In this document: positions 1 through 64,000 of the stretch, in pieces | Layout: each line of letters opens with the position of its first letter | How positions within the stretch are numbered: position 1 is the first letter of the stretch | DNA from: a bacterium HR30 | GTDB lineage: Bacteria; Desulfobacterota; Binatia; HRBIN30 | Assembly: GCA_002898795.1 (NCBI GenBank) | Contig: BEIG01000001.1 | Location: 192 to 64,191, forward strand | Reading direction: 5' to 3' | DNA: 64,000 nucleotides | Notes under the pieces: model-generated | Databases searched by the model: none | Told to the model about the DNA's origin: nothing | What the model saw: the letters and a program-made list of their open reading frames with translations, nothing else | Translations under genes and position numbers: made by a program

Positions 1-306
1 TGCCGTGAGGACGGCGACGGCACCATTCTGTTGGCAGAGCTGCGGACTTGCCGGCTCGAGCTGGAGAGCGGCGAGATTCTAAACGCTACCGGGCAACTGC
101 AGCTCGGCTTCCGCGCTGCTGGCACGTGCCCTCGACCAGTTTCCGAACCTTGTGGCCCCGTAACCATCGAACAAGCTCGCACGGTTGCCACCGTTACTGA
201 CCAACATGGGAAGGTCTTGCGTGTAATGGACCTCTCCAACTTACCAGCGCCCCGCACGATTGTCGTTCCCTGCGCAAACGGAGCCCCCGCGCAACCTCGG
301 TCATAG
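1..306 (+). CDS. C-terminal fragment of a hypothetical protein; the gene begins upstream of the window
   Basis: The open frame runs from the window edge to a stop at 304-306. No recognisable motifs. Confidence 0.3.
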   Translation, partial: CREDGDGTILLAELRTCRLELESGEILNATGQLQLGFRAAGTCPRPVSEPCGPVTIEQARTVATVTDQHGKVLRVMDLSNLPAPRTIVVPCANGAPAQPRS

Positions 307-482
307 CTGCCTACCTGGGAGCGCAGGTGTCCCTGGGAACGCAGGCATCCTCGCCTGCATCCCTACACCTCTCCACCCACGCCCCGATCTGCACGCGGGA
401 CCACCGCTGTGGTCCGCGCCCCTGTTTTCGCGTACGGGCCGTCCGCACGCCCAGCAACTTTCTCGCTTCCAGGCGTCCTCGC

Positions 483-1115
483 CTACGTCTCGGAGTGCAG
501 GCGGCGCCCGAGGTCATCCAGGAGGTGTTCCACACCTAAGCGAGCGAGTTCCTCGGCGCTGAACCAACGCGGACCGCCACGCCAAAACATCCACCAGTTC
601 AACAAGTTTGTGGCTAAGGGCTGCTGCGTCCGGTCGAATCTTCCTTGCCACAGCACCTTGCCGGATTTTACCGAAATCAAGGCTAGCCCAAACGACACAC
701 TGGCGGGTGCCTTGGCTCCGTACGGTCCACCTTGTCGTTCGACAAACCGCTCCACGGTGCCATACAAAACCGCGTCAGCCTTCACTGCCCGACCCAGGGC
801 CATGGCACGTTGCTGCAGCTCGAGGTTGCGACCCACGTTGCGCAAGGCCTCGAGCACGGTCAGATCGGGAACGAACCGAAACCGGGGTGATTCGGCAAGT
901 ACTGCATATACCTGCGCCGTCACGGTTTCCTCGGCTCCGGGTGGCAACCGGGCGGGGTCGGCGTTGTCGGCCCGATCCAAGGGGAGTACGGCGATCAATT
1001 CCACCGGTTCCTCCAAAGGAGGCCCCGTGCGCAACCAGGCGCAGCCGGCAAACACCGCTGCCCAGAAGCACAGCGCAAGTAAGCCCCCAACAACGATCGG
1101 TTTGCGTCTGTTCAT
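483..1115 (-). CDS. Hypothetical lipoprotein, directly downstream of aspS
   Basis: N-terminus MNRRKPIVVGGLLALCFWAAVFAGC carries a lipobox. No catalytic motifs. The stop lies 4 nt after the aspS stop. Confidence 0.6.
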   Translation of the reverse strand: MNRRKPIVVGGLLALCFWAAVFAGCAWLRTGPPLEEPVELIAVLPLDRADNADPARLPPGAEETVTAQVYAVLAESPRFRFVPDLTVLEALRNVGRNLELQQRAMALGRAVKADAVLYGTVERFVERQGGPYGAKAPASVSFGLALISVKSGKVLWQGRFDRTQQPLATNLLNWWMFWRGGPRWFSAEELARLGVEHLLDDLGRRLHSET

Positions 1116-1118
1116 GTT

Positions 1119-2924
1119 TCAGGTCGCCAGTTTGATGCCGAGTTCTCGCAGTTGCTTCGCATCGACTTCGCTCGGCGCATCGGTCAAAGGGCATACCGCT
1201 TTCTGGGTTTTGGGGAAGGCGATCACATCGCGTAACGATTGTGCTCCGGTCAGCAACATCACCAGGCGGTCGAAGCCCAGCGCGATGCCCCCATGGGGCG
1301 GAGCGCCGTAGCCCAAGGCATCGAGCAAGAAACCGAACTTTTGCCGGGCTTCTTCTTCGCCAATCCCAAGAAGGCGGAAAACCTTTTCTTGGATGTCCGG
1401 CCGGTGAATTCGGATGCTGCCACCACCGAGTTCCGTGCCGTTGAGCACGATGTCATAGGCCAAAGCTTTTACCCCGGCCGGATCGGCGTCGAGTCGGTCC
1501 CAATCTTCCTCCCGCGGCGAGGTGAACGGATGGTGCACAGCCACGTAACGCTTTTCCTCGTCGTCCCACTCCACCAGTGGAAAGTCCGTTATCCAGACGA
1601 ACTCCCACCGGTTCGAGGGAATCAGCTCCAGTTGGTGGGCGAGATGCAAGCGCAAGTGAGCTAACGACTCATTGACCACTTTGGGGCTATCCGCAACGAA
1701 CAGCAAGAGGTCGCCAATTTGCGCACCGCAGGCTTGCTCGATGGCAGCCTTTTCTGGTGCGGACAAGAATTTCGCGATTGGGGATTGCCAGCCATCGCTT
1801 TGCACGCGAACCCAAGCCACTCCCTTGGCGCCAAACGGGGCAACCACTTCGGGCAGGGCATCCAGTTCTCGGCGTGACAGACGTTCGCCCTGCGGCAGCC
1901 GCAACACCTTGACCATCCCGCCCGCGTCGAGCGCCGCGCGAAACACTTTGAACTCCGTCGTGCGAACTGCGGCGGACACGTCGCTCAGTTCCAAACCGAA
2001 GCGCAAATCAGGCCGATCGATGCCGTACCGGGCAATCGCCTCGTCGTACGTAAGCCGCCGAACCGTTTCTGGGAACTCCACTCCAGCCAAGGAACACGCC
2101 ACACGCAAAATGCCTTCGGTAACGCGCATGACGTCCTCCGGGCGCGCAAACGACATCTCCAAGTCAATTTGGGTAAACTCCGGTTGCCGGTCGGCTCGAA
2201 GGTCCTCGTCGCGAAAACAGCGGACGATCTGAAAATACCGATCGAACCCGGAAACCATGAACAGCTGTTTGAACAGTTGGGGCGACTGGGGCAGGGCGTA
2301 AAACTTTCCTGGGTTGACGCGGCTCGGCACGAGATAATCCCGTGCTCCCTCTGGCGTGCTTCGGGTCAGGAAAGGAGTTTCGAGTTCAATGAATCCTTCG
2401 CTGTCCAAGTAGTCGCGCACAGCTTTGGCCAACCGGTGGCGGAAGATGAACCGCCGCTGTACTTCGGGGCGGCGTAAATCGAGGTAGCGGTACTTTAGGC
2501 GCGTGGCTTCGGCGACCTCTTGTGCCCCATCGAGCGCGAACGGAAGGGGTCGGGAGCGATTGAGCACGCGCGCCTCTCGGGCCACGAGCTCCACTTCCCC
2601 AGTGGCAATGTTCAGGTTGACCGTATCGGGAGTCCGCTCGGTCAATACTCCACGCACCGCCACCACCGACTCGTTACGGAGCATCTCGGCAATGCGAAAC
2701 GCTTGGGGGCCGCGGGCTGGGTCGAACACCACCTGCACCACACCGGTTCGATCCCGCAAGTCAACGAAGACGAGCCCCCCGTGATCGCGCCGGCCGTCCA
2801 CCCAACCCATCAAGGTGAGCGTCTGGCCCGCATGTTCCCGCCGGAGCGTACCGCAGCAGTGGGAACGAACCCAATCGCCCAGTCCTTCGAGAGTCACTGA
2901 TTCGGTATGGTCTTGTTCCTGCAT
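1119..2924 (-). CDS. aspS: Aspartyl-tRNA synthetase
   Basis: Class II aaRS motifs FYALPQSPQLFKQ, FRDEDLRADRQPEFTQID and GGGSIRIH. Start taken at the internal ATG (cat at 2922-2924), giving about 600 aa. Confidence 0.95.
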   Translation of the reverse strand: MQEQDHTESVTLEGLGDWVRSHCCGTLRREHAGQTLTLMGWVDGRRDHGGLVFVDLRDRTGVVQVVFDPARGPQAFRIAEMLRNESVVAVRGVLTERTPDTVNLNIATGEVELVAREARVLNRSRPLPFALDGAQEVAEATRLKYRYLDLRRPEVQRRFIFRHRLAKAVRDYLDSEGFIELETPFLTRSTPEGARDYLVPSRVNPGKFYALPQSPQLFKQLFMVSGFDRYFQIVRCFRDEDLRADRQPEFTQIDLEMSFARPEDVMRVTEGILRVACSLAGVEFPETVRRLTYDEAIARYGIDRPDLRFGLELSDVSAAVRTTEFKVFRAALDAGGMVKVLRLPQGERLSRRELDALPEVVAPFGAKGVAWVRVQSDGWQSPIAKFLSAPEKAAIEQACGAQIGDLLLFVADSPKVVNESLAHLRLHLAHQLELIPSNRWEFVWITDFPLVEWDDEEKRYVAVHHPFTSPREEDWDRLDADPAGVKALAYDIVLNGTELGGGSIRIHRPDIQEKVFRLLGIGEEEARQKFGFLLDALGYGAPPHGGIALGFDRLVMLLTGAQSLRDVIAFPKTQKAVCPLTDAPSEVDAKQLRELGIKLAT

Positions 2925-2943
2925 CGAATCACCATCTTTTGCT

Positions 2944-4248
2944 TCACTCGTGCCGCGGGGCTTCCTCCGCAGACTCGCCAAGCGACCGTAAGTAAGCACG
3001 CACCTCCGGCACCGTCCAACGAAAACTCACAGCGCAGCGGTAGTCGCGCTTGCGCAACATATCGCGAACAGTAGCCGCCCCTGCCTCGAGTTCCGCCTCG
3101 CCAACGATGAACACAAAAGGTGCCCCGCTTTTGTCCGCTTGGCGCATTTGACTCTTCAGGCTACGGCTTGCTGAGCCCAACTCGATTTTCAAACCTTCCC
3201 GCCGCCACCGGCGGGCAACGGCCAGAGTCTGGAGCTCGGCCTCGGCATCCAGAGGGGCGACAAACGCTTCCAAAGGAGGTTCCAATTGCTCGTCGACCGC
3301 TGCGCCCAGAACCAGGAGCACCCGCTCGAGCCCCAGAGCGAACCCGATGCCCGGCACATCCGGGCCGCCCAAACTTTTCACCAAACCGTCGTAGCGCCCC
3401 CCGCCACCCACAGCGTTTTGTGCACCAAGCCCCTCTGCTTTGACCTCGAAGGCGGTGCGCACGTAGTAATCTAGACCACGCACGATGCGGGGAGCCACTT
3501 TGTAGGGTACGCTTGCGTGGTCGAGCATGTGACGTACGGCCGCAAGGTGCTCGCGACACGGTTGGCACCAAAAGCTTTCCATCGTCGGGGCAGTAGCCAT
3601 TAGCGCCGTGCAGCTCGCCACCTTGCAGTCGAGCAACCGCATAGGGTTGCGTTCGAGGCGCCGTTGGCAGTTCTCGCACAGGTGCCCGCGATGCGCTTCG
3701 CCGAAGGCGCGGATGGCCTCGCGAAATGCCGGGCGACAACGTTCGTCACCCAAGGAGTTCAACTCGATGGTGAACGAGCGCAAGCCCAATTCCACGAGAA
3801 GGTCGTGCAGCAACATCAACACTTCGGCGTCGATGGCCGGGTCGTCGCGTCCTAAGACCTCGACACCAATTTGATGAAACTGACGCAGTCGGCCTTTTTG
3901 CGGGCGCTCTCGGCGGAACATGGGCCCGAAGTAAAACAGCTTCGAGACCGGCTCCTGTTGCGCCAGTGCGTGCTCCACATAAGCCCGCACCACACCAGCA
4001 GTACCCTCGGGGCGCAAAGTGAGCGACGTACCGTCGCGGTCCACGAAGGTGTACATTTCCTTTTCCACGATGTCCGTCGTGTCGCCGATAGAACGGGTAA
4101 ACAACTCGGTCCGCTCTAGAATCGGAATTCGAACCTCGCGAAAGTGGTAACGAGCAAAAACCTCGCGGGCACGCTGCTCCACCCATGCCCAGCGCGCGGT
4201 CTCTCCCGGTAGGATGTCGTGAAACCCCTTAACGGAAGCGATTTTCAT
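2944..4248 (-). CDS. hisS: Histidyl-tRNA synthetase
   Basis: [17 protein letters not shown]-terminus and the GGGRYDGL class II motif. Start ATG at 4246-4248. Forms a hisS-aspS tandem. Confidence 0.95.
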
Positions 4249-4321
4249 TTTAGGACCTTGCGCTGCAAGGTGCGGCTCGGTAACAGAGGGGTTTCTGCAA
4301 GTCAACGAACGGTCCACGCCC

Positions 4322-7300
4322 GTGGAGCACAAACGTCAGCTCACACGACGGTTTCGGCATCGCATCCCAATCGGTGCCGCGCTTCGTTGGCTCTGGATGC
4401 TTCTCCTGGTGGGGCAAGCTCCGATCACGTCGGCAGCGGGCGAAACCGTGTGCTGCCTTTGCATCTTCACCAACGAACAGAACGAGGTGTTTTCCTTTTG
4501 CGGTATGTCCGACCCGCAAGGGAACTGCGCGCCCGGGTGCGACCCTGTGACGAATGCCGACTGCGTCCAGGGCACGTGCGTGTTGTTCACGCCGACACCA
4601 AGTTTTACCCCGACTTTAACCCCGACACCCACCCTGACGCCCACTGCCACTCGCTCGCACACGCCCACGGATACACCTCTTCCCACGGCAACGCCCACGC
4701 CCACGCAAACCAACACCTCGACTCACACCCCTACCCGCACACCGACGCGCACGCCTACACCGACCAACACCTTGACCCCCACGCGCACTCTCACCCCGAC
4801 GATTACCCAAACCCCCACCATAACTCCCACACCGACAATCACCCCAACGCCAACGGCAACCCCAGGGCAATCTGACTGCTGCCAAGCGGTGCTCGTGGGG
4901 CAGCTCGTGTGTGCTGCTCCGGCCAATCACGACTGTGGGCCGGGGGTCATTGTTTACGGTGCCACATGCCTGGAGACGGGCGCTTGCGCTACCTTCACGC
5001 CCACTTTCAGCCCGACACTAACGCCCACCGTCACGCGAACACCGACGTTCACTCCTACCCCGAGCCCTACCGCCACGTTCACGCCAACGCTGGGAGGCAA
5101 CGACTGCTGCCAAATCATGTCGGGTTCGCAACTCTTTTGTGGAGTGCCTGCCGGTGCCGCCTGCCCTTCTGGGGCTACTCCGGTTTACGGTGCCCTGTGC
5201 ATAGCCGGAGCTTGCATCACCATGACCCCGACCATCACACCCACACCGACGATTACGCCAACGCCCACCAATACGCCAATCGCTTTTCCGACCTCGGGCC
5301 CCAACTGCATGGCGCTGGCACCGAACGGCCCGGCTGAGGCTCCCGCAAACTTTGCTTTCAACTGCGCGCAGAATTGGCAGTGCGTCGGCGGGCACGATGG
5401 CGACGCAACTTACGTGTACTTCAACCAAGACACGGCAGCGCTCGGCCCCAGGATCGACATGTACCAGATCGAAGACGTCGTCCCACGTACGGAACGGATC
5501 ATCTCGGTGGACGTTCACGTCGTGTCGCGGTCGCTCGCCGGCAGCCCGCGCAGCACTGCGGCCCCTTTGCTGCGGGGCGGAACGAGCACGATTTTCGAGG
5601 GTCCGGCGCGGCAACTGACTACGCAGTACGTGGACTACTCCCATCGTTTTTGCCAGCGCATCGCGCCTACGCCCGGACCGCCGCCTTGTTTGAACCCTGC
5701 CTTTGGTGCCGAGTGGACCTGGGCTGACATCAATCGCATGCAAGCGGGCGTATCGCACCAAGTCGGCAGCGGGGACACTGTCCGCACCACCAGCGTATGG
5801 GTGGAAGTTTGCTGGGAAGTGCCCACGCCAAGCCCCACACCAACGAATACACCCTCGGCAACGCCAACGGTCACATTCACGTTTACTCCTTTGCCGACGC
5901 CAACTCCTACGGAAACACCAACGCTGACGCCAACCCCCACCATTACGCCAACCCCCTCGCCCACACCGACATATACACCCACGCTAACTCCCAGTATCAC
6001 GCCCACGTTCACGTTTACCCTGACTCCGTCGCTCTCGCCGACCCCGAGCTCCACTCCTTCGGCAAGCCCATCCAATACGCCCACTTCGTCATTCACCGCC
6101 ACTTCCACGCCGTCGAGTACGCCGACGCATACCAGCACGCGATCGCCAACCCTAACCGCAACATTTTCTTCGAGCCCAACGCCAAGCTCCACGGCAACGC
6201 CAACCCCCTCGGCAACCTCGACCGCAACCCGTACACGCACCGTCGCACCCAGCCCAACACAAAGCCCCACTGCAAGCCCCACGGCCACGCAAACCCCGAT
6301 ACCGCCAAGCCCAACTGCAACCGCCACGAACACCGTAACCCCGAGTGCTACGGGCTCTCCCCCCACAGCCACGCCGACGCCCGCACCGAGAATTCCGTTC
6401 CTTTTTGGATTTGGATCCGGAGGGAATGAGTCCCCTTGTGCCTTCGGTCTCGCTAGCTCCTTGTTCTCCGAAGGCGCGAGCACTCAACCCTTGACGCAAA
6501 TCGAAACTCAGGACCCCCTGTTCCAGCGCCAGCGCTTTCAGGTGATTTACGTGGGACCCGACCTCGGTTTGGACGATTACCTGGTGTTACAACGTTTGGC
6601 TGCACCTGGTGGAGTGATCGAACGGTTCGTGGCCGACGGAGGCGTGGCGGTGATCCATGCTGGCGGCCGCTTCAACGATCAGAACAACATTGCCCCGGGC
6701 GGGGTCGGCTTCGCTCGCGTGGGCAGCCACAATGCGGAGACGATCGAGACACCGACGCACCCGTATTTCACGGGCGAAGGATTTGGTGGCGTGCCACTGA
6801 CCCAGGACGATTTTGCAAACTGGGAGAACACCGACGAAGGCATTCTGACGAATCTTCCCGCCGACGCCACCGTGCTGCTCCGGAACAGTGATGGGCCGAG
6901 CATGGCCGAATACGTTTACGGCAATGGCCGGGTGATCGTGAGTACGCTGGCCTTTTGCTGGGATGGCCGTCCGCGCTCCACCGGCGTAGCGACGACGAAC
7001 CTGCTGCGTTACGCGCCTTTCTTCCTAGGCAGCGCCCTGACTCCGGCTCCCACGGTCACACCTACCGGCAGTCCGACTCCCACGTTTACCCGCCCGGCCA
7101 CGCGCACCCCGACGCCAACGCGCACGCGTACACCAACCCGAACCCCGAGCCTGACGCCGACGGCTTCCTACCTTGTCGGAGATGCCGACAAGAATGGCGT
7201 CGTCGACGGGAACGACCTCCTCTCGCTTCTTGCCATGTTGTTCCAGGAAATTCCCGAGGTTCCGGAAGCTGACGTGAACCGCGACGGCCGACTTACCGCC

Positions 7301-7351
7301 GCCGATATTTCCGCCTTACTCGAACTTCTGGACGCAGTGGGCCGGCGTTAG
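4322..7351 (+). CDS. Large secreted modular protein (1009 aa): signal peptide, three 6-Cys modules, Thr/Pro-rich linkers, two globular domains, C-terminal type-I dockerin
   Basis: GTG start. N-terminus [23 protein letters not shown] is signal-peptide-like. TPTPT linker repeats throughout. C-terminus [18 protein letters not shown]...[21 protein letters not shown] matches the duplicated Ca-binding dockerin loops. Confidence 0.8.
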
Positions 7352-7382
7352 GGCTGCAGGAGAGCCGGCAACCGAGCTGCCA

Positions 7383-7814
7383 CTAGCGTGGGCGGCTGCC
7401 GCCGCCGGTGAGCGGCGCCCTCGGTTTCGGGGGCCCAGACTTTTCCACGAATTCCAGCAAGTCCCCTTCGAGCGAGCGTACTTGCTCGATGATCCTTCTC
7501 GCCAGAGGACGAAGCTCTGCTTTTTCTTCGGCCTCCGCCAGCGAGTACTGCTTGGAAGCTAATGTCCGGGTCTTCCCATCTCGTTCCTCAGCCACCTCGG
7601 TGGCTTCGAAGGTGACGACCGTGTCCCCACCAGGGCTATTCTGTACCGTGAACGTCGTAATCAGGCGCTTTTTCTGCGCCGGCGCCGGTGTGGGCGCGGG
7701 AGTAGGCTCGAAGGGGCCGAGGTCCAAAATCACGGGTGGTGGCCCGAGGCGAGGTTCCGCCACTGCAGCCACCGCCCACAGCCAAACGACAAACGAGAAG
7801 GTTTTTCCGTACAT
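7383..7814 (-). CDS. Small secreted hypothetical protein with a PTPAPTPAPA linker
   Basis: Signal peptide MYGKTFSFVVWLWAVAAVA. Convergent with the giant dockerin protein gene. Confidence 0.5.
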   Translation of the reverse strand: MYGKTFSFVVWLWAVAAVAEPRLGPPPVILDLGPFEPTPAPTPAPAQKKRLITTFTVQNSPGGDTVVTFEATEVAEERDGKTRTLASKQYSLAEAEEKAELRPLARRIIEQVRSLEGDLLEFVEKSGPPKPRAPLTGGGSRPR

Positions 7815-8031
7815 GTCCGCCTACTCCATCGCAGCGCTTGTACCAGCACGACAGCGCCGGAACAACGCACGTCCATTCGAAGCGCTCCCCGGAAGGCACA
7901 GGGTACTTACCCAACGCCCCTGGCCGCAATCTTCTTAGGCGCCCCATCATCGCGTGGATCAATCTTTGGCGCCACGCCATGATCGTCCCGCCACTTCTGG
8001 TGCCAGCGCTGGTGCGGGTGCGGCCAAGAAC

Positions 8032-8952
8032 CTAGTGCCGCCACCACCGCCTGACTTCGCGCTCCCACAAAGCAACTTCGGGAGGCAACCAGGCCACAAT
8101 CGGTTCGCGCCGGAACCACGTAAGCTGCCGCTTCGCGAAGCGGCGGGTGGCTCGCGCCATTGCAGCAATCGCTTCGTCGAGTGCTACTTCGCCCCGCACG
8201 TAAGCGCCAATTTCCCGGTATCCCAGGCTTTGCAACGCAGGAAGGTGCGCCGAGTAGCCACGATCGTAAAGGCTGCGCACTTCCTCGACGAAGCCCGCTT
8301 CGATCATCTGGTGGCAACGAAGGTCGATGCGGCGGTAAAGCTCCGCCCTCGGCAAATCGACGGCAAGCAGCACGACTTCGTAGCGCCCAGTGGCAAACCG
8401 GTGCTGAGCCTGCCACGAGCTCATGGGCTGCCCAGTCTTGTGATAAACCTCCAGGGCACGAATGAGTCGGACATAATCGTGCGGGTGCAACCGGCGCGCA
8501 CTCTGCTCGTCGACCTCTGAGAGTTGTCGATGCAAAAAGCCCGGCTCCGCACGCTCCCTGGCCATCCACTGCGCCCGCAGAACCGGATCGCGCGAAGGCC
8601 CGGGGAACAAACCACCCCGGAGCACCCGCACGTAAAGGCCCGTTCCACCCACCACCAACACGCGGCGACCACGGCCACGTACCTCCGCGATGGCCTCGTC
8701 GGCCAACTGGAGAAACCGGGCGCAGTGAAATTCCTCGTCAGGGTCCACCACGTCCACGACGTGATGGCGCACCCGTTGCCGCTCAGCCTTCGTCGGCTTT
8801 GCACTCCCGATGTCTAAACCGCGATACACCTGCCGCGAGTCGGCATTGATAATCTCCGCGCCGAACCGTTCGGCGAGTTCGAGGGCAAGCCCGGTCTTGC
8901 CCGCAGCGGTCGGGCCAACGATGGCAAGAATTGGCTCGGAAGGTGGATTCAT
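8032..8952 (-). CDS. miaA: tRNA dimethylallyltransferase
   Basis: P-loop ILAIVGPTAAGKTGLALELA with an IPPT-family body. The ATG at 8950-8952 overlaps the upstream ABC ATPase stop as ATGA. Confidence 0.9.
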   Translation of the reverse strand: MNPPSEPILAIVGPTAAGKTGLALELAERFGAEIINADSRQVYRGLDIGSAKPTKAERQRVRHHVVDVVDPDEEFHCARFLQLADEAIAEVRGRGRRVLVVGGTGLYVRVLRGGLFPGPSRDPVLRAQWMARERAEPGFLHRQLSEVDEQSARRLHPHDYVRLIRALEVYHKTGQPMSSWQAQHRFATGRYEVVLLAVDLPRAELYRRIDLRCHQMIEAGFVEEVRSLYDRGYSAHLPALQSLGYREIGAYVRGEVALDEAIAAMARATRRFAKRQLTWFRREPIVAWLPPEVALWEREVRRWWRH

Positions 8953-10016
8953 CTGCGTGTTCGGCCTGCGCTCCAAGACGGACCGTCGAGTGGTGGATCG
9001 ATCCAATGAACTGCGCTCGATTTGAAAGTAACAAACACCGACTCCCCCACCGCAAGGCCCAATTCCGCAAACGCACGTGCGGTGATGCGGGCCACGAGCT
9101 CCACACCGCAGTCCACGTGGATGAAAAAGCCCGATTCGCTCCCTTCCACCCGAGTGACCACGCCGGCCAAGCTATTGCGCGCGCTCGAGTGCAGTGGCTG
9201 CCGCGACAGGAGCAAGCTTTCGGGATCGATCGCCACGGTCGCCGGTCCTTCACCCAAGGGACGGGGCGGCACCACGATGTGCAACCGCCCGGTATCAAGC
9301 ACTAGATCCTCGCCGTGCTGGCGCAGGCGGCCGCGCACGACATTGACAAAGGGGAACGGCACCATGCGGCCACCGTCGAGGCTAATGATTTGATCCGCCA
9401 GCCGATACGCCTGGTCGAGAGCGTGGGTGGACAGCACGACCGTACGCCCTCGAGCCACCAACTCCCGCACCAACGACTCGAAAACGGGCACGAAATCCCG
9501 ATCGAGGTTGGCCGTAGGCTCATCGAACAAAAAAATCGGCGGATCGATGGCCAGCGCTCGCGCAATGGCAACCCGTTGCGCTTCGCCCCCAGAAAGCTTC
9601 CACGCCGGCCGGTGGGCGTAATGTGCTAGACCTACTCGTTCCAAAGATTCCCACACACGTGTACGATCGTACTGCCCGCGTACGCGCAGTCCGTAGGCCG
9701 CGTTCGCGAAGACACTGCGACGAAACAAGCACGGACGCTGGGCAACGTAAGTGGCTACCCGGCACAGCCGCTGCCCGTTCGTGGCAAGGGGCGCGTACGT
9801 GGTCCCGAGGCACTCGAAGTACGAGGCCACCGCAACGCGCAATCCGGCCAACACCTCGAGGAGCGAGGTTTTGCCTGCACCGTTCGGGCCCACCACTGCC
9901 GTCACCTGCGAGGCAGGAACTTCCAGTTGGTCGATCTGCAAAAGGGTGCTGGGCCCCTCGACGACGCGCAACTCCTGCAGGAAGAATGCGAGGGGCGCTG
10001 TGGTCACGGTAGCCAT
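8949..10016 (-). CDS. ABC transporter ATP-binding protein with a C-terminal TOBE/MOP domain (ModC/TupC/WtpC-like)
   Basis: Walker A GPNGAGKTS, signature LSGGEAQRVAIARAL, Walker B IFLFDEP. C-terminal SARNSLAGVVTRVE fits the TOBE motif. Confidence 0.85.
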   Translation of the reverse strand: MATVTTAPLAFFLQELRVVEGPSTLLQIDQLEVPASQVTAVVGPNGAGKTSLLEVLAGLRVAVASYFECLGTTYAPLATNGQRLCRVATYVAQRPCLFRRSVFANAAYGLRVRGQYDRTRVWESLERVGLAHYAHRPAWKLSGGEAQRVAIARALAIDPPIFLFDEPTANLDRDFVPVFESLVRELVARGRTVVLSTHALDQAYRLADQIISLDGGRMVPFPFVNVVRGRLRQHGEDLVLDTGRLHIVVPPRPLGEGPATVAIDPESLLLSRQPLHSSARNSLAGVVTRVEGSESGFFIHVDCGVELVARITARAFAELGLAVGESVFVTFKSSAVHWIDPPLDGPSWSAGRTRR

Positions 10017-10698
10017 CTCGGGCTCCACCACCAGGCCAACAGGTTAACAGCCAGCGCAAGCCCTAGCAGCAAAATGCCTAGAGCGAACGCTAAAGCGAAA
10101 TCGCCCTTGCTCGTTTCTAAGGCAATGGCCGTGGTGAGTGTCCGCGTCGAGCCCCGAATGTTGCCGCCCAGCATCAAGGCTACACCGAGCTCGGACAGGA
10201 GTCGGCCAAACGTCGTGACGGCAATCCCGACGATTCCGTAACGAAGCTCGAACAACAGCGTGAGCAGTGCTTGCGCAGGCGACGCGCCCAAAGTTCTTGC
10301 TGTCGCCTCGATACGGGGGTCTGCCTCGGCAACGAGGGAAAGCGTGAGAGCAGCCACGAGTGGGAACACCAGTGCAGCTTCGCCCAAAATCATTGCGGTA
10401 GGGGTGTAAAGCAGACCCAAAACGCCTAGCGGCCCGCTGCGGGAAAGTAACGCGTAAAAGAGCAAGCCCACCACCACGGTGGGCATGGCGGTCAGCGTCT
10501 TCACCAGCACTTCTACCAGAGTGCGGCCGGGGAAGCGGTAGCGAGCGAGTGCGAGGCCACACGGAATGCCACCGAGGCCGGCCAAAGCGGTGGCCACGAG
10601 CGAGACGTATAACGACATCCACGCGGCTTGCACGACATCCGGCTCAGCTCGCCAAAGCAAACGGAGCGCTTCACGCCATGCCTCGCTCAACGGCGTCA
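10004..10698 (-). CDS. ABC transporter permease (ModB/TupB-like)
   Basis: The N-terminus resembles ModB, and EADPRIEATARTLGASP is the EAA loop. The exact start is uncertain (GTG near 10696-10698 or ATG at 10615-10617). Its stop overlaps the ATPase start by 13 nt. Confidence 0.75.
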
Positions 10699-10843
10699 CA
10701 GTGCCAAAATGCAAGCACGGGATAGTGCGAATCACAATGCAGGCGAGCGAGGCCACGGGTTCGGCGGCCACCAAGAAGCTGCGCGAGGCGGCACGGTTCC
10801 TGTCTGGAGTAACCAAGTAGCACCGTGCTAAACGGGCGGGCGT

Positions 10844-11680
10844 ATGAACACGGCGAGAACACGCAAGGCGCTCGCGTTCGCGCTCGTAATCGGCTCGGTG
10901 GTGAGTCTGGCGAGCCCCAATTTGGGCACGGCACAGGAGGGCGCGCAGACTTCCGGGATTGTCCGCTCGCGCCTCGTGCGTGTGGAAACGAGTCGCCTGG
11001 TGGCGATTTTGGGCGGCCAAGCCACAGAGCCAGAACACGTATTCGCCCTGCCAATGGAGCGCCTTCTTGCCCTCGCCAAAGATCCTGGCAGCGGTGTCAA
11101 GCTGGAAGAACACGAGCTTCGACTCAGTGGCCGCCGCATTCGAATCGACCAAATTGCCTCCAAAGAGCCGAGCTATGTGATCGTAGACGTGGCCGGGGGT
11201 ACCATGCAGTGGGTCCACCCCCAAAAGCGCTCCTACGTGGAATGGCGGAAGCCTCCCGCACCCGCCAAAAACCCGACACCACTCCCGCAACTGGAACCGC
11301 TGGAACGCGAGGCCAACATCAACGGCTTTCGTACGCGAGGCTACCGGCTACGGACAGACTCGGGCACGGCTTGGTTGTGGATTGCGCAAGAACCGCAAGC
11401 GCTAGTTTCGGTGCTTCAAGCGCTGGCCGAGCTTCAAACCCTCGTGAAGCCAACGATCGAGTCCTTCGAACAGTTGGCCACCTTACGCGGCATGCAAGAG
11501 GGAGTGGTGATACGTATGCAAGCACTCACTCCAAAGGAGTACATCGTTCAGGAGTTGGTTTCCTTCACGCCGAAAAGGTGGGATACGGCAGATTTTCGCG
11601 TCCCGCCGGGGTGGAAAGGTGTGCCGGTGGAACGCGCTGGGGCGGCAACGCAAGGCGGAAGTTGTCAGAACTGTGAGTAA
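10844..11680 (+). CDS. Secreted hypothetical protein
   Basis: Signal peptide MNTARTRKALAFALVIGSVVSLASP. Divergent from the ABC operon. Stop TAA at 11678-11680. Confidence 0.55.
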   Translation: MNTARTRKALAFALVIGSVVSLASPNLGTAQEGAQTSGIVRSRLVRVETSRLVAILGGQATEPEHVFALPMERLLALAKDPGSGVKLEEHELRLSGRRIRIDQIASKEPSYVIVDVAGGTMQWVHPQKRSYVEWRKPPAPAKNPTPLPQLEPLEREANINGFRTRGYRLRTDSGTAWLWIAQEPQALVSVLQALAELQTLVKPTIESFEQLATLRGMQEGVVIRMQALTPKEYIVQELVSFTPKRWDTADFRVPPGWKGVPVERAGAATQGGSCQNCE

Positions 11681-12515
11681 CGAAAAGATCCATCCAGCCC
11701 TCGCGGCCTTTGCTCCCGGATTGTTTCGGGGGCAGACTGCTTTAGTCACGGGCGGCGGGCGCGGCATTGGCCGCGCGATCGCCCTGGCTTTTGCCCGGTT
11801 TGGGGCCAACGTGGTGATTGCGGCACGAACACCCCAACCGCTGGAGCAAACTTCTCATGACATAGCTGCACTAGGAGCAGAGTGCCTTGCGGTGCCAACC
11901 AACATCCGAGAAATCGAACAGGTCGAGCAGCTCGTGGCACGCTCGGTGGAGCGCTTTGGGGCCATCGACTTCCTGGTGAACAATGCGGGTGGGCAGTTTC
12001 CCGCTCGCCCGTTCGACATTAGCGATCGCGGTTGGCGCGCAGTGATCGACCTGAACCTCCATGGCACTTGGAACATGTTGAGCCGAGTGGGTCGGCACAT
12101 GACCGAGCGCAAGTTCGGGGCCGTGGTCAATATCGTTCACATTTACTCCTTCGAGCGCGGTGCACCGGCCTTTGCGCATTCGGGTGCAGCGCGCGCAGGC
12201 GTGGTGAACCTCACCCGCTCGTTGGCTTACTACTGGGCACGCCACGGAGTAACCGTGAACGCCCTTGCGCCGGGCACCGTTTCGACCCGTGGCCTGCGAG
12301 AGGAGGAGTTCAGTCGCGCGGAAGTGAGCGATTACGAAGCGCTGGCCGTGCGGGATATCCCGGCCCATCGCCTTGCCGATCCGGAAGAAATCGCTGCGGC
12401 GGTGCTTTTCTTGTGCTCTCCTGCCGCGCGCTATATCAACGGTGCCGTCTTGGTCGTCGACGGTGCTCTCTCTTTGGACAACTGGACTCCCATGTGGGAT
12501 CCAGAAACGAGTTGA
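11673..12515 (+). CDS. SDR-family oxidoreductase
   Basis: TGGGRGIGRAIA cofactor motif, NNAG, and the YxxxK region. The likely start is GTG at 11673, overlapping the upstream stop; the ORF track starts at 11619. Confidence 0.85.
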   Translation: MSNEKIHPALAAFAPGLFRGQTALVTGGGRGIGRAIALAFARFGANVVIAARTPQPLEQTSHDIAALGAECLAVPTNIREIEQVEQLVARSVERFGAIDFLVNNAGGQFPARPFDISDRGWRAVIDLNLHGTWNMLSRVGRHMTERKFGAVVNIVHIYSFERGAPAFAHSGAARAGVVNLTRSLAYYWARHGVTVNALAPGTVSTRGLREEEFSRAEVSDYEALAVRDIPAHRLADPEEIAAAVLFLCSPAARYINGAVLVVDGALSLDNWTPMWDPETS

Positions 12516-12544
12516 ACCGTCACCTGCTCGCGAGGTTCGAACCC

Positions 12545-13552
12545 ATGCGAGAGGTGGCGTACACCGATGTCGTCGACGCCCAAGGGCGGATCGCCTCCCT
12601 GATTCACCGCACGCCGCTGCTTCGGTGCTCCAGCCTGGCTCAAGAACTAGATTGCCTCCTCTGGTTCAAGTGCGAACACTTTCAGCGCACTGGCTCGTTC
12701 AAATTTCGCGGCGCCTCGAACGCGGTGTTGTCCTTGCCTGCGGAAGTGGCAGAACGAGGGGTGGTCACTCACAGTTCGGGCAATCATGGGCAGGCATTGG
12801 CTCGCGCCGCAGCGATGCGCGGTGTACCAGCGTATGTGGTCATGCCCCAGGGCGCCGTACAGAGCAAAGCAGAAGCCGTAACCGCGTTTGGCGCCAAGCT
12901 CATTCGTTGCGCCGACACTCTAGCGGATCGGGAGCGAACAGCAGCAGAAGTTCAACGTGCAACTGGCGCTCATTTCGTGCATCCTTACGACGATGCGCGC
13001 GTGATTGCTGGCCAAGGCACCGTCGGCCTGGAACTGCTCCAACAGCTCCCGGAGGTCGACGTCGTGGTGGCCCCCGTGGGCGGCGGGGGACTGCTGAGCG
13101 GTGTTTGTCTTGCCATACACGAGCATCACCCGCGGGTGCGTATCTTTGCTGCCGAGCCACGCGGTGCGGACGATGCTGCCCGATCGTTGCGTAGCGGCGT
13201 CCGGCAATCGCTCGACCGAGCGTGTACGGTCGCCGACGGCCTGCGGGCGCAACTGAGCGACCGCACGTTCACGATTTTGCGGCAACATCTCGAAGACGTG
13301 GTGGTGGTGGACGACGCGGCAATTGTTCGCTCGATGCGTTTGCTCTGGCACCGAACGAAGTGGGTGGTCGAACCGAGCGCCGCCATTGCATTTGCCGCGT
13401 TGTGCGAACCTTCCCTGCTCCGGCAATGCCGTGGACGCAATGTGGTGGTCATCCTGACTGGGGGAAACGTCGATTTGGATTCCTTGCCCTGGGTCAACCC
13501 TACGAGGCAGGAACTTCAGCAAAAGCAAGAACGAGAGAAGGAGGGTCCATGA
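12545..13552 (+). CDS. PLP-dependent serine/threonine dehydratase-family enzyme (threonine ammonia-lyase or serine racemase-like)
   Basis: SFKFRGA PLP-lysine motif and the GGGGL glycine loop. ATG at 12545. The N-terminal extension shown in the ORF track is alternate-frame junk. Confidence 0.85.
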   Translation: MREVAYTDVVDAQGRIASLIHRTPLLRCSSLAQELDCLLWFKCEHFQRTGSFKFRGASNAVLSLPAEVAERGVVTHSSGNHGQALARAAAMRGVPAYVVMPQGAVQSKAEAVTAFGAKLIRCADTLADRERTAAEVQRATGAHFVHPYDDARVIAGQGTVGLELLQQLPEVDVVVAPVGGGGLLSGVCLAIHEHHPRVRIFAAEPRGADDAARSLRSGVRQSLDRACTVADGLRAQLSDRTFTILRQHLEDVVVVDDAAIVRSMRLLWHRTKWVVEPSAAIAFAALCEPSLLRQCRGRNVVVILTGGNVDLDSLPWVNPTRQELQQKQEREKEGP

Positions 13553-14184
13553 AAGCCGAAACGATTGCACCATTGTTCGCCAACAACCGTGCATGGGCGG
13601 CATCGATGACTGCGCGGGATCCCGAGTTTTTCCTGCGTCTATCCCGGCAACAAGCACCACAGTATCTGTGGATCGGCTGTGCCGACAGCCGCGTACCGGC
13701 AAACGAGATCGTCGGGCTCTTACCCGGCGAAATTTTCGTCCACCGCAACGTCGCCAACATCGTGTTCCACGCAGACCTCAACTGTCTCTCCGTGCTCCAG
13801 TATGCCGTAGAGGTTCTACGGGTGCGCCACATCATCGTGTGCGGGCACTACGGCTGCGGGGGCGTGGCTCACGCCATGGGCCACGGCGAGTTAGGGCTGA
13901 TCGACAACTGGCTTCGGTGCATCAAAGACCTCTATTTGCAGCATGCCAACGAACTCGATCGGCTCGACGAGGCATCGCGTCTTCGCCGGCTCTGCGAGCT
14001 CAACGTGCGCCAACAAGTGGCCAACACCTGCCACACAACGATTGTGCAAAAAGCGTGGGCAAACGGCCAAGAGCTTACGGTTCACGGACTGATCTACGAC
14101 ATCCGTGACGGTTTACTGCACGATCTCGAGGTCAGTACGAACGACCCCCGACAGGTGCCGTCGATCTATCGCCTCCAACGTTAA
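13549..14184 (+). CDS. Beta-class carbonic anhydrase
   Basis: CADSRV and HYGCGG zinc-ligand motifs. ATGA overlap with the upstream stop. Confidence 0.9.
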   Translation: MKAETIAPLFANNRAWAASMTARDPEFFLRLSRQQAPQYLWIGCADSRVPANEIVGLLPGEIFVHRNVANIVFHADLNCLSVLQYAVEVLRVRHIIVCGHYGCGGVAHAMGHGELGLIDNWLRCIKDLYLQHANELDRLDEASRLRRLCELNVRQQVANTCHTTIVQKAWANGQELTVHGLIYDIRDGLLHDLEVSTNDPRQVPSIYRLQR

Positions 14185-14260
14185 TCGCTCGTGGGCTTGC
14201 TCCAAAAACGCCCGCACATAAAATCGGCTGTGCTACTTTGCATCCAAAAGGAGGGTTCCG

Positions 14261-15646
14261 TTGGCCGGGATCATTCGGTACGGCAGTTACGTGCCCTATT
14301 TTCGCTTGCAGCGCCAAGCAATTGGGGCTGGGCGCGGCGAAAGGGCTGTGGCCAGCTACGATGAAGACGCTGCGTCGCTGGCGGTGGAAGCAGCGCGCGA
14401 TGCTGTCCGCGGTGGACTTCGTGTCGATGCGCTACTGTTTGCTACCACCAGTCCCCCGTACGCAGAGAAGCTCAATGCGGCAACGATTCAGGCAGCTTTG
14501 GACTTGGCCGAATCCATCGCCAGTTTCGAGCTTTCTGCCACCACGCGCGCCGGTGCATCGGCTTTGGCCTTGGGTCTGGATCTGGCCATGGCCGGACGCA
14601 CGGTACTCGTGTGCGCCAGCGACATTTCTGTTGGAGCCCCCGGTGGGGTCCGCGAGGCTCAAGGGGGTGATGCCGGCGTCGCGTTCGTGGTTGGCGGAGA
14701 CGGGGATGCCGTGGCGCGGCTCCTCGGCAAGGCCACATGCACGATCGAGATCCTCGACGTGTGGCGAATTCCCGAAGAACGCTTTCCGCGTTCCTGGGAG
14801 GAACGGTTTGCCGCCGAGAGTATGGGTCCGGCCGTGCTCGACACCGTTCAGCAGGCGCTTGCGGTGGCGGGCGTGAGCCCCCAGTCGCTCACACACGTGG
14901 TTCTGGATGGAGTCAACCCTCGTACGCTGGCACAATTGCCGCGAGCGCTCGGGCTGGAGCCAGCAAAACTTGTCGACAACCTGACGCAAACAATTGGTCG
15001 TTGTGGCTGCGCCCATGCCGGACTCGGGCTCGCCCACGTCCTCGATCGGGCTCAACCTGGCGACCGGATTCTGGTCGTGAGCGAAGCCGATGGCGTGGAT
15101 GCCTTGGTGTTCGAAGTGACCGATCGCATTCGTTCCTTCCCGAAACCACGACCCGTGCAGCGGTGGATCGACTCCAAGCGGAACGATCTCGCGTACCCAA
15201 CCTACCTCAAATGGCGCGGTATCCTGCCGTTCGAGCCACCGCGGCGGCCCGACCCCGAGCGGCCGGCTGCGCCCGTGATGCGACGGCACGAGCGATGGAA
15301 AATGGCCTTCGTCGGCTCGCGTTGTCTGCGCTGTCAAACCGGGCATCTACCCCCACAGCGGGTGTGCGTGCACTGCGGCGCGGTCGACGAAATGCGCGAA
15401 GAGCGTTATGCCGACACCTCGTGTCGGGTCACGACCTATACCCTGGACTACCTCGCCTACTCCTTGCAGCCACCTGTCGTCGTGGCCGTCGCCGACTACG
15501 AAGGCGGTGGACGCTTTAGTTGCGAACTAACCGACGTCGATCCGAAACAAGTGAAAATTGGCGGCCAGTTAGAAATGACCTTTCGCCGCCTCTACACAGC
15601 AGAGGGAGTGCACAACTACTTTTGGAAAGCACGGCCCATGCGCTAA
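14261..15646 (+). CDS. HMG-CoA synthase-like (thiolase-fold) domain fused to a C-terminal DUF35 Zn-ribbon/OB-fold domain
   Basis: GIIRYGSYVPYFR, DEDAASLAVEAAR and QPGDRILVVS...VFEVTD are collinear with archaeal HMGCS. The C-terminus CLRCQTGHLPPQRVCVHCG is DUF35-like. TTG start with RBS AAAGGAGGG. Confidence 0.8.
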   Translation: MAGIIRYGSYVPYFRLQRQAIGAGRGERAVASYDEDAASLAVEAARDAVRGGLRVDALLFATTSPPYAEKLNAATIQAALDLAESIASFELSATTRAGASALALGLDLAMAGRTVLVCASDISVGAPGGVREAQGGDAGVAFVVGGDGDAVARLLGKATCTIEILDVWRIPEERFPRSWEERFAAESMGPAVLDTVQQALAVAGVSPQSLTHVVLDGVNPRTLAQLPRALGLEPAKLVDNLTQTIGRCGCAHAGLGLAHVLDRAQPGDRILVVSEADGVDALVFEVTDRIRSFPKPRPVQRWIDSKRNDLAYPTYLKWRGILPFEPPRRPDPERPAAPVMRRHERWKMAFVGSRCLRCQTGHLPPQRVCVHCGAVDEMREERYADTSCRVTTYTLDYLAYSLQPPVVVAVADYEGGGRFSCELTDVDPKQVKIGGQLEMTFRRLYTAEGVHNYFWKARPMR

Positions 15647-15675
15647 ACCCCAGGCGAAACGAGGAGGACGTTTCC

Positions 15676-16851
15676 ATGGCAAGCAAAGGAATCAAAGACC
15701 GGGTAGCGATCGTGGGTATGGGTTGTACCCCGTTCGGAGAACACTGGGACAAGGGTCCGGAGGACCTCCTCATCGAGGCCGCGCGCGAGGCTTACGCCTC
15801 GGCAAACATCGAACCCGAGCAAGTCGACGCCTACTGGCTCGGCACGATGGCGAGTGGGTTTTCCGGGCTCATGTTATCCGAAGCGCTGAAGATCCCCTAC
15901 AAACCTGTCACCCGCTTGGAAAACATGTGTGCGACCGGAAGCGAGGCACTGCGCAACGCTGCCTACGCCGTGGCCAGTGGGGCGTACGACCTGGTGATGG
16001 CCATCGGAGTGGAGAAACTCAAAGACTCGGGTTTTTCCGGGCTCGCCATGGCCAATCCACCCCACGATGGCACGATCTCCAGCATGACCGCGCCAGCGAC
16101 CTTTTCCCTGCTCGCCCCAGCTTATTCCAAAAAGTACAACGTACCGGAGGACACGCTCAAGCAGGTGCTCGCCCGCATTGCTTGGAAAAACCACAAGAAC
16201 GGCGCGCGTAACCCGAAGGCGCAGTTCCGCAAAGAAGTTTCCATGGAAACGATTTGCAATGCGCCGCCCGTGGCCGGCATGCTCGGGATTTTCGACTGCT
16301 CGGGCGTCAGCGATGGCGCGGCAGCAGCCATTCTCTGCCGTGCCGAGGATGCCCATCGGTACACAGATAAGCCAATTTTCATCAAGGCACTGGCGTTCGC
16401 GGCTGGTCCCGCTGAAGGTTACTTCAGTCAGCATTATGATTTTACGACGTTCCCCGAAGTCGTGCGCAGCGCCGAAGATGCATACCGCCAAGCTGGCGTA
16501 ACCAACCCGCGGGAAGAAATCAGTATGGCCGAGGTGCACGACTGCTTTACCCCAACGGAACTCGTACTGATGGAAGACATGGGCTTTTCCGCCCGCGGGC
16601 AAGCGTGGCGCGATGTGCTCGACGGCCGGTTTGACGGCGATGGCCCCCAGCCGATCAACCCTGACGGTGGGTTGAAGAGCTTCGGTCATCCCATTGGTGC
16701 CAGCGGACTGCGGATGATGTACGAAATGTGGCTCCAACTCCGGGTCGAGGCTGGCCCGCGGCAAATCCCCAACCCCAAATTGGGGCTCACCCACAATCTC
16801 GGCGGCGCTCCCGGACGATGCGTGAGCTTCGTTTCGATCGTAGGGCTGTAA
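15676..16851 (+). CDS. SCP-x / archaeal-type thiolase (acetyl-CoA C-acyltransferase family)
   Basis: NMCATGSEAL catalytic Cys, HDCF, and GGLKSFGHPIGASG. ATG at 15676 with RBS GAGGAGGA. Confidence 0.85.
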   Translation: MASKGIKDRVAIVGMGCTPFGEHWDKGPEDLLIEAAREAYASANIEPEQVDAYWLGTMASGFSGLMLSEALKIPYKPVTRLENMCATGSEALRNAAYAVASGAYDLVMAIGVEKLKDSGFSGLAMANPPHDGTISSMTAPATFSLLAPAYSKKYNVPEDTLKQVLARIAWKNHKNGARNPKAQFRKEVSMETICNAPPVAGMLGIFDCSGVSDGAAAAILCRAEDAHRYTDKPIFIKALAFAAGPAEGYFSQHYDFTTFPEVVRSAEDAYRQAGVTNPREEISMAEVHDCFTPTELVLMEDMGFSARGQAWRDVLDGRFDGDGPQPINPDGGLKSFGHPIGASGLRMMYEMWLQLRVEAGPRQIPNPKLGLTHNLGGAPGRCVSFVSIVGL

Positions 16852-16853
16852 CC

Positions 16854-17366
16854 TCAGTCGCCAGACCGGGGCGACTCGGTCGTCGACTCGCTCCCTTGCC
16901 TCTGGGAGCGGCGAGAACGTAAGCGCTCGGCAACGGGAGGCACGGCTTTCAGAAGCATATCGAAGTAAGCCAGATCCCGCCCCACTGCCGCTTCCAGTGC
17001 GGCTTCGTACGCAGCCAGCGCGGGCTCCAACTCGCCTTCTTTCTCGGGGATGATTTCATCGTTTTCATCGAGGCAGGCATTCACCTTTTCCGCCAGTTGT
17101 TCCAGGCGTTCTTCGCCATCCTCGCCGAGCTTGCCGTGCAAGGTTTCGTTCCAGACGGCAAAAAAACCAAAGGTGGCTGCGCTCTGGCGGCGCAGCCCTC
17201 CGCTGAGCAAGTAAAGCTGCTCGGCAAGCTGTTCCGCCTCAGGCCGGCCGCGCCGCGTGACCAAGGCTCCCACCCGCACCAGCTTGTCCCGCAAGCGCTG
17301 CACTCCGAGCTCGCGTGCAAGCAAGCACACCGCCTCGCGAAATTCACTCGCCGTCAGTTGTGCCAT
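16854..17366 (-). CDS. Hypothetical acidic protein
   Basis: ATG at 17364-17366 with a GGAG RBS. No recognisable domain. Lies downstream of thiI. Confidence 0.5.
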   Translation of the reverse strand: MAQLTASEFREAVCLLARELGVQRLRDKLVRVGALVTRRGRPEAEQLAEQLYLLSGGLRRQSAATFGFFAVWNETLHGKLGEDGEERLEQLAEKVNACLDENDEIIPEKEGELEPALAAYEAALEAAVGRDLAYFDMLLKAVPPVAERLRSRRSQRQGSESTTESPRSGD

Positions 17367-17487
17367 TCCCCTCGTTCTCCTCTCGCCGATTTTCTGAGTT
17401 GAATCCCGTTCTACCGGAGTTCCCTAGAAAGCCTCGTCTCCTGGAGCAATGGCGCTTCGAAGCCAATCCCGCATGGGTCGCGCACCC

Positions 17488-18684
17488 TCAAGGGAAGGAG
17501 TACTCAAACGTCTCGATGCCGGCCAAAGCCTCTGCCACCAATGCGGGAATGTTCAACGGCTCCTCGGCTCGTCGCGCCTCGGCTGCCGACATCCGCGTTG
17601 CTGGCAGTGGAGGCACGAACAGTTGGCAGCAGTCTTGGTCGGGCTGGATGGAGATTTCGTAAGTGCCAATTCGCTCCGCTTGGGCACGAATTTCGTTTTT
17701 GTCCATGGCAATGAGCGGGCGGAGTACCATGGAGTCTACCGCATCCTCGATTGCGGCTAAATTCTCGAGAGTTTGAGAGGCCACCTGGCCAAGACTTTCT
17801 CCGGTGACCAAAGCTTGCGCTCCAACACGGGTGGCCAGCTCTTGCGCAATCCGCAGCATCATCCGGCGATACAAAACCACGCGGTACGGACGCGCCACCG
17901 CAGCCACAATTTGCCGTTGAATCTCCCCGAACACGACGCAGTGCAGGCGCGAGTGAAGCTGGTAGCGGGTCAATAGCCGTGCCAATTCTTGTGCCTTTTC
18001 TAGGCTGCGGCGGTCTTGGTAGGGAGCACCGGAAAAATGAAGGAATTCCACGCGGCAACCACGGCCCATCATCCGCCAAGCGGCAACGGGCGAATCGATG
18101 CCACCACTGAGAAGCGTCAGCACCGTTCCACTCACCCCCACGGGCAGCCCACCCAGCCCGCGCAGCCGTTCCACAGAAACAAACGCCTCGCGTGCCAAAA
18201 CCTCGATGTGCACTTCCACGTCTGGGTGCTCTAGATCCACTTTCCAACCCAACTCGTCCTTCAGAATCTTTCCAACCTGACGGGCAATCTCTGGCGAAGT
18301 GAGCGGATAACTCTTATCCGCGCGTTTCGCCCGCACGGCAAAACTTCCCGCTTGCCGGCCAGCCAAGGCCTTCAAGGCTGTGGCCGCGAGACTTTCGATC
18401 TGCCTCTCGCTCTTCCAGGCAAAGGCGAAGTTGGCAATCCCGAACACCCACCCCAGGCGTTCGCGAATGACCGGCCACTCCTCAGGGTCCGGAACGTGAA
18501 TCACGACCCGTCCCTCCGCAGAGCGCACCAGCGAGCAGGCAGTATCGCGCAGCACGCCTTCGATGTTGCGCATGAGCTGGCGCACGAACATAGGCCGATT
18601 GCGCTGTTTCAGGGCGATTTCGTGATAGTGGACGATCACGCGTTGCACGGGCGGGATCCCTTTATCCCCACGGTGCCGGGGCAC
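17488..18684 (-). CDS. thiI: tRNA 4-thiouridine(8) synthase ThiI (short form, no rhodanese domain)
   Basis: THUMP-like N-terminus and PP-loop LLSGGIDSPVAAW. Confidence 0.9.
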   Translation of the reverse strand: MPRHRGDKGIPPVQRVIVHYHEIALKQRNRPMFVRQLMRNIEGVLRDTACSLVRSAEGRVVIHVPDPEEWPVIRERLGWVFGIANFAFAWKSERQIESLAATALKALAGRQAGSFAVRAKRADKSYPLTSPEIARQVGKILKDELGWKVDLEHPDVEVHIEVLAREAFVSVERLRGLGGLPVGVSGTVLTLLSGGIDSPVAAWRMMGRGCRVEFLHFSGAPYQDRRSLEKAQELARLLTRYQLHSRLHCVVFGEIQRQIVAAVARPYRVVLYRRMMLRIAQELATRVGAQALVTGESLGQVASQTLENLAAIEDAVDSMVLRPLIAMDKNEIRAQAERIGTYEISIQPDQDCCQLFVPPLPATRMSAAEARRAEEPLNIPALVAEALAGIETFEYSFP

Positions 18685-18721
18685 GGCTTGTAATGCAACG
18701 AAGCTCGGTTCGCCACCGTTC

Positions 18722-18769
18722 CAACAGCAAAAGGAGGCCGCGCGCTAGCTCAGCCTTGCGGGGCGGCCT
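18722..18769 (-). terminator. Rho-independent terminator after the TPR/peptidase gene
   Basis: Hairpin AGGCCGC...GCGGCCT (18735-18769), followed on the minus strand by CCTTTTGCTGTT. Confidence 0.5.
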
Positions 18770-18848
18770 TGCGTCTCGCCGAACCTTGGCGCCGGGAACA
18801 CCCCCCTGGGCCTCTCTTAGAAATGCAGCAGGCGTACGGCGCCTACAC

Positions 18849-20222
18849 CTAGCGAAGCGACGCGGCAAAGTCGTCGAAACTCTGCCCGAATGCTGCGGAG
18901 AACGCATCCCGCCACGGCTGTTCTGCCGTCGCGCGGACGAAGCCCAGAACCCGGTGCATCCCGTACTGCTCGCTTAGCGACACAACGGCCAGGTAACTGG
19001 CCGCGTAAGCAACTTCAGCGGCATGCTTCTCCAAAGCCGAAAAGGATTGCGGCAACGTATGTAAGGATACTCCCTCTTGCTCCGTCTGCAGCCCTTCCGC
19101 CCAGTGCCATCGTTCTCCCGGGTGGTCATCTTCGCACCACATCGCCAAACCTTCTTGCAACCATGCCGGAGCTCGGTTGCGACTCCACTCCGTCACCAAG
19201 GCGTGCGCCAGTTCGTGCCGGGCTACCCGCTCGAGATGTCCGCGGTCACTGTCCCTCAACCCACCGATCGGCAACTGGATACGCCCTGTGTATACGCCGC
19301 CCGCCCAATCCGGCGATCGAGTGACGGCATAGAAGTCTGAAGAGGGATACAGCACGACGCGCACCGGAGCGGCTGGACCGGCTCCGAGGCGTCGCAGAAG
19401 CGAATCGTACGCATCCTCGAAACCGGAGATGACCAAATCCAATACTGCTGCGTCATCAAAGGCAGGATGGCGAAAATCGAACCGCGCACTGCGAGTGGTT
19501 ACGTACTCCCACTCGGCGTCTACTTCGCGGCTCAGCCGCTCGATCTTCTGCCGCAGCTCAGGAGAGTCGAGTCCGGCCGCGCGGGCTCGCGTGAGGTAAT
19601 CCAAGGCCCGCGGGCGATCGTCGCGTTGTTCCGACAGTTCTGCCAAAGCCAGCAGCAAACGAGGATGATCCGAGAACTGCAAGAGCGCCTTCTCCCAAAT
19701 GGCCTGCGCCCGCGCGGCCTCTCCCTGGTGGAGCCATGCCTGTCCGAGCCAGTACTCCACCTCTGGGTCGGCTTGCAGCTCCGACGCTTCTCTCAAGAGC
19801 TCCGCTGCTGCGGCAAGCCGGCCAGCGTGGAATTCATCAACACCCCACGCCAGCAACACTTGCTGAAGATTCCGGCGCATCGAGTCGTTGCCCGGATCCA
19901 AGCGCAGCGCATGACGCAAATGCTCTGCCGATTGCGGCCACTGGCGCCGTCGCGCAAAGGCGACACCAGCGTTGTTATAACCCACTGCTTCGGGAACAGT
20001 GGAATCTTGCGAATCTTCCAGCAGCGTGGTGACCCCGCTTTCGGACTCAACTCCTCCACTCGGCTTTGGCGGTGTGTTGCTACTGTCAGAAAATTCTCGA
20101 GAAAGCTTCCACGGACTTACTGGCAGGAGCAGCCCCAAAGACCAAGCTACTGCCAAACCGGCAGCAAGGCCGGCAACCAAGGCGCGCACGACCGCACTCC
20201 TAGGGACGCTTGGCTTTGCCAT
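18849..20222 (-). CDS. Membrane-anchored TPR-repeat protein with a C-terminal peptidase MA-like HExxH domain
   Basis: N-terminal TM AVVRALVAGLAAGLAVAWSLGLLL, TPR-like helices, and HELAHAL...E zincin motif. Confidence 0.75.
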   Translation of the reverse strand: MAKPSVPRSAVVRALVAGLAAGLAVAWSLGLLLPVSPWKLSREFSDSSNTPPKPSGGVESESGVTTLLEDSQDSTVPEAVGYNNAGVAFARRRQWPQSAEHLRHALRLDPGNDSMRRNLQQVLLAWGVDEFHAGRLAAAAELLREASELQADPEVEYWLGQAWLHQGEAARAQAIWEKALLQFSDHPRLLLALAELSEQRDDRPRALDYLTRARAAGLDSPELRQKIERLSREVDAEWEYVTTRSARFDFRHPAFDDAAVLDLVISGFEDAYDSLLRRLGAGPAAPVRVVLYPSSDFYAVTRSPDWAGGVYTGRIQLPIGGLRDSDRGHLERVARHELAHALVTEWSRNRAPAWLQEGLAMWCEDDHPGERWHWAEGLQTEQEGVSLHTLPQSFSALEKHAAEVAYAASYLAVVSLSEQYGMHRVLGFVRATAEQPWRDAFSAAFGQSFDDFAASLR

Positions 20223-20530
20223 ATCGTTCCGTCCTAGGATACCTTATTAGCCAAACGATCCGTGGGCACCGAGAGCAAAACCGGTGTTGTTGGAAAAACG
20301 CACCCCCACGCGAACAGAAGGGCGGCGCGAGCCAACTAGCCTGCAGGGCAACATCATCGCCCGAACTGCTTCGACGAGCGCTTCGAGGTGGTCGATCACT
20401 CGAAGCAGAACTAGCACTGCCTTGCTGGGCTAAACGGGTGCCCGGTAGCAGCGTTCGGCTGCCTAACCGGTGGTGTTAGACTCCAAGGCCGCCAGTGAGG
20501 TGGTCTTCCTTGTGGCCTTTGCCACGGTGA

Positions 20531-20815
20531 CTAACGCCGCTGCTCCATTGCCCGCACAGCCTGACTGCGCTGCTTTTGAACGGCTTCGAACTCTTCCTGG
20601 GCTTTTTTGATTTCCTCAGGGTTTCCGCGCATGCGGGCCGCGAACAGCGCCTTTTGCTTTTGCAGCACGATGTCGTCGAGCGAGCGAAGGGTTTCCTGCG
20701 GGTCCTCCGGTTGCTGGAATACTTGGGACTCCTCTTCAGCCCAAACACCAGTTCCGAGGCTCAACGCAACGCCCAAAACTCCCCAAAGCAAAATTCCTCG
20801 GAGCCGGTGCCTCAT
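20531..20815 (-). CDS. Small secreted protein (94 aa) at the end of the minor-pilin operon
   Basis: Signal peptide MRHRLRGILLWGVLGVALSLGTGVWA followed by a charged helical region. Confidence 0.5.
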   Translation of the reverse strand: MRHRLRGILLWGVLGVALSLGTGVWAEEESQVFQQPEDPQETLRSLDDIVLQKQKALFAARMRGNPEEIKKAQEEFEAVQKQRSQAVRAMEQRR

Positions 20816-20816
20816 C

Positions 20817-21986
20817 TTACATCACCTCTTGCCACGACGTGATCATCATTGCCTTTGGCATATACCCGCCTCCGCTCGGTGGTACGATAAGGTTCAAACA
20901 TGACTCACAAAAGTCGATAATGGCGCTGCCACCCACTCGGATGACCATGTGGGCTGTCCAGAGTGACCCCATCACCGTAGCGTTACCGAGCACAGCGGTT
21001 TGGTCGTCGGAGCTAGGCCCACTAATCACCGTGCTTCCGCGTACGATGATCCACCCGACGAAGTTCAGATTTCCATTGATGGTGAGCGAGCCGTCGACAA
21101 TGAGAATGCCGGCACCCGAAGCGTTGCCGTTAGCGTGAATGGTGACGTCCGAAGCCGTCAGGTGCGTAATTTGTGGACTCTGCAGCGTCCCAAACGTGAC
21201 GTTTCCATTGATTCGGCTCGTGTTATTCCGTACCACTCGCGGATCGGCCAGAATCGAGTTTACGACGCGGTTTAGGTCGGACCAGTCTGGTCCCCCGCTT
21301 GTCACCACACTCGGGTTCAAGGGACTAAGGGAAAACTCGGAACCGCGCACATTATCCTTTTGCTGGGCATTCAGGGCAGATTTGACTGCATTCGTTACAT
21401 TGTCATTGCGTGTGGCAACTCCCGGCGCCACGGTGCCGGCAACCAAGTTCCCGTACGGGTCGTGGTTGTTGCCGTCGATATCAAACGCATTTCCCGAGAA
21501 GCTCGGGGTCACGCTGTCGGCGGCCAGATAAATCGCCCCGATTCCGCGACCAATGGGGCCGCGTTTTACGCCAATACGGACAATCCGACGTGCACTGTAC
21601 GGAGCCCACCCTGTAGCCGTGATCCATCCCCGATCTGCCGGATTCGTGGGGTCGGCTTCCACGGTCGCAGTAAACGTAAACTGTGGGTAACCAACGAGGG
21701 ATTGTAGGCTTGGCGAGAACAACGTGTTCCAGCGTGTAACGACGTCGTTGGCAAAATGGGTCACGCCCGACTGATTCATGACGTTCACGGCACGCAACGC
21801 TCCCGCCTCGGCAGCAAACAGGGCCTGGTTACCAGTTTGGAAGTGGTTCATGGAGCGGAACTCGAGGCCGGCATAGAGTGCGGCTGCGGCACCCATGGTG
21901 ACGAGCAGCAACAAGAGCATGAGGGTGCTCGGCAACGCGAAGCCGGTTTCCTTTTTATTTTGGTTCCCGAAGCAGTTCACGTGCAT
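20817..21986 (-). CDS. Type IV pilus minor component, PilX-like
   Basis: N-terminus KETGFALPSTLMLLLLLVTMGAAAALYAGLEF resembles PilX_N. ATG at 21984-21986. The long upstream extension in the ORF track was rejected. Confidence 0.7.
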   Translation of the reverse strand: MHVNCFGNQNKKETGFALPSTLMLLLLLVTMGAAAALYAGLEFRSMNHFQTGNQALFAAEAGALRAVNVMNQSGVTHFANDVVTRWNTLFSPSLQSLVGYPQFTFTATVEADPTNPADRGWITATGWAPYSARRIVRIGVKRGPIGRGIGAIYLAADSVTPSFSGNAFDIDGNNHDPYGNLVAGTVAPGVATRNDNVTNAVKSALNAQQKDNVRGSEFSLSPLNPSVVTSGGPDWSDLNRVVNSILADPRVVRNNTSRINGNVTFGTLQSPQITHLTASDVTIHANGNASGAGILIVDGSLTINGNLNFVGWIIVRGSTVISGPSSDDQTAVLGNATVMGSLWTAHMVIRVGGSAIIDFCESCLNLIVPPSGGGYMPKAMMITSWQEVM

Positions 21987-22642
21987 CCCACTTTGTTTAC
22001 GAAAAAGCGGTTCCTCAAATCGGTGCTCGACGATGCAGTAGCCGTCAGGGACAGCGAGTTTTGGGGATCGACCGACCTGCGCTGGACGTTGACCACAACC
22101 TGTACTCGCCGCACTTGCGCACGCTGGGTCGCGGTCAAGCCGTTTGTGCCCGGATTCAGTTCCGCGCCGGAGACGTCGAAGTACCGGAACTGCAAACCAG
22201 TCACACGGACCGTGGCGTCGGAAAGTGCCTCGGTGGTCCCACCAGCAGTTCGCCAAAGGATCCCGGAAGGATCGAGGCTGTACGTGACATCCTCACCGGG
22301 TAAGTCAATGGCACCGCTCCCATCGAGGTCACTCATCAATCGGAGCCGGTCCCGCTTGGCCTCAGCAATTCCATCGAAGGTTTTCGCGCAACGGGGATCG
22401 GCACCGGCACGCCGAATTTCCGCAACGACCAATTGCGCAATATTCCGGGCGGTGGTTTGCACATCGAGCTGCGCAGTTTGGCCACGCAAGCCAAACAGTT
22501 GCACCCGATACAAGCCCAGCACTGCGGCAATTGTGGTGAGGCCCAACACCGTTGCGACTAACGTGTCCGCAAGGGAATACCCCCCCTGACTACGCAACAG
22601 GAGCAGCTTCTTGCCGACTAACTGCAGGTGGCGGTGGTGCAT
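21977..22642 (-). CDS. Type IV minor pilin, PilW-like
   Basis: Leader MHHRHLQLVGKKLLLLRSQGG followed by YSLADTLVATVLGL (G-1, Asp at +5). The start at 22640-22642 overlaps the PilV-like gene end. Confidence 0.65.
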   Translation of the reverse strand: MHHRHLQLVGKKLLLLRSQGGYSLADTLVATVLGLTTIAAVLGLYRVQLFGLRGQTAQLDVQTTARNIAQLVVAEIRRAGADPRCAKTFDGIAEAKRDRLRLMSDLDGSGAIDLPGEDVTYSLDPSGILWRTAGGTTEALSDATVRVTGLQFRYFDVSGAELNPGTNGLTATQRAQVRRVQVVVNVQRRSVDPQNSLSLTATASSSTDLRNRFFVNKVGCT

Positions 22643-23037
22643 AGGTAGGTGACCCCCGTGGCGGTGAATCGTGCTGGTCCGGAAAAATCCACACGCACCT
22701 CGACACGGGACAAACCCAGCGCCGGGGTGTTTGGCGTAACTGTCCACGACCGCACAAACTTCCCACCACTAATCCCGCTCGCCGTGATCGGGTTGTTCGG
22801 ATCGTTATACGTTCCCCCTTGGAGCTGCCATGGTTTTGTGGCTGGGTCTAACGCTCGCAATTGCTCCACCAGGTCTTCCACCAGCCCATTTGCTGCCGTC
22901 GCTAATTTACTCCTGGTCGTTTGCCGCGTAACGGTCATGGTGGTCGCAGCCAGACCTGCAGCGGTAATGGCAAACAGCGACAGCGCCACCAGCACCTCCA
23001 TCGTGCTAATGCCGCGCGAGTTCTTGAGCATGGTCAT
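22618..23037 (-). CDS. Type IV minor pilin, PilV-like
   Basis: MTMLKNSRG followed by ISTMEVLVALSLFAI (G-1, Glu+5 prepilin N-terminus). ATGA overlap with the upstream gene. Confidence 0.7.
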   Translation of the reverse strand: MTMLKNSRGISTMEVLVALSLFAITAAGLAATTMTVTRQTTRSKLATAANGLVEDLVEQLRALDPATKPWQLQGGTYNDPNNPITASGISGGKFVRSWTVTPNTPALGLSRVEVRVDFSGPARFTATGVTYLCTTATCS

Positions 23038-23534
23038 TGTACCGTCACCCTGCCGATGGAATTCATGGTCACCACGCGCCACTGATAGGATTGGTTGTAG
23101 AGCCACAGTGTGAGCGGCGCACTCGCCAGCCCCTGGCGGTTAAATTGGACCTCCTGCGGAAAAGCATAGAAGTTGACCCCGGCAGCAATCGAACTGGGTG
23201 GGCCAACACTCGTAAAGGTGACACCGTCGGTACTCGTGCTCACCTGATACGTGGAACCAAAACCAATCGAACCAAAGCTTTGCGCACCAAACCGCACGCG
23301 TACGTGCACATTTTCCCCAATTGCCTTCATGCGAGCACGGGCAACATCCACGGCAATTTGATTCGCTCCGCCACTCAGCCGGTACTGCTGCGCATAGGAA
23401 CTCAGCCTCGGGACGCCAATCGCCGCGACGACGGAGGCAACGGCCAGTGCAGTCAAGAGCTCGATCAGCGAGTAACCCCGGCCCGCGTTCAAATGCCCCA
23501 AGCTTAGAGGATGCTTTCGCCAGAGGTCCCACAT
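23034..23534 (-). CDS. GspH/FimT-like type IV minor pilin
   Basis: NAGRG followed by YSLIELLTALAVASVVAAIG, a classic prepilin methylation motif. ATG at 23532-23534. Confidence 0.7.
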   Translation of the reverse strand: MWDLWRKHPLSLGHLNAGRGYSLIELLTALAVASVVAAIGVPRLSSYAQQYRLSGGANQIAVDVARARMKAIGENVHVRVRFGAQSFGSIGFGSTYQVSTSTDGVTFTSVGPPSSIAAGVNFYAFPQEVQFNRQGLASAPLTLWLYNQSYQWRVVTMNSIGRVTVQ

Positions 23535-23798
23535 GGCACCCCAGTGGAAAGCAACACCCACGCCACATTGCCCCCCGAAGATGCCTCTGCGAAGGAAGGC
23601 CTCATTCGGCTGTTGTTGTGTCAACAGCGTCTACCCTGCGGCACAAAGGTAACTCAGTGGCCGTACAGGCAGTCCACGGTCGTCGGTTACCATGTGTTCC
23701 CGGCGTTTTTAACGGTTCTGCGCTACGCGCACTTGGGCAGGAGCTTTCTAAAGCAAAACGCAAAGCTTAACGATGTTCGCGTGGCGCGCACCCCGCGG

Positions 23799-24347
23799 TC
23801 ACTCCTCGATGACCGATGATCCAGCTTGATAGCGCAGGAACTCCCGCAGGAAGGACAGCGACTCCAACGAACGCATGCGGTCGAGATAGACTTTGCCAAA
23901 CAAGTGGTCGGTTTCGTGTTGGATGACGCGAGCGTGGAACCCAGTAGCCGTGAATTCGAACGCCTTGCCGTGACGATCGATGGCTTCCACCCGAATGCGA
24001 ACGAAACGTGGAACCTTACCGCGCAAGTCGGGAACGCTTAAACATCCCTCCCAATCTTCCTCTTGCTCTTCCCCGAGCGGGGTGATGCGCGGATTGATCA
24101 GCACCGTGAGGGGGATGGAAGGGGCTTCGGGGTACCGTGGGTTCGATTCCACCGCGTAGACGGCGATTTGCTTGCTCACGTGGACCTGTGGGGCAGCCAA
24201 GCCAGCGCCGTCGTATTCGATCATCGTTTCGATCATGTCGTCAATCAGCCTTTGGGTCTCCGGACGACGCACCTCCGAAGGAGCCACCGTGGCCGCGACC
24301 TGACGCAAAATGGGATGTCCCAACCGGGCAACCTTGAGTATGGCCAT
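23799..24347 (-). CDS. def: Peptide deformylase
   Basis: GCLSVPD, EGCLS and HETDHL metal-ligand motifs. ATG at 24345-24347. Confidence 0.9.
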   Translation of the reverse strand: MAILKVARLGHPILRQVAATVAPSEVRRPETQRLIDDMIETMIEYDGAGLAAPQVHVSKQIAVYAVESNPRYPEAPSIPLTVLINPRITPLGEEQEEDWEGCLSVPDLRGKVPRFVRIRVEAIDRHGKAFEFTATGFHARVIQHETDHLFGKVYLDRMRSLESLSFLREFLRYQAGSSVIEE

Positions 24348-24626
24348 GATAACCGCATATCGCAGCTCAAAGCTCTCTTCTAGCGGCGACGGAGCAAACC
24401 CCTCGTGCCCAATGACAACCGAACCAACAAAACGATTTTCGCCCCTCCTGCTGCAGGTCCAAGCGCTCGCAAGCACCACCTGAAGGCGTAGCAAAGCCTT
24501 CTCGACTTCAGGCAAAAGGTCTCACCAGCGCCTTGGGTACCGAGGAGACATGCTTCCCTTGACTGCCGCACACCCATACCACGCGTAGGATTGCGGTTTG
24601 GCGTGCTTGCGGGTAAGCGGCGCAGC

Positions 24627-26405
24627 ATGAACTGGCGCTTGCTTTGGGAGGACCTGCGCGAGCTTCCAGTTCTGTTTCGGCTGGGCCGAGCTTTGCAACG
24701 CTGTGGCCCAGAGGGTCGGGAAACACTGGGGGTGCTTGCGCGGGAGCAAGCGGAGCGCTTCGGCGATCGCATTTTCCTGCGGTTCGAGCGAGAGACGGTC
24801 ACGTTTGCCGAGTACAACCAGGAGGTAAACCGCTGGGCTTGGCTGTTGCGCCAGGCTGGCGTCTCTCCCGCGGAGCCGGTCGCGATTCTCATGGAAAACA
24901 GCCCGGCATTTTTGTTTGCCGAAGGGGCCGTGGCCAAGTGCGGAGCTATCGGCGCGCTGCTCAACACCCACTTGCGAGCCGAGCCGCTGGCCCACGTCTT
25001 ACGGATTTCCGGGGCTCGGCACGTACTGGTGGACCAAGCATGTCTTCCCGCACTGGTGGAACTCCCGGAGGCTGCCCAGTACACCATCTGGGCCTTGGGC
25101 GACCCAGCCGAGCTTCCGCCCCACGTGGAACCACTGGAAAGTGCCCTGGCGGCCGCAGAAACCCGCGAGCCCCCACTGCCCGACGTTCGGGGCAAACACG
25201 TCTTTCTGTACATTTACACCTCGGGAACGACCGGCTTCCCCAAAGCTGCGATCGTGCGCCACGCGCGCTTTATGATGGGAGGGCTCGGGCTATCGGCCCT
25301 TCTTGGCATTGGCCGCGAGGACGTCGTGTATGCGCCGCTCCCGCTTTACCACGGCGAAAGCAATTTCGTCGGTTTCGCTGTGGCGTTGCGGGCGGGCGCT
25401 GGTTTCGCCTCGCGTCGTCGCTTCAGTGCCAGCGCCTTTCTCGACGACGTGCGGCGCCACGGTGCCACAGCCTTCGTGTACGTGGGAGAACTCTGCCGCT
25501 ACCTTTTGCGCCAGCCCCCTCGCGCAGAGGATCGCCAGCACCGACTGCGGCTTGCCGTGGGCGCGGGTTTGCGACCCGACATTTGGGAAGCCTTTCAACA
25601 GCGCTTCGGCATCGCACGCATCGTCGAGATGTACGGTGCCACCGAAGGCAACATTGCACTGATCAACTTGCGCGGGCGCGTCGGCTCCGTGGGCCGAGCC
25701 CATCCGTTTCAGCATCATCGTTACAAGCTCGCACGTTACGACGTGGAACGCGGAGAGTTGGTTCGGGGCGCCGACGGATTTCTTGTCGAATGCGACGTCG
25801 GGGAGCCCGGAGAGTTGCTGGGTCGCATCACACGCTCGGGACCCATGCCTTACGACGGGTACACCGATCGTGATGCGAGTGAACGCAAGGTGGTGCGGGA
25901 TGCCTTCGAGCGCGGGGACGCCTACTTCCGAAGCGGCGATTTGCTGCGGCGCGACGCGGACTATTACTACTACTTCGTCGACCGCATTGGCGACACGTTC
26001 CGGTGGAAAGGGGAGAATGTTTCCACGCAAGAGGTTGCCTTGATTCTCAACCGTGCGCCCGGTGTCAGTGAAACGAATGTCTACGGCGTGACGGTTCCGG
26101 GACACGATGGCCGTGCGGGAATGGCAGCCGTGGTCCTTTTTCCCGGGGCTTCATTCGACGGCCGCCGCTTTTACGAAACCGCAGAAGAATTGCCAAGTTA
26201 CGCCCGGCCTCTCTTCGTGCGGCTGGTGCCGGAGATGGACGTCACCGGCACCTTGAAGCAACGCAAGCTCGAACTTCAGCGCCAAGGCTTCGATCCGAGT
26301 CAGATTACCGATCCCCTCTACATTCGCGACGACAACCTGCGCACATACGTTCCCCTCACGGCCGACGTTTACGAGGCCATCCTCCGCGGCGAGCGCAAGC
26401 TTTGA
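24627..26405 (+). CDS. Very-long-chain acyl-CoA synthetase / FATP-family adenylate-forming enzyme
   Basis: YTSGTTGFPKAA AMP-binding motif and FATP-like YRSGDLL...YFVDRIGDTFRWKGENVST. Confidence 0.85.
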   Translation: MNWRLLWEDLRELPVLFRLGRALQRCGPEGRETLGVLAREQAERFGDRIFLRFERETVTFAEYNQEVNRWAWLLRQAGVSPAEPVAILMENSPAFLFAEGAVAKCGAIGALLNTHLRAEPLAHVLRISGARHVLVDQACLPALVELPEAAQYTIWALGDPAELPPHVEPLESALAAAETREPPLPDVRGKHVFLYIYTSGTTGFPKAAIVRHARFMMGGLGLSALLGIGREDVVYAPLPLYHGESNFVGFAVALRAGAGFASRRRFSASAFLDDVRRHGATAFVYVGELCRYLLRQPPRAEDRQHRLRLAVGAGLRPDIWEAFQQRFGIARIVEMYGATEGNIALINLRGRVGSVGRAHPFQHHRYKLARYDVERGELVRGADGFLVECDVGEPGELLGRITRSGPMPYDGYTDRDASERKVVRDAFERGDAYFRSGDLLRRDADYYYYFVDRIGDTFRWKGENVSTQEVALILNRAPGVSETNVYGVTVPGHDGRAGMAAVVLFPGASFDGRRFYETAEELPSYARPLFVRLVPEMDVTGTLKQRKLELQRQGFDPSQITDPLYIRDDNLRTYVPLTADVYEAILRGERKL

Positions 26406-26776
26406 GCGGCACAACTTCTTCTGCAACTTCAAACGCACGGCAAACCCAAACAGGCGGAAGCTGATGTCGCAGCCGGTTACGACGCGACTGCTCGCGATTT
26501 CCCCTCTCCTCGATTGGTTTCCCGGTGCGACCCACGAAGGACACCGGCCCCAATCGCGGAGAATGGCGCCCGTTCAACCACGTGGAGCCGCGCCCCAATC
26601 GAGCGGGCTGCCTAAAGAATCTTCGAGAAACGCGAGCGCCATGCCTCCTTTCCAGCCTTGGCACCTTCCCCGCCACTCGACTCTCCGAAAAAACTTGCCC
26701 CCCACAACGAAACCACTGCCGGAGGTCAGGTCCGTCGTGGCAATTCGCCGGAATGCGCGCTCACGCGAGCAGGCGA

Positions 26777-27481
26777 TCAGAGGTTTCTCAAACGGCCCTT
26801 GCCCACGTTTGCGGCTAGGCTTGCCGTGGCGACCTTTGCAACTCGGCTCATGTTGCCACTCCGCGCAATCTTTGCTTTCCACCAAATCTCATTTGCTTTC
26901 ACCGAGTAAAGCGCCACCTGAACGCTATACACCGGCACGCGGACCATCCTGGGCTGACCGGTTAACAAGTCAACCTGCTGCTCCAGCTGACTGTCTATGC
27001 GGTAGGAGCCGATCAAAAATGCATCGAGGCCGTGCTTGGCTTGGAGCGCACGGAGAAATTGAATCGTGGATGGGGTCAACATCAACAAGCCCTGTAGTGA
27101 GCTATTGTGGTCTGCTTGGAGCTGTTTGTACCCCTGCCCCAAACCTGATTGGTTGATGTAGTCTAACAGCTCCCGGTGGGTATGAATTCGCCACGCGCCT
27201 CCCTGACGGTTCTGGAGCTCAGCTCCAAAGCCATTGTTTAGCAAGTCTGCCAACTGGTCGTTCTCGTCGCCGAGCGGGAAGAACGGGAATACTCCCACGC
27301 TACGAATGTCCTCAAATTTCATATTCGGCGAGACAAAAGCTTCGTCTGGAGCTTCAGTGCCCGTTTCATGTGGTTGCGCAACGGAAAGTAACTCCACACA
27401 ACCGCTCACAACTAAAGCCGCTAGGGCAATAGCCACCAGCGTATCTCGCTGCCGTACGAGTAAGCTCACACACTTCTTCAT
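26777..27481 (-). CDS. Hypothetical lipoprotein
   Basis: MKKCVSLLVRQRDTLVAIALAALVVSGC lipobox. ATG at 27479-27481. The upstream extension was rejected. Confidence 0.55.
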   Translation of the reverse strand: MKKCVSLLVRQRDTLVAIALAALVVSGCVELLSVAQPHETGTEAPDEAFVSPNMKFEDIRSVGVFPFFPLGDENDQLADLLNNGFGAELQNRQGGAWRIHTHRELLDYINQSGLGQGYKQLQADHNSSLQGLLMLTPSTIQFLRALQAKHGLDAFLIGSYRIDSQLEQQVDLLTGQPRMVRVPVYSVQVALYSVKANEIWWKAKIARSGNMSRVAKVATASLAANVGKGRLRNL

Positions 27482-28363
27482 CGTGCCCCTCCCGTGTATT
27501 GTTCTCTCTAACCCGACCCAGTGCAGTACCCTGCTGGCCTGACCACTTTCGGCTAACAGACGGTCCGCGGGGTCTGCCGATTTCTGAGCAGTACCACCAA
27601 GTACCCACTTACAGTGCCAACCAGCTTGACCATGAGTTGGAACCGTCGACCCCGCTACCGTCAAACGCTGCGGCAGCTCATACATGCTCAACTTCGCTGT
27701 GTCAACATGTGGACGGACCGCACAACGGTAAAGTTGTGGCATCCAGATTCTATAGTGGTGGGGAAAACACGCTGACAAGTTTTGCGGCTAACATCTTCAG
27801 CAGCTGAGGAGGTGCTGGCGTTCGTGAGTGTGTCCTCAGAGCATCTGCGATCACTACTGTGCTTCATGTTAGTCAGCAGCGTGGTACGTTTACACTGAGC
27901 AGCCACCGCCTAGCATTTAGGCACACGCAGCGGCGGCCGTGTCGCCCCGCGCGTTCGCTCGGCACCGGACGCTGACGTTATGGAACTGCCCCATGCCCCT
28001 GGGGCAACCGAAACTTTATTCGGCGTCACCCAGTAGTGCCGCTGACCGCGACGGCCGTTTCCGCTCCCATGCGGAATGTCTGTGGTTGCCAGCACATTTC
28101 ACACTCGCTGCTTCTCCGTTCGCAAGAACGCAGCCAGTCCTCGCGACCGCCACGCGCTCGAGCGAGGGCCCCCGGCCTTCAGACACCGGCGCCATCCTCC
28201 GCACTCCATTGGCACGAGCGCGTGTACCGTAGGGTCTGCAACTATGCACTCCGCCTCCGGCGGAAGAAGTTGCGTTGGCCATCGTGGAAAGAAGTCGGCC
28301 AGGTACCGCGCTTCCGCCAGGCACAGGCGGTGGGGTCTAGCTGCGGTTCCTGCTGCTAGTGTG

Positions 28364-30583
28364 TCAGGACGGAGGCTTCTCCACTGGGTGCACCGCACCG
28401 TCGCGGAGAAAAACCAAGATGGTATCCAATGGAACAGGGAATCTTACCCACGCCGGCCCTTCGTAAACTTCGTCCGTGTCCCAAAAATTTCGCCAGCGCC
28501 CGCGGGGGAAGTAGACCACGCGTTCCCGCTGCCCAATGCGCCACACTGGTGCGACCATCAGGTCCGGCCCAAACAGGTACTGATCCCAGCGGTCTTGGAG
28601 TTCGCGATCGCTGGGGTCGAGGAACGGCATGGGTCGCACGAGGGGCAGGCCGCGGCGGGCATCGCGGGCTGCAGCCACGATGTACGGTTGCAGAGCATGA
28701 CGCAGCCGAGTGTAGCGGCGGTAAATGTCGATCATCTCGGTGTCGTACTTTGGTTCTGTGGGCATGTCCCAAGGAGCATGGGAACCTTTTCCCCCAATTT
28801 CCATAATGCCAGAGAAGGCACTGAATTCGATCCAACGCGCAAAGACGTCTCGGTGCTTGAACTGGTAGTAGCCGCCCGTGTCGGAACCCCAAATGGGGAA
28901 ACCCAGAAATGCGGCTCGCTGTTGCGAGATGATCGCACTGCGCATGCCGAGATCGGTCCCAGCCCCTTCACCGAAGTCCTCACTGCCTGCAGTATCGCCG
29001 CCCCAAACGATCGAATCTGCCTGAGTTCCCGTATAACCGGCGCGGGCGATCAGCACGTAATTGCCGTCGGGGCGAACGAGGTCGAGTGCTTCTCGGTGCA
29101 TTCGGGTTTGCAGCACCACGTAGTCGTTGTGCACTTCGCGGCCCGAGCGACCGTCAGCCCAAATGTCGCTGCGTTCGGACGGGATGTGCTCCTCGCCGCG
29201 GTCGAGCTTGATGCCGTCGATACCCTCGTCGCGCAGAAAACGCGCTAGCCGCTCTTGGAACCACTCGCGCGCGGCAGGGTTGGTCACATCGAGGATGAAA
29301 TTGCGGCCCCGGACGTCGTCGCAAAACGGGGCGCCGGTGCGCCGCATCGGGGCAATGAACCCTAACTGCTGTGCTTCGTAACCATTGTCGCCAGGATTAC
29401 TGCCGCACACCCACGCCGCACTCCATGTCACCAGCCGGTACCCACGCCGCCGCAACGCATCGAGCATCGCGCGCGCGTTCGGTAACCGGTCCTCGTCCCA
29501 CGCGAAGCGCGCAAAGCCAAAGTTTCCCTGCAAAACCGGCCGGTCGAGCAAATACACCCCGGAAGGGATCCCTAGTTGCTCGTACATCAAGACATCTTCG
29601 GCTACCGCTGCATTGATGGGTACGCCGTCGAGCTCACCCGGAGGTCCAAGCGGTAATTCGTCGCGCCAACGCCAGTGCAGGAAGGCCCATGCCGGCGCTA
29701 CTAATGGGCGCCCGGTCAGGCGTGTGTACTCGTCGAGAATCGTGGAAAACTCTGGCCCGTAAAACAGGAACATGGTGAGATGTTGGTTTTCTGGCCGGCT
29801 CCCGCTTTCGAACACGAACGACACGGTGTTCGGCTCCGTGGCGGCAAGGTCGTATAGTCCCGGCATCGTACCCGCCACGCTGAGCCCGTACCCGCGCGAA
29901 CTTTGATAAAACGGTGCGTATACCGCGATGGTCGGCCGAACGAACATCTCCACGGTCTCGCCACGGCGGTCGAGAGAGCCCACCTCACGCGGTCGTGCCT
30001 CCTCTTGGGGAACCTCCACAACGCCGGGAAGCAAGGGTGGCGAGTCGCGCAGCCGTTCGGTGAGTCCGTAAATGCGCTCGTCACCCGGGCTTTCCCAACT
30101 TGCTCCGACGGCGGTGGTCTCCGCGCCGCGTGGGGGGACGAAGTCCAACCGCACCGTACGCTCCGTCACGAACGCAACCACGAGCTGCCCCTGCTCCCCC
30201 TCGCCCGTTTCCACGGTGAGGCGAACTCCTGCATGCTCTGCCGTAGCAGCGCCGACAGCGGTAACTTCCGCGGCTCCGTTTCCCCGGCGATAGAACAGAC
30301 CATTGTGTGCTGCGGTTCGCGTGAGCGGATCTCCCTGGTCGCGCGCAGCAAACTCTAGGCGGAAAGGATTTCGCTGCACAATCACCTTCAGCACGGGCGA
30401 TTCCACCGCGATCGTGCTGGGCCCGATGAACACCTGCACGTTCGCCCGCGCAGGGGGTTCGCCATCGTCCCCACAACCGCTGAGCAAGCACCCACCAACC
30501 GCTAACGCTACGAGCCAGCCAACCACGGGGCCATTAGCTTCGTGGAAAGGAAACCCCTGGGCAAGTAGGAACGAACCTCTCAT
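28364..30583 (-). CDS. Glycoside hydrolase family 31 (alpha-glucosidase/alpha-xylosidase-like), probable lipoprotein
   Basis: GIDGIKLDRGEE and IVWGGDTAGS match the GH31 catalytic region. N-terminal ...LVALAVGGCLLSGC. Confidence 0.8.
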   Translation of the reverse strand: MRGSFLLAQGFPFHEANGPVVGWLVALAVGGCLLSGCGDDGEPPARANVQVFIGPSTIAVESPVLKVIVQRNPFRLEFAARDQGDPLTRTAAHNGLFYRRGNGAAEVTAVGAATAEHAGVRLTVETGEGEQGQLVVAFVTERTVRLDFVPPRGAETTAVGASWESPGDERIYGLTERLRDSPPLLPGVVEVPQEEARPREVGSLDRRGETVEMFVRPTIAVYAPFYQSSRGYGLSVAGTMPGLYDLAATEPNTVSFVFESGSRPENQHLTMFLFYGPEFSTILDEYTRLTGRPLVAPAWAFLHWRWRDELPLGPPGELDGVPINAAVAEDVLMYEQLGIPSGVYLLDRPVLQGNFGFARFAWDEDRLPNARAMLDALRRRGYRLVTWSAAWVCGSNPGDNGYEAQQLGFIAPMRRTGAPFCDDVRGRNFILDVTNPAAREWFQERLARFLRDEGIDGIKLDRGEEHIPSERSDIWADGRSGREVHNDYVVLQTRMHREALDLVRPDGNYVLIARAGYTGTQADSIVWGGDTAGSEDFGEGAGTDLGMRSAIISQQRAAFLGFPIWGSDTGGYYQFKHRDVFARWIEFSAFSGIMEIGGKGSHAPWDMPTEPKYDTEMIDIYRRYTRLRHALQPYIVAAARDARRGLPLVRPMPFLDPSDRELQDRWDQYLFGPDLMVAPVWRIGQRERVVYFPRGRWRNFWDTDEVYEGPAWVRFPVPLDTILVFLRDGAVHPVEKPPS

Positions 30584-30902
30584 CTGCGCAAAACCCTCCG
30601 TGCCCGTGGGTGCTCCTGTCTTTCCAATCGATCGTCCCTGCTACGTTGCCGAGCCCCGGCGCGCGGAAAGGAAAGTGCGGTTGACGGAGCCGTTTCGGCG
30701 CTGCCCGCCTTCGCCCGTACGTGCTCTCGACCATTGGACCGACACAGCAAGTGGAACTAGACCGATCGTCGGCCTGCCCACCCGTCGCGTCGAGCACGGA
30801 GTCGCGCACAAATGGACGATCGATTTTTCCCTGCCCTGAATTTCCCCGGTTGCGCAAGAGGAACGGTCACGGTACCCTCGACTGGCGCAAAAGGAGGCTC
30901 TG

Positions 30903-31180
30903 TGAAAAAGTTCGCCATCGTTGCTCTGATCTCGTTTGGCCTGCTTGCGTTTTCCCTACAGGCGGAGGAAGCCTCAACAGCAGGTGGCGCAGCAGCCCAG
31001 GAGCAAGCAGCATCCTCTGCCGAGGGCTGCATGCCCAACGGCGGTTGTTGCGGTGCGTGCGTGGCAGCACGCGCTCAAGCCAAGGCCCAAGAGGGACAAA
31101 AGCACCACGAGGGCCAAGTGGGACAAGACGAAAAGCCTAGCGGTTGCCCCTGTAAGCAAGCCAAGCAACAAAGCATGTGA
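30903..31180 (+). CDS. Small secreted Cys/His-containing protein (about 92 aa)
   Basis: GTG start 7 nt after AAGGAGG. Signal peptide VKKFAIVALISFGLLAFSLQA. Mature part carries CMPNGGCCGACV ... QKHHEGQ ... GCPCKQ. Confidence 0.55.
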
Positions 31181-31197
31181 GTGACCTGGGCAACGCC

Positions 31198-32220
31198 TCA
31201 CCACGGCCGTGGTAAGATGCGTTCCCACCGGTTTGGTGTGGGCCGCTCCTGGGGCGTGTTTACCGGTGTCGGGAGGGCGTGAAACTTGGCGGGGAAGTTT
31301 TTTGCCCCGTAGGCGCTGGTGTCGAACGCGGGCAACACCTCGACTTCGGGCACCAAGTCGCGCAGGCGTTTGACGCGCCAGAAGGTTTTCCACCACTCAT
31401 CGCCACTCCACAGCGCGCGCGGTTCTGCGGCGGTGCGGAAGCCCTCTCGGGTGAGCACCACGTCACTGGCCCAGAGCAGGGCATGCTGCGGGAGGCGGGC
31501 CAACACGAGCGTGGTGCCCGGGGTTGGTCCGCTCCCCTCGATCACGAAAATGCTTCGGTCGCCGAGGAGGTCGACAGCGCGGGGAAAAGTACCGAGGGGC
31601 TCGCTTTCGGTAAAGTCAATCACGTGCCAGTTCCGCACGTTCGACCAAAGCTCAGGGTCGTATCCGCTCGCCACGCGCCACGCGTGATCGAGCTCGGACC
31701 GCGTCGTGACCACTTTCGCCTGCGGAAATTCCGCCAGCGTCCCCGCGCGGATCGCTCGCAAGTTCGTCTGCACCACCCAGCGCACCGCCTCGGGTCGAAT
31801 CCCTGCCTGTTGCAGTCGTTGTGGCAACGCTTCGTTCGCTCGAACCGTCACAAAGCCTTCGTTCGGAATCAAGAATGAACGAGGCCATACCCGTTCGCTG
31901 CTCACTTCCTTTGGTAGCCCCGTATCGATCAGCACCACTCCTTTGCTCGGGTGTTGCAGCACGAGCACGGCTACGGGCAACTGCACCGTTCGGAACCACG
32001 AGCCACCTCGATACACCCAAGCATGCGGCAACTCGACAAACCCAGTGACAATCACGTGGGCAGCAAGGCCAGCAACGCCGCGGTAGGGCTGCGGCCAATT
32101 CTCCAGCTTCGGGGGAATGTAGGGAAGCCGCCTCTGTTCCGGCTGGCAGTGGATTACGGTTACTGCCAACAAAGCCAGTAGGGCACGGACTACGCGGGGC
32201 AAAACGAGCTTTCCTCTCAT
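31198..32220 (-). CDS. Secreted hypothetical protein (possible metallo-hydrolase-like fold, not supported by motifs)
   Basis: Signal peptide MRGKLVLPRVVRALLALLAVTVIHC. No canonical HxHxDH motif. Confidence 0.45.
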   Translation of the reverse strand: MRGKLVLPRVVRALLALLAVTVIHCQPEQRRLPYIPPKLENWPQPYRGVAGLAAHVIVTGFVELPHAWVYRGGSWFRTVQLPVAVLVLQHPSKGVVLIDTGLPKEVSSERVWPRSFLIPNEGFVTVRANEALPQRLQQAGIRPEAVRWVVQTNLRAIRAGTLAEFPQAKVVTTRSELDHAWRVASGYDPELWSNVRNWHVIDFTESEPLGTFPRAVDLLGDRSIFVIEGSGPTPGTTLVLARLPQHALLWASDVVLTREGFRTAAEPRALWSGDEWWKTFWRVKRLRDLVPEVEVLPAFDTSAYGAKNFPAKFHALPTPVNTPQERPTPNRWERILPRPW

Positions 32221-32307
32221 CGCTCGGGGATGGGGTTGGATTGCAGCCTTTGATTATCGCTGCTGGCTGCTCGTTACCAGCCACATGCAGCGTTGATCGC
32301 GTGGTAG

Positions 32308-32991
32308 CTAAGCTGCTCCGCCCCGTTCGAGCCTGAGCCGCACGAAGGAGGGGGTGATGTCGGACAAGTGCTCGACCAATTCTGTTCCGGGTGGAAAGGT
32401 GCAAACGCGGGTGAACTCGTTCGGTACAGCTACCGCTCGCAGGCCCGCTGCCCGAGCAGCAAGAACTCCGCGAGGCGAGTCTTCCACCACAAGGCAATGT
32501 TCGGGCGGTACGGCCAACTGCGATCGCGCCGTGAGGTACGCATCCGGAGCCGGTTTCGCCTCCCGGTAATCTTCGCGACCCACCACCACCTCGAAAAAGT
32601 GCTGCCAGCCAAGCTGGGACAACACCCAATCCACATCGGCGCGACTCGAGTTGGTGGCAATCCCCAGGGCAAACTCTCGAGAAAGCTGCTCCAGCACGAG
32701 CTGGGCTCCGGGCATCGGTTGCAGGCCCGCCTGTAACAGCCGCCGGTACACTGGCGCCTTGCGAGCGCGGAGTTCTGCCGGGGTAACGGGCAGCGAGTAC
32801 GTTTCTACTGCGTACTCCGGGCCATGACCTGCAGCGATCCAATGCTCCGCGTATTCCTGCCTTCCCACGACGACGCCGAAGGCGGCGAGCACCTCGCTGT
32901 AAGCGCGATAGTGGAGTTCCTCTGAATCCAGCAACACGCCGTCGAGATCGAACACAACGGCCGCGCGCTCCTTTTGTCCTTGCGCACTCAC
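32308..32991 (-). CDS. HAD-superfamily hydrolase (beta-phosphoglucomutase-like subfamily)
   Basis: [13 protein letters not shown] motif I, a GIATNS-like motif II region, and EDSPRG. Confidence 0.85.
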
Positions 32992-33566
32992 TTCTCGACG
33001 ACGCGAACAGAGTGAATGACCACTGGCTCCTTTGGAACAGCTTCGTGCATCCCAACCCGCTGCGTGGGCACCTGGGCAATCTTGAGGACCACGTCCATCC
33101 CCTCGACCACCTTGCCAAAGACCGCGTAACCAAAACCTGCGGGTGTTTCGTCGCGATGGTCCAAGAACCCGTTATCCTTCACATTGATGAAAAACTGAGA
33201 AGTGGCACTGTCGACCACACCCGTTCGTGCCATGGCGATCGTTCCGACCACATTCTTCAGCCCGTTCGTCGCCTCGTTTTTAATTGGTGCCTTGGTCGGC
33301 TTTTGCTTCAGGTCCTTGTCGTAACCCCCGCCTTGGATCATGAAATTCGGGATCACGCGGTGGAAAATGGTGCCATCGTAAAAGCGGTCGTTGACGTAAT
33401 CCAGAAAGTTCTTCACCGTCACTGGAGCCTTGTCGTCGAACAATTCGATTTTGATGTCTCCCATGGACGTTTTCATCAGGACCATCGTGTGTTTGGCCTC
33501 CTCGGCCCACAAGCGAGTGGGGAACAGCAAAGCCGTTAGCGTCACGGCCAACAGCCAACGTACCAT
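32988..33566 (-). CDS. Cyclophilin-type peptidyl-prolyl cis-trans isomerase, secreted
   Basis: Signal peptide [29 protein letters not shown] and MARTG cyclophilin motifs. ATG at 33564-33566. Confidence 0.9.
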
Positions 33567-33669
33567 ACCCAAACCTCCGTGAGCATGAGATGTTGGCGCC
33601 AGATAGCAGGCTCCGTGCGTCGCGCAAAGGAAGAAACCTTGACGGTGAACGACCAAAAAGGGGAAGACC

Positions 33670-34617
33670 GTGACTGACCTCGAATTTGCCGTCGACGTGC
33701 GCGGGCTCACGCGGGTGTTCGATCACTTCGTAGCTGTAGATCACATCGACCTGCGCGTGCGGCGGGGGTTGGTGTTCGGCTTCCTCGGCCCCAATGGCGC
33801 TGGGAAATCGACCACAATCCGGATGCTTTGCGGGATCTTACGGCCAACAGCCGGAAGCGGCACAGTCGGTGGTTTCGACTTGTGGCGCGAAAGCGAAGCG
33901 CTCAAAAGCCGTCTTGGTTACATGTCGCAAAAGTTCTCGCTTTACGAGGACCTGACGGTCGAAGAAAACCTGCAGTTTTTCGCGGGCGTGTACAACGTCC
34001 ACGGCAGCCAGCGCCGGCGGCGCATCGCCTGGGCATTGGAAATGGCGGGCCTGGTCGGAAGGGAACATGTTCTCACCCGCGACCTCGCCGCTGGTTGGCG
34101 GCAACGGCTGGCTCTGGGTTGTGCTGTACTCCACGAGCCGCCGCTGCTCTTTCTCGACGAACCGACCTCCGGTGTCGACCCGCTGTCGCGACGCCGCTTC
34201 TGGGAGATGATTGCGGAGCTCTCCGACCGAGGGGTAACCGTGTTCGTGACCACGCATTACATGGACGAGGCCGAGCACTGCGACGAACTCGCGTTGATTT
34301 ACGCTGGCAAGGTGGTGGCTTGCGGGAGCCCCGCGCAACTGAAGTCAGAACACGTTCCGCACGCGCTGTTAGAACTGACGCCGTCCCCGCTCATGCCCGC
34401 GTACGCCGCGTTGAAGGAAGCGCCCGGGGTACTCGGGGTAGCGATTTTCGGCGACCGGCTGCATGTCACCGTTGCCGACGCCGATCAAGCGAAACAGGAC
34501 CTGCCACTTTTCTTAGGCCAACGGGGCATCGTCGTTTCCAAAGTGGACCGCATCGAGCCATCGCTCGAGGATGCGTTCGTGGCGATTATCGAACAAAGTG
34601 GGGTTCAGGAACGATGA
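33670..34617 (+). CDS. ABC-2-type transporter ATP-binding protein
   Basis: GPNGAGKST, LSGGMxQRL-like signature, LDEPT. GTG start. ATGA overlap with the permease. Confidence 0.9.
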
Positions 34618-35759
34618 TTTGGGCGCGCTATCGCCTTTCCCGGCGCACCATTCGTGCGATTATGCGCAGAGAATTCACCGATGTTCTCCGCGATCGGCGA
34701 AGCTTGCTGCTCACGTTCTTGTGGCCCATCAGCATGCTGCTCCTCTATGGCTACGGGATCCGGTACGACATCAATAACGTGCCGCTCACGGTGCTCGATT
34801 ACGACCGTAGCAGCCATAGCCGTTTGCTCGTGGAGCAAATGATCGAATCCGGCTACTTCCAGTTGGTACGGCAGGCAGAGCACTACGGCGACGTGGAGCG
34901 TGATCTCATTACTGGCGCCAGTCAGGCTGCCCTCGTCATCCCGCCGGATTTCGCTCGGAGACTGAGGGCCGGAGAAGTGGTCACTCTCCAAGCCTTGTTC
35001 GACGGCACCGATTCGAACACGGCAACCATTGCGCAAAGTTACGTGCTCGCCATGGTTACCAGCTTTGGAGCCCGGCTCGAAGTTGCTCACCTCGAGCGGC
35101 AATCAGCGGCGGCGGGGATCAGTGTGGCCAGCCGTGTGTGGTACAACCCGGAGCTGCAGAGCGTGAACTTCATCGTGCCTGGGGTCATTGCCGTCATCAT
35201 GATGATCGTCGGGGCCATTTTAACCGCCCTCAGTATCGTCAAAGAAAAAGAACGGGGCACGATCGAGCAAGTGTTGGTTTCGCCCATTCGCCCGCTGGAA
35301 CTCATGATTGGCAAAATCGTGCCCTACGTTCTTATCGCTTTACTCGATCTCACGCTGGTGATCACCGCTGGGTACTTCGTCTTCGGTGTACCGATCAAGG
35401 GAAGCTTGTGGCAACTTGCGGTGTTCTCCGTGCTGTATCTGACCGCCTCTCTTGGCATCGGCGTTTTCGTGTCGACCATTGCTGACACCATGCAGTCTGC
35501 CATGCTGGCGGCCATTTTCATCTCGTTGCTGCCGGCGGTGCTGCTTTCGGGGTTCGTCTTCCCCTTGGAGCACATGCCGGTGGGGATTCGAGCTCTTTCG
35601 TACTTTTTCCCCGGCCGCTACTTCGTGACCGCCATTCGCGGAATTTACCTCAAGGGGGTTGGACTGGAAGTACTTTGGCCAGAGGCCTTGATGCTGGCCG
35701 CGTTTTCCGCGGGCATCGTGTGGCTCAGCGCCAGCCGCTTCCAGGAAAAGCTCGGATGA
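34614..35759 (+). CDS. ABC-2-type transporter permease
   Basis: Six predicted TM helices in an ABC2_membrane-like layout. ATG at 34614. Confidence 0.85.
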   Translation: MIWARYRLSRRTIRAIMRREFTDVLRDRRSLLLTFLWPISMLLLYGYGIRYDINNVPLTVLDYDRSSHSRLLVEQMIESGYFQLVRQAEHYGDVERDLITGASQAALVIPPDFARRLRAGEVVTLQALFDGTDSNTATIAQSYVLAMVTSFGARLEVAHLERQSAAAGISVASRVWYNPELQSVNFIVPGVIAVIMMIVGAILTALSIVKEKERGTIEQVLVSPIRPLELMIGKIVPYVLIALLDLTLVITAGYFVFGVPIKGSLWQLAVFSVLYLTASLGIGVFVSTIADTMQSAMLAAIFISLLPAVLLSGFVFPLEHMPVGIRALSYFFPGRYFVTAIRGIYLKGVGLEVLWPEALMLAAFSAGIVWLSASRFQEKLG

Positions 35760-36892
35760 CCGCCTCGCTGTCGCGCATTACGCACGTCGTGTGGAAGGAG
35801 TTCATCCAGCTCTCGCGTGATCGCCGCATGTTCGGCCTGGTATTGCTCATGCCGGTCATCGAACTGATCATCTTCGGCTACGTGGTCGCCACCGACATCA
35901 CCAATATCGCGCTGGCCGTGTGCGACTATGACCGATCGGCGTCGAGCCGGAATTACGTGGACCACTTGGTCCACAGCGGATACTTTCGTATTGCCGCCCA
36001 GTGTCATCACATCACCGAAGCCAACCGCCTCTTGGACCGCGGCGTCGTGAAAGTGGTGCTGACCATTCCGCCCGACTTCTCGGAAAAACTGCGGAGAGGT
36101 AAAACCGCCGAAATCTCGGCGCTGGTCGACGGTAGCAACTCCAACATTGCGATGATCGCCTCCGCTTACCTCGAGCAAATCACCCTGACCCGTGCGGTGC
36201 AGGTGCGTTTCCCCGACCGAGGAGCGGGCGACCGCATCGTGGTTCATCCACGCGTGGAGGTGGAACCGCGGGTATGGTTCAACCCCGAGTTGCGCAGCGT
36301 GCGCTACATGGTGCCCGCGATCCTTTGCGTCGTGCTGATGGAGTCGCTGGTTGTCCTCACGGCCATCGCCATTGTTCGAGAGAAGGAACGGGGGACGATC
36401 GAGCAGATTATCGTGACACCAATCCGCGCTGGAGAGTTTGTCCTCGGAAAGGCAATCCCGTTTATCGTCATCGGGTACATCAATATGGGCGCGGTTATGC
36501 TGGCTGGGCGCTACTGGTTCGGGGTCGAGATGGCGGGATCCATGAGTTTGCTCCTGTCGCTGAGTCTGCTCTTCATCATGACCTGCCTTGGCATGGGTCT
36601 GTTGGTATCCACGGTATCCAACACCCAGCAGCAGGCCTCCATGCTGGGACAGTTTTTGTTGCTCCCCAACTTGTTCTTCTCCGGTTTCATATTCCCGATC
36701 TCCAGCATGCCCGAAGTGATCCAGCGCCTAACGGTCATCGTCCCCCTCAAGTACTACATCACCATCGTGCGCGGCATTTTCTTGAAAAACGCGGGCTGGG
36801 CCGAACTGTGGGACGAAAGCTTGGTGTTGCTGGCCTTCGGAGTCGTGATCCTGACCGCAGCAAGTTTCGTGTTCCGAAAAGAGGTGCGGTAA
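35756..36892 (+). CDS. ABC-2-type transporter permease, paralogous second subunit
   Basis: Paralogous to the upstream permease. ATGA overlap at 35756-35759. Confidence 0.85.
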   Translation: MTASLSRITHVVWKEFIQLSRDRRMFGLVLLMPVIELIIFGYVVATDITNIALAVCDYDRSASSRNYVDHLVHSGYFRIAAQCHHITEANRLLDRGVVKVVLTIPPDFSEKLRRGKTAEISALVDGSNSNIAMIASAYLEQITLTRAVQVRFPDRGAGDRIVVHPRVEVEPRVWFNPELRSVRYMVPAILCVVLMESLVVLTAIAIVREKERGTIEQIIVTPIRAGEFVLGKAIPFIVIGYINMGAVMLAGRYWFGVEMAGSMSLLLSLSLLFIMTCLGMGLLVSTVSNTQQQASMLGQFLLLPNLFFSGFIFPISSMPEVIQRLTVIVPLKYYITIVRGIFLKNAGWAELWDESLVLLAFGVVILTAASFVFRKEVR

Positions 36893-36922
36893 GCTTCGCA
36901 GCAAAAGCCTGCGGGCGTGGCC

Positions 36923-36958
36923 GCAGCGTTACCCTCGGCGGCAGCGTTGCCCTCGGCG
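36923..36958. repeat. 18-bp tandem direct repeat, 2 copies with one mismatch
   Basis: GCAGCGTTACCCTCGGCG then GCAGCGTTGCCCTCGGCG, directly downstream of the permease stop. Confidence 0.7.
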
Positions 36959-37218
36959 GCATCGCCACTCCTGGCTGCGGTGCCGTACTCCAAGCATCAG
37001 GCAAGTGCATCCCCCGTAAGGGCTGGTCGAGGGAGCCTTTTTCAAGCCATGAGGCGGGAGAACTGGTGGCGCTCCCTTCCTCTATGGTGCTGGCTCGCAG
37101 GCGCAAGTCCTGCGGAGTTAGCTCGAACCCGTGAGCGGTTAGCTAACGGCCAACGCTTCCTTTGCTCGCGGCATGGTGTTCTGCGGGCCGCAGTGTCCGC
37201 TGTTCGTTTTGCTCCAGC

Positions 37219-39030
37219 TCAGGCAACGGTTACCGACTTCGCCAGCGACCTAGGCTTGTCTACGTTTCGCTTCAATGCGGTGGCGGTAAAGTACGCGAGC
37301 AACTGAGCGCCAACCAACGGCAAGAGGGGGGCTGTGATCGCGTGGGCAGGCGGAAACAAAATGATTTCGTCGAACAGCCCTGGCGCCGGATCGAAGGCAA
37401 AGCCAATGACAAAACCGCCCCGTGCCCGCACCTCTTCGACACACGACACGGTCAGGGTGTAGAGTTCTCCACTCTCTCGCGGGGGCACGAACACGAGTGT
37501 GTACAAATTCTCGTCGACAAGCGAAAGTGTGCCATGTTTGAGGAACCCGCCCGGCATACCCTCCACGTGCAAGTACGTCACCTCTTTCATCTTCAAGGCG
37601 GACTCGAGGGCGATTGGGTAGTAGATACCGCGTCCCAGAAACAACCAGTTGTGCATGTGTGCATGCCGGTAAGCAGCGGCACGAATTAGCCCTGAGCGTT
37701 CGTTCAGCAGGGTTTCGATTTCTCCGGGCAAGCGATGGAGGGCATCGCAAGCCGCTTCTTGCGAGCCCCGACTCAGTTTGCCCCGCACAACGCCAAGCTC
37801 GATTGCCAGCCGGGTCAACAGCACCATTTGCGCTAAAGCTGCCTTGGTGCTGACGACGCACACCTCGGGCCCCGATCCCTGCAAGAGGACGTGATCCACC
37901 AACCGGGCAATCGAGGAGCCGACCACGTTCACGATGGCGGCGGTTTTCGCACCCCGTTCCTTCGCGTGGCGCAAGCTCATCAAGGTATCGTACGTTTCGC
38001 CCGACTGGGAAATCGCGAGCACTACGGTATTAGGGTCGCTTTTGTCCAAGTATCGGAACTCGTCGGAACTCACCGGAAGCACATCGACGTCAGCCAGCTC
38101 CGCGAACAGATACTGCCCGTACAGCGCGACATAGTAGGTGGTACCCACGCCGATCAGGTAAATGCGGCGAGCCTCGGCCATCGCCTGCACCAGGGCGAGA
38201 ATGGCACTATTTTCGATGGCCAGAGCGGCCCGTGCTGCCTGGGGCTGCTCGTGAATTTCTTTGAGCATGAAATGCGGGTAACCCCCTTTTCGGGAGAGCT
38301 CCGAGTCCCAAGGGATCACCATGACTGGTTTTTCGACCACCTCGCCATCGCGCACGCGTTTGATGGCGTAACTATCTTTGGACACGATTCCGTACTCCCC
38401 GTCATCGAGGATCACGGCATTTTTCGTGTATTCGATGAAAGCGTTGAAGTCAGAGCCAACGTAGTTGGCATCCGTGCCCACACCAATGATCAGGGGGCTT
38501 TCCTGCCGCGCGCAATAAATTCGATCGGAGTCGTGCACCGAAATCATCGCCAAGGCGTAACTTCCTTCGAGCTCGCGGAGCGTGGCGACCCAAGCTGCCT
38601 CCACGTTGCCTGTTCGCCGGAAGTGATCCTCCACTAAATGGGCGATGGTTTCCGTGTCGGTTTCCGAACGAAAGCGATGCCCCGCTTGCTGCAGGCGTTC
38701 GCGCAACGCGCGGTAATTCGCGATAATGCCATTGTGAACCACGGCAAAGGCGCCGTCGCAGCTCACGTGCGGGTGAGCATTTTCCCGGGTTACCTTACCG
38801 TGTGTGGCCCACCGGGTATGGGCAATGCCCACATGGGCTTCGAGGTTCCGCAGGTTGGCACGGCTATCCACCTCGTCTACCGTGCCCACATCCTTGCGCA
38901 CCTCGATATGCCGATTCTCGACAAAGGCAACGCCGCAGGAATCGTAACCGCGGTATTCGAGCTGGTGCACGCCCTCGTACAAGCGATCGTGGATGGGGTG
39001 AAAACTTGCAACCCCGCTAATGCCGCACAT
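37219..39030 (-). CDS. glmS: Glutamine--fructose-6-phosphate aminotransferase
   Basis: N-terminal MCGISGV (Ntn Cys), two SIS domains, and a C-terminal ...VE-like tail. ATG at 39028-39030. Confidence 0.95.
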   Translation of the reverse strand: MCGISGVASFHPIHDRLYEGVHQLEYRGYDSCGVAFVENRHIEVRKDVGTVDEVDSRANLRNLEAHVGIAHTRWATHGKVTRENAHPHVSCDGAFAVVHNGIIANYRALRERLQQAGHRFRSETDTETIAHLVEDHFRRTGNVEAAWVATLRELEGSYALAMISVHDSDRIYCARQESPLIIGVGTDANYVGSDFNAFIEYTKNAVILDDGEYGIVSKDSYAIKRVRDGEVVEKPVMVIPWDSELSRKGGYPHFMLKEIHEQPQAARAALAIENSAILALVQAMAEARRIYLIGVGTTYYVALYGQYLFAELADVDVLPVSSDEFRYLDKSDPNTVVLAISQSGETYDTLMSLRHAKERGAKTAAIVNVVGSSIARLVDHVLLQGSGPEVCVVSTKAALAQMVLLTRLAIELGVVRGKLSRGSQEAACDALHRLPGEIETLLNERSGLIRAAAYRHAHMHNWLFLGRGIYYPIALESALKMKEVTYLHVEGMPGGFLKHGTLSLVDENLYTLVFVPPRESGELYTLTVSCVEEVRARGGFVIGFAFDPAPGLFDEIILFPPAHAITAPLLPLVGAQLLAYFTATALKRNVDKPRSLAKSVTVA

Positions 39031-39034
39031 AACG

Positions 39035-40243
39035 CTACTCCGCTCGGGGCACCGTGGTGTGATGCTCGATGACGGCGTCCGCCTCGACGATCGTTCCGGC
39101 TGCAAGCGTGTTGCCAGCCCCGATTTTTGCACGATCACCAATGAAGGACCCGAGCTTCTTCAGCCCTGAATCAACCTTGGAGCCACGAATGTTCAAGGCA
39201 ATCGGTTGGCGGTCCAACGTCTCGTTCACCGTCATGGTTCCCGAACCGATATCCACCTCTTCACCGACCACGCTATCGCCAATGAACGAAAGCCGACCGA
39301 TCCGGGCTCGTCCAAAAACCACGCAATTTTTCAGTTCCACTCCGTAGCCCACGATGGAACCAGGGCCCAACGACGAGTAACTCCGAACGAGCACATTGTT
39401 GCCAACGTAACAATCGCGGCCAATGTAACAGGGACCAGCCAGCACGGCCCCTGCGCGGATGGTCGATCCGGCTTCGACGCGAACCGGTCCGACGATGGTC
39501 ACGTTGTTGTCCAGTTTCGCTTCCCGCGAGATGCGCGCCTCTTCCCACGTATCCATGACCAGCCGGTTCGCCGCGAGCACGTCCCATGGGTATTCTACGT
39601 CGATCCAACCCTCCTCCCAAATCGACGCGTGCACGCCCACGGTGGTGGTCAACCGGTCGAACACTCGCTCCATGTCCCGGCCCGCCTCCTCCACCCACGA
39701 AAACAACTCCGTGGGCAGCACGAAGAACCCGGACAACACGTAGTTACCCAACCCTGGGGTCTGCGGCTTTTCGATGATTTTCGTAATGCGTGTGCCGCTC
39801 AAATATACGTTACCGTACCGGCCCGTTGGTGGCCCTGGCAGACACACGCCGGCAATCGGGCTCTTGAACGTGTTGAACGACTGAAGGAGTTGGAGAAACG
39901 GGTTGCTAGAAGTAACCACGTCCCCGTACACCAGAACGAAGTATTCCGCCGGCGTGAATTTGCTGCGCGCGCGCAAAATCGCATCGGCAATACCCTGAGC
40001 GCCTTCCTGGCGCACGTAAGTCAAATTCAAGCCCAAGCTAGAACCATCACCGAAGGTGTTCTCCACCACGTGGCCATGCTGGCCGACAACGATGGCGATG
40101 TCGGTAATCCCTGCTTCCCGTAGGTGCTGGAGCGTGCGGCGCAAGAGCGAGCCACCGGCCACAACCGTCATGGCCTTCGGGCGGGTGGCCGAAAACGGCA
40201 CTAGGGTACGCCCCGCACCACCAGTCAAAACTAGAGCCTTCAT
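39035..40243 (-). CDS. Bifunctional sugar-1-phosphate nucleotidylyltransferase / left-handed beta-helix acyltransferase (GlmU-like, archaeal/Thermus type)
   Basis: MKALVLTGGAGRTL NTP-transferase motif and C-terminal hexapeptide repeats. Lies immediately upstream of glmS. Confidence 0.8.
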   Translation of the reverse strand: MKALVLTGGAGRTLVPFSATRPKAMTVVAGGSLLRRTLQHLREAGITDIAIVVGQHGHVVENTFGDGSSLGLNLTYVRQEGAQGIADAILRARSKFTPAEYFVLVYGDVVTSSNPFLQLLQSFNTFKSPIAGVCLPGPPTGRYGNVYLSGTRITKIIEKPQTPGLGNYVLSGFFVLPTELFSWVEEAGRDMERVFDRLTTTVGVHASIWEEGWIDVEYPWDVLAANRLVMDTWEEARISREAKLDNNVTIVGPVRVEAGSTIRAGAVLAGPCYIGRDCYVGNNVLVRSYSSLGPGSIVGYGVELKNCVVFGRARIGRLSFIGDSVVGEEVDIGSGTMTVNETLDRQPIALNIRGSKVDSGLKKLGSFIGDRAKIGAGNTLAAGTIVEADAVIEHHTTVPRAE

Positions 40244-40383
40244 GGAGTTGCTCGCCGCCCTCCCTTGTCTGCCTCGATCGCCACCTCGGGCTTACCACCA
40301 TAATCCGAACGTGCGGCATTTCTCAAGCGCCTCGCGACGTCGCCATTGCCCACCTTGACGGCCGCTACTTCTCCGGGCATTCT

Positions 40384-40818
40384 TTGCCCATGAAGTCACG
40401 GGGCATGGGAACTTACTGGCTAAAAGCTTTGCTGTTCACCACCACCCTTCTTGCACCCGTTGGTTGCGTTGGGTGGGAACAAACTCGGGTTCGTAAGAAC
40501 CCCGTCCTTCCCGACGAATACATCATCGAAAAACACGGCGTCCGGCAGGGCACGGTTCGCCGCAATCCCGTCTTTCGCGACCAGTGGGACGTGTACGACA
40601 ACACCGGGCGGCGGCTGGAATCGATTCGCCCCAACCCTGTCTTCAAAGACGAATTCGACATTTACTCGCCTTCAGGCAGGCGAGAAATGACGATCCGGAA
40701 GAGTCCGGTTTTGAAGGACGAATTCGACGTTTTAGACACCACCGGCCGCCGCACTCACCGGGTACGGCCAGACCCAGTACTTCCCGACGAGTGGAAAATC
40801 GAAGGTTACGACCCGTAA
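40384..40818 (+). CDS. Lipoprotein with five tandem ~22-aa repeats
   Basis: Lipobox LLAPVGC. Repeat consensus (V/I)R-x-NPV(L/F)-x-DE(Y/F/W)-x-(I/V)...GRR occurs 5 times. Confidence 0.6.
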   Translation: MPMKSRGMGTYWLKALLFTTTLLAPVGCVGWEQTRVRKNPVLPDEYIIEKHGVRQGTVRRNPVFRDQWDVYDNTGRRLESIRPNPVFKDEFDIYSPSGRREMTIRKSPVLKDEFDVLDTTGRRTHRVRPDPVLPDEWKIEGYDP

Positions 40819-41129
40819 CCTCGACACAACCGCTTGACTCCGCAACCATTTTGGTCCCGCACCGCGACCACGGAATAAAATGCGACTTCATTCGCGGCCG
40901 CCCGGCGAAGAGAACTGGGCCGATCGTGGCCAACAGCGGGCCGCGGAAGCAGCCGCCCACGTGGGTCACGCGTCGTCATCGCGAAAGAACTTGCTCACAC
41001 GCGCTTGCAGCCACCGCAGGCTCGGTCTTTACGGGAGAAGTGACAAAGCACCCAGTGAGATAGCGCCGCGCGCCTTAGCGGCTGAACCGCTCGAGGCTGG
41101 ACTACCGGAATCCGCCGCGCCGTGCCGCG

Positions 41130-41396
41130 TCAGATGGCCCGACCAAGTCCGGCTGCGCGAAGGACCGCCTCGTCCGGACCGCGGCCCGCGCAGCAGTCGG
41201 CAAGCTTGCCATCCATTACCACCGCGGGAACCGAGCGGACGCCCAGGCTTTTCGCCCGCTTGGCAACGGTCGGCTCGTTCATGTCGAGGATGCTCACCTC
41301 ACAGGACGGGCATGCGATGCGCTTGACCAGTTGAACCGTGTCCTCGCAGGCGGGGCAGCCCGCGCTAAACACCTCGATCTTCCTCTTCATCGCCAT
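41130..41396 (-). CDS. Small thioredoxin-fold protein with CPAC active site and C-terminal vicinal Cys pair
   Basis: KIEVFSAGCPACEDTVQLVKRI...VPAVVMDGKLADCCAG. ATG at 41394-41396. Confidence 0.65.
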   Translation of the reverse strand: MAMKRKIEVFSAGCPACEDTVQLVKRIACPSCEVSILDMNEPTVAKRAKSLGVRSVPAVVMDGKLADCCAGRGPDEAVLRAAGLGRAI

Positions 41397-41409
41397 GCTG
41401 AACCTCCTT

Positions 41410-42174
41410 CTACCGTGCGTTCTGGGTGTCCATCGCCGACTCCTGCGAAACGCACGTAGGGCAGGAGACGACGCTTTCTTTCCCTTTGGGCCACGCGTTC
41501 CACACCGACGCGCCAACGAGCAGTGCGATTCCGCCGTACATCGCAGCGTCGGACTCCAAGACAAACTTACCGAGCAACACGACAACGACCGCCACGAGCC
41601 CCGCGGCAAGTGGACCGTATCCCCAGCGGGTTCGCGCGCGGAACGCCAGCGCACCCACGGCCAGAAGCAGGAACGCTACCGTGAGCGCGAACAGGTACGC
41701 CGTGTCCAGCAGGAACCCCAGCCCCACCGAGCTGAGCAGGCCCGCATACGCTGGCCAGCATGCGGGGCACGCAAGCTTAGGGAGAAATGCGAACGCGATC
41801 CCTGGCGCGGTCGCTAGAGAACTTTGCCATCCCGAAGACAAGGGCTTGCTGATCGGCGATTGGCTGCTGGCGGCACGCAAGGCCTGTGCAATCTGTTCGA
41901 CGGTCGGAACGCCCTGGAGCAAACCGGAACCGCTGCGATACAAACGGCAACTCGAATATCCTGCGCCGGGTGCGACCCCCGCGACATCGCGCCCATCCAC
42001 AAGGATGGTTGGAGACCCGTATCCACGGGCGTAGGCCGGGCACTCCGGTGACTTCTGCTCCCACTCCGTCCACGAAGGTTGAAGCCCGACCAGGCGGAAA
42101 GCCTCGAGGAGCACCTTCCTGGCAGCGTCGACGTTCGGACAAACCTTGTCGTACACCAGCTCGACACGAGTCAT
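41410..42174 (-). CDS. Glutaredoxin-like N-terminal domain fused to a polytopic membrane domain with CPAC and SCPTC motifs
   Basis: VELVYDKVCPNV...SPTILVDGRDVAG is a Grx-like fold. The TM region carries LACPACWPAYAGLL, and the C-terminus carries SCPTC. ATGA overlap with the upstream regulator. Confidence 0.6.
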   Translation of the reverse strand: MTRVELVYDKVCPNVDAARKVLLEAFRLVGLQPSWTEWEQKSPECPAYARGYGSPTILVDGRDVAGVAPGAGYSSCRLYRSGSGLLQGVPTVEQIAQALRAASSQSPISKPLSSGWQSSLATAPGIAFAFLPKLACPACWPAYAGLLSSVGLGFLLDTAYLFALTVAFLLLAVGALAFRARTRWGYGPLAAGLVAVVVVLLGKFVLESDAAMYGGIALLVGASVWNAWPKGKESVVSCPTCVSQESAMDTQNAR

Positions 42175-42584
42175 GATACGTCTTCCTCCGAACCCATGGC
42201 CTCCAGAATCGGGCACTGGCTCACTGGCCCGCTACCCGAGCATTCGCCGATGAGCTTGGTCAGGGCCCTCCGCATCGCCTGAAGCGTTCGGACCTTGTCG
42301 TCGATGTGCTTCACCTTGGCCTTCGCCCGCTCACGAATTTCGCCACATCGGGTTCGAGGCGTGGCACGAAGTGCAAGAAGCTCCTTGATCTCCTTCAGCG
42401 TAAACCCCAGCTCCTGCGCCCGCTTGATGAAGCGCACCCGCAGCACGGCCTCCGCTGGATAAGACCGGTAATTCGACCCCGTGCGAGGCGGCCGGGGCAA
42501 AAGTCCCCGGCGTTCGTAGTAGTAAACCGTTTGCACCTTCACGCCCGCTTGCTTGGCAACTTCACCAATCTTGAGACCTCGCAT
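42171..42584 (-). CDS. MerR-family transcriptional regulator with MerR-type (Hg-binding-like) Cys spacing
   Basis: N-terminal HTH IGEVAKQAGVKVQTVYYYERRGLL. Cys80, Cys115 and Cys124 compare with MerR C82/C117/C126. Confidence 0.85.
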   Translation of the reverse strand: MRGLKIGEVAKQAGVKVQTVYYYERRGLLPRPPRTGSNYRSYPAEAVLRVRFIKRAQELGFTLKEIKELLALRATPRTRCGEIRERAKAKVKHIDDKVRTLQAMRRALTKLIGECSGSGPVSQCPILEAMGSEEDVS

Positions 42585-42594
42585 CGCCGATCTC

Positions 42595-42634
42595 CTGCAT
42601 GCAGTCTACAGCCTGTGCTTAGGTATAGGGTCAA
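42595..42634 (-). promoter_or_regulatory. Putative MerR-type promoter with a 10-bp perfect palindrome
   Basis: On the minus strand: TTGACC, a 19-bp spacer, TAGACT, then palindrome CTGCATGCAG (42595-42604), then AGGAGA RBS and the ATG. Confidence 0.35.
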
Positions 42635-42860
42635 GCCCTTCGACTCCTTTCTCGAAGAACGACGTAGAACTCACGAAAACCTCCAACCGCTTCCGCACAA
42701 CAACAGGTTCGCCCGGCAGTTGACTCTGTGGTCCGCTGCCGAACCGCAGGCTAGGCAGCGGTACCAATCAAGCGTCGTGTGACACCGCTGACTATGGCGA
42801 AAGCAAGGGCTTTCCGCCGCTCCTGCCACGTTTTCAGACCAAGATCGCTCCTGAAAAGCG

Positions 42861-43322
42861 GTGCTGATCGAAAGATACAACGGGGAAAGGAACGCACCAG
42901 GCTCGGAGCACCGGCGTGTTGGTCGCTACATCATCGCGGCGCGCAAGCGCGGCGTCCAATTCGAAGGCCTGGCTGAGAGTCCCAGCGTGCTGGTTTCCAG
43001 GCTGTTCGCCAAAGGCCAGCGGGTCCTTGAGGAAAACGGCATCGTCTACGTGGAGATTGCCTCCCTGCTGAATGGATCGCCGTGCGACGACACCACCACT
43101 CGTTTGGCGAGGCATAACCCCAAATTGCGGGCCCGGCTCCGCTACACCCGCGACATCTCTACCCGCGTCGCACCACGCCCCCGCGGGTCCATGAGAAGAT
43201 CGGGCGTTTGGCGCTCCAACCGTGATCGCATCCCACCGAGCGCGGGCATGAGCTCCTGCAATCGCTCTTATCTCCGTGGGATACGGCATCCGCAAAACTC
43301 TCTCGTGGCCGCTCTTCCATGA
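42861..43322 (+). CDS. Doubtful ORF in a 1.4-kb region without recognisable genes
   Basis: GC3 is moderately high, but there is no homology and no RBS. An equally long ORF overlaps it on the other strand. Confidence 0.15.
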   Translation: MLIERYNGERNAPGSEHRRVGRYIIAARKRGVQFEGLAESPSVLVSRLFAKGQRVLEENGIVYVEIASLLNGSPCDDTTTRLARHNPKLRARLRYTRDISTRVAPRPRGSMRRSGVWRSNRDRIPPSAGMSSCNRSYLRGIRHPQNSLVAALP

Positions 43323-44038
43323 AGTCCACCTACCGTATCTGGTTTTGAAGATGCGCAACCCCTTCGCTCACCGAGCGCAACCGCAGCATCGAGCGCGGCC
43401 GGTGGACCATCGAGCCCCATCTGCTCCACCGGGGCGGGCCGCCCGACATGGGATTCTCACCTACCTTCATCGGCCAGGAGGACGTCGTCTTCTGCGAGGA
43501 TCGTCCCGGTAGAGCTTCTGCCCACGCGTGCGCGCCGCATCGAAACCTAAAAGCTGGGGGTATCTCAACGACCAGGGCACCTGATGCATCTACTGGGGCG
43601 ACAACCAACAGAACATCGCTGGTGTTGGGATCGGCACGCGGGAGCGCGAGGCGCCAGCCCAGGATCCCTTTCCGCCCGCCCTCAGTGCAATCGTTGGAGG
43701 TCGCGGGGGATCGCAGCACCGACAGCACTCGTGCTGTACGGTCCGCTTCACTCCAGGACGGCAAGGTCTCACGGCCCAGTCCAATTGCCGGCTACCCTGC
43801 CGGTAAAACTAAGCCCAGCGCCAAAACCACTTGTTGACGGTCGAGAAAGCTGCCCGCTCGGACACCCAGGGTTGCGGGAGTTTACCAAGCGAGCGGGGCA
43901 ACCAACTGCGTCCCCCTTGCTTGCTTTCTTTCAACCTCACCCCACGCAACTCAACATACCGTCAATCTTGACTGTTATTGTCCAGCATGGCAGGTAGGGG
44001 TTGTCACGACGACCCACTTTCGAGTGCAGAGGGTGAGT

Positions 44039-44596
44039 ATGGTTACGTCATTGTTTTCCGCACTGATCGTTGTCGCCTCGTTGGCCCTGACGATGTACAT
44101 CGTCTCTCTGCTGCTGTCCGCGGCAGCGGAACCGCTGGAGCAACTCTGGGAGTACCGCCGCTTCGAGCAGCACCGGCGGCAGGCCAGCCAGTCTGACATT
44201 TGGCTACAGTCGGGCGCGTTTGACTTGGCTCTACAGTCCTTGCGAGCCGGTTTTTACCTGCACCCGGTTCGGCAGCGCCGCTTATCTGGAGAGATCGTCA
44301 ACCACCACGCCGCTTTGCTGGCGCGCCTCATCGCGCTCACCCACGAACTGTGCGGAGGTAGCGTACGACTGTTTTCCCTTGCACGGGCAGATCGGCTTTT
44401 GGCAGATCGGGCGGAGCTTCAGCGGCGCTTTCTTCGGGCGTGCGAACTTTCGAGCCCAGCACAACAACGTCAACTCCTCGAGCAGCTCGAGCGAAACAGC
44501 CACGATTTGCGTGCGGCACTCGACCAACTGTTTGCAGAAGTGCAAACGATCGTTCGCACTCGCTCCGCGAAAGCCACGGTCGCACGCGGGCACTAG
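44039..44596 (+). CDS. Membrane-anchored hypothetical protein
   Basis: ATG at 44039 with GAGGG RBS. N-terminal TM MVTSLFSALIVVASLALTMYIVSLLL. Confidence 0.5.
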   Translation: MVTSLFSALIVVASLALTMYIVSLLLSAAAEPLEQLWEYRRFEQHRRQASQSDIWLQSGAFDLALQSLRAGFYLHPVRQRRLSGEIVNHHAALLARLIALTHELCGGSVRLFSLARADRLLADRAELQRRFLRACELSSPAQQRQLLEQLERNSHDLRAALDQLFAEVQTIVRTRSAKATVARGH

Positions 44597-44744
44597 GCGG
44601 TCTTTTCGAGGAGTACTCAAAAGCCATCGCGGCTCGGTGCTTTTGCCTCTGATCGCGGGCGAGGAGGTGTTTCCTTCGTCAGCCGAGTGCGTTTCGGGTA
44701 CCGCTCCCTACCCCCCAAATTCCGCCGACGCAAAGCAGCGGCGC

Positions 44745-46865
44745 CTACCAAAAGCAGTCGGGAACAGCGGCCGTGCGGCCGAGCACAAGGTCCAGTTGCG
44801 CTAATTCGCGACGCCAGTAACACAGGGTGTGGGCCTTTTGCAGGTAACCGTATTGGTAGAGCGTGGGATTCCGCCCCGCGGCTGTCAGTCGTGCTCCCAT
44901 TGGGTCCAGCAAGGCTGCATGCCGCCGATCGACCACGGACTGGGCCCGCGCAAGTGTCTCCAGCGCGGTAGCCCGCAACCGCTGCGCCGTGTCGGCATCG
45001 CCTCCGGCCACCGCCAGCGCCGCGCGATAAACGCTTTCGATGAACCTGGCCCGTAAGGGCTGCATGGCCAACCCGTCGGAAAGCTCTGCCAACCAGAGAT
45101 TCTCCACTTCCCTCACAGCACCCTGGAACTCCGCAACAACCCGGTCCGATTCTTCGGCCAGCACGGCTAGCGGCTCGAGCACACTCGCTGCAAAACGCGC
45201 CCTTTCGTCTTGAGACCAACGCACGACCTCGCGCAGTTCCGGCCGGTCCGGCTGCGAGTGAATTCCCAGGCGGTCTCCCAAGTCGATGATGGCATCTCGG
45301 CCTGCCAAATATGGCGCCAAACGTTGATGAATGGCTGCGCGAGCCTGCAGTTCTGCCAAGCGTTCGACTGCACTCGCCGCAGCCAAACCCGCTGGTCCCA
45401 TGGGTTCGAAGATGTACCTCGCCAGTTCTTGCCACTGGTTGGGCAAGTGGAAGGACATCCACAAACTCGCCAAGTCATTTTGCCAGTACCCCCACTCCCA
45501 CCCGGAGGAAAAGATGACGTTGGCACGCAACGACGAGGTCGGAGCAAGGCGGCGAATTTCCGCCAAGTCGAGCCAACGGGAGCGGAGGTAAACCGGGAAA
45601 TACAAGGGCACCGAGTTGTCAAACGCAATCCAATAGGCCGACTCGGGATGATAACCCACCGGAACGCCTGCGCGGAGTTTGGTCAATAGGTACTCGCGAT
45701 GCTCGGCAAACTCGTCGTAGTCGTACGCCCCCGCCGCAGGCTCGAACAAATTAAAGTACATCACGGTGTGCACCCACGGCTCGATCGGCACCGACGCAAA
45801 ATCGACGAGGAAATAATACAGTAGTTGTCGTCCGCCGTACTCCACCCGCAAGTTTGGGTAGTTTCCCAAGTGCACGGATGCAGACATCTGCACCCCCGGC
45901 GCGACTCGTTGCAGCGTGTCATAAGCACGCTCCACCATCCGCACAAACGCATCAGGGCTCTCGCCGAAAAATTCGCCAAACGAGAGCATCACCCAGTCGA
46001 AGCGCGCCGCATTGAAAAGAAGCCGCCAACGGTTGACCATGGTTGCGTCCGGATCGGGGTCATCCGGGCGATCGAGGAGGTCGAAAGCGTTTTGCAAGTT
46101 CGAAGAACTGAACAATTGCACAGCGATTCCCACCTGCATGCCGCGGGCATGCGCCGCGTCGACGATCGCTCGGGTGTGAGCGGCCCATTGCTGGTAACGC
46201 TCAGGGTCGCGCGCAATGTCGTTGAGCGCCACCCACTGCACGTAATTGCCGCGGTTCCACGCCACCCAGTCGAGAGTTCGCTGCGCGCGTTCGAAGGCCT
46301 CAGGACCCGTGAGCCAAAAATCGTAGAGCGATTCAATTGGGTGAAGCGTATGGAGTTGTAAGCCCCGCAAAGGGATTTGCGGCTGCTGCAACTGGCCAAA
46401 CGACCGACCCGCGCCTTGCAAGTCGAACACGGCCGGCACAAAGGTACGAAATGGGTGCAAGAACCGCACGCCGAGACTTTCGAACCACGCCGCTAGGCCA
46501 AACACGCAACCCAGCACATCTTCTTGTCCGCAGCGGACCACAGCCGAGGCTGGCACTCCCTGCAAGCGAAAGCACTCCCGACACGGCAGATCTTGTTCCA
46601 CCAACACCTGCAACTCAGCTCCGGAACGTGGAGCGTGGCCGGATCCTTCCGAGTTCTCCACGCGCACGTTCAGCGGGACGGAAGCAACCATCTCCCCAAT
46701 CCGCTGCCGTAAACTCTCCGGCATCCGAACAGAAATCGGCGTTGTCGCTGGCAGGGACGCTTGCTCAACCTCACCATCGTCCCCACATCCGACACCAAAC
46801 CACAGGATAAACCACAGGCACAGAACCCACCGACTTGCCCGCCCCACCACTCGTCCAACTCCCAT
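44745..46865 (-). CDS. Large hypothetical lipoprotein (about 700 aa; possibly glycoside-hydrolase-like, unsupported)
   Basis: MGVGRVVGRASRWVLCLWFILWFGVGC lipobox. ATG at 46863-46865. Confidence 0.6.
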   Translation of the reverse strand: MGVGRVVGRASRWVLCLWFILWFGVGCGDDGEVEQASLPATTPISVRMPESLRQRIGEMVASVPLNVRVENSEGSGHAPRSGAELQVLVEQDLPCRECFRLQGVPASAVVRCGQEDVLGCVFGLAAWFESLGVRFLHPFRTFVPAVFDLQGAGRSFGQLQQPQIPLRGLQLHTLHPIESLYDFWLTGPEAFERAQRTLDWVAWNRGNYVQWVALNDIARDPERYQQWAAHTRAIVDAAHARGMQVGIAVQLFSSSNLQNAFDLLDRPDDPDPDATMVNRWRLLFNAARFDWVMLSFGEFFGESPDAFVRMVERAYDTLQRVAPGVQMSASVHLGNYPNLRVEYGGRQLLYYFLVDFASVPIEPWVHTVMYFNLFEPAAGAYDYDEFAEHREYLLTKLRAGVPVGYHPESAYWIAFDNSVPLYFPVYLRSRWLDLAEIRRLAPTSSLRANVIFSSGWEWGYWQNDLASLWMSFHLPNQWQELARYIFEPMGPAGLAAASAVERLAELQARAAIHQRLAPYLAGRDAIIDLGDRLGIHSQPDRPELREVVRWSQDERARFAASVLEPLAVLAEESDRVVAEFQGAVREVENLWLAELSDGLAMQPLRARFIESVYRAALAVAGGDADTAQRLRATALETLARAQSVVDRRHAALLDPMGARLTAAGRNPTLYQYGYLQKAHTLCYWRRELAQLDLVLGRTAAVPDCFW

Positions 46866-47351
46866 TGCGTTACCCCAGCAATCCCCGGTTGCAAGTGCCA
46901 TTATGCCCAAGATTTCTAACTCTGCAACCACCGTCTGTCACGGTTCAACGTGTGCGTTGCTTCACTGCCGTCGGGCCCCCACCAAGAAATCGGTTACACA
47001 CGCCAACGTCACCGACCGGATGCCCATGCTCTCGATCCGGCTGGCAAGCCTTGGCGATGATCTCGAGCAGGCAAGGTCTCAAAGCCGTCAGAGGCACGGT
47101 ACTTTCCATACCCTCGTTCCGTGGCTGACGGCACATAACGCACAGCGGCGTGCGGAGGAAAACGGCGCGCGGCCTATTCCCTCGCGTTCTGCAGAAGAAT
47201 CCTGAGGCGCCGAGTGTCGCACTAGAGTGCCTGCTCGACGACGCGGAACTCCTTTCCCGCCCTCGAGCGAGAGCCGGTCGGTTCGCCTCCGTGCGACCGT
47301 GCTGGCCAAATCCCTTTGCACCGAACCTGCGTGCCAGGCTAGGGAGCAGTC

Positions 47352-48170
47352 ATGCAATTTGCTCTACAGCGGGAGTGGGACGTCGCGATCGAGGCAGCGA
47401 GGGCGGCCGGCGACGTGGTGCGCCACTACTATCGCCGCAAAGTCAGGGTACGCTACAAAGAGGCCGGCAAGCACAACCCTGTGTCGGAGGCAGACCTGGA
47501 AGCCAATCGGGTGATCGAAAGCCACCTCCGCGCCACTTTCCCCGAAGACGGTTGGCTCTCCGAAGAAACCCGCGACTCTCCAGAGCGCCTTCAGAAACAG
47601 CGGGTGTGGATTGTCGACCCCCTCGACGGTTCGCGGGAATTCCTCGAACACATTCCCGAGTTCGTGGTGTGTGTAGCTCTCGCCATCGAGGGACAACCTG
47701 CTCTGGGCGTAGAGTACAATCCAATTCGCGAGGAACTTTTTGTTGGCGCTGTGGGACGGGGCGCCTTTCTGGGCGAGGAGCCTGTAAAGGTCTCCACAAC
47801 CCAGACCCTCAGCGAAGCTCGTTTTCTAGCGAGCCGCAGCGAAGACCGGCGCGGGGAGTGGGACGAGTTCAAAAGCGAAATCCGGGTAGAGCTAACCGGC
47901 AGCGTGGCTTACAAGCTGGCGCTCATTGCCGCAGGGCGGGCCGATGCCACTTTTAGCCTCACTCCCAAAAACGAATGGGACATTTGCGCCGGTGCTGCAC
48001 TGATCGAGGCTGCCGGCGGCCGCATCACCGATCGCTTTGGCAATGCGTTGCGTTTCAACCAACGGCACACGCGCCTTCCCGGCATCATTGCCACCAATGG
48101 CCACCTTCACGAACCAGTGTTGCAACTCCTGGCGCGACACGGGAAGTTGGTGGAAAAAGCAAAGGGCTAG
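47352..48170 (+). CDS. Inositol monophosphatase / CysQ-family phosphatase
   Basis: WIVDPLDGS and EE..D metal-binding motifs. AGGGAG RBS. Confidence 0.85.
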   Translation: MQFALQREWDVAIEAARAAGDVVRHYYRRKVRVRYKEAGKHNPVSEADLEANRVIESHLRATFPEDGWLSEETRDSPERLQKQRVWIVDPLDGSREFLEHIPEFVVCVALAIEGQPALGVEYNPIREELFVGAVGRGAFLGEEPVKVSTTQTLSEARFLASRSEDRRGEWDEFKSEIRVELTGSVAYKLALIAAGRADATFSLTPKNEWDICAGAALIEAAGGRITDRFGNALRFNQRHTRLPGIIATNGHLHEPVLQLLARHGKLVEKAKG

Positions 48171-48460
48171 TTTCAAACCCGAGGCGAGCAGCGCGCGAAC
48201 ACCCCGCGGCGACAAGCTCGCCGCAGCAATTTCTCTTCTAGAACAAGACCGGCGCAAATTCCTCTGCCGGCCGACGCTCCCGTAGGATCGCGAGCCGAGA
48301 AAAGCCGCCGTTGCCCCAATGCTTCCGCGCTCGCCAACGGCGGCCACAGCATAGCCGCCATCGATAACGGCCATCGAACGATACAATTGGCGGTCCAACT
48401 GCAGCCAACGTTATTTTGTACGCCGCAATCGCAATCTTCATTCGGCAGGAGGTGAACCGT

Positions 48461-49000
48461 ATGCTGACCGTTGGTGATCGTTTTCCCCATTTCCAACTCA
48501 AGGCCGTGGTGAGCCGTGAGCCTGGGCGCGAGTTCGCCGAGCTCACAAACGAAAGTTTCCCTGGAAAGTGGCTTGTCGTGTTTTTCTGGCCCATGGATTT
48601 TACCTTTGTGTGTCCGACAGAAATCGCCGAGTTCGGCCGGCGCGAAGCGGAGTTCCGTGCACGCAACGCGCAAGTCCTTGGCGCTTCCACGGACACACAC
48701 TACGTGCACCTTGCCTGGCGGCAGCAACACCCCGAGCTGCGCGACCTGCCCTTTCCCATGCTCGCGGATACCAAGCGGGAACTCAGCACCGCGCTGGGCA
48801 TTCTGCACAAAGACGAAGGCGTTGCCTTGCGGGCGACATTTATCGTCGACCCGGAAGGCGTCATCCGCTTTGTGAGCGTGAACGATCTCGCCACTGGCCG
48901 CAGTGTCGACGAGGTGCTGCGGGTACTCGCCGCACTTCAGACCAATGAGCTCACACCGTGCAACTGGCGACCAGGGGAACCCACGCTCAAAGTGGCGTAA
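48461..49000 (+). CDS. Peroxiredoxin (AhpC/TSA family)
   Basis: FTFVCPTE peroxidatic Cys motif, with the resolving Cys near the C-terminus (TPCNW). AGGAGGTG RBS. Confidence 0.9.
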   Translation: MLTVGDRFPHFQLKAVVSREPGREFAELTNESFPGKWLVVFFWPMDFTFVCPTEIAEFGRREAEFRARNAQVLGASTDTHYVHLAWRQQHPELRDLPFPMLADTKRELSTALGILHKDEGVALRATFIVDPEGVIRFVSVNDLATGRSVDEVLRVLAALQTNELTPCNWRPGEPTLKVA

Positions 49001-49066
49001 CTCGGCCCCCTGGTAACGGCCACGGTTGTCTGGCAAGAGGCAGGGGCAAAGGGAGGTGTCGATAGG

Positions 49067-49756
49067 ATGAGCGAGCCGTGGTCGCGACGTTCCGTACTCA
49101 AACTCGGGGCTGCCGCTGCCGTAACCTTTTGGGTACGCCGTGCCTCGGGGGAAACCGCACCCTTTGCCCTACCTCCCCTCCCCTGGGAGGAGAACGCCTT
49201 AGCCCCGACCATCTCGGCGCAGACGATTTCGTTCCACTACGGCAAGCACCACCGGGCCTATGTGGAGAACTTGAACAAACTGGTCGCGGGTACCGAGTTC
49301 GCCGACTTACCCCTCGAACGGGTCGTGCAGCAAACAGTGGGAAAGCCTGAGAAGGTGGCCATCTTCAATAACGCGGCGCAAGCTTGGAACCACACATTTT
49401 ACTGGCGGAGCTTGAGCCCGAAAGGTGGGGGCAAACCAACCGGAAAACTTCTGGAACAAATCGAGCAAGACTTTGGCGGATTCGACCAGTTCCGCGCAAA
49501 GTTTGCGCAAGCCGCTGTCGGCCAGTTTGGCAGCGGGTGGGCTTGGCTGGTTAAAAGCAGCGGGCGCTTAGAAATTCTTGCCACGCCCAATGCCGACACG
49601 CCCATCACGATGGGGAAAACGCCGCTGCTCACCATCGACGTGTGGGAACATGCCTACTACCTGGACTACCAAAATCGACGCGGCGATTACGTGAACGCCG
49701 TGATCGACAAACTCCTCAACTGGGAATTTGCCACCCAGCAGTTCACGTCGGCTTAA
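49067..49756 (+). CDS. Fe/Mn superoxide dismutase with twin-arginine (Tat) signal peptide
   Basis: [14 protein letters not shown] Tat motif. HYGKHH and [18 protein letters not shown] signatures. GGGAGGTG RBS. Confidence 0.9.
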
Positions 49757-49787
49757 CTTGGGCAGAGTTTCCCGAGCCAACGGCTTT

Positions 49788-51425
49788 TCAGCGGGCTCGA
49801 CCGAACCACTGACGCACCCGCTCGGCAAGCGACCTTGGTTCCTCGCGAGCCTGGAAGGTCGTCTCCACCCGGTATACACGCTGGCCACGCCGCACTACCC
49901 ACGCCACCGTGTTTTCTCGGGGGAATTCTGGTCCCCACAGCACTGCATCGAAGGAAAAGACGCTTTCTCCATCGAGCACAGCCACCATGCGCTTTTTCCA
50001 GGTTGCCTCCCAAGCCAAGTGCTTTCCGTCCGGCGAAAAGCGCGGCCGCCAGGCCTCGGAGTACGCTAGCGGAAACGCACGCCCATCGATGAAGTAACGC
50101 CACGTCGTGCGCTCCACATCATCGGCTGCTGCGTAAGCCAGCCGCCGCCCATCGGGGGAAAATGCTAAACCCCAAACCGCGTAGTACGGCCCCCAGCGCA
50201 CGCCGTCGGACACCACATCCAACAACACGTCGCGGCTAACCGGCAGCGCCCGCCAGCACGGAAACGCGACGCGTGCGCCATCGTCGGAGAGCAGCGGCGG
50301 TCCCTGCTCCCAAAAGTGCTCGCACACGGGTTCCACGGCTGCACCGCCGTGCACTACACGCCACTGCGTTTCCTGCCCTGGAACCTTTTCCCACCAAGCC
50401 ACCTGAGGGGCTTCGTCTGCACTGGTCAACGACCCGGCCAGGATCGTCGGCGAAGTTCGAAATTGGTCGAAACCAACCGCAAAGTCGCCTTCCACGCTCC
50501 ACACATGCGCGAAAGAGGCGAGACGTTGGTCGTTGCGGTACACCGCCCAGCCGTCGGCATCGTAAACCAACGTGACCAGGCTACCGTCTTTCAAGTACAC
50601 TGCGCGAAATTGGCGCAAGCCAGGAGGTCGGTTGGACAAACGCATCGGTGGCGACGCCTTGTCGGGTGGGGCAGGGGAGAGAATCCGCCGTTCCTCCCCA
50701 TCGACAACCAACACATGCTTGCCGTCTTCCCGCTCTGCAACAAAGGCAATGTGGGTTCCATCCGCGCTCAACGCCGGGACAGAAACGTCGCGGAACCTTC
50801 CGATCAAGGCGCCGTTGGAGATCACGCCTACCAGGGGTGGGCTACTTTCTGTTTGCTCTCGGGGGGCGAGGCTGCACACGGTTGCCCATCGACGGCCGTT
50901 TCGGCTGAGCCAGAAGAGGTTTGGACCCATGCATTCCGTATCCACGACGCGCCCGTTCTCCACGATCACGAGCTTTTCCGCCCCAAGGCGCCGCTCGATG
51001 GCCCAGTAAATCCGGGTGTGGGTCTCGCGCAGGAACACGGGGTTGCCCACCTCCTCGAACTCTGGGTCGACCCCGTCCCGGAACACCACGCGTTGGCCAG
51101 CGGTGGTGCGATCGACGTAGGCGTAGTGTTCCCCGTCGGAACCAATGGCCAAGCTCGTGCGGCGTGCGCTTCCGGGTAAGCGCACGAGCTCTTTCACCAC
51201 GGTGGCTTTTGTCGTGCTCACGCGCGAATCGTTTTTCGAGCACGCAGCGGTGGAAGCAATCAGCGCAAGCGCTAGCGCGGTTTGCCTTCTCCAACGGGCA
51301 CTGCTGGCGATGGGGTACCAACGGCGGCCTCCCGGAGTTCGGAGTGATCCCGTTTCGTTCCACCCGCTGGCAGTGGAGTGGCTACGACTTTTCCTCGGGT
51401 GCATCACCAGACTTACGCCGCCCAA
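49788..51425 (-). CDS. Lipoprotein with PD40/TolB-like beta-propeller repeats
   Basis: ALALALIASTAAC lipobox and recurrent FSPDG(K/R)(H/R)LA(Y/W) motifs. Confidence 0.6.
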   Translation of the reverse strand: MGGVSLVMHPRKSRSHSTASGWNETGSLRTPGGRRWYPIASSARWRRQTALALALIASTAACSKNDSRVSTTKATVVKELVRLPGSARRTSLAIGSDGEHYAYVDRTTAGQRVVFRDGVDPEFEEVGNPVFLRETHTRIYWAIERRLGAEKLVIVENGRVVDTECMGPNLFWLSRNGRRWATVCSLAPREQTESSPPLVGVISNGALIGRFRDVSVPALSADGTHIAFVAEREDGKHVLVVDGEERRILSPAPPDKASPPMRLSNRPPGLRQFRAVYLKDGSLVTLVYDADGWAVYRNDQRLASFAHVWSVEGDFAVGFDQFRTSPTILAGSLTSADEAPQVAWWEKVPGQETQWRVVHGGAAVEPVCEHFWEQGPPLLSDDGARVAFPCWRALPVSRDVLLDVVSDGVRWGPYYAVWGLAFSPDGRRLAYAAADDVERTTWRYFIDGRAFPLAYSEAWRPRFSPDGKHLAWEATWKKRMVAVLDGESVFSFDAVLWGPEFPRENTVAWVVRRGQRVYRVETTFQAREEPRSLAERVRQWFGRAR

Positions 51426-51459
51426 GTGTCTCGATCGGTTTTCCGCCTGGGGCCAGCCC

Positions 51460-51942
51460 TCACTCCGGCGTATACCGGATCAGAACCCGCTTGCCATCGC
51501 GAAAGCCATGGCGAAAGCTTTCTTCGTAACGCGACCATCCGTCGCGATACTTGGTGGCATATACCTCGAGCATTTTCTCCACCGTAGAGGGCTCGTCGAC
51601 GATGGCCCCTTTTGCATAAAACGTCGGCCCATCGGGCTTACCCACAGCAATCTTCGCTCGCGGCCGCCCCCAACGGATGCGTTTGACCCGCCACGAATCC
51701 GGCCGAGTGCCAACGTAAACAGCGCCCTGATGATACAAAAACCAAATCTCTGCCGGGCGGCTCCACGACCCATCCTTGCGCTGACTGGAGATGTAAACGT
51801 ACTTGCTCGACTCCAATGCTTTGACCAACTCGGGGCTCAAGCCTGCCCGGCTGGGGACGGGAAGGGCGCAGGAGAGGAGGAGCAACAGGAGAGTAGTCCA
51901 CAGGAACGTACGCATCATCACCGATCCTCTCTTTCCAGCCAT
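51460..51942 (-). CDS. Secreted hypothetical protein
   Basis: Signal peptide MMRTFLWTTLLLLLLSCALPVPSRA. Confidence 0.5.
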   Translation of the reverse strand: MAGKRGSVMMRTFLWTTLLLLLLSCALPVPSRAGLSPELVKALESSKYVYISSQRKDGSWSRPAEIWFLYHQGAVYVGTRPDSWRVKRIRWGRPRAKIAVGKPDGPTFYAKGAIVDEPSTVEKMLEVYATKYRDGWSRYEESFRHGFRDGKRVLIRYTPE

Positions 51943-51975
51943 GTGCGTGCTTTTTGCCGAGTTCGAGGGCCCGAC

Positions 51976-52824
51976 TCAAGACAGCTTGCGCTCACCGAAC
52001 TGCTGCCGAAGCTGTTCGCGATACGGGCGGCTCAAGGGGAGCACATTGACCGCGCCGGTGAGGTCGTTCAGATCGACATACACCTCGGTTTCGTAAACCT
52101 CGGTGATATTCTTGTAGGTAATCACTTCCTCGGGAGTGCCGGCGCAAAACACGCGGCCCTGGGAGAGCAACACCACTCGGTCGCAGTAAAGGGCGGCCAA
52201 GTTCAAATCGTGCAAGACGGTCACGATGCTCCGTCCTTCCTCAGCTAGGTCGCGAAGCAAGTCATAAATGGCAACCACGTGGTGCAGGTCGAGAAACGCA
52301 CTCGGCTCATCCAGCAACAACACGGGCGTGTCTTGCGCCAAGGCCCGCGCCAACACCACGCGCTGGCGTTCACCCCCGCTCAACTCTTGCACCATCCGCC
52401 TCGCCAAGTGCGCGACACCCATCCGTTCCATGGCTTCTCGGGCACAGGCAATGTCGGCTTCCGACTCGAAAGCGAAACCACCCAGATAAGGTGCCCGCCC
52501 CATCAACACCATTTCCATCGCCGTAAACGGAAAGTCCACGTGGGTTTCTTGCGGCACCACGGCAATTTGGGTGGCAATCTCCCGCGCGCCGAGCCGCCCG
52601 AGCGGCTCGCCCCACAACTCCACCACTCCTCGCTGCGGTTTCAGCCAACCGCTCAACAATCGGAGCAGTGTCGATTTGCCGGAACCGTTGGGGCCAAGAA
52701 TGCCCAAGATTTGCCCTTTCTCGACTGTAAGGCTCACGTCGCGCAGCACCGCCTCTTCGCTGCGGTAACCAAAGTGCAAGTTCCTGGCTAAAAGCGGAAT
52801 GCGGTTGGGGTCGCTTTGCGCCAT
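51976..52824 (-). CDS. ABC transporter ATP-binding protein, iron-siderophore/heme/cobalamin (FecE/HmuV/BtuD) family
   Basis: GPNGSGKSTLL, LSGGERQRVVLARAL, LLLDEP. No cognate permease or binding-protein gene is adjacent. Confidence 0.85.
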   Translation of the reverse strand: MAQSDPNRIPLLARNLHFGYRSEEAVLRDVSLTVEKGQILGILGPNGSGKSTLLRLLSGWLKPQRGVVELWGEPLGRLGAREIATQIAVVPQETHVDFPFTAMEMVLMGRAPYLGGFAFESEADIACAREAMERMGVAHLARRMVQELSGGERQRVVLARALAQDTPVLLLDEPSAFLDLHHVVAIYDLLRDLAEEGRSIVTVLHDLNLAALYCDRVVLLSQGRVFCAGTPEEVITYKNITEVYETEVYVDLNDLTGAVNVLPLSRPYREQLRQQFGERKLS

Positions 52825-52916
52825 GGCACCTGTTCATGGCACTCCGGGTGTTTCGTGCAAGGGTGGCATACGAAACCCGTTGACCTGCCCATGCCTTTTG
52901 GCCATCGTGGCGCCCG

Positions 52917-54149
52917 ATGAAGAGGTGGCCGATAGTTCGGAGGGTGGTTGCGGCATTGGTGGGTGGCGCGCTTTTGTGGCTGCCTTCCCTGGCACGGTCG
53001 GAACCGTACATTGCGGTGCGCGAGGGGATGCGTTGTAGTTCTTGCCATACCAACGTCACCGGTGGCGGAAAGCGCACGGATCTGGTGAGTACCCATGCCA
53101 AGGATTTGCTGCACTATCCCGATTTCCTCGGACCGTTTTCCCGTCCGCTCGAGTACTTTACCGGCGAGATCAATCCCTACCTCGCTCTTGGCGGCGACCT
53201 CCGCACGAGTGCGACCTTGATTTTCCAGTCCCTCGGGGCCAGCGGCAGGGTGCGCAACGACCAAGTGTTTCGTGGGCGGCTGGAACAGACCCGACTCGAG
53301 ACGACCCAAGCAACCCTTTATGGGGAGCTAAAATTGATTCCCGATCGAGTGACCTTTTACCTCGATCAGCGCTTTCAACCCACCGTAGACAACCGCGAGG
53401 CCTTTGCCCTGCTGAAGGGATTCCTTCCGTGGAACGGGTTTTTCAAAGTCGGACGCATGTTCTTGCCCTATGGCCTCCAGTTGCAAGACGACGAAGCGTT
53501 CATTCGTGGCGGGCGCTCGCGCGGCTCGAGCTCTGCTGCCAGCGGTTTCAGTTTCAATTTGCAAGAGCCGGGAGCGCTCGTGGGCTTCGAGCCGGGCAAC
53601 TGGTCGCTGCTGTTTGCCGTCACCGACGGCAGTGGCGGCGACCGCGATGTTCGCACCGTCGGCACGGTTTACGCGGTATACGACGACGTTCCACTCCTAC
53701 GCACCTTGTTGATCGGTGGCTCGGCATCGCGAGTCGCCCCGCCAAGCGGAGAAACCCTGCTCTTTGGCTTTTTCGCTGGTACGAATTTGGGCCCCGTGAC
53801 GATTTTGGGAGAGGCTGACTTTCGCAGCGACAAAGGGCGCACCACGTTGGGTCGCCGCGTGGGGCAATTCCTCGCCTACGGCGAGGCCAACTATCTGTTA
53901 TTCGGCTGGTTGAACGTGAAGGCCGCGATCGACTACGCCGACAGCGATGGACGGCTAACCCGGCAAGTTGGCGGAGTCACCGTTCTCGACACGGCCAACG
54001 ATGCGGAGCACCGCGTGAGCTTTGGCCTCGAACCATTCTTGAATCGGTTCGTACAACCACGGCTCTTTTATCGCATCAACAACGGGATCCGCTCCGACCC
54101 CACTCACAATCAAAACGTGCTTTTGCTCGAAGCCCACGTGTTTTTCTAA
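52917..54149 (+). CDS. Putative outer-membrane beta-barrel protein with an N-terminal CxxCH motif
   Basis: Signal peptide MKRWPIVRRVVAALVGGALLWLPSLA. MRCSSCH near the mature N-terminus. Alternating amphipathic strands and a C-terminal F. Confidence 0.6.
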   Translation: MKRWPIVRRVVAALVGGALLWLPSLARSEPYIAVREGMRCSSCHTNVTGGGKRTDLVSTHAKDLLHYPDFLGPFSRPLEYFTGEINPYLALGGDLRTSATLIFQSLGASGRVRNDQVFRGRLEQTRLETTQATLYGELKLIPDRVTFYLDQRFQPTVDNREAFALLKGFLPWNGFFKVGRMFLPYGLQLQDDEAFIRGGRSRGSSSAASGFSFNLQEPGALVGFEPGNWSLLFAVTDGSGGDRDVRTVGTVYAVYDDVPLLRTLLIGGSASRVAPPSGETLLFGFFAGTNLGPVTILGEADFRSDKGRTTLGRRVGQFLAYGEANYLLFGWLNVKAAIDYADSDGRLTRQVGGVTVLDTANDAEHRVSFGLEPFLNRFVQPRLFYRINNGIRSDPTHNQNVLLLEAHVFF

Positions 54150-54248
54150 GAAAACCTCGCCCTACGAACCACACGGACGGGCACGGCCTGCGCTTGGGCT
54201 CGCGCCTACGCACACCAGGCCACCACCGAACCAGGGGCACGACGGAAA

Positions 54249-54286
54249 GGCGCGGGCCTCCGTCGGGGCCGGCCTTTTGTTTTTTT
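54249..54286 (+). terminator. Rho-independent terminator
   Basis: GC-rich palindrome GGCGCGGGCCTCCGTCGGGGCCGGCC followed by TTTTGTTTTTTT. Confidence 0.45.
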
Positions 54287-54681
54287 CGCCGCGCATGGTG
54301 CCACGGGTTGCGGCTGCTTTTATGCGCGGGAGAGCCTGGCCTCGCCCACGCCTGCGCAGCGACCCGACGGTGCGGTTATAAGCAACGCCACACCCGTGTG
54401 GTTCGAGAAAGCCTTGCTACCAGCGACAACCGACGTAACCCTCGAAACACCAGGCATGGCCGCACACACGACGTGGGCAGCAGCCGAAAGAGTGCAGCGC
54501 AGTGCCGCGCAAGTGCCCGAGCTGCCACCGCATGACGAACACCGAGCGGGCAGCTTTTGGGGAAGTTGTGGAACCGTGGACGAGCTCCGTTGACCGCCGC
54601 GGATCGAAAGCAGCCGGCGCCCGAGGGCTGAGGCCGAGTGTCGCTTGCCACCCTGCTGTGTGCTCGTTAATCCCCCAGCGC

Positions 54682-55023
54682 ATGGCGCAAAAGAAGTTGC
54701 TGTACAAAGTCATCTTCCAAAACCAAGGGCGGGTGTACGAGCTTTACGCAAAGAACGTGAGCCAGGCACCGCTTTTCGGTTTCATCGAGCTCGAGGGGCT
54801 CATTTTCGGGGCAAAATCCAACGTAGTGGTCGATCCTTCCGAGGAGGCCTTACAGCGCGAATTCGAGGGCACGGAGCGGACCTACATCCCCATTCATTCC
54901 GTGGTACGCATCGACGCCGTAGAAAAACGGGGGCAAGCCAAGGTGTATGCCTTGTCGGAAAGCGGGGGCAAGGTAACCCCCTTGCCGACACCGATTTACA
55001 CTCCGGTGAAACGCGATTCTTAA
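54682..55023 (+). CDS. DUF1820-family protein
   Basis: MAQKKLLYKVIFQNQGRVYELYAK N-terminus. Confidence 0.55.
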   Translation: MAQKKLLYKVIFQNQGRVYELYAKNVSQAPLFGFIELEGLIFGAKSNVVVDPSEEALQREFEGTERTYIPIHSVVRIDAVEKRGQAKVYALSESGGKVTPLPTPIYTPVKRDS

Positions 55024-55037
55024 GAGCGCGCCCGCGT

Positions 55038-55790
55038 TCAGGAAATTACCAGGCCAGCGTCGACGGAGAGCACCGCGCCGTTGACGTATCTGGCCTCGTC
55101 CGACGCCAGATAAGCCACGGCTGCGGCCACCGCTGCGGGCGGGGCTTTTTCGTCGACCAACTTGAGGCGCGTAATCAAGTCGATCTCCGCACCGGCTGGA
55201 GGACGAAACCCAGCCAAGAACGGCGTGTCGATTCCCCCAGGGCACACGCAGTTTACCCGAACACCGCGCCGCGCGAATTCTACCGCTAGCGCTTTGGTAA
55301 GTTGCACCACGCCTCCTTTGGACGCACAGTATGCTGCGCTGTACGCTTGGCCGATCAAACCGGCTGACGATGCCATGTTCACAATGGCGCCGCAGCGGTC
55401 GAGCAACGCTGGCAGCGCTGCTTGGCACATAAAAAACGTGCCCGAGAGATTCACTGCCAGCGTACGATTCCACTCCTCCACGCTCACATCCAAAGTGTGC
55501 TGAAAGCGGCCCACGCCAGCGATGTTGGCCAGTACGTCGAGGGCGCCGAAATGGTCCAAGCACGATTGCACACTCTGCCGCGCGCAGTCCGGTCGGCTAA
55601 CGTCGCACCACTCGGCGTGTACCACGCCACCCTGCTCCCGGATCACCGCCACCGTTTCCGCGAGTCCAACTTCGTTGACGTCGGTGCAAAAAACCTTGGC
55701 TCCCTCGGCCGCTAAGCGCTCGGCTGTGGCGCGGCCGATGCCCGAGGCAGCGCCCGTAATCAAGGCTACCTTGTCGCGAAATCGTTCCAT
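55038..55790 (-). CDS. SDR-family oxidoreductase (3-oxoacyl-ACP reductase-like)
   Basis: TGAASGIGRATA, NIAG, and YxxxK (YCASK). GGAGG RBS. Confidence 0.85.
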   Translation of the reverse strand: MERFRDKVALITGAASGIGRATAERLAAEGAKVFCTDVNEVGLAETVAVIREQGGVVHAEWCDVSRPDCARQSVQSCLDHFGALDVLANIAGVGRFQHTLDVSVEEWNRTLAVNLSGTFFMCQAALPALLDRCGAIVNMASSAGLIGQAYSAAYCASKGGVVQLTKALAVEFARRGVRVNCVCPGGIDTPFLAGFRPPAGAEIDLITRLKLVDEKAPPAAVAAAVAYLASDEARYVNGAVLSVDAGLVIS

Positions 55791-56278
55791 CCATGCCTCC
55801 GTCGCGTGCTTCCGGCGTCGCGCAAAACCGTTCTCGTGTCAACGCGGAGAATCCTCGAACCGCCGCCCAGCGCCTGGACGGTACCGGCACAAATCAACGA
55901 ACGTTTTCCCAAGCCAATCCAGGTGCGGAAATCGAAAGTCGGAACCTTGCAAAGGCAAGATTCCATCGAAGGCTGCATGTCGAAGTCGCACTTGCGCAAG
56001 CCCACTAGAAGCGACACCGTTGGGTTGCGAACTCAGCGCACCCGTAGCCTGCCCTTTCAAAAATTGTTGTCGCGACATCTCCCTCGGGCGGCAGGACTGT
56101 CCGCACCTGCACGCGCCTGCGCGCTTACCAGCTCGCGCTCGGGTGGGCCTTCGAGACCACGCAATGGCGCCTGCGTGTCTGCCGGATGGCAGCAGCACCG
56201 ATGCACCAACGCAGTGCTACTGCCGCCGCAGCCAGTGTGACCACCAGCCCGCACCGGGCCTACGCCGTGCAAAGCCGT

Positions 56279-57613
56279 CTAGGGCGTCGGGCTCGCACTC
56301 GCTTCCGGCGAGTCGTGCAGCGCCCTTCGATCGGTGCTTGGCGCTCTGGGGTTGCTTTCGTCCGCGCTCTTCCCCCCACCCGCGGGTTTTCCAGAAGGCC
56401 CGAACTCCTGAAACAGCTTCACCACCAGCGACGCTACCTCCCCCGGCTTGGCCGTGAGCACCTCCCGCCTCAATTGCTCGAAGCGGCGCGGCGACAAACG
56501 ATGGGCCAGCTCTATCCGAGCTCTCAAATCCCGAACGGTGTCGTCTCTTACGAACCTCACAAACTCGAGTTCCTTTTCGCTCATCTCGCCCAACTTGGGG
56601 CCATACAACCGAGCAAGGTCGAAGTACGTGTCGTAATCGGCGTAGAATTTCGCTTTGATGAGCAACCACACTAGCTCATTTTCCGGATCGGCCAGCAGAT
56701 TCCGCCACGCCCTGCTGCAAGCCTGATCCCCAGGTTCCTCGCCAAAACAACGGGCAGCCATGTAATAGGACAACGCTAACGGAGCCGCCAGGTGGGGGCT
56801 ACGTCTTTCCACTTCTCTTGTAAAGGCGTCCCGAAACGCTCCGCACTTTTCTACGGTGCTGTCAGCAAGGCAAGAGGCTAACTTTTCGCCCACTTCAGGG
56901 CCAAGCTCGCTCAACGATCCTCTGGGAATTCGCAAGCTAAAGGGGCGCGGGGTTAGAGCTTGCCCGTTCTCGACCCAGGCCTTCCTTGCCATGTCGGCCC
57001 AGACTACCTGTTCGCGAAGCAACTCCACAAGTCCCGGGTCGCCATGTTCTTTCGCCTCTTCCCATTGGCGCACCGTTTCGTTCTGCAAGAGTTCGAACCG
57101 TTCGGGGTCCAGGCGGGCCGCAACCTCGAAGACGTACCTAGCTCTCACCGGGTCATTACCGCCCACCTGCGCCCGCCGCACCGCCCGGAGGTAGCTCCAA
57201 AAGATCTCCGTTTGCCGCTTCTTCAAAAGAGCCAAGTAACGTTCCCCCATCTGTCTTAGCTTGTCCTTCCAAACCTCTTGCTCCTTCATATCCCATTCGG
57301 GTGGGCTGTCGAAAAAGGGGTAATGATAGATGGCTCGCTGGATGGCATCGTAATGGTCCAAGGCACAATACGGGAAGAGCGCCCCGGAGCGCGTGCACAT
57401 TTCGAACTGGAGCCGGTACACCACCAGTGCCGAAACAAAGCCATAGCCGGACAGTCCATGGAGCGGGCGCTCCTGCAGCGGCTTTTTCAGCCATCGTTCG
57501 AGGAGCTTCACGGAGAAGTCAACGCTGGAATCATCGCTCGCCCCACCTCGTTGAGGACCGCCCGCAAGTCCTGCAACCGCTACCAGCAACAGGGGCAAAA
57601 GCAAGCGCCTCAT
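56279..57613 (-). CDS. Secreted hypothetical protein
   Basis: Signal peptide MRRLLLPLLLVAVAGLAGG and a strong AGGAGGTG RBS. No known domain. Confidence 0.55.
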   Translation of the reverse strand: MRRLLLPLLLVAVAGLAGGPQRGGASDDSSVDFSVKLLERWLKKPLQERPLHGLSGYGFVSALVVYRLQFEMCTRSGALFPYCALDHYDAIQRAIYHYPFFDSPPEWDMKEQEVWKDKLRQMGERYLALLKKRQTEIFWSYLRAVRRAQVGGNDPVRARYVFEVAARLDPERFELLQNETVRQWEEAKEHGDPGLVELLREQVVWADMARKAWVENGQALTPRPFSLRIPRGSLSELGPEVGEKLASCLADSTVEKCGAFRDAFTREVERRSPHLAAPLALSYYMAARCFGEEPGDQACSRAWRNLLADPENELVWLLIKAKFYADYDTYFDLARLYGPKLGEMSEKELEFVRFVRDDTVRDLRARIELAHRLSPRRFEQLRREVLTAKPGEVASLVVKLFQEFGPSGKPAGGGKSADESNPRAPSTDRRALHDSPEASASPTP

Positions 57614-57675
57614 TGTCGTGTGCACCTCCTGGAGACTACCACACTCCCTCGTCACTGCGCATAGTACAACTGCAC

Positions 57676-58083
57676 CTAGTCCCACCGGCAACCAGGGCAC
57701 TCAGCACGCGTACCCTTCAGCACCCATTTCGGCACCCACGTCTTCCCATATGGCGGGCCCCAATCGTATTTGAAATAGTCCGCCTCGTTGCCCGGGGCCG
57801 GCAGGGATGCCGCCGTCAAACTGCGCACCGATATAAAATGCGTCGGCCCTTTCGGGTTCCCGATACCCGTTCTCAGGAACTCCTCGGCCAAGGCGAAATC
57901 CTCCGCGGTCGGAACGAGCTTCGGGTTCGGGCTCCTGCAGCCAACGTAAGCGCTGCACACATCCGCTACACTGGTAGTTCCCCTCCGTGCCATGCGGTTG
58001 AGCACCGTTTGCAAGATCGCTCGCCGCTCCTCCGCGCGGCACTGCTGCGAGCCACATTCGTTGGCCAGCAACCTCCCCAACAT
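57676..58083 (-). CDS. Putative cell-wall hydrolase (SleB/CwlJ Hydrolase_2-like)
   Basis: AILQTVLNRM and GPTHF resemble the Hydrolase_2 LNR and GATHY motifs. Weak support. Confidence 0.45.
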   Translation of the reverse strand: MLGRLLANECGSQQCRAEERRAILQTVLNRMARRGTTSVADVCSAYVGCRSPNPKLVPTAEDFALAEEFLRTGIGNPKGPTHFISVRSLTAASLPAPGNEADYFKYDWGPPYGKTWVPKWVLKGTRAECPGCRWD

Positions 58084-58440
58084 TTTTTCTCGTCCGTGTC
58101 CAACCCCGTCCCGGGCGACGCATCGCTCATCGTATCCGTGCGCTGCGCCACCTCCATTGCAGCGGAACCAAGGCATTATGTGCCAGCGCGCTAGCAGCCC
58201 GGCGACGGCGGGAATCGCTACATCCTAACGCGTCTTCCCACCGCCACCCTCTGCCTGCGCTCGGTCTTTGCTCGCTGGAGCGCCCCGGGGAGTAGCGTCG
58301 TCTCCACCAGGCCCCTCCGAGCCTCCACCCTCCCACCCAACACCCAACTCGGAAAACTCTCTCCCCCGCCGCCGCTCGGTCAAGGCATCAACACAGGCCC
58401 ACCTACCTCCAACAGCCGGTAGCCCAAGGCGCGGGCCTAC

Positions 58441-59060
58441 CTAGCTAGTCGGGGTCGGAGAAGGCTCGGGCCCACCGAGCCGGAACGGCGGGTAGCCCAA
58501 GGCGCGCTTGATTTCCTCCCACTCCACCAACTTCAGACGACCTCGAGCGTCGATAAAAAGGTACCCCGTGTCCCCACGACAGGGACCTACCGTGCCAAGC
58601 CTGTAGTACATCTCTCGCTGCAGCGTCTTGGGTCCCTCCAGCACCTCGTACCCTTTCGGAGCTTCCCCCTCCAGCACAAACTCGCCGCCCCACCCCGGAC
58701 GGTACCGTAACCGCACGGTGCTGGCAAAAAAAACCGGCCTGACCTTTCTGATCTGAGGCGCAGCACCGTACTCGTGTTTGCGGTATGCAAAGGCTCGGGA
58801 TGGGGATCGGCCGGGTCGTATGGGTAGAACATCAAAACCGAAAGGCCCGACGGGCGGGCATCTTCCCAGAGCTTGCGAACGCCCCTCACCTCCAGCACGA
58901 TCGTCAGGTCGTCGAGCTGCTTCACCGTGCAGTAGTAGGGAGGGATGCAACTCCCCACCGGCAACAGCACCGCCAAAAGCAACCCTACGAGCCCGAGGTG
59001 CCCACGCTTACCACGGTTACGGTCCAGCCACACGGCGAAACTCCCAGTACAACCGTTCAA
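58441..59060 (-). pseudogene. Lipoprotein gene split into two frames at an A8/T8 homopolymer (frameshifted or phase-variable)
   Basis: The N-terminal frame (lipobox LLPVGSC) runs from 59060 to about 58740. The C-terminal frame runs from about 58735 to 58441. The two frames meet at the T8 tract (plus-strand A8 at 58726-58733). Peptide repeats STVLRLRSERSGRFF and STVRLRYRPGWGGEF flank the tract. Confidence 0.5.
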
Positions 59061-59349
59061 TCGTACGCGCGTCTAGCCCGGTCTCTCGGTCCAAGAATGG
59101 CGCGCGCTTTAACACGAAATAATCCCCCACCACGGCAGCTTGCTGTTCGAAGTTGAGATCCCAAAAACTTCCGCGGAACGATGGCCCAACGACGTAGGGA
59201 TCGCTCCCCGTCAACCACGCCCTGAGGTGCAGCCAGGAGCCGCGGAAGTTGTCGAGCAAGCCGTGCTGTCGCTGCCAAATGTACACGCCCTCGTGCACGA
59301 GTAAACTCAAGCGTCGTACCGGCGTCCGCCCTGAGTATTCCGACGTCAC
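59017..59349 (-). CDS. Doubtful small ORF (GTG start, no RBS)
   Basis: Open frame only. It overlaps the lipoprotein start, and the tandem repeats abut its start codon. Confidence 0.2.
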   Translation of the reverse strand: MTSEYSGRTPVRRLSLLVHEGVYIWQRQHGLLDNFRGSWLHLRAWLTGSDPYVVGPSFRGSFWDLNFEQQAAVVGDYFVLKRAPFLDRETGLDARTIERLYWEFRRVAGP

Positions 59350-59350
59350 A

Positions 59351-59382
59351 TTGATTTCGTAATTTGTTGATTTCGTAATTTG
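59351..59382. repeat. Exact 16-bp AT-rich tandem direct repeat, 2 copies (TTGATTTCGTAATTTG)
   Basis: Two perfect adjacent copies in a low-GC intergenic stretch upstream of the frameshifted lipoprotein gene. Confidence 0.85.
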
Positions 59383-59707
59383 ACCTCACCTGCCCGTCGG
59401 CAAATCTTTCGCCGAAGAAACCTTCGTCTAGCTTTACCCTTTCCCAATCGACACATTCCCCACGGATTCCTCTAGAGCTTTCCGCTCCTCTTCCGTCAGC
59501 GGCCGCGGCTTCGGATCAACCCCCTGCTGACACCTTTCTGGATCCCGCGCGGGGCAGTCGCCACCGGCTCTGCTTCCCAGCCTTGCCTCCACGGTGAAGT
59601 CTGCACGCGCTGCGCTCTGTGCTGTTACTCAAGAAATCTCTAGCGCGAAGACGCTTCCGTGCTGTCCCATCGTTTCGTTTACGGATTTCCCACCGGTGTG
59701 CCCGATC

Positions 59708-60103
59708 TCATCGGCCAAAGCGCCTCTGAACGATTGTGTAGTCCTTTAGGTCGATCGTGTAATGCACCCCTCCACCGAAGGTTAACGGCGTCCTCCCTTC
59801 AAAGATGTCGACTTCAACTTCGTCACCCTTTTTTCTGTAAAGCACACCATGGACCCGCGTCGCTAGCTCTGGAGCTGAGTAACCTCGGTCCCAATGCTTG
59901 TTCAACCGTTGGTAGTCCGTCATCGCCACCAGTAACGCAGCAGCGATTTGCGCCGAGAGAATGCCCGAGTCGCTCACGCGCTCTTCTAGCTGAGCTTGCG
60001 AGACCCGCGGATCCAGAAGCAACACAGCGAGCAGGGTGGTGCATAGGGTGATCACCCCCGCTAACCTTGCCAAGCACCTTCGACCGACTTCATATACCCT
60101 CAT
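59708..60103 (-). CDS. Small secreted or membrane-anchored hypothetical protein
   Basis: N-terminal hydrophobic segment LAGVITLCTTLLAVLLL. Confidence 0.45.
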   Translation of the reverse strand: MRVYEVGRRCLARLAGVITLCTTLLAVLLLDPRVSQAQLEERVSDSGILSAQIAAALLVAMTDYQRLNKHWDRGYSAPELATRVHGVLYRKKGDEVEVDIFEGRTPLTFGGGVHYTIDLKDYTIVQRRFGR

Positions 60104-60897
60104 CTGATCGGCACCCTCCCAACGTAGCGCCCCAGCGTGAACTTGGGCTCGGGCAGTTCACCTGCAGGATAAAACCGCAAATTTCCACCCGGGGTTCCAA
60201 GGTAAGACCCGAGAAAGCCTGGATACCTCGCTCCGAGCTGGTTCGTCGCCCACACATCCGCCGGGGAAAAATACTCGAAGCCCGTTCTTGCACCGTGAGT
60301 GTGCCAAACCGCTAAGGGCCGTGCACCCTCTGGGAGGAACGCCAGCGCATCGTAAGGCGATGGACCCGCGCACACGGCGGCTCCGCCACACGGAGCCCCG
60401 AGGACGCCGGTAGTCGAGGAAATGCCCTCAGGCCCTTCAAAGATGATTCCTAAGTATTCCGTGTCGCTTTGAACCGAGGGCGGGTTGTGCAAGGCAACAG
60501 CATCTCTAGCTACTTCATCGACCTTGGCCACAGTCGGATGATTGGGATCGATGAGGCTACCGCTGGAAGCAACATCCGTCCTGCGTCCTCCGCCCAACGT
60601 CACTTCGCCGTCCGCTCTGCCACCTCCGTTGCCCGGGCCTTTCTGCGCCTCCCGTGCCATTTCGCTGCCAACGCCGTTAGCACGGGTACCACGGGCACCA
60701 CGGCTGCCACCCGCAGTGAACACAGCTCCCGGAGAGAACGGTTCCCCGCGGGCGCGCCTGCGTTCACCGATCGCGCGTGCTTGCGGCCAAGCGTATGGAG
60801 TGCGGTAGCGGTGCTCCCGCAAGCCCGGCCGCAAGGCAGGGGCTGAAACGGGCCACAGGGGCATGGGTGGTACGAATGGGCGCGCGGTGCGTACCAT
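60100..60897 (-). CDS. Protein with a C-terminal JAB/MPN-like (DUF4329-type) domain and a Gly/Arg-rich N-terminal region
   Basis: C-terminal motif WHTHGARTGFEYFSPAD (H-x-H...S-x-x-D). The N-terminal 100 aa are low-complexity, so the true start is uncertain. Confidence 0.45.
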   Translation of the reverse strand: MVRTARPFVPPMPLWPVSAPALRPGLREHRYRTPYAWPQARAIGERRRARGEPFSPGAVFTAGGSRGARGTRANGVGSEMAREAQKGPGNGGGRADGEVTLGGGRRTDVASSGSLIDPNHPTVAKVDEVARDAVALHNPPSVQSDTEYLGIIFEGPEGISSTTGVLGAPCGGAAVCAGPSPYDALAFLPEGARPLAVWHTHGARTGFEYFSPADVWATNQLGARYPGFLGSYLGTPGGNLRFYPAGELPEPKFTLGRYVGRVPIR

Positions 60898-61097
60898 GGC
60901 AGGGCTTAGCAGCGCGGCCGCACGCTATGGCGGCGGCTGAAGCGGCTGTGCTCCTGCCCGAGGTGATCCACACCATCCTGCTGTTACCCCCAACCAAGTT
61001 CAGCGGCGCACGAACTCATGGCGCCTGCGTGTCCGCGCAAACTAGGACGGCGGTGCCACTATGCTCCCACCACGTTGGATGTAGGCATCACGCCCTC

Positions 61098-62180
61098 CTA
61101 CCGGCCGTTGGCGCCGCGCTCCGCTAGCGCTGCATCGTCGGGTTTAGCGTGCTGCGGCGTCGCCTCACTCCCTCTGGGCCCATTCCCCCTTCTCTCCACC
61201 TTCGCACTCCCTGTGCCTGCAGTACGCCTCTTTCTCTTGTGCTGCTCCTCCTCTCCCAACAAAATCTCCCGCTCGATACCTCGCGCCCGGATCTGCTTGA
61301 TCTCGTACGCCTTGGCTTCCGCGTTCTCTGAAGGGGTGTATCCGGTTCCGTAGGTTGCTCGAGGCGTGACAAAGTATCCGTGTTCGTCCGTCTGGTACCG
61401 CTCCTCTTCTCGCTGTGGATCTTCGTCGTACTGGCATAACCACCAGCAGTGCAAGTTGACCTCGAGGATCTCGAAAGGGTCCTTCACCAGCACCCTCGTG
61501 CTGTCCTGGTCCACATTGAAGTCCTCGATCACGACGCGAACCTTGTTCGGATAATACCGCTTCTCCCCACGCCTCGCGCTCAATTCGTTAATCCTGACGC
61601 ACCAGTTCCGCACCGACAGCACAACCCTCTCCACCATCCACTCCTTTTCCGGCGACGGCGGATCGATCGGCGGCTCCTCGCGCGTGCAACGCCAAGGCAC
61701 CCTCACCGTGAACGACACCTTCTCCCGGCCCTGCAGTAAGCTGTAAGATTTTCGATAGAGTTTGTCCCTATCATCGCTAAGCCCCTCCAGAAGATGCGCG
61801 GCCACAAGGGCGTGCCCACGCCACACGACTAGGTAGTAATACCTATCCTCCAGCTCGCCCGGCCTGCACGTTCCAAGGCAGGGTCCGCAGATTGCCGCGT
61901 AACGCACGCGCGCATAGAACACACCCACCCTCGCAGGATCCTCCACCGCCTCCGCCACCAGCGGCACGCCGACACGGATAAGGTCGCACGGGGGGGAGCC
62001 TCCAACCCACCGCGCCTCCCGACAAAGGTCACGTTCCAGAGCGCTGCGCAACAGCGGCACATGCTGCTCTAACCGCCCAAGCTCTGCCCCAACAACCATT
62101 GCCGGCCACGCCCCGAGCCACCACGCCAGTAACCCCACTACGGCCAGGTGCTTGCTGCCCGTTCTGCTCGGAGACATCAT
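61098..62180 (-). CDS. Secreted hypothetical protein
   Basis: Signal peptide LAVVGLLAWWLGAWPAMVVGA and a charged C-terminal tail. Confidence 0.5.
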   Translation of the reverse strand: MMSPSRTGSKHLAVVGLLAWWLGAWPAMVVGAELGRLEQHVPLLRSALERDLCREARWVGGSPPCDLIRVGVPLVAEAVEDPARVGVFYARVRYAAICGPCLGTCRPGELEDRYYYLVVWRGHALVAAHLLEGLSDDRDKLYRKSYSLLQGREKVSFTVRVPWRCTREEPPIDPPSPEKEWMVERVVLSVRNWCVRINELSARRGEKRYYPNKVRVVIEDFNVDQDSTRVLVKDPFEILEVNLHCWWLCQYDEDPQREEERYQTDEHGYFVTPRATYGTGYTPSENAEAKAYEIKQIRARGIEREILLGEEEQHKRKRRTAGTGSAKVERRGNGPRGSEATPQHAKPDDAALAERGANGR

Positions 62181-62487
62181 CTCAGCCTCCCAGCAAAGAA
62201 GTCGTGCGCGAACCCCTTGTCAACCGGAACTTTTACCAGCTTCCCAGCGTCTAACGCCCTCTGCCATGATGGCGGTAGGGGTTGTGTCTTGAGGTTAAAA
62301 AACACCGCCTTCTGCGTACAACACACGCTCGTGCTCTGCCCCCTCGACACCTCCAACCATGCTAGAAGACTCTGCTGGTAGCCCTTTCGGATCGTCGGAT
62401 CGGTGCCGATGAAGTTTCCACGAGAGCGGCGGTGTTCGTTCCACGGTCTGTTACCCTCACGCCCCAACGCGCCACTGCGTGCACCCC

Positions 62488-63189
62488 TCATCCCTCGCGT
62501 ACGCTCTGAACGTGTTGCCGGGTCCCGCAAGGCACCTGGCGCAGCCTCTCGAGGTCTCCCTCCCATTCCAACTTCGTCTCCTCGGAATACTTGTCCACCG
62601 ATACCCGCAGCTTCACGGCGCCCTGTGCATCCGCGTACTCCCACTGAAAGACGTAGTACCAGTCCTCCTCCGCCACCTCCCCGCCACCAGGGCGCATCTG
62701 CGACGCCAGATAACGCTGCGTAACAACACCCCAGTCTTCCTCCGGCACCAACTTCGGCCCCTGAAATGCATCCGGGTTGAAGCAAAGCCGCCTGGCCGAT
62801 CGCTTGAGCTCCAAGATCGCCCGTTGCAAAGCTCGCCCCGGGCTGCATGGCCGCGGGTATCGTGACACTCTCCAAAGACTTCCCTCGTGCGCAAAATCCA
62901 CTTCTCGATAGTAGCGGTCCACCAACACCCAGAGCTTTACTCTCCCCCGCGGATCGGAGTACTCCCACTCGAACAAATACGCCCAGTCGCACTCCCGTGC
63001 CAATTTCGGCCCGCGAAATATGTTTAGGTCTACCGCGCGCTCCTCCGCCACTCGCCGCGCCTCCGCAATCGCTAGCTTCTCCGCTTCCGCTCTTGTGGCG
63101 GGGTAAAGAACGTAAAACAAAATGTTCAGCCAGCGAAAGCCTACGGCAAGGAAAAGGAACGCCGCGGCAATCTTCATCGCTCGCCACAT
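62488..63189 (-). CDS. Membrane-anchored or secreted protein with two internal FRGPKL...WEY-D modules (paralog A)
   Basis: N-terminal TM KIAAAFLFLAVGF. Two ~55-aa repeats: NIFRGPKLARECDWAYLFEWEYSDPRGRVKLWVLVD and AFQGPKLVPEED...YVFQWEYADAQGAVKLRVSVD. Confidence 0.6.
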   Translation of the reverse strand: MWRAMKIAAAFLFLAVGFRWLNILFYVLYPATRAEAEKLAIAEARRVAEERAVDLNIFRGPKLARECDWAYLFEWEYSDPRGRVKLWVLVDRYYREVDFAHEGSLWRVSRYPRPCSPGRALQRAILELKRSARRLCFNPDAFQGPKLVPEEDWGVVTQRYLASQMRPGGGEVAEEDWYYVFQWEYADAQGAVKLRVSVDKYSEETKLEWEGDLERLRQVPCGTRQHVQSVREG

Positions 63190-63358
63190 GGTCCCGAACC
63201 TCGCCCCGCCCCTGTTGGGCTTGCGCGCTCCTCGATCATCACGTCAGCAACTGACCCCACTGGCCAGCTTGGCACCCCTGACAGGCTAAGCCACCAGCCT
63301 TTCACCCAGACGCGCCCCACTCGTGCAACCCCTTCCCGATCGTTCGCTCTCAAGGGAT

Positions 63359-63960
63359 TCACCACGAGCTGCAGGGCACCCGGCGCAGCCTGTCGAGGTC
63401 TCCCTCCCATTCCACCGCGGTCTCCTCGGAGTACTTGTCCAGCGATAACCGCAGCTTCACGGCACCCTGTGCATCCACGTACTCCCACTGGAAAACGTAG
63501 TTCAAGTCGTCCTCTTCCACCAGCTTCGGCCCCCGAAATCTACGTGGATCGAAGGAAAGCCGCATCGCTGCCAGCTTGAAATGCACCCTTGCCAGCTCCT
63601 CCGCTCGTTCGAGCCAAACAGGCGGTATCCGTGTGAGTCTGTCCCAGTCGCCTGGGAACGAAGCCTCGGTCCACCGGTCTTTCTTGCCAACTAAAACTTG
63701 CAGCTCGGCTCTACCCCAGGTGTCCGAATACTCCCAAACGAACATGTAATTCTCGGGATCGTCCTGCACCAACTTGGGCCCGCGAAACATGCTTAGGTCA
63801 AATCCCCCCCCCAACCTGCCGCTCGATTTGCTTGGTCGATCGCTAGCTTCTCGGCTTCCTCCTTCGTAAGCGGGTAAAGGAAGTCGTGTACAGTGTTGAC
63901 CCCGTGAAAGGCTAGCCCAAGCAAAAGCAACACTGCCACAACCTTCATTGCCCGGCGCAT
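63359..63960 (-). pseudogene. Paralog B of the FRGPKL/WEY-D protein, interrupted by a G9 homopolymer frameshift
   Basis: N-terminal frame MRRAMKVVAVLLLLGLAF...AIDQANRAAGW. The G9 tract is plus-strand C9 at 63803-63811. The downstream frame reads GGFDLSMFRGPKLVQDD...YVFQWEYVDAQGAVKLRLSLD. Ten G would restore a single ORF. Confidence 0.55.
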
Positions 63961-64000
63961 AGTCTCGAACCTCACGGCGGCACAGGCACCGTGCCACGGA

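Follow-up and report, generated by a model that had tools for sequence, protein, structure and literature searches.

The open reading frame at positions 4322 to 7351 of the window, by which we mean the whole 64,000-nucleotide stretch analysed, is a genuine gene for a protein of 1009 residues. We regard it, with some confidence, as a protein of several modules that a Candidatus Binatia bacterium exports by the Sec route and that acts outside the cell or on its surface, with tethering and ligand binding of the kind used by cellulosome subunits. From the N-terminus it consists of a signal peptide, three cysteine modules set in Thr/Pro spacers, a first globular domain (domain A), linker 4, a second globular domain (domain B), linker 5 and a dockerin. 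All the parts listed in the preliminary description were located in this frame, though at 1009 residues the protein is large and not "giant", as it was called there. The overall design is a familiar one, in which a secreted protein joins binding modules to a functional domain and a dockerin by means of linkers, and its logic would be that of a cellulosome-type subunit. Of its four kinds of folded unit, three match no sequence in Pfam, NCBIfam or PDB. The protein matters mainly because public gene calls remove most of its length.

Reading frame, public gene calls and export

The frame is complete, lies on the plus strand (as do all features below, unless stated), begins with GTG and is divergent from hisS, which members of the family often adjoin. 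Full-length orthologous frames were present in two related loci, L001 (7907-10927, 1006 aa) and L002 (7676-10975, 1099 aa), and divergent orthologues had an open frame of 900-1150 codons with an identical order of domains. Compared with L001 and L006, synonymous codon changes outnumbered amino-acid changes in all structured segments. In the comparison with L001, domain A had 70 synonymous and 14 replacement changes, and cysteine module 2 had 21 and 4, respectively. Fourteen of the 18 genome loci were titled Candidatus Binatia and the other four delta proteobacterium, Deltaproteobacteria or Margulisiibacteriota, and the family looks Binatia-specific.

Public annotations show a much shorter protein. 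The 55 homologues that databases contain for domain B were all 236-362 aa long and started inside or just after the Thr/Pro linker, an N-terminal truncation was found in every public call examined, and gene callers had covered the linkers with other ORFs, read from the opposite strand. These calls are what would be expected if the true gene were only the C-terminal ~300 aa, that is domain B and the dockerin, with the 700 codons upstream being a chance open frame in GC-rich, repeat-like DNA. We consider this exceedingly improbable, since the called domain B proteins lack a signal peptide and start in the middle of linker sequence, and since orthologues with as little as ~45-50% identity still have an open, collinear frame upstream of domain B. 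The upstream part also encodes the confidently folding domain A and the repeated cysteine modules, and has the strong synonymous excess given above. The antisense "genes", for their part, were low-complexity GVGV translations with no Pfam match. A spurious ORF of this kind occurs in the window on the minus strand (5635-6483), where it arises from the frame opposite linker 4. Gene callers systematically cut genes with Thr/Pro linkers and substitute antisense "GVGV" ORFs, so that protein databases contain too few of the signal peptides and N-terminal modules of such proteins. The truncated calls distort censuses of the Binatia secretome and its domains, and probably those of other GC-rich lineages too.

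The N-terminus of the full-length protein (aa 1-39, 4322..4438), read from the sequence by eye, resembles a signal peptide: its n-region is basic (RRFRHR), its core is hydrophobic (WLWMLLLVG) and its c-region reads TSAAG. Orthologues have clearer A-x-A/Q or canonical SPase I sites (the slash marking the cut), such as ...ATPALA/QGECC, directly before the first CC of module 1. Even cysteine counts, together with exactly two conserved cysteines in domain B, were also counted in favour of export. From these features we infer that the protein is exported by the Sec route, in agreement with its earlier description as secreted. Tat export, prompted by a "TRRF" motif, was rejected because the twin arginine is not conserved in orthologues, and a lipoprotein signal was discarded, the lipobox being absent.

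Cysteine modules and linkers

The three cysteine modules occupy aa 40-89 (4439..4588), 182-225 (4865..4996) and 258-301 (5093..5224), and scored 38, 51 and 52 bits, respectively, with a local module HMM. They are true internal repeats (BLASTP E=4e-11 between modules 2 and 3 and E=8e-7 between modules 1 and 3), and a six-frame scan of the window found the cysteine pattern in this ORF only. Three six-cysteine modules of a common pattern had been proposed, and all three quoted sequences were present, including ETVCCLCIF...GTCVLF. However, module 1 has eight cysteines and not six (CC-x-C-x12-C-x8-C-x3-C-x7-C-x4-C). Modules 2 and 3 are six-cysteine variants (CC-x9-C-x7-C-x10/11-C-x5/4-C), in which the third gap spans 10-11 residues instead of the 7-9 given previously.

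The module is not unique to the 1009-residue protein. This "CCQC" unit of ~42 aa, with eight cysteines in its normal form, is also part of many exoproteins that are otherwise unrelated and come from the same environmental lineages, which recommends it for studies of structure and binding, and a few partial database proteins contain it as well. Modules were discovered in metagenomes with a sub-alignment of five sequences as the query, which biases the recovery towards canonical NDCCQC modules; across 150 distinct copies six cysteine columns were conserved, and an optional pair of cysteines was either complete (125 copies) or entirely missing (25), with a single member of the pair in none. The number of cysteines was even in 148 of these modules, and the other two, with seven, seem to miss the C-terminal end of the module. 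As judged from these copies, the module is basically an eight-cysteine unit, and the six-cysteine copies are derived variants that have lost one strictly co-varying pair. No histidine, aspartate or glutamate is conserved in the modules. Neither the three modules of the window nor four canonical eight-cysteine modules had a Pfam match at E<=10, module-rich proteins gave no module match in NCBIfam or Pfam, and the best PDB match of the module profile was at chance level (E=0.44). The earlier statement that the module matches no catalogued family thus stands, with knottins, CBM1, hevein and EGF among the known Cys-rich mini-domains considered.

Cysteine parity and co-variation are the basis on which the modules appear to be disulfide-bonded. 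With CCxC and GxC motifs, and eight cysteines in ~42 aa, they also resemble metal-binding motifs, and might be read as thiolate clusters that bind metal, with a possible role at the cell surface in capturing metals or in redox reactions. We find that reading very unlikely. A cysteine pair that is gained or lost jointly, never singly, is easier to reconcile with one separate disulfide than with a metal cluster shared by all cysteines, the count is even in nearly all copies, the modules are positioned after a Sec signal peptide in extracytoplasmic proteins, and a metal site would have to do without conserved His, Asp or Glu partners. As disulfide-bonded units, the modules would fold into small knots, usually with four disulfides and with three in copies 2 and 3 of the window, and their role may be either that of rigid nodes or that of small units for binding.

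A composition scan placed linkers 1 to 3, all Thr/Pro-rich, at aa 90-181 (4589..4864), 226-257 (4997..5092) and 302-321 (5225..5284). Linker 4, which is rich in Thr, Pro and Ser, covers aa 503-687 (5828..6382), and linker 5, rich in Thr, Pro and Arg, covers aa 910-945 (7049..7156) and has a pLDDT below 50 in the model. By the same scan the T/P-rich stretches of linkers 1-5 measured 89, 26, 19, 185 and 36 aa. The modules had been said to be separated by linkers of more than 30 aa each, which is correct for linker 1 and borderline for linker 2, but not for linker 3. Linker 1 is not a perfect DNA repeat, and DNA tandem repeats, where looked for, do not account for the linkers. The Thr/Pro segments would act as extended spacers.

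Two globular domains

The two globular regions of the preliminary description, which had named a fold for the second only, were located, the first at aa 322-502 and the second at aa 688-909. In the structure model the first, domain A (5285..5827), is confidently predicted as a beta jelly roll of CBM-like (galactose-binding-domain-like) fold, and its structural neighbours are of CBM type. In the source lineage it has acquired a loop insertion, with an additional cysteine on either side (C444 and C456). The modelled beta-sandwich is common to CBM4, CBM16, CBM32, CBM61 and galactose-binding-domain-like folds, whereas by sequence domain A belongs to no Pfam CBM family. No Pfam family covers the copy in the 1009-residue protein or in 10 relatives, and comparison with PDB sequences gave chance-level matches only. 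A word-indexed protein search, limited by the tool, gave no match to domain A by itself, nor to an alignment of module plus domain A. The idea that domain A and the modules are absent from protein databases was nevertheless dropped, as an exhaustive HMMER search gave 194 relatives of domain A, and partial module proteins exist. The relatives were fused to GH27 melibiase, glucose/sorbosone dehydrogenase (GSDH), M10-like peptidase, PKD, LTD, and cohesin and dockerin domains, and matched the C-terminal parts of the phage families phrog_2448 and phrog_6368. By sequence relationship, domain A is a member of its own large and widespread family, which includes phage proteins and has no Pfam model. 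The jelly roll may target a glycan or another polymeric ligand.

Domain B (aa 688-909, 6383..7048) forms the conserved core of the family and is modelled as a three-layer alpha/beta domain of GATase1-like or ThuA-like fold, so that the loose resemblance noted previously was confirmed at the level of the fold. It did not extend to the Pfam ThuA model, for which there was no match at E<=10 in domain B or at E<=1 in 42 relatives. Matches to PDB sequences did not exceed chance level, and likeness to known proteins, including the ThuA-like/class I GATase superfamily (PDB 1t0b, 2gk3, 4jqs, 3rht; PF06283, DUF4350 clan), is at fold level only, with 10-16% identity. Unlike those proteins, domain B is exported and fused to a dockerin, and it has neither the cysteine of the nucleophile elbow nor the His/Glu pair. 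The central strand is followed by VAVI(H/N)xAG, with no Cys or Ser, and the only two cysteines, both conserved (C706 and C879), are away from the nucleophile position. Judged from sequence and secondary structure, the Cys-His-Glu triad is absent and no His or Glu is conserved past the last strands.

Many of the structural neighbours of domain B are non-catalytic GATase1-like domains, among them IFT52, OST48/WBP1 and the middle domains of GH42 enzymes and of beta-1,2-glucosyltransferase, and two of the 42 relatives had a weak match to DUF4350 (E=0.005). Taken with the missing triad, these similarities bring to only slightly below an even chance the view that domain B is a non-catalytic, GIFT/DUF4350-type sugar-binding or protein-protein scaffold, and the whole protein an adhesin or spacer and not an enzyme subunit. 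ThuA-like proteins were, however, also among the top structural matches, and five polar residues, H803, E806, H813, D838 and E863, were near-invariant (each in 38-41 of the 42 sequences), which suggests a defined site. In the mechanism that we propose, domain B would bind or process a carbohydrate-type ligand via this polar cluster, and not by amidotransferase chemistry.

The dockerin and its counterparts in known systems

The C-terminal module (aa 946-1009, 7157..7348) contains two EF-hand-like calcium loops (7181-7216 and 7271-7306), each of 12 residues with D or N at positions 1, 3 and 5 and D at position 12. Helices are predicted after the loops (model residues 278-288 and 309-322), with a pLDDT of ~91 for the dockerin. 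Searches of the whole protein and its segments against Pfam and NCBIfam matched dockerin and EF-hand models only. This copy is borderline for Pfam Dockerin_1 (PF00404), scoring 25.7 bits as a module alone and 21.8-22.1 bits in the context of the whole protein, against a gathering threshold of 22.9, but the model matched 41 of the 42 relatives (best E=1.4e-10). The best PDB matches of the dockerin family profile were clostridial type I dockerins (2ccl_B at 3.8e-6, 4fl4_A, 1clc_A, 2vn6_B and 1daq_A), with both repeats aligned. The identification as a dockerin with two calcium loops, proposed earlier, is therefore supported, and "type I" describes its sequence similarity only.

Anchoring through a cohesin partner is putative and drawn by analogy with cellulosomes. 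No cohesin Pfam domain was found in 20 other ORFs of the window that were scanned, in line with what had been stated before, and phmmer with one cohesin sequence, a weak test, detected nothing in the window or in the fetched loci. A search of the literature on Binatia and dockerins, and on ThuA, found nothing useful. The first calcium loop is deleted in six relatives (L010, L011, L014, L027, L045 and L058) and three others (L017, L019 and L020) have a different EF-hand-like tail that contains cysteine, and a canonical cohesin-binding dockerin is thus not universal in the family. EF-hand Pfam models score nearly as high as Dockerin_1, and dockerin-like modules are widespread in non-cellulosomal proteins. 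The module could on these grounds be a dockerin-like, calcium-binding EF-hand pair with no cohesin partner, which stabilises the protein or binds the envelope or a polysaccharide directly. We regard this as a possible but doubtful alternative, since in PDB the family profile aligns best, and over the full length, with type I dockerins that bind cohesins and not with calmodulin-type EF hands, and the module consistently stands at a terminus behind a linker, in the manner of cellulosomal subunits. The same module is also found at one terminus of numerous further proteins from related contigs. We retain the reading as a dockerin, which would tether the protein in a calcium-dependent manner to a cell-surface partner encoded elsewhere, either a cohesin or something with an equivalent function. 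Should there be a cohesin partner, the protein would point to a surface assembly built on dockerins, in a phylum that has been seen in metagenomes only.

Among known secreted modular proteins, small disulfide-rich binding modules flanked by Ser/Thr/Pro linkers, such as fungal CBM1, are likewise Cys-stabilised units of ~40 aa in Thr/Pro-rich linkers, sometimes in tandem. The resemblance is an analogy only. The cysteine pattern here differs (CC-x-C..., eight cysteines), and the origin of the module is bacterial. Very tentatively, and with a probability that we place well below even, the "CCQC" unit may be an undescribed family of bacterial four-disulfide mini-domains that bind ligands (glycan or surface), a bacterial counterpart of CBM1 found in tandem in many Binatia exoproteins. 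The 1009-residue protein would then be a subunit of a non-cellulosomal cohesin-dockerin surface assembly, much of it hidden by the truncation of genes with Thr/Pro linkers.

The cellulosomal subunits with type I dockerins, such as Xyn10B and CelD of Clostridium thermocellum (PDB 2ccl, 1clc), have the same order of signal peptide, binding module or modules, linker, functional domain, linker and dockerin, and share the duplicated calcium loop. In contrast to them, the present protein contains neither a glycoside hydrolase nor any other domain that can be recognised as an enzyme, and no cohesin was found in 20 other scanned ORFs of its window. The two dockerin repeats are separated by 5-7 residues fewer than those of clostridial dockerins, and some relatives have degenerate dockerins. 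The hosts differ as well: the cellulosomal subunits are clostridial, whereas the protein described here belongs to uncultured Binatia, a group characterised as methylotrophic and alkane-degrading (PMC8262859).

Extent of the gene and its neighbourhood

The gene under study is a single ORF of 1009 aa with a GTG start (4322..7351, +). A composition scan split it into a leader (aa 1-39), three Cys-rich blocks (aa 40-89, 182-225 and 258-301; modules 1 to 3), two larger non-repetitive regions (aa 322-502 and 688-909; domains A and B) and a C-terminal block of 64 aa, with Thr/Pro-rich stretches of 89, 26, 19, 185 and 36 aa between the blocks. All peptide strings quoted in the preliminary description were found in this ORF.

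Homologues of domain B (n=55, E-values down to 1e-122) were every one only 236-362 aa long, and those that were read started within or just past a Thr/Pro linker and had no signal peptide. Read literally, these records place the gene in the last 300 aa only, which is ruled out on present evidence. In the DNA of loci L001 and L002, the source of two of the homologues, the same frame was open for 1006 aa and 1099 aa, respectively, with the part order of the window ORF. Antisense low-complexity ORFs (GVGV...) arising from the Thr/Pro linkers were annotated in both loci (L001 9238-9957, -; L002 7684-9099, -), and the window contains one as well (5635-6483, -). Public gene calls accepted these antisense ORFs and retained only the last ~300 codons of the true gene. 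A genome scan for relatives detected 18 loci, 14 of them titled Candidatus Binatia and four delta proteobacterium, Deltaproteobacteria or Margulisiibacteriota, and in most of them long frames (700-1900 codons) of related architecture were open. Comparison of the window with L001 and L006 gave far more synonymous than amino-acid changes in the N-terminal part that annotations leave out (against L001, 70 versus 14 in domain A and 21 versus 4 in module 2), so the reading frame of this part is under purifying selection. The whole 1009-aa ORF is a real gene that public annotations truncate, and the finding that such genes are systematically cut short is among the most useful by-products of the analysis. 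Many Thr/Pro-linker proteins are probably affected through antisense linker ORFs. The protein family appears to be confined to Binatia, and nothing on it was found in the literature.

In the leader, a basic stretch and a hydrophobic core precede a c-region of small residues, and orthologues possess textbook A-x-A|Q sites 2-4 residues ahead of the first CC. The protein is thus probably exported, which fits the even Cys counts and the dockerin. Sec export seems more likely than Tat export, because the twin-Arg-like ‘TRRF’ is not conserved.

The gene is divergent from ORFs reading as hisS and aspS, as it is from the called hisS and aspS in L001 and L002. Read-through upstream of the gene points to the same placement relative to hisS in several more relatives. 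A small convergent ORF (7383-7814, -; 143 aa), whose start resembles a signal peptide and which matches nothing in Pfam, is kept beside the gene in L001 (10968-11399) and not in L002. In many relatives the product of a convergent neighbour gene begins with a dockerin, continues with a long Thr/Pro linker that in some cases holds one Cys module, and ends in a domain of ~200 aa (‘GPxITFFGL...’) without a Pfam match (L009, 588 aa, -; L014, 668 aa; L043 5361-7124; L044 5395-7344). The latter domain also occurs inside L068, and the window itself lacks such a neighbour gene. Elsewhere the window encodes a GH31 glycosidase (28364-30583, -), a TPR and Peptidase_MA_2 protein (18849-20222, -), an Fe/Mn superoxide dismutase with a twin-arginine-like leader (49067-49756, +), a PD40-repeat protein (49788-51425, -) and large ORFs without Pfam matches (20817-22256, 44745-46931, 52917-54149 and 56279-57700).

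The Cys module

The three modules had been described as sharing one six-Cys pattern. Pairwise comparison confirmed them as repeats (module 2 vs 3, E=4e-11; module 1 vs 3, E=8e-7), but module 1 has eight Cys, while modules 2 and 3 have six, and the third Cys-Cys gap, given as 7-9 residues, is 10-11 in modules 2 and 3. Across six frames of the window the pattern was found in this ORF alone. As in the preliminary description, no family could be named for the module: no Pfam, NCBIfam or PDB sequence model matched the window copies, canonical copies of relatives or whole module-rich proteins.

Twenty-four distinct modules of relatives aligned cleanly, with six Cys, a Val and an Ala invariant. A DNA-level metagenome scan with a module sub-alignment added 61 further loci, and 150 distinct modules were gathered with a local HMM. 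Eight Cys were present in 123 of these, six in 25 and seven in two, the last two appearing to lack the C-terminal end of the module. The optional pair consists of the third Cys of CCxC and the Cys of G-x-C just ahead of the conserved Val. Both were present in 125 modules, neither in 25 and a single one in none, although a count over 150 related sequences is not a formal probability. Loss of the pair occurred in several lineages and at different array positions. The simplest reading of these sequences is a putative four-disulfide unit in which Cys3 would pair with Cys6, modules 2 and 3 of the window being derived three-disulfide variants.

Arrays of 4-8 copies of the Cys module (CCQC module) also occur in unrelated exoproteins outside this protein family, and the module is flanked by Thr/Pro linker sequence in every case. 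The arrays follow PD40 beta-propellers in proteins whose C-terminal tail is hydrophobic and Arg-rich (L040 3490-7605, L049 2-2401, L067 1493-3793), and were also found in choice-of-anchor-Q proteins (L068 3932-6661, L078 2726-5302), in an FG-GAP protein (L056 1246-6387) and following an N-terminal dockerin (L046 336-2072). In several array proteins a Gly/Cys-rich stretch is followed by a hydrophobic segment and a terminal Arg-rich tail; this end looks like a C-terminal sorting signal, and the tail was not recognised by NCBIfam. The new mini-domain family is likewise among the most useful by-products.

Domains A and B

For the window protein, the order of the parts is established, as are the folds of both domains. 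Like the Cys module, each domain is a family without a Pfam, NCBIfam or PDB sequence match.

A word-indexed protein search with domain A returned no match, and an exhaustive HMMER search recovered 194 representatives (E<=1e-3), often as tandem repeats. Their fusion partners were an M10-like peptidase, glucose/sorbosone dehydrogenase (GSDH), GH27 alpha-galactosidase, PKD, Flg_new, LTD, CARDB, and cohesin plus dockerin; no Pfam model covered domain A itself. The AF2 model (30-sequence alignment) was a confident beta-sandwich (pLDDT 92.3, pTM 0.88), which supports a putative role as a ligand-binding accessory module. Short stand-alone relatives of domain A (window 5285-5827) start ‘MATETLRPNGxGD...’ (P0079, P0124, P0150, P0188). 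Stand-alone relatives match C-terminal parts of phrog_2448 and phrog_6368, two phage families of unknown function, and the jelly roll is therefore common to phages and cellular surface proteins. A 12-residue insertion (window 5612-5653, aa 431-456 region), bounded by two extra Cys (C444, C456), is present in the window sub-lineage including L001, L006 and L008 and missing in more distant orthologues. It is probably a disulfide-closed loop.

Domain B is the conserved core of the protein family (AF2 core pLDDT about 90). Its suggested likeness to ThuA/GATase1 held for the fold but not for Pfam ThuA, which matched none of 42 family members; DUF4350 matched two weakly. An identity as GATase was rejected, as the domain lacks a Cys/Ser at the nucleophile elbow and the following His/Glu pair. 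Its only two Cys (C706, C879), far apart in sequence and conserved family-wide, would fit a structural disulfide. The near-invariant H803, E806, H813, D838 and E863 may mark a functional site, and domain B may be either an enzyme or a binding scaffold.

The dockerin and cellulosomal subunits

Both predicted dockerin Ca loops were present with canonical ligand positions, and their motifs were absent elsewhere in six frames of the window. Dockerin_1 matched 41 of 42 relatives (best E=1.4e-10), and the window copy scored 25.7 bits alone but 21.8-22.1 in context, below the gathering score of 22.9. The C-terminal block is thus supported as a probable dockerin, at threshold for the window copy. In the PDB, the family profile matched best to type I dockerins of Clostridium thermocellum and C. 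cellulolyticum that bind cohesin, aligning over their full length, and the single window sequence gave the same picture. No cohesin domain was detected in the 20 other large window ORFs scanned. The first Ca loop was lost in L010, L011, L014, L027, L045 and L058, which keep the second only. A short paralogous subfamily (L017, L019, L020) lacks both domain A and the Cys modules, has a Cys-containing EF-hand-like variant at its C-terminus instead of the dockerin (‘CxGDCNxDGxVTVDEIL’) and shares MAGs with the long form (L014 with L017; L011 with L020).

The overall design, a modular dockerin-bearing exoprotein, is already known. The inter-repeat stretch of the dockerin is shorter in the window family than in clostridial dockerins. 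By analogy with cellulosomal subunits, we infer a Sec-exported multi-module protein tethered by its dockerin, in which the Thr/Pro stretches would be spacers, the Cys modules disulfide-knotted mini-modules, the CBM-like domain A a targeting domain and the GATase1-like domain B a functional domain other than an amidotransferase.

Follow-up and report, generated by a model that had tools for sequence, protein, structure and literature searches.

A predicted heteromeric thiolase operon in bacterium HR30 that pairs a catalytically dead HMG-CoA-synthase-like–DUF35 fusion with an intact thiolase

The window, i.e. the whole stretch of 64,000 nucleotides that was analysed, contains two adjacent genes that probably constitute an operon encoding a heteromeric thiolase. 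A catalytically dead HMG-CoA synthase (HMGS)-like domain, fused to a DUF35 module, would act as the scaffold for the catalytic thiolase encoded downstream, and the two proteins would assemble into a thiolytic complex. The dead-HMGS–DUF35/thiolase arrangement as such is not new, as it was already described and assayed biochemically in 2026 (PMC12960953). Our additions to that work are modest: the pair appears to be an ancient conserved module, often located among β-oxidation genes, rather than a transient intermediate, and it is commonly mis-annotated as HMG-CoA synthase.

The features of both genes are listed in Table 1. The fusion gene has a strong Shine-Dalgarno sequence. A promoter scan of positions 11000-17600 found no sigma-70-like site, and the terminator-like matches in a scan of the same region were unconvincing.

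Table 1. Features of the fusion gene and the downstream thiolase gene (positions in the window).
Feature	Position	Strand	Remarks
Shine-Dalgarno AAGGAGG of fusion gene	14248-14254	+	6 nt 5' of TTG; from sequence
Fusion gene ORF	14261-15646	+	461 aa, TTG start, stop codon included
HMGS-like thiolase-fold domain	14261-15226	+	residues 1-322
Thr63	14447-14449	+	old catalytic position, HMGS-like domain
Thr95	14543-14545	+	old catalytic position, HMGS-like domain
Asp216	14906-14908	+	old catalytic position, HMGS-like domain
Arg247	14999-15001	+	old catalytic position, HMGS-like domain
Pro/Arg-rich linker (PFEPPRRPDPERPAAPVMR)	15227-15283	+	residues 323-341; flanked by the 6ESQ_I and 6ESQ_E alignments
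DUF35 module	15284-15643	+	residues 342-461; N-terminal helices, four-Cys zinc ribbon, OB fold
Zinc-ribbon Cys355, 358, 369, 372	15323-15376	+	rubredoxin-like; invariant in homologue alignment
Shine-Dalgarno GAGGAGG of thiolase gene	15661-15667	+	from sequence; within 29-nt intergenic gap
Thiolase gene, archaeal-ACAT/SCP2-type, intact	15676-16851	+	391 aa
Thiolase Cys85	15928-15930	+	nucleophile
Thiolase His288-Asp-Cys290-Phe (HDCF)	16537-16548	+	
Thiolase Gly337-His338 (GH motif)	16684-16689	+	

The initial annotation had described the N-terminal part of the fusion protein as collinear with archaeal HMGS, and its C-terminal part as a fused DUF35 zinc ribbon and OB fold. Both descriptions were borne out by alignment, Pfam and the AF2 model. 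With phmmer, residues 3-322 aligned to residues 5-347 of the HMGS of M. thermolithotrophicus (6ESQ_I; E = 2.9e-29) and residues 342-459 to the DUF35 chain 6ESQ_E (E = 1.9e-8), while a profile comparison of the fusion protein with HMGS by hhalign gave a probability of 100% (E = 1e-39). The Pfam domains were ACP_syn_III_C, zf-ChsH2 and OB_ChsH2_C, of which OB_ChsH2_C (PF01796) scored above its gathering cut-off (35.3 vs 27.1 bits) and zf-ChsH2 (PF12172) just below (21.3 vs 23.2 bits). The best NCBIfam matches were the archaeal HMGS models NF003274 and TIGR00748, and the protein stayed below the curated archaeal HMGS cut-offs (176.4 vs 244 bits and 122.3 vs 353.35 bits).

The AF2 model of the fusion protein as a single polypeptide had a pLDDT of 93.7 and a pTM of 0.93, with the lowest pLDDT blocks (83-84) in the linker; the OB fold spans about residues 389-459. 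The top Foldseek match of this model was 6ET9_I (target-normalised TM 0.86, rmsd 2.1 Å), and the fold matches ran from the HMGS of 6ESQ/6ET9 to PhlA and MucA, in that order. Motifs in the translation comprise GIIRYGSYVPYFR (3-15), DEDAASLAVEAAR (34-46), TTSPPY (62-67), SATTRAG (92-98), LDGVNP (215-220), PGDRILVVS (266-274), VFEVTD (282-287) and CLRCQTGHLPPQRVCVHCG (355-373).

The entire catalytic tetrad of 6ESQ HMGS is replaced in the fusion protein: Glu82 by Thr63, Cys114 by Thr95, His238 by Asp216 and Asn270 by Arg247. The loss of Glu, Cys and His had been claimed from the sequence at the outset; the alignments with 6ESQ returned these substitutions as first claimed and added the fourth, Asn to Arg. 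Pairwise phmmer, MAFFT (130 diverse homologues) and hhalign placed the tetrad in identical columns, and none of the three methods aligned Glu, Cys and His at the canonical positions. On these alignments, the agreement on the substitutions is far above chance.

The catalytic columns were inspected in three sets of homologues (120 close homologues, 78 from genome loci and 130 diverse representatives). Glu and Cys were absent from the first two catalytic positions in the about 330 homologues checked, and a single His occurred at the old His position among the 130 diverse representatives. In the MAFFT alignment, 102 of 131 sequences had Thr at the old Glu position, whereas the old Cys (L/T/V/A/P), His (S/Y/A/T/P/D) and Asn (N/D/Y/F/H/R) positions held a variety of residues across the family. 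Tetrad loss, the absence of Glu and Cys in homologues and the scores below the HMGS cut-offs all support the proposal that the HMGS-like domain is catalytically dead. A substitute nucleophile in this domain was considered and rejected, because Cys118, Cys158, Cys248 and Cys250 are unconserved across the family.

The downstream thiolase scored well above the cut-off of PRK06157 (NCBIfam NF004810; 618.3 vs 403 bits). It was closest to 6ESQ_A (E = 3.4e-62), with weaker matches to BbsB (E = 3e-40) and PhlC (E = 4.5e-30). Its Cys, HDCF and GH motifs are kept in about 70 of the 71 partner thiolases.

In total, 72 of 81 loci, which represent the best ~80 of at least 580 genome loci, have the thiolase gene directly 3' of the fusion gene and in the same orientation. 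Among the loci examined, the pair was found in Binatia, Gammaproteobacteria, Acidobacteriota, Myxococcota, Actinomycetota, Bacillota, Chloroflexota, Rokubacteria and Methylomirabilia. Homologues of the fusion protein number thousands, its nearest relatives are Candidatus Binatia, and the ORF has stayed intact, at 461 aa ± about 20, across nine or more phyla. Averaged over the loci, the fusion protein of the window shares 52% identity with its counterparts and the thiolase 73%. Purifying selection is strong on both genes and weakest on the dead HMGS-like domain; dN/dS was about 0.045 in this domain, 0.031 in DUF35 and 0.012 in the thiolase, values that are rough because dS exceeds 1.

Recurrent neighbours of the pair encode acyl-CoA dehydrogenase, enoyl-CoA hydratase/MaoC, SDR, AMP-ligase and CoA-transferase, and β-oxidation contexts were found on Rhodococcus, Variovorax and Azoarcus replicons. 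No β-oxidation cluster was found around the pair in the window, where only an SDR gene is present 1.7 kb upstream. The window neighbours are genes for the SDR, a PLP enzyme, a beta-carbonic anhydrase, ThiI, MiaA and an ABC transporter; of these, only the SDR is seen repeatedly, in 21 loci and as a generic family. This exact neighbourhood was kept only in contigs with a fusion protein 81-90% identical to that of the window (90% in the syntenic contig L085). Neither the PLP enzyme nor the carbonic anhydrase travels with the pair, and a functional tie to either was rejected. PKS/NRPS genes were not found within about 8 kb, as judged from the window ORFs at 9-22 kb and the Pfam labels of contig L085.

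The initial annotation had proposed the downstream thiolase as the partner of the fusion protein. This putative partnership is supported indirectly but strongly, by the conserved adjacency, by the likeness of the modules to the three subunits of 6ESQ, and by the P. fluorescens complex that has been assayed (PMC12960953).

The latter complex, PfACAT/HMGS-DUF35 of Pseudomonas fluorescens, was reported in 2026 by Liao et al. (Nat Commun 17:2196, PMC12960953). Its fused HMGS-DUF35 lacks the E-C-H-N tetrad, while its ACAT retains Cys, HDxF and GHx. Expressed and assayed as a complex with ACAT, it cleaved acetoacetyl-CoA and gave no HMG-CoA; the His of HDxF was essential for activity, and a quadruple tetrad mutant of archaeal HMGS was inactive (PMC12960953). 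Furthermore, 1,001 of the 1,030 bacterial HMGS/ACAT/DUF35 loci in that study lacked adjacent secondary-metabolism machinery, and the P. fluorescens representative came from that category (PMC12960953). By architecture, as described in PMC12960953, the window pair is of the same type: a polypeptide that joins a dead HMGS-like domain to DUF35, an adjacent ACAT with Cys, HDxF and GHx, and no PKS/NRPS neighbours. It comes from another organism, with its nearest relatives in Candidatus Binatia. Liao et al. regarded the P. fluorescens complex as an evolutionary intermediate whose primary role is gone and which is as yet unrecruited (PMC12960953), whereas the conservation and genomic contexts described here suggest an established role in catabolism.

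For each of the three modules, the nearest relative of known structure is a subunit of the archaeal complex 6ESQ (chains I, E and A), in which DUF35 is a separate polypeptide instead of being fused as it is here. In this archaeal thiolase/HMGS/DUF35 complex, dating from 2018, HMGS is reportedly active and is said to pull the unfavourable condensation via a shared CoA site. The HMGS site of the fusion protein is abolished, so that HMG-CoA would not be made.

PhlACB (PpATase, 5M3K/5MG5), CsATase (9SKH) and MucABC (SmaATase, 9VBO/9VBT) are Friedel-Crafts C-acyltransferases. Like the window pair, they have three modules, with the tetrad gone from the HMGS-like subunit (PhlA or MucA), and, as proposed for the window pair, catalysis is confined to the thiolase-like subunit. 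On its own, the MucABC thiolase subunit is inactive. In contrast to the thiolase described here, which keeps HDCF, PhlC and MucB no longer have HDxF, and their pocket is remodelled for small-molecule acceptors. Moreover, DUF35 forms a subunit of its own in these complexes, whose genes are located in PKS/NRPS clusters; neither applies to the window pair. In benzoylsuccinyl-CoA thiolase BbsAB (7PXP), a degradative SCP2-type thiolase needs a DUF35 zinc-ribbon/OB-fold partner. So do the thiolase-like aldolase Ltp2, with the DUF35 of ChsH2 (6OK1), and the thiolases of archaeal ketothiolase/DUF35 pairs, and in this group HDxF is catalytic. Unlike the window pair, BbsAB and the other SCP2-type thiolase/DUF35 pairs have no HMGS-like third module. 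The oestrogen/steroid DUF35 systems (AedL, ChsH2) were rejected as systems of the same kind, since they are MaoC-DUF35 fusions and not HMGS-like.

By analogy with the archaeal complex, PhlACB and MucABC, we infer complex formation and a division of labour between the two proteins. The thiolase, with its Cys85, HDCF and GH motifs intact, would be the sole catalyst. The upstream protein would be a pseudoenzyme, in which an HMGS fold with a Thr/Thr/Asp/Arg tetrad is followed by a Pro-rich linker and DUF35. The DUF35 part may bridge the two thiolase-fold subunits, and the dead HMGS-like part may form the other wall of an interfacial CoA-binding chamber and stabilise the thiolase. Because there is no HMGS activity to pull the condensation, thiolysis is the most likely direction of the reaction: the complex would cleave a 3-oxoacyl-CoA, the last step of a β-oxidation-type catabolic route. 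Condensation went undetected in vitro in the published homologue, as expected on thermodynamic grounds, and a biosynthetic role coupled to a downstream enzyme would stay compatible with the data.

Several other readings of the fusion protein were weighed. One is that it is an evolutionary relic without present selective value, which is how Liao et al. interpreted the P. fluorescens member (PMC12960953) and would fit the lack of an obvious pathway context for the window pair. We consider this unlikely, as the ORF of ~461 aa has stayed intact in at least nine phyla with thousands of homologues, dN/dS is low (about 0.03-0.05, rough at dS >1), operon linkage is strict, and the pair repeatedly lies inside complete β-oxidation-type modules. 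It is also quite unlikely that the HMGS-like domain has been neofunctionalised and, with other residues, acts on the substrate or product of the thiolase in a new way, for example by aldol/retro-aldol chemistry, hydration or decarboxylation. Most of the conserved polar residues are also present in genuine HMGS (DED, PYxxK, DxWR) and are therefore accounted for by the fold and the interface. In addition, there is free variation at the old Cys, His and Asn positions, unlike in an active site, and the activity of the published homologue depended on the thiolase only and was lost on thiolase mutation (PMC12960953). These observations outweigh the strong purifying selection on the HMGS-like domain, the prevalence of Thr at the old Glu position, the several polar residues that are invariant or nearly so in the family (D34, E35, D36, Y67, K70, D121, E132, D137, W168, R182), and the precedent of thiolase-fold proteins repurposed as aldolases, Ltp2 and Sal (PMC12329534).

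A C-acyltransferase of the PhlACB/MucABC type, acetylating a small-molecule acceptor in secondary metabolism, is very unlikely. PhlC and MucB have lost HDxF, whereas HDCF is retained here and in about 70 of 71 partners; the match of the thiolase to archaeal ACAT (E = 3e-62) is much stronger than that to PhlC (E = 4.5e-30); no PKS/NRPS gene was found nearby; and thiolysis is performed by the fused P. fluorescens type but not by PhlACB or MucABC (PMC12960953). Such an activity would nevertheless be in line with the position of PhlA and MucA among the nearest solved relatives, by E-value (1e-21 to 1e-22) as well as by fold, and with their own lack of the catalytic tetrad (PMC12960953). A genuine but divergent HMG-CoA synthase of the mevalonate pathway is suggested by the JGI label of many close homologues and by the archaeal HMGS models as top NCBIfam matches. 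Yet the scores fall below both curated cut-offs, all four catalytic residues are replaced, the archaeal quadruple mutant shows no activity and HMG-CoA is not made by the fused P. fluorescens homologue (PMC12960953), which makes this reading extremely improbable.

After the 2026 paper (PMC12960953), nothing in the heteromeric thiolase proposed here is conceptually new. Thousands of homologous proteins are labelled as 'hydroxymethylglutaryl-CoA synthase' (JGI) or 'OB-fold domain-containing protein' (NCBI), and reading them as HMGS would lead to a mevalonate pathway being wrongly inferred in Binatia and other uncultured lineages. The evidence is evenly balanced as to a broader proposal, namely that the pairs form a class of bacterial degradative thiolases that is ancient, self-contained and obligately heteromeric, in which the pseudoenzyme is kept because it supplies half of the CoA chamber and which would serve acyl-CoA β-oxidation in at least nine phyla, the uncultured Binatia among them. 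The β-oxidation contexts in Rhodococcus, Variovorax and Azoarcus offer tractable starts toward the substrate of this thiolase class. The family would be a clean and very widespread case of a pseudoenzyme retained as a structural subunit of its old pathway partner, and may thereby be useful for understanding how a multi-enzyme complex can persist after one of its activities is lost.

The fusion of an HMG-CoA synthase (HMGS)-like domain to DUF35, as proposed in the initial annotation, was confirmed by Pfam and by matches to solved structures, and all motifs cited there were found in the translation of the gene. The top PDB match was 6ESQ_I, the HMGS chain of the M. thermolithotrophicus thiolase/HMGS/DUF35 complex (E 2.9e-29; fusion residues 3-322 with 6ESQ_I residues 5-347), followed by the Friedel-Crafts acyltransferase HMGS-like subunits CsATase (9SKH_A), PhlA (5M3K_A) and MucA (9VBO_A). 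The C-terminal 120 residues matched 6ESQ_E, the DUF35 chain of the archaeal complex (E 1.9e-8). In NCBIfam, the top matches were two archaeal HMGS models (residues 1-322), with scores far under both curated cut-offs (176 vs 244 bits and 122 vs 353 bits). The thiolase gene follows after a gap of 29 nt that contains GAGGAGG; a longer listed ORF from 15520 is an in-frame upstream extension of it.

Features of the fusion gene, its product and the adjoining genes in the window
Feature	Position	Strand	Remarks
SDR, PLP-dependent (PALP) enzyme, beta-carbonic anhydrase	11619-14184	+	directly upstream of fusion gene
Shine-Dalgarno AAGGAGG of fusion gene	six bases before TTG start	+	graded strong
Fusion ORF	14261-15646	+	461 aa, TTG start
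ACP_syn_III_C	fusion residues 200-279		Pfam
ChsH2/DUF35 zinc ribbon	fusion residues 350-374		Pfam
ChsH2/DUF35 OB fold	fusion residues 389-442		Pfam
Thiolase gene	15676-16851	+	391 aa, ATG start at 15676
170-aa protein, then ThiI	after thiolase gene	-	opposite strand

The catalytic tetrad of M. thermolithotrophicus HMGS consists of E82, C114, H238 and N270 (Liao et al., PMC12960953). In a phmmer alignment these residues paired with Thr63, Thr95, Asp216 and Arg247 of the fusion protein, all in high-confidence stretches. Identical columns were obtained when 130 diverse, full-length fused homologues (32-50% identity to the fusion) were aligned with MAFFT, and again from an hhalign profile comparison (probability 100%, E 1e-39). 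Hence, the substitutions of Glu, Cys and His claimed earlier are correct, none of the three alignments placing these residues at their canonical positions, and the fourth residue, Asn, is gone as well. Among the 130 representatives the former Glu position was mostly Thr and the former Cys position mostly Leu; Glu at the first position and Cys at the second were found in none of them, nor in 120 close homologues and 78 genome-locus homologues. Residues at the former Cys, His and Asn positions change freely from one member of the fusion family to another, and this speaks against a new active site there.

The fold is preserved and only its chemistry is lost. An AlphaFold2 model built from a 40-sequence alignment was confident (mean pLDDT 93.7, pTM 0.93), and Foldseek against the PDB ranked the HMGS of 6ET9_I/6ESQ first (target-normalised TM 0.86, rmsd 2.1 A); PhlA (5MG5_A, 9SKH) and MucA (9VBO) came next, ahead of ordinary bacterial HMGS and FabH enzymes.

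The thiolase scored above the curated cut-off of thiolase family PRK06157 (618 vs 403 bits). Its closest solved relative was 6ESQ_A, the thiolase chain of the archaeal complex (E 3.4e-62), with BbsB (3e-40) and PhlC (4.5e-30) well behind. The window thiolase retains Cys85 as its nucleophile (NMCATGS), HDCF at 288-291 and GH at 337-338; the same motifs occur in about 70 of the 71 partner thiolases of other genomes.

Fused proteins of this type are very common: a word-indexed search returned 4,880 matches at E <= 1e-5, of which those from Candidatus Binatia were the nearest with a name. When 50%-identity representatives were searched exhaustively, 532 clusters reached E <= 1e-30, and full-length fusions of 450-490 aa made up most of the 150 best. 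A scan with one genome per species found at least 580 loci with a homologue. The best 80 of these came from Binatia, Gammaproteobacteria (Porticoccaceae), Acidobacteriota, Myxococcota, Actinomycetota, Bacillota, Chloroflexota, Rokubacteria, Methylomirabilia and Burkholderiales. Among the matches listed, 72 of 81 loci had the thiolase gene immediately downstream and on the same strand, and seven more had it within 6 kb; in the last two, the contig ended no more than about 0.8 kb downstream of the fusion gene.

Conservation across loci L001-L086 decreased from the thiolase through DUF35 to the dead HMGS-like domain. The thiolase was far better conserved than the fusion (mean identity to the window 73% and 52%), and against L086 (fusion 81% identical) identities were 96% for the thiolase, 94% for DUF35 and 75% for the HMGS-like domain. 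Against one syntenic contig, L085 (fusion 90% identical), dN was 0.014, 0.034 and 0.077, respectively, and dN/dS was about 0.012 for the thiolase, 0.031 for the linker together with DUF35 and 0.045 for the HMGS-like domain, ratios that are rough because dS exceeds 1. Purifying selection is strong on all parts and least so on the dead domain, as would be expected of a structural subunit rather than a decaying relic.

All four DUF35 zinc-ribbon cysteines (columns of window residues 355-372) were replaced in 16 of the 78 genome-locus homologues, mostly from Actinomycetota/Acidimicrobiia MAGs (L041, L046, L047, L049, L055-L057, L062, L064, L067, L069, L070, L072, L078-L080). These homologues show the pattern D..S/T...S..G with the intervening HLPPxRV motif retained, and would be a zinc-less ribbon variant.

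The window neighbourhood was kept in contigs with a fusion 81-90% identical, but not in more distant relatives. An SDR and a carbonic anhydrase also lie upstream in L085 (5523-7927) and L086 (6220-7921), the PLP gene being absent from L086; none of the three was found upstream in more distant relatives. Because it is retained only in close relatives, we treated this neighbourhood as incidental, and the upstream genes probably reflect lineage synteny rather than a functional link. In L086 (fusion 81% identical) a cytochrome P450 gene (10620-11816, +) directly follows the thiolase gene on the same strand. Further upstream in the window, ABC-transporter ATPase and permease ORFs (~8949-10700, -) lie between miaA and a 278-aa ORF, whereas in L085 (3458-5425) miaA and the matching 276-aa gene are only ~70 nt apart, which suggests that ~1.8 kb was inserted or deleted between close relatives.

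Recurrent but not universal neighbours among the best 80 of at least 580 loci were SDRs (23 loci), AMP-dependent ligases (21), acyl-CoA dehydrogenases (20), enoyl-CoA hydratases (15) and CaiB-type CoA-transferases (7). In four annotated replicons the pair sits within complete beta-oxidation-type modules: Rhodococcus sp. DK17 pDK3 (second thiolase, SDR, crotonase), a Rhodococcus qingshengii plasmid (ring-hydroxylating dioxygenase, several hydratases, AMP-ligase, acyl-CoA dehydrogenase), Azoarcus sp. KH32C, and Variovorax paradoxus (in a row, SDR, MaoC, fusion, ACAT, acyl-CoA dehydrogenase, CoA-transferase).

This architecture is already published, and the window pair adds another member. Liao et al. 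(Nat Commun 2026, 17:2196; PMC12960953) surveyed 1,030 bacterial loci in which HMGS, ACAT and DUF35 are co-localised, of which 1,001 lacked secondary-metabolism neighbours, and characterised one P. fluorescens representative, a fused HMGS-DUF35 without E-C-H-N together with an ACAT that keeps Cys, HDxF and GHx. Given acetyl-CoA, that complex formed no HMG-CoA and no acetoacetyl-CoA. Acetoacetyl-CoA, by contrast, was cleaved, an activity nearly abolished by mutation of the HDxF His (PMC12960953). The window pair has every sequence-level feature of this type and fails the defining features of both genuine HMGS and the PhlACB/MucABC acylases. In the published complexes, DUF35 bridges the two thiolase-fold subunits and the interfacial CoA chamber is retained despite an inactive HMGS-like subunit (PMC12960953; PhlACB structure), and the MucB thiolase is inactive on its own (PMC12960953).

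These findings support the earlier interpretation of the fusion as a dead HMGS-like scaffold partnering the downstream thiolase. For the window pair we infer, rather than show, an assembled complex, the function of its chamber, and the direction and substrate of its reaction: the thiolase would be the sole catalyst and the fusion protein its scaffold, with DUF35 clamping the assembly and the HMGS-like part completing the CoA-binding chamber. As there would be no HMGS to pull condensation, the complex most likely runs thiolysis in beta-oxidation-like catabolism.

Liao et al. (PMC12960953) view the P. fluorescens complex as an evolutionary intermediate without pathway recruitment yet. Against this view, the broad distribution, strict operon linkage, low dN/dS and repeated embedding in beta-oxidation modules argue for a long-established function of the pair, a modest refinement and no discovery. 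JGI labels many near-identical homologues (P0011, P0014, P0023 and others) 'hydroxymethylglutaryl-CoA synthase', and NCBI labels them 'OB-fold domain-containing protein' or '3-oxoacyl-ACP synthase III C-terminal domain-containing protein'. As no curated family model for the fusion was found in NCBIfam, such labels amount to a systematic annotation problem. The main value of the pair is as an annotation warning and as an example of a widespread pseudoenzyme subunit.

Follow-up and report, generated by a model that had tools for sequence, protein, structure and literature searches.

The 64-kb window analyzed here, a single stretch of DNA from bacterium HR30, carries on its minus strand (42634-41130) a three-gene operon in which a promoter/operator is followed by genes for a MerR-like regulator (P1), a protein combining a thioredoxin-fold domain with a MerC-type membrane domain (P2), and a small thioredoxin-fold protein (P3). 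Judging from sequence comparisons, this operon is real and is present in many uncultured bacterial phyla. Because no mercuric reductase is linked to it, the cassette probably handles mercury-like metals in a manner that has not previously been studied. A literature search revealed no published account of the "DF family," to which part of P2 is distantly related, or of a cassette combining MerR, a thioredoxin-MerC fusion, and a thioredoxin.

Organization and distribution of the cassette

The features of the cassette and its surroundings, with window coordinates and the evidence used, are as follows.

42603..42634, minus strand: MerR-type promoter/operator (sequence, consensus of orthologous loci)
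42604-42595, minus strand: palindrome CTGCATGCAG, which shares bases with the last part of the -10 element and with the AGGAG ribosome-binding site at 42596-42592
42171..42584, minus strand: P1, 137-aa MerR-family putative metal sensor, GBD24730.1 of bacterium HR30 (Pfam, NCBIfam, PDB matches)
42174..41410, minus strand: P2, 254 aa (open reading frame)
41863..42174, minus strand: P2 residues 1-104, predicted cytoplasmic thioredoxin-fold domain, distant "DF family" member (NF049942, AF2, Foldseek)
41494..41820, minus strand: P2 residues 119-227, MerC-family four-helix membrane domain (Pfam, BLASTP, AF2)
41410..41493, minus strand: P2 C-terminal tail, residues 228-254 and stop codon, with SCPTC at 237-241 (C238, C241) (alignment, AF2)
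41130..41396, minus strand: P3, 88-aa predicted cytoplasmic thioredoxin/glutaredoxin-fold protein, GBD24728.1 (Pfam, AF2)
40972..41767, no strand: 796-bp segment deleted in sister populations (blastn against L084-L086)

The TGA of P1 overlaps the ATG of P2 in an ATGA at 42174..42171, which confirmed the ATGA overlap noted in the original prediction, and P3 is preceded by AAGGAGG. The gene order and orientation were kept in approximately 65 of 80 genome loci, spanning at least 14 phyla. The P1-P2 junction was overlapping or no longer than 8 nt in 66/68 loci, and the gap between P2 and P3 had a median of 10.5 nt. Clustered at 90% identity, full-length homologs of P2 gave more than 2000 groups; at 50% identity, the clusters scoring E<=1e-30 numbered approximately 200. 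Around the cassette, no tRNA, Rfam RNA, intrinsic terminator, or promoter of standard spacing was found.

The regulator and its promoter

The Pfam models MerR_1 (73.2 bits), MerR-DNA-bind (71.3 bits), and MerR (58.6 bits) all matched P1, in agreement with the helix-turn-helix and dimerization helix of the MerR family. In the HMMER alignment, Cys80, Cys115, and Cys124 paired with the Hg-binding cysteines of Tn501 MerR (5crl) and Bacillus MerR (4ua1), so that the correspondence noted earlier with C82/C117/C126 of MerR, with intervals of 35 and 9 residues, was upheld. Conservation of these residues had been named as a check on the regulator, and it was complete: all three cysteines were invariant in 74/74 orthologs. 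The spacing is necessary, but not specific, for MerR, since PbrR has the same cysteine spacing.

The second check, assignment of the regulator to a subfamily by HMM comparison, likewise favored MerR. The best NCBIfam model for P1 was TIGR02051 (MerR) with 134.9 bits, which is under the equivalog cutoff of 150.85; the scores of ten orthologs against the same model were 135.6-148.5 bits, all short of the cutoff, and MerR was the top model for each of the 11 regulators scored (P1 and the ten orthologs). The ZntR and CueR models were approximately 4-20 bits behind, the distance being approximately 4-7 bits in some orthologs. No grouping with SoxR or BmrR types was observed, the SoxR and NmlR models giving P1 63.6 and 34.7 bits, respectively. 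The closest solved relative in the PDB search was 4ua1, the Bacillus MerR, and PbrR (5gpe) and CadR (6jgv) scored about equal to Tn501 MerR. P1 has neither the CC/His of ZntR type nor a loop of CadR length. As is known from the structures of CueR, ZntR, and MerR, a cysteine at the position equivalent to Cys80 marks sensors of divalent metals, whereas CueR has a serine there. Because this position is an invariant cysteine in the cassette regulators, Cu(I) is unlikely as the effector of P1.

Upstream of P1, the predicted elements TTGACC (-35, 42634-42629) and TAGACT (-10, 42608-42603) were found in place; however, the spacer between them is 20 bp long rather than the 19 bp originally given. Between the two elements lies an imperfect 7-4-7 dyad, CCTATAC-CTAA-GCACAGG (42629-42612), which gives the arrangement characteristic of MerR-family members, that is, a dyad operator within a sigma-70 promoter of 19-20-bp spacing. 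The consensus of 52 orthologous loci was TTGAC(T/C)C(T/C)(G/A)TA(C/G)-N4-GTAC(A/G)GG..TAnnnT, in which the T, A, and T of the -10 element were almost or fully invariant, and the dyad together with the 20-bp spacer was kept in at least 52 loci. The operator dyad is mer-like (CCGTAC-N4-GTACGG), and the half-sites CCGTAC/GTACGG occur in many loci; Tn501 merO has these same half-sites in the same register to the -35 element. The only window match to the family pattern, at 42634..42603, has one mismatch, and shuffled sequences gave none (0/100), so that the match goes beyond chance. A scan for promoters with 16-18-bp spacers found nothing at the cassette.

The palindrome CTGCATGCAG described in the original prediction is present at 42604..42595; its standing as a conserved element was not upheld. 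Among 73 upstream regions, it was common only to the window and the closest locus, L001. Because only this locus shares it, and the -10/ribosome-binding region is overlapped, the palindrome is probably not a functional element in its own right, and its candidacy as a second operator was rejected for want of conservation.

The thioredoxin-fold/MerC fusion protein

The N-terminal domain of P2 aligned over its full length with the model NF049942 (residues 4-98 on profile positions 1-96), with a score of 42.1 bits against a cutoff of 70. The CxxC motif attributed earlier to this domain is absent; its conserved cysteines are C12 (CPNV) and C76 (CRLY), accompanied by a GSPT loop of cis-Pro type, and C45 was found in the window protein alone. 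AF2 predicted the domain with a pLDDT of approximately 90 and the topology beta-alpha-beta-alpha-beta-beta-alpha. Foldseek matched only thioredoxins, glutaredoxins, and mycoredoxin, with no informative specific relative, and a profile of the P2 family matched nothing in the PDB.

The membrane domain was placed in the MerC family, and not with MerT, by Pfam, NCBIfam, and BLASTP. Residues 125-226 matched Pfam MerC (PF03203) over profile positions 4-106 of 108, with 30.9 bits (GA 27.6), and a precomputed MerC domain exists for nearly all P2 homologs. The relationship to the MerC equivalogs (NF010318/NF033784) is remote, with scores of 36.5 bits where the cutoff is 170 and 33.7 where it is 140. 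In a BLASTP comparison with a Tn21 MerC sequence entered by hand, the match was 32% over 120 aa (E 9e-8), and CPAC was aligned to CAAC.

AF2 predicted four helices for this domain. TM1 contains the invariant LACPACWPAY (C136, C139), and the positive charge of the TM2-TM3 loop and of the tail fits an N-in/C-in topology. The tail was predicted to be cytoplasmic and disordered (pLDDT <50). The CPAC within a TM helix (136-139) and the C-terminal SCPTC of the original prediction were thus confirmed, and P2 shares with MerC four TM helices, a CxxC in TM1, and a C-terminal cysteine pair predicted to be cytoplasmic. In 20 sequences, C12, C76, C136, C139, and C241 were invariant, and C238 was at least 90% conserved.

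The six-cysteine protein

P3 contains six cysteines, located in CPAC (14-17), CPSC (29-32), and a vicinal CC (68-69) within ADCCAG (66-71); all were conserved in 67-68/68 orthologs. The CPAC and ADCCAG motifs had been recognized before, whereas the second conserved CxxC, CPSC, had been overlooked. Pfam matches were obtained with Thioredoxin_3 (PF13192; 38.6 bits, GA 24.8) and Glutaredoxin (25.5 bits); TIGR00412 scored 27.2 bits, short of its cutoff of 62. The AF2 model (pLDDT 79) has a thioredoxin fold with a helix at 15-27 following C14xxC17. The top Foldseek matches were thioredoxins, and the hits as a whole were generic thioredoxin/glutaredoxin folds with no informative specific relative. 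The best sequence match in the PDB was 2k8s, N. europaea NE0084 (E 7e-6). Identity of P3 between phyla was 63-85%. Neither P3 nor the N-terminal domain of P2 has a signal peptide, and the distribution of charges puts both on the cytoplasmic side.

Linkage to merA and genomic neighborhood

The MerA-type motif C-x-N-x-G-C-x-P-[ST]-K was absent from every frame of the 64-kb window and occurred within ±4 kb in only 2/80 loci, L066 and L027. In the former, the cassette adjoins a canonical merR-merT-merP-merB-merA operon; in the latter, the motif belongs to an unassigned disulfide oxidoreductase. The earlier statement that no mercuric reductase accompanies the cassette therefore holds for the window, and for the approximately 4 kb surrounding it in 78/80 loci.

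No conserved fourth gene or neighbor was found among the loci. The adjacent genes were heterogeneous and included those for an ACR3/SBF-type transporter, DUF3179, a methyltransferase, and, by inspection, a recombinase-like ORF, among others.

Comparison with characterized systems

The cassette resembles the mer operons of Tn21/Tn501 in having a MerR activator with three Hg-binding-type cysteines at equal spacing, a dyad within an over-spaced promoter, and a MerC-type membrane protein that has both a CxxC in TM1 and, at its C terminus, a cysteine pair predicted to be cytoplasmic; the vicinal CC of P3 also recalls the C-terminal CC of MerA. It differs from these operons in the absence of merA, merP, merT, and merD, in a regulator that is co-transcribed rather than divergent, in a spacer of 20 bp against 19 bp, in the N-terminal thioredoxin-fold domain of its MerC, and in the additional six-cysteine thioredoxin-fold protein. 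Moreover, both its regulator and its MerC domain are under the NCBI equivalog cutoffs. The mer operons of Gram-positive bacteria (Bacillus RC607 / Tn MERI1; S. aureus pI258) begin with merR, which shares a transcript with the structural genes, among them merA, merT, merP, and merB. The cassette is similar in its first-gene, co-transcribed regulator, which is closest to 4ua1, but dissimilar in lacking merA. Thus, the co-directional regulator, presented in the original prediction as a departure from canonical mer operons, is a departure from the Gram-negative Tn21/Tn501 operons and not from the Gram-positive ones.

The predicted cysteine arrangement is comparable to the hand-off from MerT/MerC to NmerA, in which a cytoplasmic domain with a cysteine pair takes Hg(II) from the cytoplasmic cysteines of the transporter. 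In the cassette, however, the candidate acceptor is a thioredoxin fold on the transporter instead of an HMA fold on the reductase, with no catalytic sink downstream of it. P3 resembles the small thioredoxin_3 proteins (MTH895/ArsE TIGR00412; N. europaea NE0084) in fold, size, and a CxxC that starts helix 1, and differs from them in the additional conserved CPSC and CC motifs. The N-terminal domain of P2 is alike in extent to NF049942, the "DF family (seleno)protein"; unlike its members, it is fused to MerC and scores below the cutoff, and no selenocysteine form was found among the 80 loci.

Proposed function and alternative explanations

Our leading reading, to which we assign slightly under an even chance, is that the cassette is a self-standing operon, mobile by horizontal transfer, for sensing a divalent thiophilic metal, with Hg(II) the likeliest candidate, and relaying it along cysteine pairs; both the identity of the metal and the direction of transport are what we infer from sequence. 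Sequence and comparison place the MerR-type activator on the mer-like dyad within the over-long 20-bp spacer, where it autoregulates one transcript encoding itself, the MerC-family protein, and P3. According to this reading, metal bound to Cys80/Cys115'/Cys124' would turn the promoter on. On the periplasmic side, Hg(II) would then bind to the CPAC pair in TM1 of the MerC domain; thiol exchange would carry it from there to the C-terminal CxxC of P2 and to C12/C76 of the fused domain, and soluble P3 would accept it from P2. Functional links that favor the reading are the DF-thioredoxin fusion P0300, the pairing of MerR with a stand-alone DF protein in L087, and the position of the cassette beside a canonical mer operon in L066. 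From homology to glutaredoxin, the CPAC and vicinal CC of P3 may form one high-coordination site, since they sit at the place where glutaredoxins bind glutathione. Since the cassette has no linked reductase, the relay would end in stoichiometric cytoplasmic sequestration or buffering, and thiols of the envelope and the cytosol would be protected where Hg is at low, natural levels; from there, low-molecular-weight thiols or, where one exists, an unlinked MerA could receive the metal. In mer genetics, expression of an Hg importer without MerA yields hypersensitive cells; therefore, net import with sequestration as its outcome brings no obvious benefit. A broader claim, that a self-sufficient, merA-independent, MerR-switched cysteine relay makes cells tolerant of Hg(II) by sequestering or exporting it and is widespread in uncultured phyla, is rather doubtful.

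The cassette might instead provide accessory Hg(II) uptake that feeds an unlinked MerA, the thioredoxin-fold domain of P2 and P3 acting as NmerA-like shuttles and MerC working as in Tn21. The known role of the MerC family is import for reduction (PMC3466566), and the direct contact between the cassette and a canonical mer operon in L066 is in line with this explanation. However, the general lack of a MerA-type motif nearby, in the window as in 78/80 loci, argues against it, as do the sensor and promoter that the cassette brings with it and its spread as a self-contained unit among unrelated neighbors; we consider accessory uptake unlikely. Metal export, in which P3 would scavenge cytosolic Hg(II), Cd, or Pb and deliver it through the fused domain and the MerC-like channel to ligands in the periplasm or the environment, would explain the benefit of a merA-independent resistance without a reductase. 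It is consistent with acceptor/donor cysteine modules that are all predicted to be cytoplasmic and are physically tethered to the channel, and with efflux systems often neighboring the cassette (RND adaptor in 13 loci, TolC-like in 9, CusA/CzcA-like in 6, CDF in 5). To our knowledge, the characterized transporters of the Mer superfamily all import. This direction (PMC3466566), the lack of an energy-coupling domain in the cassette, and the expectation that high-coordination cytoplasmic cysteine sites would retain the metal and not release it outward make export improbable.

The same architecture could also serve another effector; a PbrR/CadR/ZntR-like sensor of Cd(II), Pb(II), or Zn(II) would then control a thiol-relay transporter. 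The sub-cutoff regulators, the close ZntR/CueR scores, and the cysteine spacing shared with PbrR would permit Cd, Pb, or Zn as the metal; in the PDB search, PbrR and CadR reach about the score of Tn501 MerR, and the cassettes are often located within Cu, Zn, or Cd resistance islands. Against this, MerR was the top model in 11/11 regulators, the best solved relative was the Bacillus MerR, the operator half-sites match merO, the target is of the MerC family, and the ZntR- and CadR-specific features are missing from P1, so that another metal has, in our estimate, a low probability. A metal-independent module for thiol/disulfide redox stress, with a disulfide-reducing relay like CcdA/DsbD, might be suggested by the two thioredoxin-fold modules and three CxxC motifs, one of them within a TM helix. 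Such a relay is nonetheless highly improbable: the sensor has a metal-type tri-Cys site and scores far lower with SoxR and NmlR, the fused domain of P2 is without CxxC, and the membrane domain matches MerC and not the DsbD/CcdA families. In addition, there would be no periplasmic acceptor, since the predictions put the two thioredoxin folds together on the cytoplasmic side. The original prediction had offered a Hg/Cd/Cu or disulfide-stress module lacking merA. A thiophilic metal and the absence of merA have stood, whereas Cu(I) has become unlikely, and disulfide stress is disfavored because the thioredoxin folds are predicted to be cytoplasmic without signal peptides and the sensor site is metal-type.

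Surveys of microbial mercury resistance rely on merA as their marker (PMC3466566, PMC8261052) and would miss the cassette despite its abundance. If the cassette is Hg(II)-responsive, it would identify numerous organisms as sensing and handling mercury without reduction, and it would offer a natural pair of Hg sensor and bioaccumulation protein for biosensing and remediation, as well as a simple three-protein system in which to study the transmembrane passage of metal between cysteine pairs. If another metal is handled, the cassette would show a re-use of MerR/MerC parts. Should the merA-independent relay be true, it would represent a third microbial route for Hg beside reduction (MerA) and methylation (HgcAB), and the cassette would control the intracellular availability of Hg in settings such as sediments, groundwater, and hot springs.

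Partial loss of the cassette and related proteins

In L084-L086, the flanks of the cassette were approximately 97% identical to those in the window, and the blastn alignment broke at window positions 41768 and 40971. The deletion takes P2 from the CPAC motif onward, the whole of P3, and approximately 160 bp downstream. As most of the cassette is gone from sister strains, it is dispensable in this lineage. The truncated 135-aa P2 (P0241) had suggested a selenoprotein with Sec/UGA at the CPAC cysteine; this idea was rejected, as the truncation is due to the 796-bp deletion, and no in-frame stop at a conserved cysteine was found in any of the 80 loci.

A tblastn search of plasmids gave no full-length P2, only stand-alone homologs of its N-terminal domain, in actinobacterial plasmids. 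These homologs are annotated inconsistently, either as "alkylmercury lyase" or as "thioredoxin family protein." The MerB label of the stand-alone DF proteins was given no weight: the true MerB of L066 matches Pfam MerB, whereas P0249, the one such protein scanned, matches no Pfam family. Stand-alone DF homologs of approximately 100 aa occur in actinobacterial metal-resistance plasmids and beside MerR, as in L087, where a MerR gene is paired with one. In P0300, the DF domain is fused with a P3-like thioredoxin.

Organization of the Cassette

The genes for the MerR-like regulator (P1), the fusion of a thioredoxin-fold domain with a MerC-family domain (P2) and the small thioredoxin-fold protein (P3) were located on the minus strand of the window, behind a common promoter.

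Features of the cassette and its flanks (window coordinates)
42634-42603, minus: promoter/operator, the 5'-most element of the cassette
42584-42171, minus: P1, 137-aa regulator (GBD24730)
42174-41410, minus: P2, 254-aa protein (GBD24729)
41396-41130, minus: P3, 88-aa protein (GBD24728)
37219-39141: GlmS-like housekeeping gene, flanking the cassette on one side
39035-40243: nucleotidyltransferase gene, on the same side as the GlmS-like gene

The ATG of P2 overlaps the stop codon of P1 (ATGA), and P3, preceded by an AAGGAGG ribosome-binding site, follows P2 after 13 nt. The database annotation of P1 is “Mercuric resistance operon regulatory protein”; that of P2 and P3 is “hypothetical.” All residues and motifs listed for the cassette in the original prediction were found in the sequence, and a search of all frames of the 64-kb window gave no MerA-type redox motif (C-x-N-x-G-C-x-P-[ST]-K), in line with the stated lack of mercuric reductase. 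Very probably, the cassette is a metal-sensing operon of the MerR type in which a MerC-type Cys-relay transporter is paired with a dedicated thioredoxin-fold partner. At the level of sequence, it is established as one autoregulated transcript under a putative MerR-type switch, encoding a predicted membrane protein of the MerC family with the hallmark Cys pairs and two predicted cytoplasmic thioredoxin-fold Cys modules.

The Regulator and Its Promoter

P1 matched the Pfam MerR HTH and MerR-DNA-bind families. The highest-scoring NCBIfam model was the MerR equivalog TIGR02051 (134.9 bits, under the cutoff of 150.85), followed by CueR (116), CadR/PbrR (113), ZntR (105–110), and SoxR (64). The MerR model was also the best for all ten P1 orthologues from other phyla, each lying just below the cutoff (135.6–148.5 bits). 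The nearest solved structure was Hg-bound Bacillus MerR (4ua1, 94.8 bits); those of Tn501 MerR, PbrR, and CadR came next, at ~82 bits apiece. Because of this ranking of structures and a top model that nevertheless stays below its cutoff, these comparisons place P1 in a clade that is sister to the characterised MerRs; judged by the curated cutoff, it does not count as a certified MerR. Its three Cys residues were kept in 74 of 74 orthologues, and P1 did not cluster with non-metal MerR subfamilies, the two points on which the original prediction had made its reading depend.

A promoter consensus was drawn from the upstream regions of 52 loci with a recognisable dyad: TTGAC(T/C) C(T/C)(G/A)TA(C/G) N4 GTAC(A/G)GG ... 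TAnnnT. The distance between the -35 and -10 elements was exactly 20 bp; within the -10 hexamer, the A and the final T were present at every one of the 52 loci and the first T at 45. The spacer between TTGACC and TAGACT in the window, for which 19 bp had been claimed, likewise counted 20 bp. Many cassette loci contained CCGTAC-N4-GTACGG, whose half-sites are those of Tn501 merO and stand in an equal register relative to the -35. The dyad of the window is degenerate (CCTATAC/CCTGTGC, 5/7 positions), and that of the nearest relatives is perfect (CCTATAC-N4-GTATAGG). The consensus pattern matched the 64-kb window once, against a chance expectation of 0, and a scan of the cassette region for promoters with standard 16–18-bp spacers gave no match; both results fit a promoter that would need MerR-type DNA distortion to fire. 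The palindrome CTGCATGCAG, also reported previously, is present, but it shares bases with both the -10 element and the ribosome-binding site and recurs in the closest locus only.

The Membrane Fusion Protein and Its Small Partner

Residues 125–226 of P2 matched Pfam MerC (30.9, exceeding the gathering score of 27.6) and were far under the NCBI MerC equivalog cutoffs. In a BLASTP comparison with a manually entered Tn21 MerC sequence, 120 residues aligned at 32% identity (E 9e-8), with the CPAC of P2 opposite the CAAC of that MerC. The AlphaFold2 model contained four membrane helices, kinked at CPAC, and the Arg-rich TM2-TM3 loop and Lys-rich tail fit a predicted N-in/C-in topology, the one reported for MerC. 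A thioredoxin fold was predicted for residues 1–104 (pLDDT ~90), which matched no Pfam family and aligned end to end, below the cutoff, with NCBIfam NF049942, “DF family (seleno)protein.” The CxxC motifs noted for P2 lie in the membrane part and the tail; the N-terminal domain has no CxxC. Among P2 homologues C12, C76, C136, C139, and C241 were invariant and C238 was at least 90% conserved; C45 is peculiar to the window protein. Two homologues, P0311 (352 aa) and P0401 (345 aa), carry ~100 extra N-terminal residues before the DF-MerC architecture, and a Pfam scan of this extension gave no match.

Pfam, predicted structure, and fold search identified P3 as a Thioredoxin_3/glutaredoxin-like protein, with the uncharacterised NE0084 protein (2k8s) as top PDB match. 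Conservation within the cassette is highest for P3, with 63–85% identity across phyla and six Cys residues conserved in 67–68 of 68 sequences. The CPAC and vicinal CC noted earlier are present, but a further CxxC (CPSC) had been missed. By glutaredoxin homology, the CC after beta-4 would occupy the position of the GG-x-DD glutathione-binding loop, adjoining the CPAC active site, so that CPAC and CC could make up a single three- or four-thiolate site.

Distribution and Comparison With mer Operons

The full-length P2 architecture had >2000 homologues (E<=1e-3) in a 90%-clustered collection, and an exhaustive HMMER scan gave ~200 clusters at 50% identity (E<=1e-30). When one genome per species was surveyed, 80 loci were recovered, all from MAGs, in Gemmatimonadota, Acidobacteriota, Planctomycetota, Myxococcota, Nitrospirota, Verrucomicrobiota, Spirochaetota, Armatimonadota, Omnitrophota, Binatia, Latescibacteria, Glassbacteria, and several proteobacterial classes. 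The order P1-P2-P3 on a single strand was found in ~65 of them and P2-P3-P1 in six; most of the others end at contig edges. The P1-P2 junction was overlapping or <=8 nt in 66/68 loci, and the median P2-P3 gap was 10.5 nt.

MerC-only relatives (57–62% identity) and stand-alone DF-type proteins of ~100–110 aa also occur. In locus L087, a stand-alone DF protein directly follows a MerR gene beside a heavy-metal-binding-domain protein, and further relatives are found on actinobacterial metal-resistance plasmids. The ~100-aa homologues on plasmids NZ_CP039433.1 and NZ_CP084562.1 are of a type for which RefSeq records alternate between the names “alkylmercury lyase” and “thioredoxin family protein”; the former looks like an annotation error, since no MerB domain was found in the one stand-alone DF protein scanned (P0249). 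In the metagenomic protein P0300 (177 aa), a DF-type domain is naturally fused to a P3-like thioredoxin keeping the ADCC motif, a fusion that links the two thioredoxin-fold modules independently.

In its succession of sensor, membrane Cys relay, and cytoplasmic Cys acceptor, the cassette resembles the first half of a mer operon, but it lacks the defining feature of that system, MerA. Since MerA is missing, and neither P1 nor the MerC domain reaches the equivalog cutoffs, the cassette is not classed as a mer operon. Gram-positive mer operons already offer a precedent for the co-transcription of merR. A literature search found no publication describing P1-P2-P3; this common and coherent cassette is uncharacterised, and it would escape surveys of mercury-handling microbes that rely on merA. 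In merA-containing operons, merC is confined to Beta- and Gammaproteobacteria (PMC3466566), whereas the MerC-domain family of the cassette is far more widely spread.

Proposed Function

We tentatively favor, with somewhat less than even confidence, a composite model of Hg(II)-type sensing, an import relay via the MerC domain to P3, and a stoichiometric sink. Hg(II), or a similar divalent thiophile, would trigger P1; the metal would be taken up by the MerC domain on CPAC in TM1, moved by thiol exchange to the CxxC of the cytoplasmic tail and C12/C76 of the tethered domain, and passed on from there to P3. As no reductase is linked, the sink would be stoichiometric binding, a plausible end point where Hg stays at its natural nM levels; hand-off to unlinked MerA or small thiols would also be possible.

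Any import model suffers chiefly from the fact that mer transporters sensitise cells to Hg when MerA is absent. That the cassette is an accessory importer serving an unlinked MerA seems unlikely. The MerA-type motif was found in two loci only. In L066, a Burkholderiales MAG, a complete canonical merR/merT-merP-merB-merA operon lies directly upstream of the cassette, with two different MerR-type regulators ~700 bp apart, and this is the sole direct physical link of the cassette to bona fide mercury genes; in L027, which is without P1 and P3, the motif belongs to an oxidoreductase. Export rather than import is less probable still, its main weakness being the lack of an energy source and of a precedent. 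Similarly little weight is given to the same machinery responding to Cd, Pb, or Zn, the CadR/PbrR and ZntR models scoring below MerR for P1. Model and structure matches indicate that P1 is clearly of the metal-sensing type, and a metal-independent disulfide relay appears very improbable.

Genomic Context and Deletion in a Sister Strain

Beyond the three genes, no conserved neighbor was found in the surveyed loci. The commonest neighbors encoded RND adaptors (13 loci), TolC-like proteins (9), multicopper oxidases (6), CusA/CzcA-like pumps (6), and CDF transporters (5); others were an ACR3/SBF-type transporter, a methyltransferase, DUF3179, and a recombinase-like ORF. Thus, the cassette tends to lie in mixed metal-resistance or mobile regions. 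Its G+C content (0.63–0.65 at 41100-42300) is slightly higher than that of the housekeeping genes on its flank (0.58–0.60), which would fit horizontal acquisition.

On its other side the cassette is bordered by a gene-poor 1.4 kb upstream of the promoter (42640-44000), which held only shorter ORFs and no convincing gene, tRNA, or Rfam RNA. In the matching stretch of a sister strain, a 227-aa gene is called that would run into the mer-type promoter; a Pfam scan of it gave no match.

The sister strain (L084-L086) was represented by three independent sequencing runs (ERR1578618, ERR14790953, and SRR7473445), with flanks ~97% identical to the window. It lacks 40972-41767, a 796-bp deletion with a junction overlap of ~5 bp, so that P1 and a 135-aa thioredoxin-fold stub are what remains. 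In this lineage, the deletion shows, the cassette can be dispensed with. The stub might still be functional, as it resembles the natural MerR and stand-alone DF pair of L087. A 144-aa ORF at 40384-40818 (plus strand), without a match in a Pfam scan, has a lipoprotein-type signal (…LLAPVGC) and, after it, a tandem array of about five ~22-aa repeats with the pattern R-x-NPV(L/F)-x-DE(F/W)D(I/V)…GRR, and is kept beside the cassette in the sister strains.

What the first reader, a model, noticed from the sequence alone, without database searches (positions are those of the whole stretch)
52917..54149. Outer-membrane beta-barrel-like protein carrying a CxxCH heme-attachment motif, divergent from an orphan iron-type ABC ATPase
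Seen in sequence: signal peptide, then MRCSSCH (CxxCH) within 15 residues of the predicted mature N-terminus. The rest has an alternating-strand pattern and ends in ...HVFF, a C-terminal aromatic typical of OMPs. Established knowledge: CxxCH is the covalent heme-binding motif of c-type cytochromes. Inference: a heme-bearing or metal-binding porin-like protein, perhaps iron/heme related given the divergent FecE/HmuV-type ATPase (51976-52824). That ATPase has no permease or binding-protein gene nearby.
Basis: partly seen in the sequence, partly recalled or inferred. Interest (0 to 1): 0.5.

Follow-up and report, generated by a model that had tools for sequence, protein, structure and literature searches.

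The report
Heme-carrying outer-membrane porin, Cyc2 relative
The gene encodes an outer-membrane pore protein with a built-in heme attachment site, one member of a large unnamed family distantly related to the bacterial iron-oxidising protein Cyc2, so it probably moves electrons across the outer membrane; what it acts on has not been tested.

Summary
ORF 52917-54149 (+) encodes 410 aa: a signal peptide, CSSCH at residues 40-44 (the protein's only two cysteines), and a C-terminal HVFF.

CxxCH is invariant in every full-length homolog examined. A profile search finds 947 clusters (50% identity) across many phyla. All named members are 'hypothetical' and there is no Pfam or NCBIfam model.

The family motif is A-E-P-Y-x-A-V-R-x-G-x-K-CxxCH-x-N-x-T-G-G-G-x-R. 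It has the same Pro(-10)/Ala(-7)/Gly(-3) spacing as the Cyc2 motif AxPxFAR[QK][TY]GxxCxxCH. Profile-profile comparison with motif-defined Cyc2 sequences gives 98% probability (E 5e-14; reversed control 0.6%).

The published Cyc2 motifs (FAR[QK][TY], PxL) are absent, and a Cyc2 HMM scores the protein at 8 bits.

Elsewhere the family usually sits in an operon with a PSCyt1-type cytochrome lipoprotein. None is present in this window.

The neighbouring HmuV/FecE-type ATPase is indeed orphan, but the pairing occurs only in very close relatives.

Verdict: a fused monoheme cytochrome-porin from an undescribed sister family of Cyc2. The redox-conduit role is inferred; the substrate is unknown.

The parts
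52917..54149 (+). Gene for the fused heme-porin (410 aa plus stop)
   Evidence: ORF list and sequence. More than 269 homologs. 947 representative clusters with E<=1e-3.
52917..53000 (+). Signal peptide (aa 1-28), predicted cleavage ARS|EPY
   Evidence: Read from the sequence. The family-wide A-x-A|E-P-Y junction has A 83%, E 94%, P 98% and Y 86% in 117 representatives. pLDDT is below 50 only at residues 21-28.
53001..53165 (+). N-terminal heme-binding module (aa 29-83): EPYIAVREGMR-CSSCH-TNVTGGGKR, then short helices
   Evidence: This is the most conserved segment of the family. pLDDT is about 90 with the deep alignment, with helices at 30-36, 40-43, 55-65 and 69-75. It aligns to the Cyc2 cytochrome motif.
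53034..53048 (+). CxxCH (C40-S-S-C43-H44), predicted covalent heme c attachment site with proximal His
   Evidence: Invariant in all alignments. The only two Cys in the protein. Six-frame scan.
53061..53075 (+). G49-G-G-K-R53 loop after the heme motif. It takes the place of the PxL motif of Cyc2.
   Evidence: G49 and R53 are invariant and G50/G51 nearly so. hhalign places a 3-residue indel here relative to Cyc2.
53166..54146 (+). 16-strand beta-barrel (aa 84-410), OprP-like
53463..53561 (+). Long loop between strands 5 and 6 (aa 183-215): LPYGLQLQDDEAFIRGG... Its position corresponds to the L3 constriction loop of general porins.
   Evidence: Best-conserved part of the barrel: P184, Y185, G186, D191, D192 and R197 are invariant or nearly so. 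The L3 assignment is inferred from strand order.
53946..54005 (+). Clade-specific insertion (aa 344-363) forming a short hairpin in an extracellular loop
   Evidence: Present only in the closest relatives in alignment A1. Lower pLDDT, 66-71. It explains the apparent 17-18 strand elements.
54129..54146 (+). C-terminal strand end E405-A-H407-V-F-F410: outer-membrane-protein signature with nearly invariant E405 and H407
   Evidence: E405 is nearly invariant in A1 and H407 in both A1 and A2. That they face the lumen is inferred from the alternating residue pattern.
52825..52916 (.). 92-bp divergent intergenic region, with TTGACC and TTTTGGCCATCGTGGCGC conserved in the 86%-identical relative
   Evidence: Alignment A3. 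The consensus promoter scan found nothing, so promoter function is only a guess.
54255..54287 (+). Terminator-like GC hairpin followed by a T-run, about 105 nt after the stop codon. This suggests a monocistronic unit.
   Evidence: and the sequence.
51976..52824 (-). Divergent neighbour: orphan HmuV/FecE/BtuD-type ABC ATPase. Listed as context, not shown to belong to the system.
   Evidence: Pfam and NCBIfam. Pairing kept only in close relatives (against 16, 17).

Best explanation
The gene encodes a fused monoheme cytochrome c-porin of the outer membrane.

Proposed mechanism:
- After Sec export and signal-peptide cleavage (ARS|EPY), the cytochrome c maturation system attaches heme covalently to C40/C43, with H44 as the proximal ligand.
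- The roughly 55-residue N-terminal module packs at or inside the periplasmic mouth of an OprP-like 16-strand barrel.
- The protein then works as a one-heme redox gate. A small dissolved redox-active species enters the narrow, acid-lined pore and exchanges an electron with the heme. By analogy with Cyc2 this species is most likely Fe2+.
- The heme passes the electron to a periplasmic cytochrome, or takes one from it. In most members of the family that partner is a PSCyt1-type cytochrome lipoprotein encoded next door. In this genome the partner must be encoded elsewhere.

The protein belongs to a large, unnamed family that is a remote homolog (a sister family) of Cyc2.

Shown here: the ORF, motif conservation, barrel fold, family size and spread, remote homology to motif-defined Cyc2, and partner synteny in the wider family.

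Inferred: heme attachment, position of the heme, direction of electron flow, and the substrate.
For: 1. CxxCH is invariant, and it holds the only two cysteines, in an otherwise Cys-free outer-membrane protein.
3. Both families place the motif directly after the signal peptide with the same spacing: Pro -10, Ala -7 and Gly -3 from the first Cys, with an F-G pair a few residues after the heme motif.
4. hhalign of the 87-sequence family profile against 75 motif-defined Cyc2 sequences gives Prob 98.2%, E 4.7e-14 over 332 columns. Without signal peptides it gives 97.2%, E 2.9e-11. The mature N-terminal peptide alone gives 96.1%, E 2.8e-9. The barrel alone gives 80%, E 1.4e-5. Reversed-sequence controls give 0.6% and 3.4%.
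5. In at least 67 of 123 loci a lipoprotein carrying IQxxVFTPxC(x2 or x4)CH lies adjacent, usually just upstream on the same strand and often with a 4-nt overlap. Some of these match PSCyt1 (PF07635). This fits a two-component outer-membrane/periplasm electron relay.
6. The gene looks like a self-contained unit with a terminator-like hairpin downstream.
Against: - No experiment shows heme binding or redox activity for any member of this family.
- The defining Cyc2 motifs are absent (EPYIAVRE instead of PxFAR[QK][TY]; TNVTGGGKR instead of xxxPxL). A Cyc2 HMM gives the window protein only 8.4 bits, so function cannot simply be transferred.
- The organisms named for the genome loci are mostly MAGs of Steroidobacteraceae, Roseateles, Cellvibrionaceae, Gemmatimonadota, Latescibacterota and Binatia. 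To my knowledge these are not classical iron oxidisers.
- No cytochrome partner and no other credible CxxCH gene exist in the 64-kb window.
- Barrel-only homology to Cyc2 is modest (80%), so part of the signal could come from the shared porin superfamily.
- My Cyc2 comparison set was defined by the published motif on metagenome contigs, not by tested proteins.
- I could not inspect model coordinates, and the model contains no heme, so the position of the heme relative to the pore is inferred.
Confidence: 0.65

Rival explanations
1. It is an electron conduit of the same architecture but not an Fe(II) oxidase. It might work in the reductive direction (Fe(III) chelates, Mn oxides, humic quinones). 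It might serve iron acquisition or detoxification, for example controlling Fe2+ or peroxide at the cell surface. It might use another small substrate.
For: The named host lineages are, to my knowledge, mostly aerobic heterotrophs. The motif after the heme differs from Cyc2 (GGG-x-R instead of PxL), and no Met is conserved. The only other nearly invariant His is H407, so bis-His ligation is possible. From general knowledge, bis-His ligation usually gives lower potentials than His/Met. The conserved partner is a PSCyt1 lipoprotein that often carries a Big_5/CopC-like domain, not Cyc1 or rusticyanin. In this window a peroxiredoxin and an exported SOD lie 3-4 kb upstream, which may be coincidence.
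Against: Nothing tested here distinguishes direction or substrate. The only characterised relatives (Cyc2, Cyt572) oxidise Fe(II) (PMC8406198; PMC5566968). The SOD/peroxiredoxin neighbourhood is not kept in the 86%-identical relative.
Confidence: 0.25
2. One reading: a heme- or iron-uptake channel working with the divergent HmuV/FecE-type ABC ATPase. The CxxCH would bind transported heme or metal rather than a prosthetic heme.
For: The ATPase passes the NCBIfam heme-ABC cut-off. It is followed by an exported PNPOx/DUF2255-like protein, a fold that includes heme-degrading enzymes (my own knowledge). The arrangement is kept in the 86%-identical relative and on the protein's own contig.
Against: The pairing is absent at 56-62% identity, and no ABC-ATPase cluster was among the recurrent neighbour clusters inspected in the 120 loci of the wider family. 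No permease or binding protein is nearby. Known heme uptake across the outer membrane uses TonB-dependent 22-strand receptors, not 16-strand porins (general knowledge). An invariant CxxCH 12 residues from a fixed mature N-terminus is the signature of covalent heme attachment.
Confidence: 0.07
3. It is simply a divergent true Cyc2, with the same family and function, and the motif differences are within family drift.
For: The architecture is identical, the Pro/Ala/Gly spacing is the same, and hhalign probability is 98%. Recognised Cyc2 clusters themselves share significant similarity only at the N-terminus (PMC5566968).
Against: It fails both published defining motifs. Cross-HMM scores are at most 29 bits, and 8.4 bits for this protein. 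The family has its own invariant residues (N46, G49-G51, R53) and a different conserved partner.
Confidence: 0.1
4. It is an ordinary diffusion porin, and the CxxCH is a non-heme feature such as a disulfide or a metal site.
For: A few family members weakly match Porin_4, BBP2 or Porin_O_P. The barrel resembles general porins.
Against: C, C and H are all invariant across 25-89% identity together with a 25-residue surrounding motif. A disulfide would not need the His. The family is homologous to a proven heme protein family. UniProt's automatic rule also calls a member a cytochrome c domain protein.
Confidence: 0.03

Closest known systems
Cyc2 / Cyc2PV-1 / Cyt572 fused cytochrome-porins (Fe(II) oxidases of Acidithiobacillus, Zetaproteobacteria, Gallionellaceae, Leptospirillum)
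   Same: Both have a signal peptide, a single CxxCH about 11 residues after the cleavage site, and an OprP-like 16-strand barrel of about 400-500 aa. Pro(-10), Ala(-7) and Gly(-3) sit at the same distances from the first Cys. Profile-profile homology is 98%.
   Different: This protein lacks FAR[QK][TY] and PxL. It has E-P-Y...V-R and N-x-T-G-G-G-x-R instead, with a 3-residue indel after the heme motif. A Cyc2 HMM scores it at 8.4 bits. The family's conserved partner is a PSCyt1 lipoprotein rather than Cyc1 or rusticyanin. The named host lineages are not, to my knowledge, known iron oxidisers. No function has been tested.
OprP/OprO phosphate-selective porins (PDB 2O4V, 4RJW) and general 16-strand trimeric porins (OmpF, PorB, Omp32)
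   Different: Sequence identity is 9-15%. The window protein has no Pfam Porin_O_P hit. Those porins have no heme motif. The conserved pore-loop residues here are acidic (DD) rather than an arginine ladder (the comparison with OprP rests on the PDB entry title and general knowledge).
MtrAB/MtoAB/PioAB porin-cytochrome complexes
   Same: They share the concept: a beta-barrel that lets heme-mediated electrons cross the outer membrane, with a periplasm-facing cytochrome partner.
PSCyt1 (PF07635, 'Planctomycete cytochrome C') domain proteins
   Same: The family's recurrent neighbour carries this domain, with IQxxVFTPxCxxCH.
   Different: It is a separate gene, and it is not present in this window. 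In the subclade that contains the window protein it uses a C-x4-CH variant and lies downstream on the opposite strand.

Membership tests
Cyc2 fused cytochrome-porin (as defined in Keffer et al. 2021, PMC8406198) | N-terminal signal peptide | tested here: met
   Sequence. Conserved A-x-A|EPY junction.
Cyc2 fused cytochrome-porin | Single CxxCH near the N-terminus | tested here: met
   C40-x-x-C43-H44, the only such motif and the only Cys residues.
Cyc2 fused cytochrome-porin | 16-strand porin resembling OprO/OprP; length at least 365 aa | tested here: met
Cyc2 fused cytochrome-porin | AxPxFAR[Q/K][T/Y] motif upstream of CxxCH | tested here: not met
   The sequence is S-E-P-Y-I-A-V-R-E, and the family consensus is A-E-P-Y-x-A-V-R-x. 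Only A, P and the second A coincide.
Cyc2 fused cytochrome-porin | PxL motif about 4 residues after CxxCH | tested here: not met
   CH is followed by T-N-V-T-G-G-G-K-R, with no Pro. The family consensus is x-N-x-T-G-G-G-x-R.
Cyc2 fused cytochrome-porin | Recognised by Cyc2 HMMs (FeGenie clusters 1-3) | tested here: inconclusive
   FeGenie models were not available. An HMM I built from 75 motif-defined Cyc2 sequences gives the window protein 8.4 bits, and the best of the 87 family members in A2 24.5 bits.
Cyc2 fused cytochrome-porin | Covalent heme and Fe(II) oxidation activity | not testable with these tools
   Needs expression, heme staining and redox assays.
Cyc2-containing superfamily (remote homology) | Significant profile-profile similarity covering both the heme module and the barrel | tested here: met
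   hhalign 98.2%, E 4.7e-14, 332 columns. Controls with reversed sequences give 0.6%.
OprP/OprO phosphate porin (Pfam Porin_O_P PF07396) | Match to the family HMM | tested here: not met
   No Pfam hit for the window protein. Only 3 of 87 family members match weakly, best E 7.6e-4.
MtrB/PioB/MtoB porin of porin-cytochrome complexes | 26-strand barrel next to a decaheme cytochrome gene | tested here: not met
HmuV/FecE-type iron/heme ABC importer (operon with the neighbour) | ATPase together with a FecCD permease and a binding protein, conserved next to the porin | tested here: not met
   No permease found. The pairing is lost at 56-62% identity.

The most novel reading that the evidence does not exclude
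This is the first look at a second, very widespread family of single-heme cytochrome-porin fusions. A profile search finds about 950 clusters at 50% identity. Members occur in Binatia, Steroidobacteraceae, Burkholderiales such as Roseateles and Rhodoferax, Cellvibrionaceae, Gemmatimonadota, Latescibacterota, Acidobacteriota, Myxococcota, Bacteroidota and Fibrobacterota.

The Cyc2 HMM I built here does not detect it, so marker-gene surveys based on Cyc2 models may miss it. It has its own dedicated periplasmic partner, a PSCyt1 lipoprotein. It may also coordinate heme differently from Cyc2: no PxL, no conserved Met, a fixed free N-terminus E-P-Y at -11 from the first Cys, and a nearly invariant lumen-facing His at the C-terminus.

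If these proteins are active outer-membrane electron gates, single-heme extracellular electron exchange would be common in soil and freshwater lineages not known for iron oxidation.
Probability: 0.45. Interest if true: 0.75.

Novelty: new variant of a known kind. Interest (0 to 1): 0.62.

Why it matters
Cyc2 is the main genetic marker used to infer microbial Fe(II) oxidation in genomes and metagenomes. This family has the same architecture and is demonstrably related to Cyc2. Databases call it 'hypothetical', and the published Cyc2 motif screen would exclude it. If it is redox-active, current surveys may undercount organisms able to exchange electrons across the outer membrane. The set of possible substrates and partners would also be wider than Fe(II) with Cyc1.

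The family is experimentally tractable. It occurs in cultured Roseateles/Paucibacter strains (R3-3, DJ1R-11, DJ2R-2), and the E. coli expression and assay scheme used for Cyc2PV-1 could be reused directly. For Binatia, a class known to me only from uncultured MAGs, it adds a candidate for extracellular redox chemistry.

Tried and rejected
- Pfam and NCBIfam scans of the protein found nothing. A profile search of PDB sequences gave no real hit.
- tblastn against plasmids found no match.
- The afdb50 fold library was unavailable.
I replaced it with a degenerate DNA motif scan of genome contigs.
- Supplementary files of the Cyc2 paper held no sequences. I therefore collected Cyc2 sequences from metagenome contigs using the published motif as a DNA pattern.
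- Literature searches for Cyc2 together with Binatia, Binatota or Steroidobacteraceae, and for 'Cyc2-like' or 'distant homolog', turned up no description of this family.
- I searched the whole window in six frames for a partner cytochrome (C-x2-4-CH). Only the target is credible; the other matches lie in ORFs without a Pfam-supported domain over the motif.
- I considered an operator in the divergent intergenic region. The 7-bp inverted repeat GTTTCGT...ACGAAAC is not conserved in the 86%-identical relative, and the consensus promoter scan found nothing.
I rejected this count because residues 347-358 are a clade-specific loop insertion. The barrel has 16 strands.
- The link to the ABC ATPase is not supported, on synteny.
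Full report
**Observation**

The ORF at 52917-54149 (+) exists and encodes 410 aa. It begins with a typical Sec signal peptide (MKRWPIVRRVVAALVGGALLWLPSLARS) followed by EPYIAVREGMRCSSCH. The CxxCH is at residues 40-44 (nt 53034-53048), residues 12-16 of the predicted mature protein. C40 and C43 are the only cysteines in the protein. The C-terminus is EAHVFF.

The divergent neighbour 51976-52824 (-) is an ABC ATPase. It passes the NCBIfam cut-off for heme ABC transporter ATPases (267.3 against 261 bits) and scores strongly with the corrinoid and FecE models. No FecCD-type permease is in the 64-kb window: the only multi-TM ORFs are BPD_transp_1 and ABC-2 types. Nothing resembling a binding protein was found among the ORFs I scanned between 39 and 64 kb.

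**Conservation**

The protein has no Pfam or NCBIfam match but many homologs. The word-indexed search found 269 with E<=1e-3, all called 'hypothetical'; the named ones are from Candidatus Binatia or 'Deltaproteobacteria' MAGs. A profile search of 1.84 billion cluster representatives found 947 with E<=1e-3 and 521 with E<=1e-10.

C40, C43 and H44 are invariant in 34 sequences down to 53% identity and in 87 sequences down to 25% identity. Every full-length representative carries the CxxCH just after its signal peptide.

In 117 representatives the surrounding motif, numbered from the first Cys, is:
- upstream: A(-12), E(-11, 94%), P(-10, 98%), Y(-9, 86%), hydrophobic(-8), A(-7, 90%), V(-6), R(-5, 80%), x, G(-3, 93%), x, K(-1);
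- then C-x-x-C-H;
- downstream: x, N(100%), x, T, G(100%), G, G, x, R(100%), x, x, F, G.

In 64 of 87 members the mature protein has only the two motif cysteines.

**Fold**

AlphaFold2 with 34 sequences gave mean pLDDT 77.6. With 87 sequences it gave 89.9 and pTM 0.86. In the second model the N-terminal module is also confident, about 90 for residues 31-60, with short helices at 30-36 and at the CxxC turn 40-43.

DSSP lists 18 strand elements. Residues 347-358 are a hairpin inside an insertion found only in the closest relatives (alignment A1) and have lower confidence. The barrel therefore has 16 strands. A long, highly conserved loop (LPYGLQLQDDEAFIRGG, residues 183-215) lies between strands 5 and 6, where general porins have the L3 constriction loop.

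**Relation to Cyc2**

Keffer et al. 2021 (PMC8406198) define Cyc2 by these features:
- a signal peptide;
- one CxxCH;
- a 16-strand porin modelled on OprO/OprP;
- at least 365 aa;
- an AxPxFAR[Q/K][T/Y] motif before the CxxCH;
- a PxL motif after it.

The window protein meets the architectural criteria but not the two sequence motifs.

To test homology directly, I scanned metagenome contigs with the published motif written as a DNA pattern. This gave 75 complete proteins with A-[IV]-P-[AS]-F-A-R-[QK]-[TY]-G-x-x-C-x-x-C-H-x-x-x-P-x-L-x-x-F-G and C-terminal aromatic ends. In these proteins Pro, Ala and Gly lie at -10, -7 and -3 from the first Cys, exactly as in the new family.

hhalign of the 87-sequence profile against this Cyc2 alignment gave the following results:

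| Comparison | Probability | E-value |
|---|---|---|
| Full length (332 aligned columns, heme module and barrel) | 98.2% | 4.7e-14 |
| Both sides without signal peptides | 97.2% | 2.9e-11 |
| Mature N-terminal peptides only | 96.1% | 2.8e-9 |
| Barrels only | 80% | 1.4e-5 |
| Full length, Cyc2 reversed (control) | 0.6% | - |
| Mature N-terminal peptides, Cyc2 reversed (control) | 3.4% | - |

The full-length alignment places a 3-residue indel after the heme motif.

Plain HMM cross-searches give at most 29 bits, and 8.4 bits for the window protein against the Cyc2 HMM. A Cyc2 HMM of this kind would therefore not detect the family at database scale.

I conclude that this is a remote homolog, a sister family of Cyc2, and not a member of Cyc2 as currently defined. 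One caveat applies: my Cyc2 set is defined by motif, not by experiment, and I could not run FeGenie's own models.

**Distribution and names**

Every locus carries a 350-430 aa ORF with the same organisation.

Hosts include Steroidobacteraceae, Cellvibrionaceae, Marinimicrobium, Psychrosphaera, Nevskia, Roseateles, Rhodoferax, other Burkholderiales, Binatia, Latescibacterota, Gemmatimonadota, Acidobacteriota, Myxococcales, Bacteroidota and Fibrobacteria. Cultured carriers include Roseateles agri (Paucibacter sp. R3-3) and Paucibacter spp. DJ1R-11 and DJ2R-2.

RefSeq calls the protein 'hypothetical protein'. UniProt's automatic rule calls it 'Cytochrome c domain-containing protein'. A few members weakly match Porin_4, BBP2 or Porin_O_P. 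I found no paper describing the family.

**Genomic context**

Clustering all ORFs of the 123 loci showed one strongly recurrent neighbour. It is a lipoprotein with IQxxVFTPxCxxCH, or a C-x4-CH variant. It lies immediately upstream on the same strand, often with a 4-nt overlap, in at least 67 of 123 loci. This count is a lower bound, because many loci are cut short.

Pfam assigns some of these partners to PSCyt1 (PF07635), often with a Big_5/CopC-like Ig domain. CHRD+Big_7 lipoproteins with CxxCH also recur.

The window protein belongs to a subclade marked by H-A-[RK]-D-x-L-H-Y-P after the heme motif. In 7 of its 17 loci the partner (C-x4-CH type) is present: in six it lies within 460 bp downstream on the opposite strand, and in one it is 3.2 kb away. 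The other ten loci, including the window, have none in the stretch held. A six-frame scan of the full 64 kb found no other credible heme-motif gene.

The local arrangement is PD40 - DUF2255-like - ABC ATPase, divergent from the porin, then DUF1820, then an SDR on the opposite strand. It is kept in the 86%-identical Binatia genome GCA_026004215.1 and on the protein's own metagenome contig. It is not kept in homologs at 62% and 56% identity, and no ABC-ATPase cluster appeared among the recurrent neighbour clusters inspected in the wider family. The ATPase adjacency is therefore lineage-level synteny, not a conserved functional pairing. A terminator-like hairpin with a T-run 105 nt after the stop suggests the gene is transcribed alone.

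**Mechanism (inferred)**

The conserved facts are these:
- a fixed signal-peptide junction;
- an invariant CxxCH in a Cys-free outer-membrane protein;
- a confidently modelled N-terminal module ahead of strand 1;
- a narrow OprP-like barrel with a conserved acidic loop;
- a cytochrome lipoprotein partner in most genomes;
- homology to a proven outer-membrane Fe(II)-oxidising heme protein.

Together they point to a one-heme redox gate. The heme would sit at or in the periplasmic mouth of the pore. A small dissolved redox species would reach it through the pore, and a periplasmic cytochrome would complete the relay. By analogy the substrate is most likely Fe2+.

Three things caution against transferring 'Fe(II) oxidase' directly. 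PxL is replaced by N-x-T-G-G-G-x-R. No Met is conserved, while the C-terminal His407 is nearly invariant and probably faces the lumen. The host range consists largely of lineages not known for iron oxidation. Direction and substrate remain open.

The fixed free N-terminus (E-P-Y at -11 to -9) recalls the alpha-amino heme ligation of cytochrome f. That comparison rests on my own knowledge and is untested.

**Verdict**

The reading as a heme-porin is supported, and the iron-ABC link is not. The protein is a fused monoheme cytochrome-porin from a large, unannotated sister family of Cyc2, which makes it a new variant of a known kind. Interest is moderate to high for people working on extracellular electron transfer and iron-cycling marker genes. 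It depends on experimental proof of heme binding and redox activity.

Noticed in passing
window 51460-51942 (-) and 51976-52824 (-); L124 8547-9898: The orphan HmuV/FecE-type ATPase is followed on the same strand by a small exported PNPOx/DUF2255-like protein with a lipobox-like LLLLSC. In the 86%-identical relative the two genes overlap by 4 nt. An ABC ATPase coupled to a split-barrel protein, with no permease, is odd. Some proteins of that fold degrade heme (my own knowledge).
   Followed up: partly
window 48416-49000 (+) and 49067-49756 (+): A peroxiredoxin (AhpC-TSA) lies next to an Fe/Mn superoxide dismutase that carries an N-terminal export signal resembling a twin-arginine signal ([13 protein letters not shown]). 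This suggests an exported SOD, 3-4 kb upstream of the heme-porin. The pair is present on the protein's own contig but not in the 86%-identical relative.
   Followed up: partly
L005-L123 (e.g. L015 5269-6126 -, L014 4475-4930 -, L027 6698-7261 -): A conserved partner gene of the family encodes a lipoprotein with IQxxVFTPxCxxCH. Some match PSCyt1, often with a Big_5/CopC-like domain. It is usually translationally coupled upstream of the porin. In the subclade containing the window protein it has a C-x4-CH motif and lies downstream on the opposite strand.
   Followed up: yes
L009 1940-5194 (+), L030 6088-7602 (+), L031 2259-3773 (+): Large lipoproteins with Big_7 and one to six CHRD domains plus a CxxCH recur next to the porin-partner pair in gammaproteobacterial loci. 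The function of CHRD domains in bacteria is unknown to me.
   Followed up: partly
proteins P0184, P0216, P0221, P0229, P0234, P0258, P0266: A subset of the family carries a second CxxCH about 85 residues after the first. These would be diheme cytochrome-porin fusions.
   Followed up: no
L106 905-2986 (+): The partner-type and porin-type heme motifs lie in one 693-aa open frame. This is either a natural fusion of partner and porin or an assembly or frameshift error in the MAG.
   Followed up: no
window 54255-54287 (+): A GC-rich hairpin (GGCCTCCGTCGGGGCC) followed by a T-run lies about 105 nt after the porin stop codon. It looks like an intrinsic terminator.
   Followed up: partly
window 56279-57700 (-) and 44745-46931 (-): Two long ORFs (473 and 728 aa) have no Pfam match. 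I did not check whether the 728-aa frame is the coding one.
   Followed up: no
window 41410-42216 (-): An ORF with a MerC-like domain (PF03203, mercury resistance membrane protein family; E 5e-7).
   Followed up: no
window 52852-52878 (+): A 7-bp inverted repeat GTTTCGT-N13-ACGAAAC lies in the divergent intergenic region. It is not conserved in the 86%-identical relative, whereas TTGAC/AC and TTTTGGCCATCGTGGCGC nearby are conserved.
   Followed up: partly
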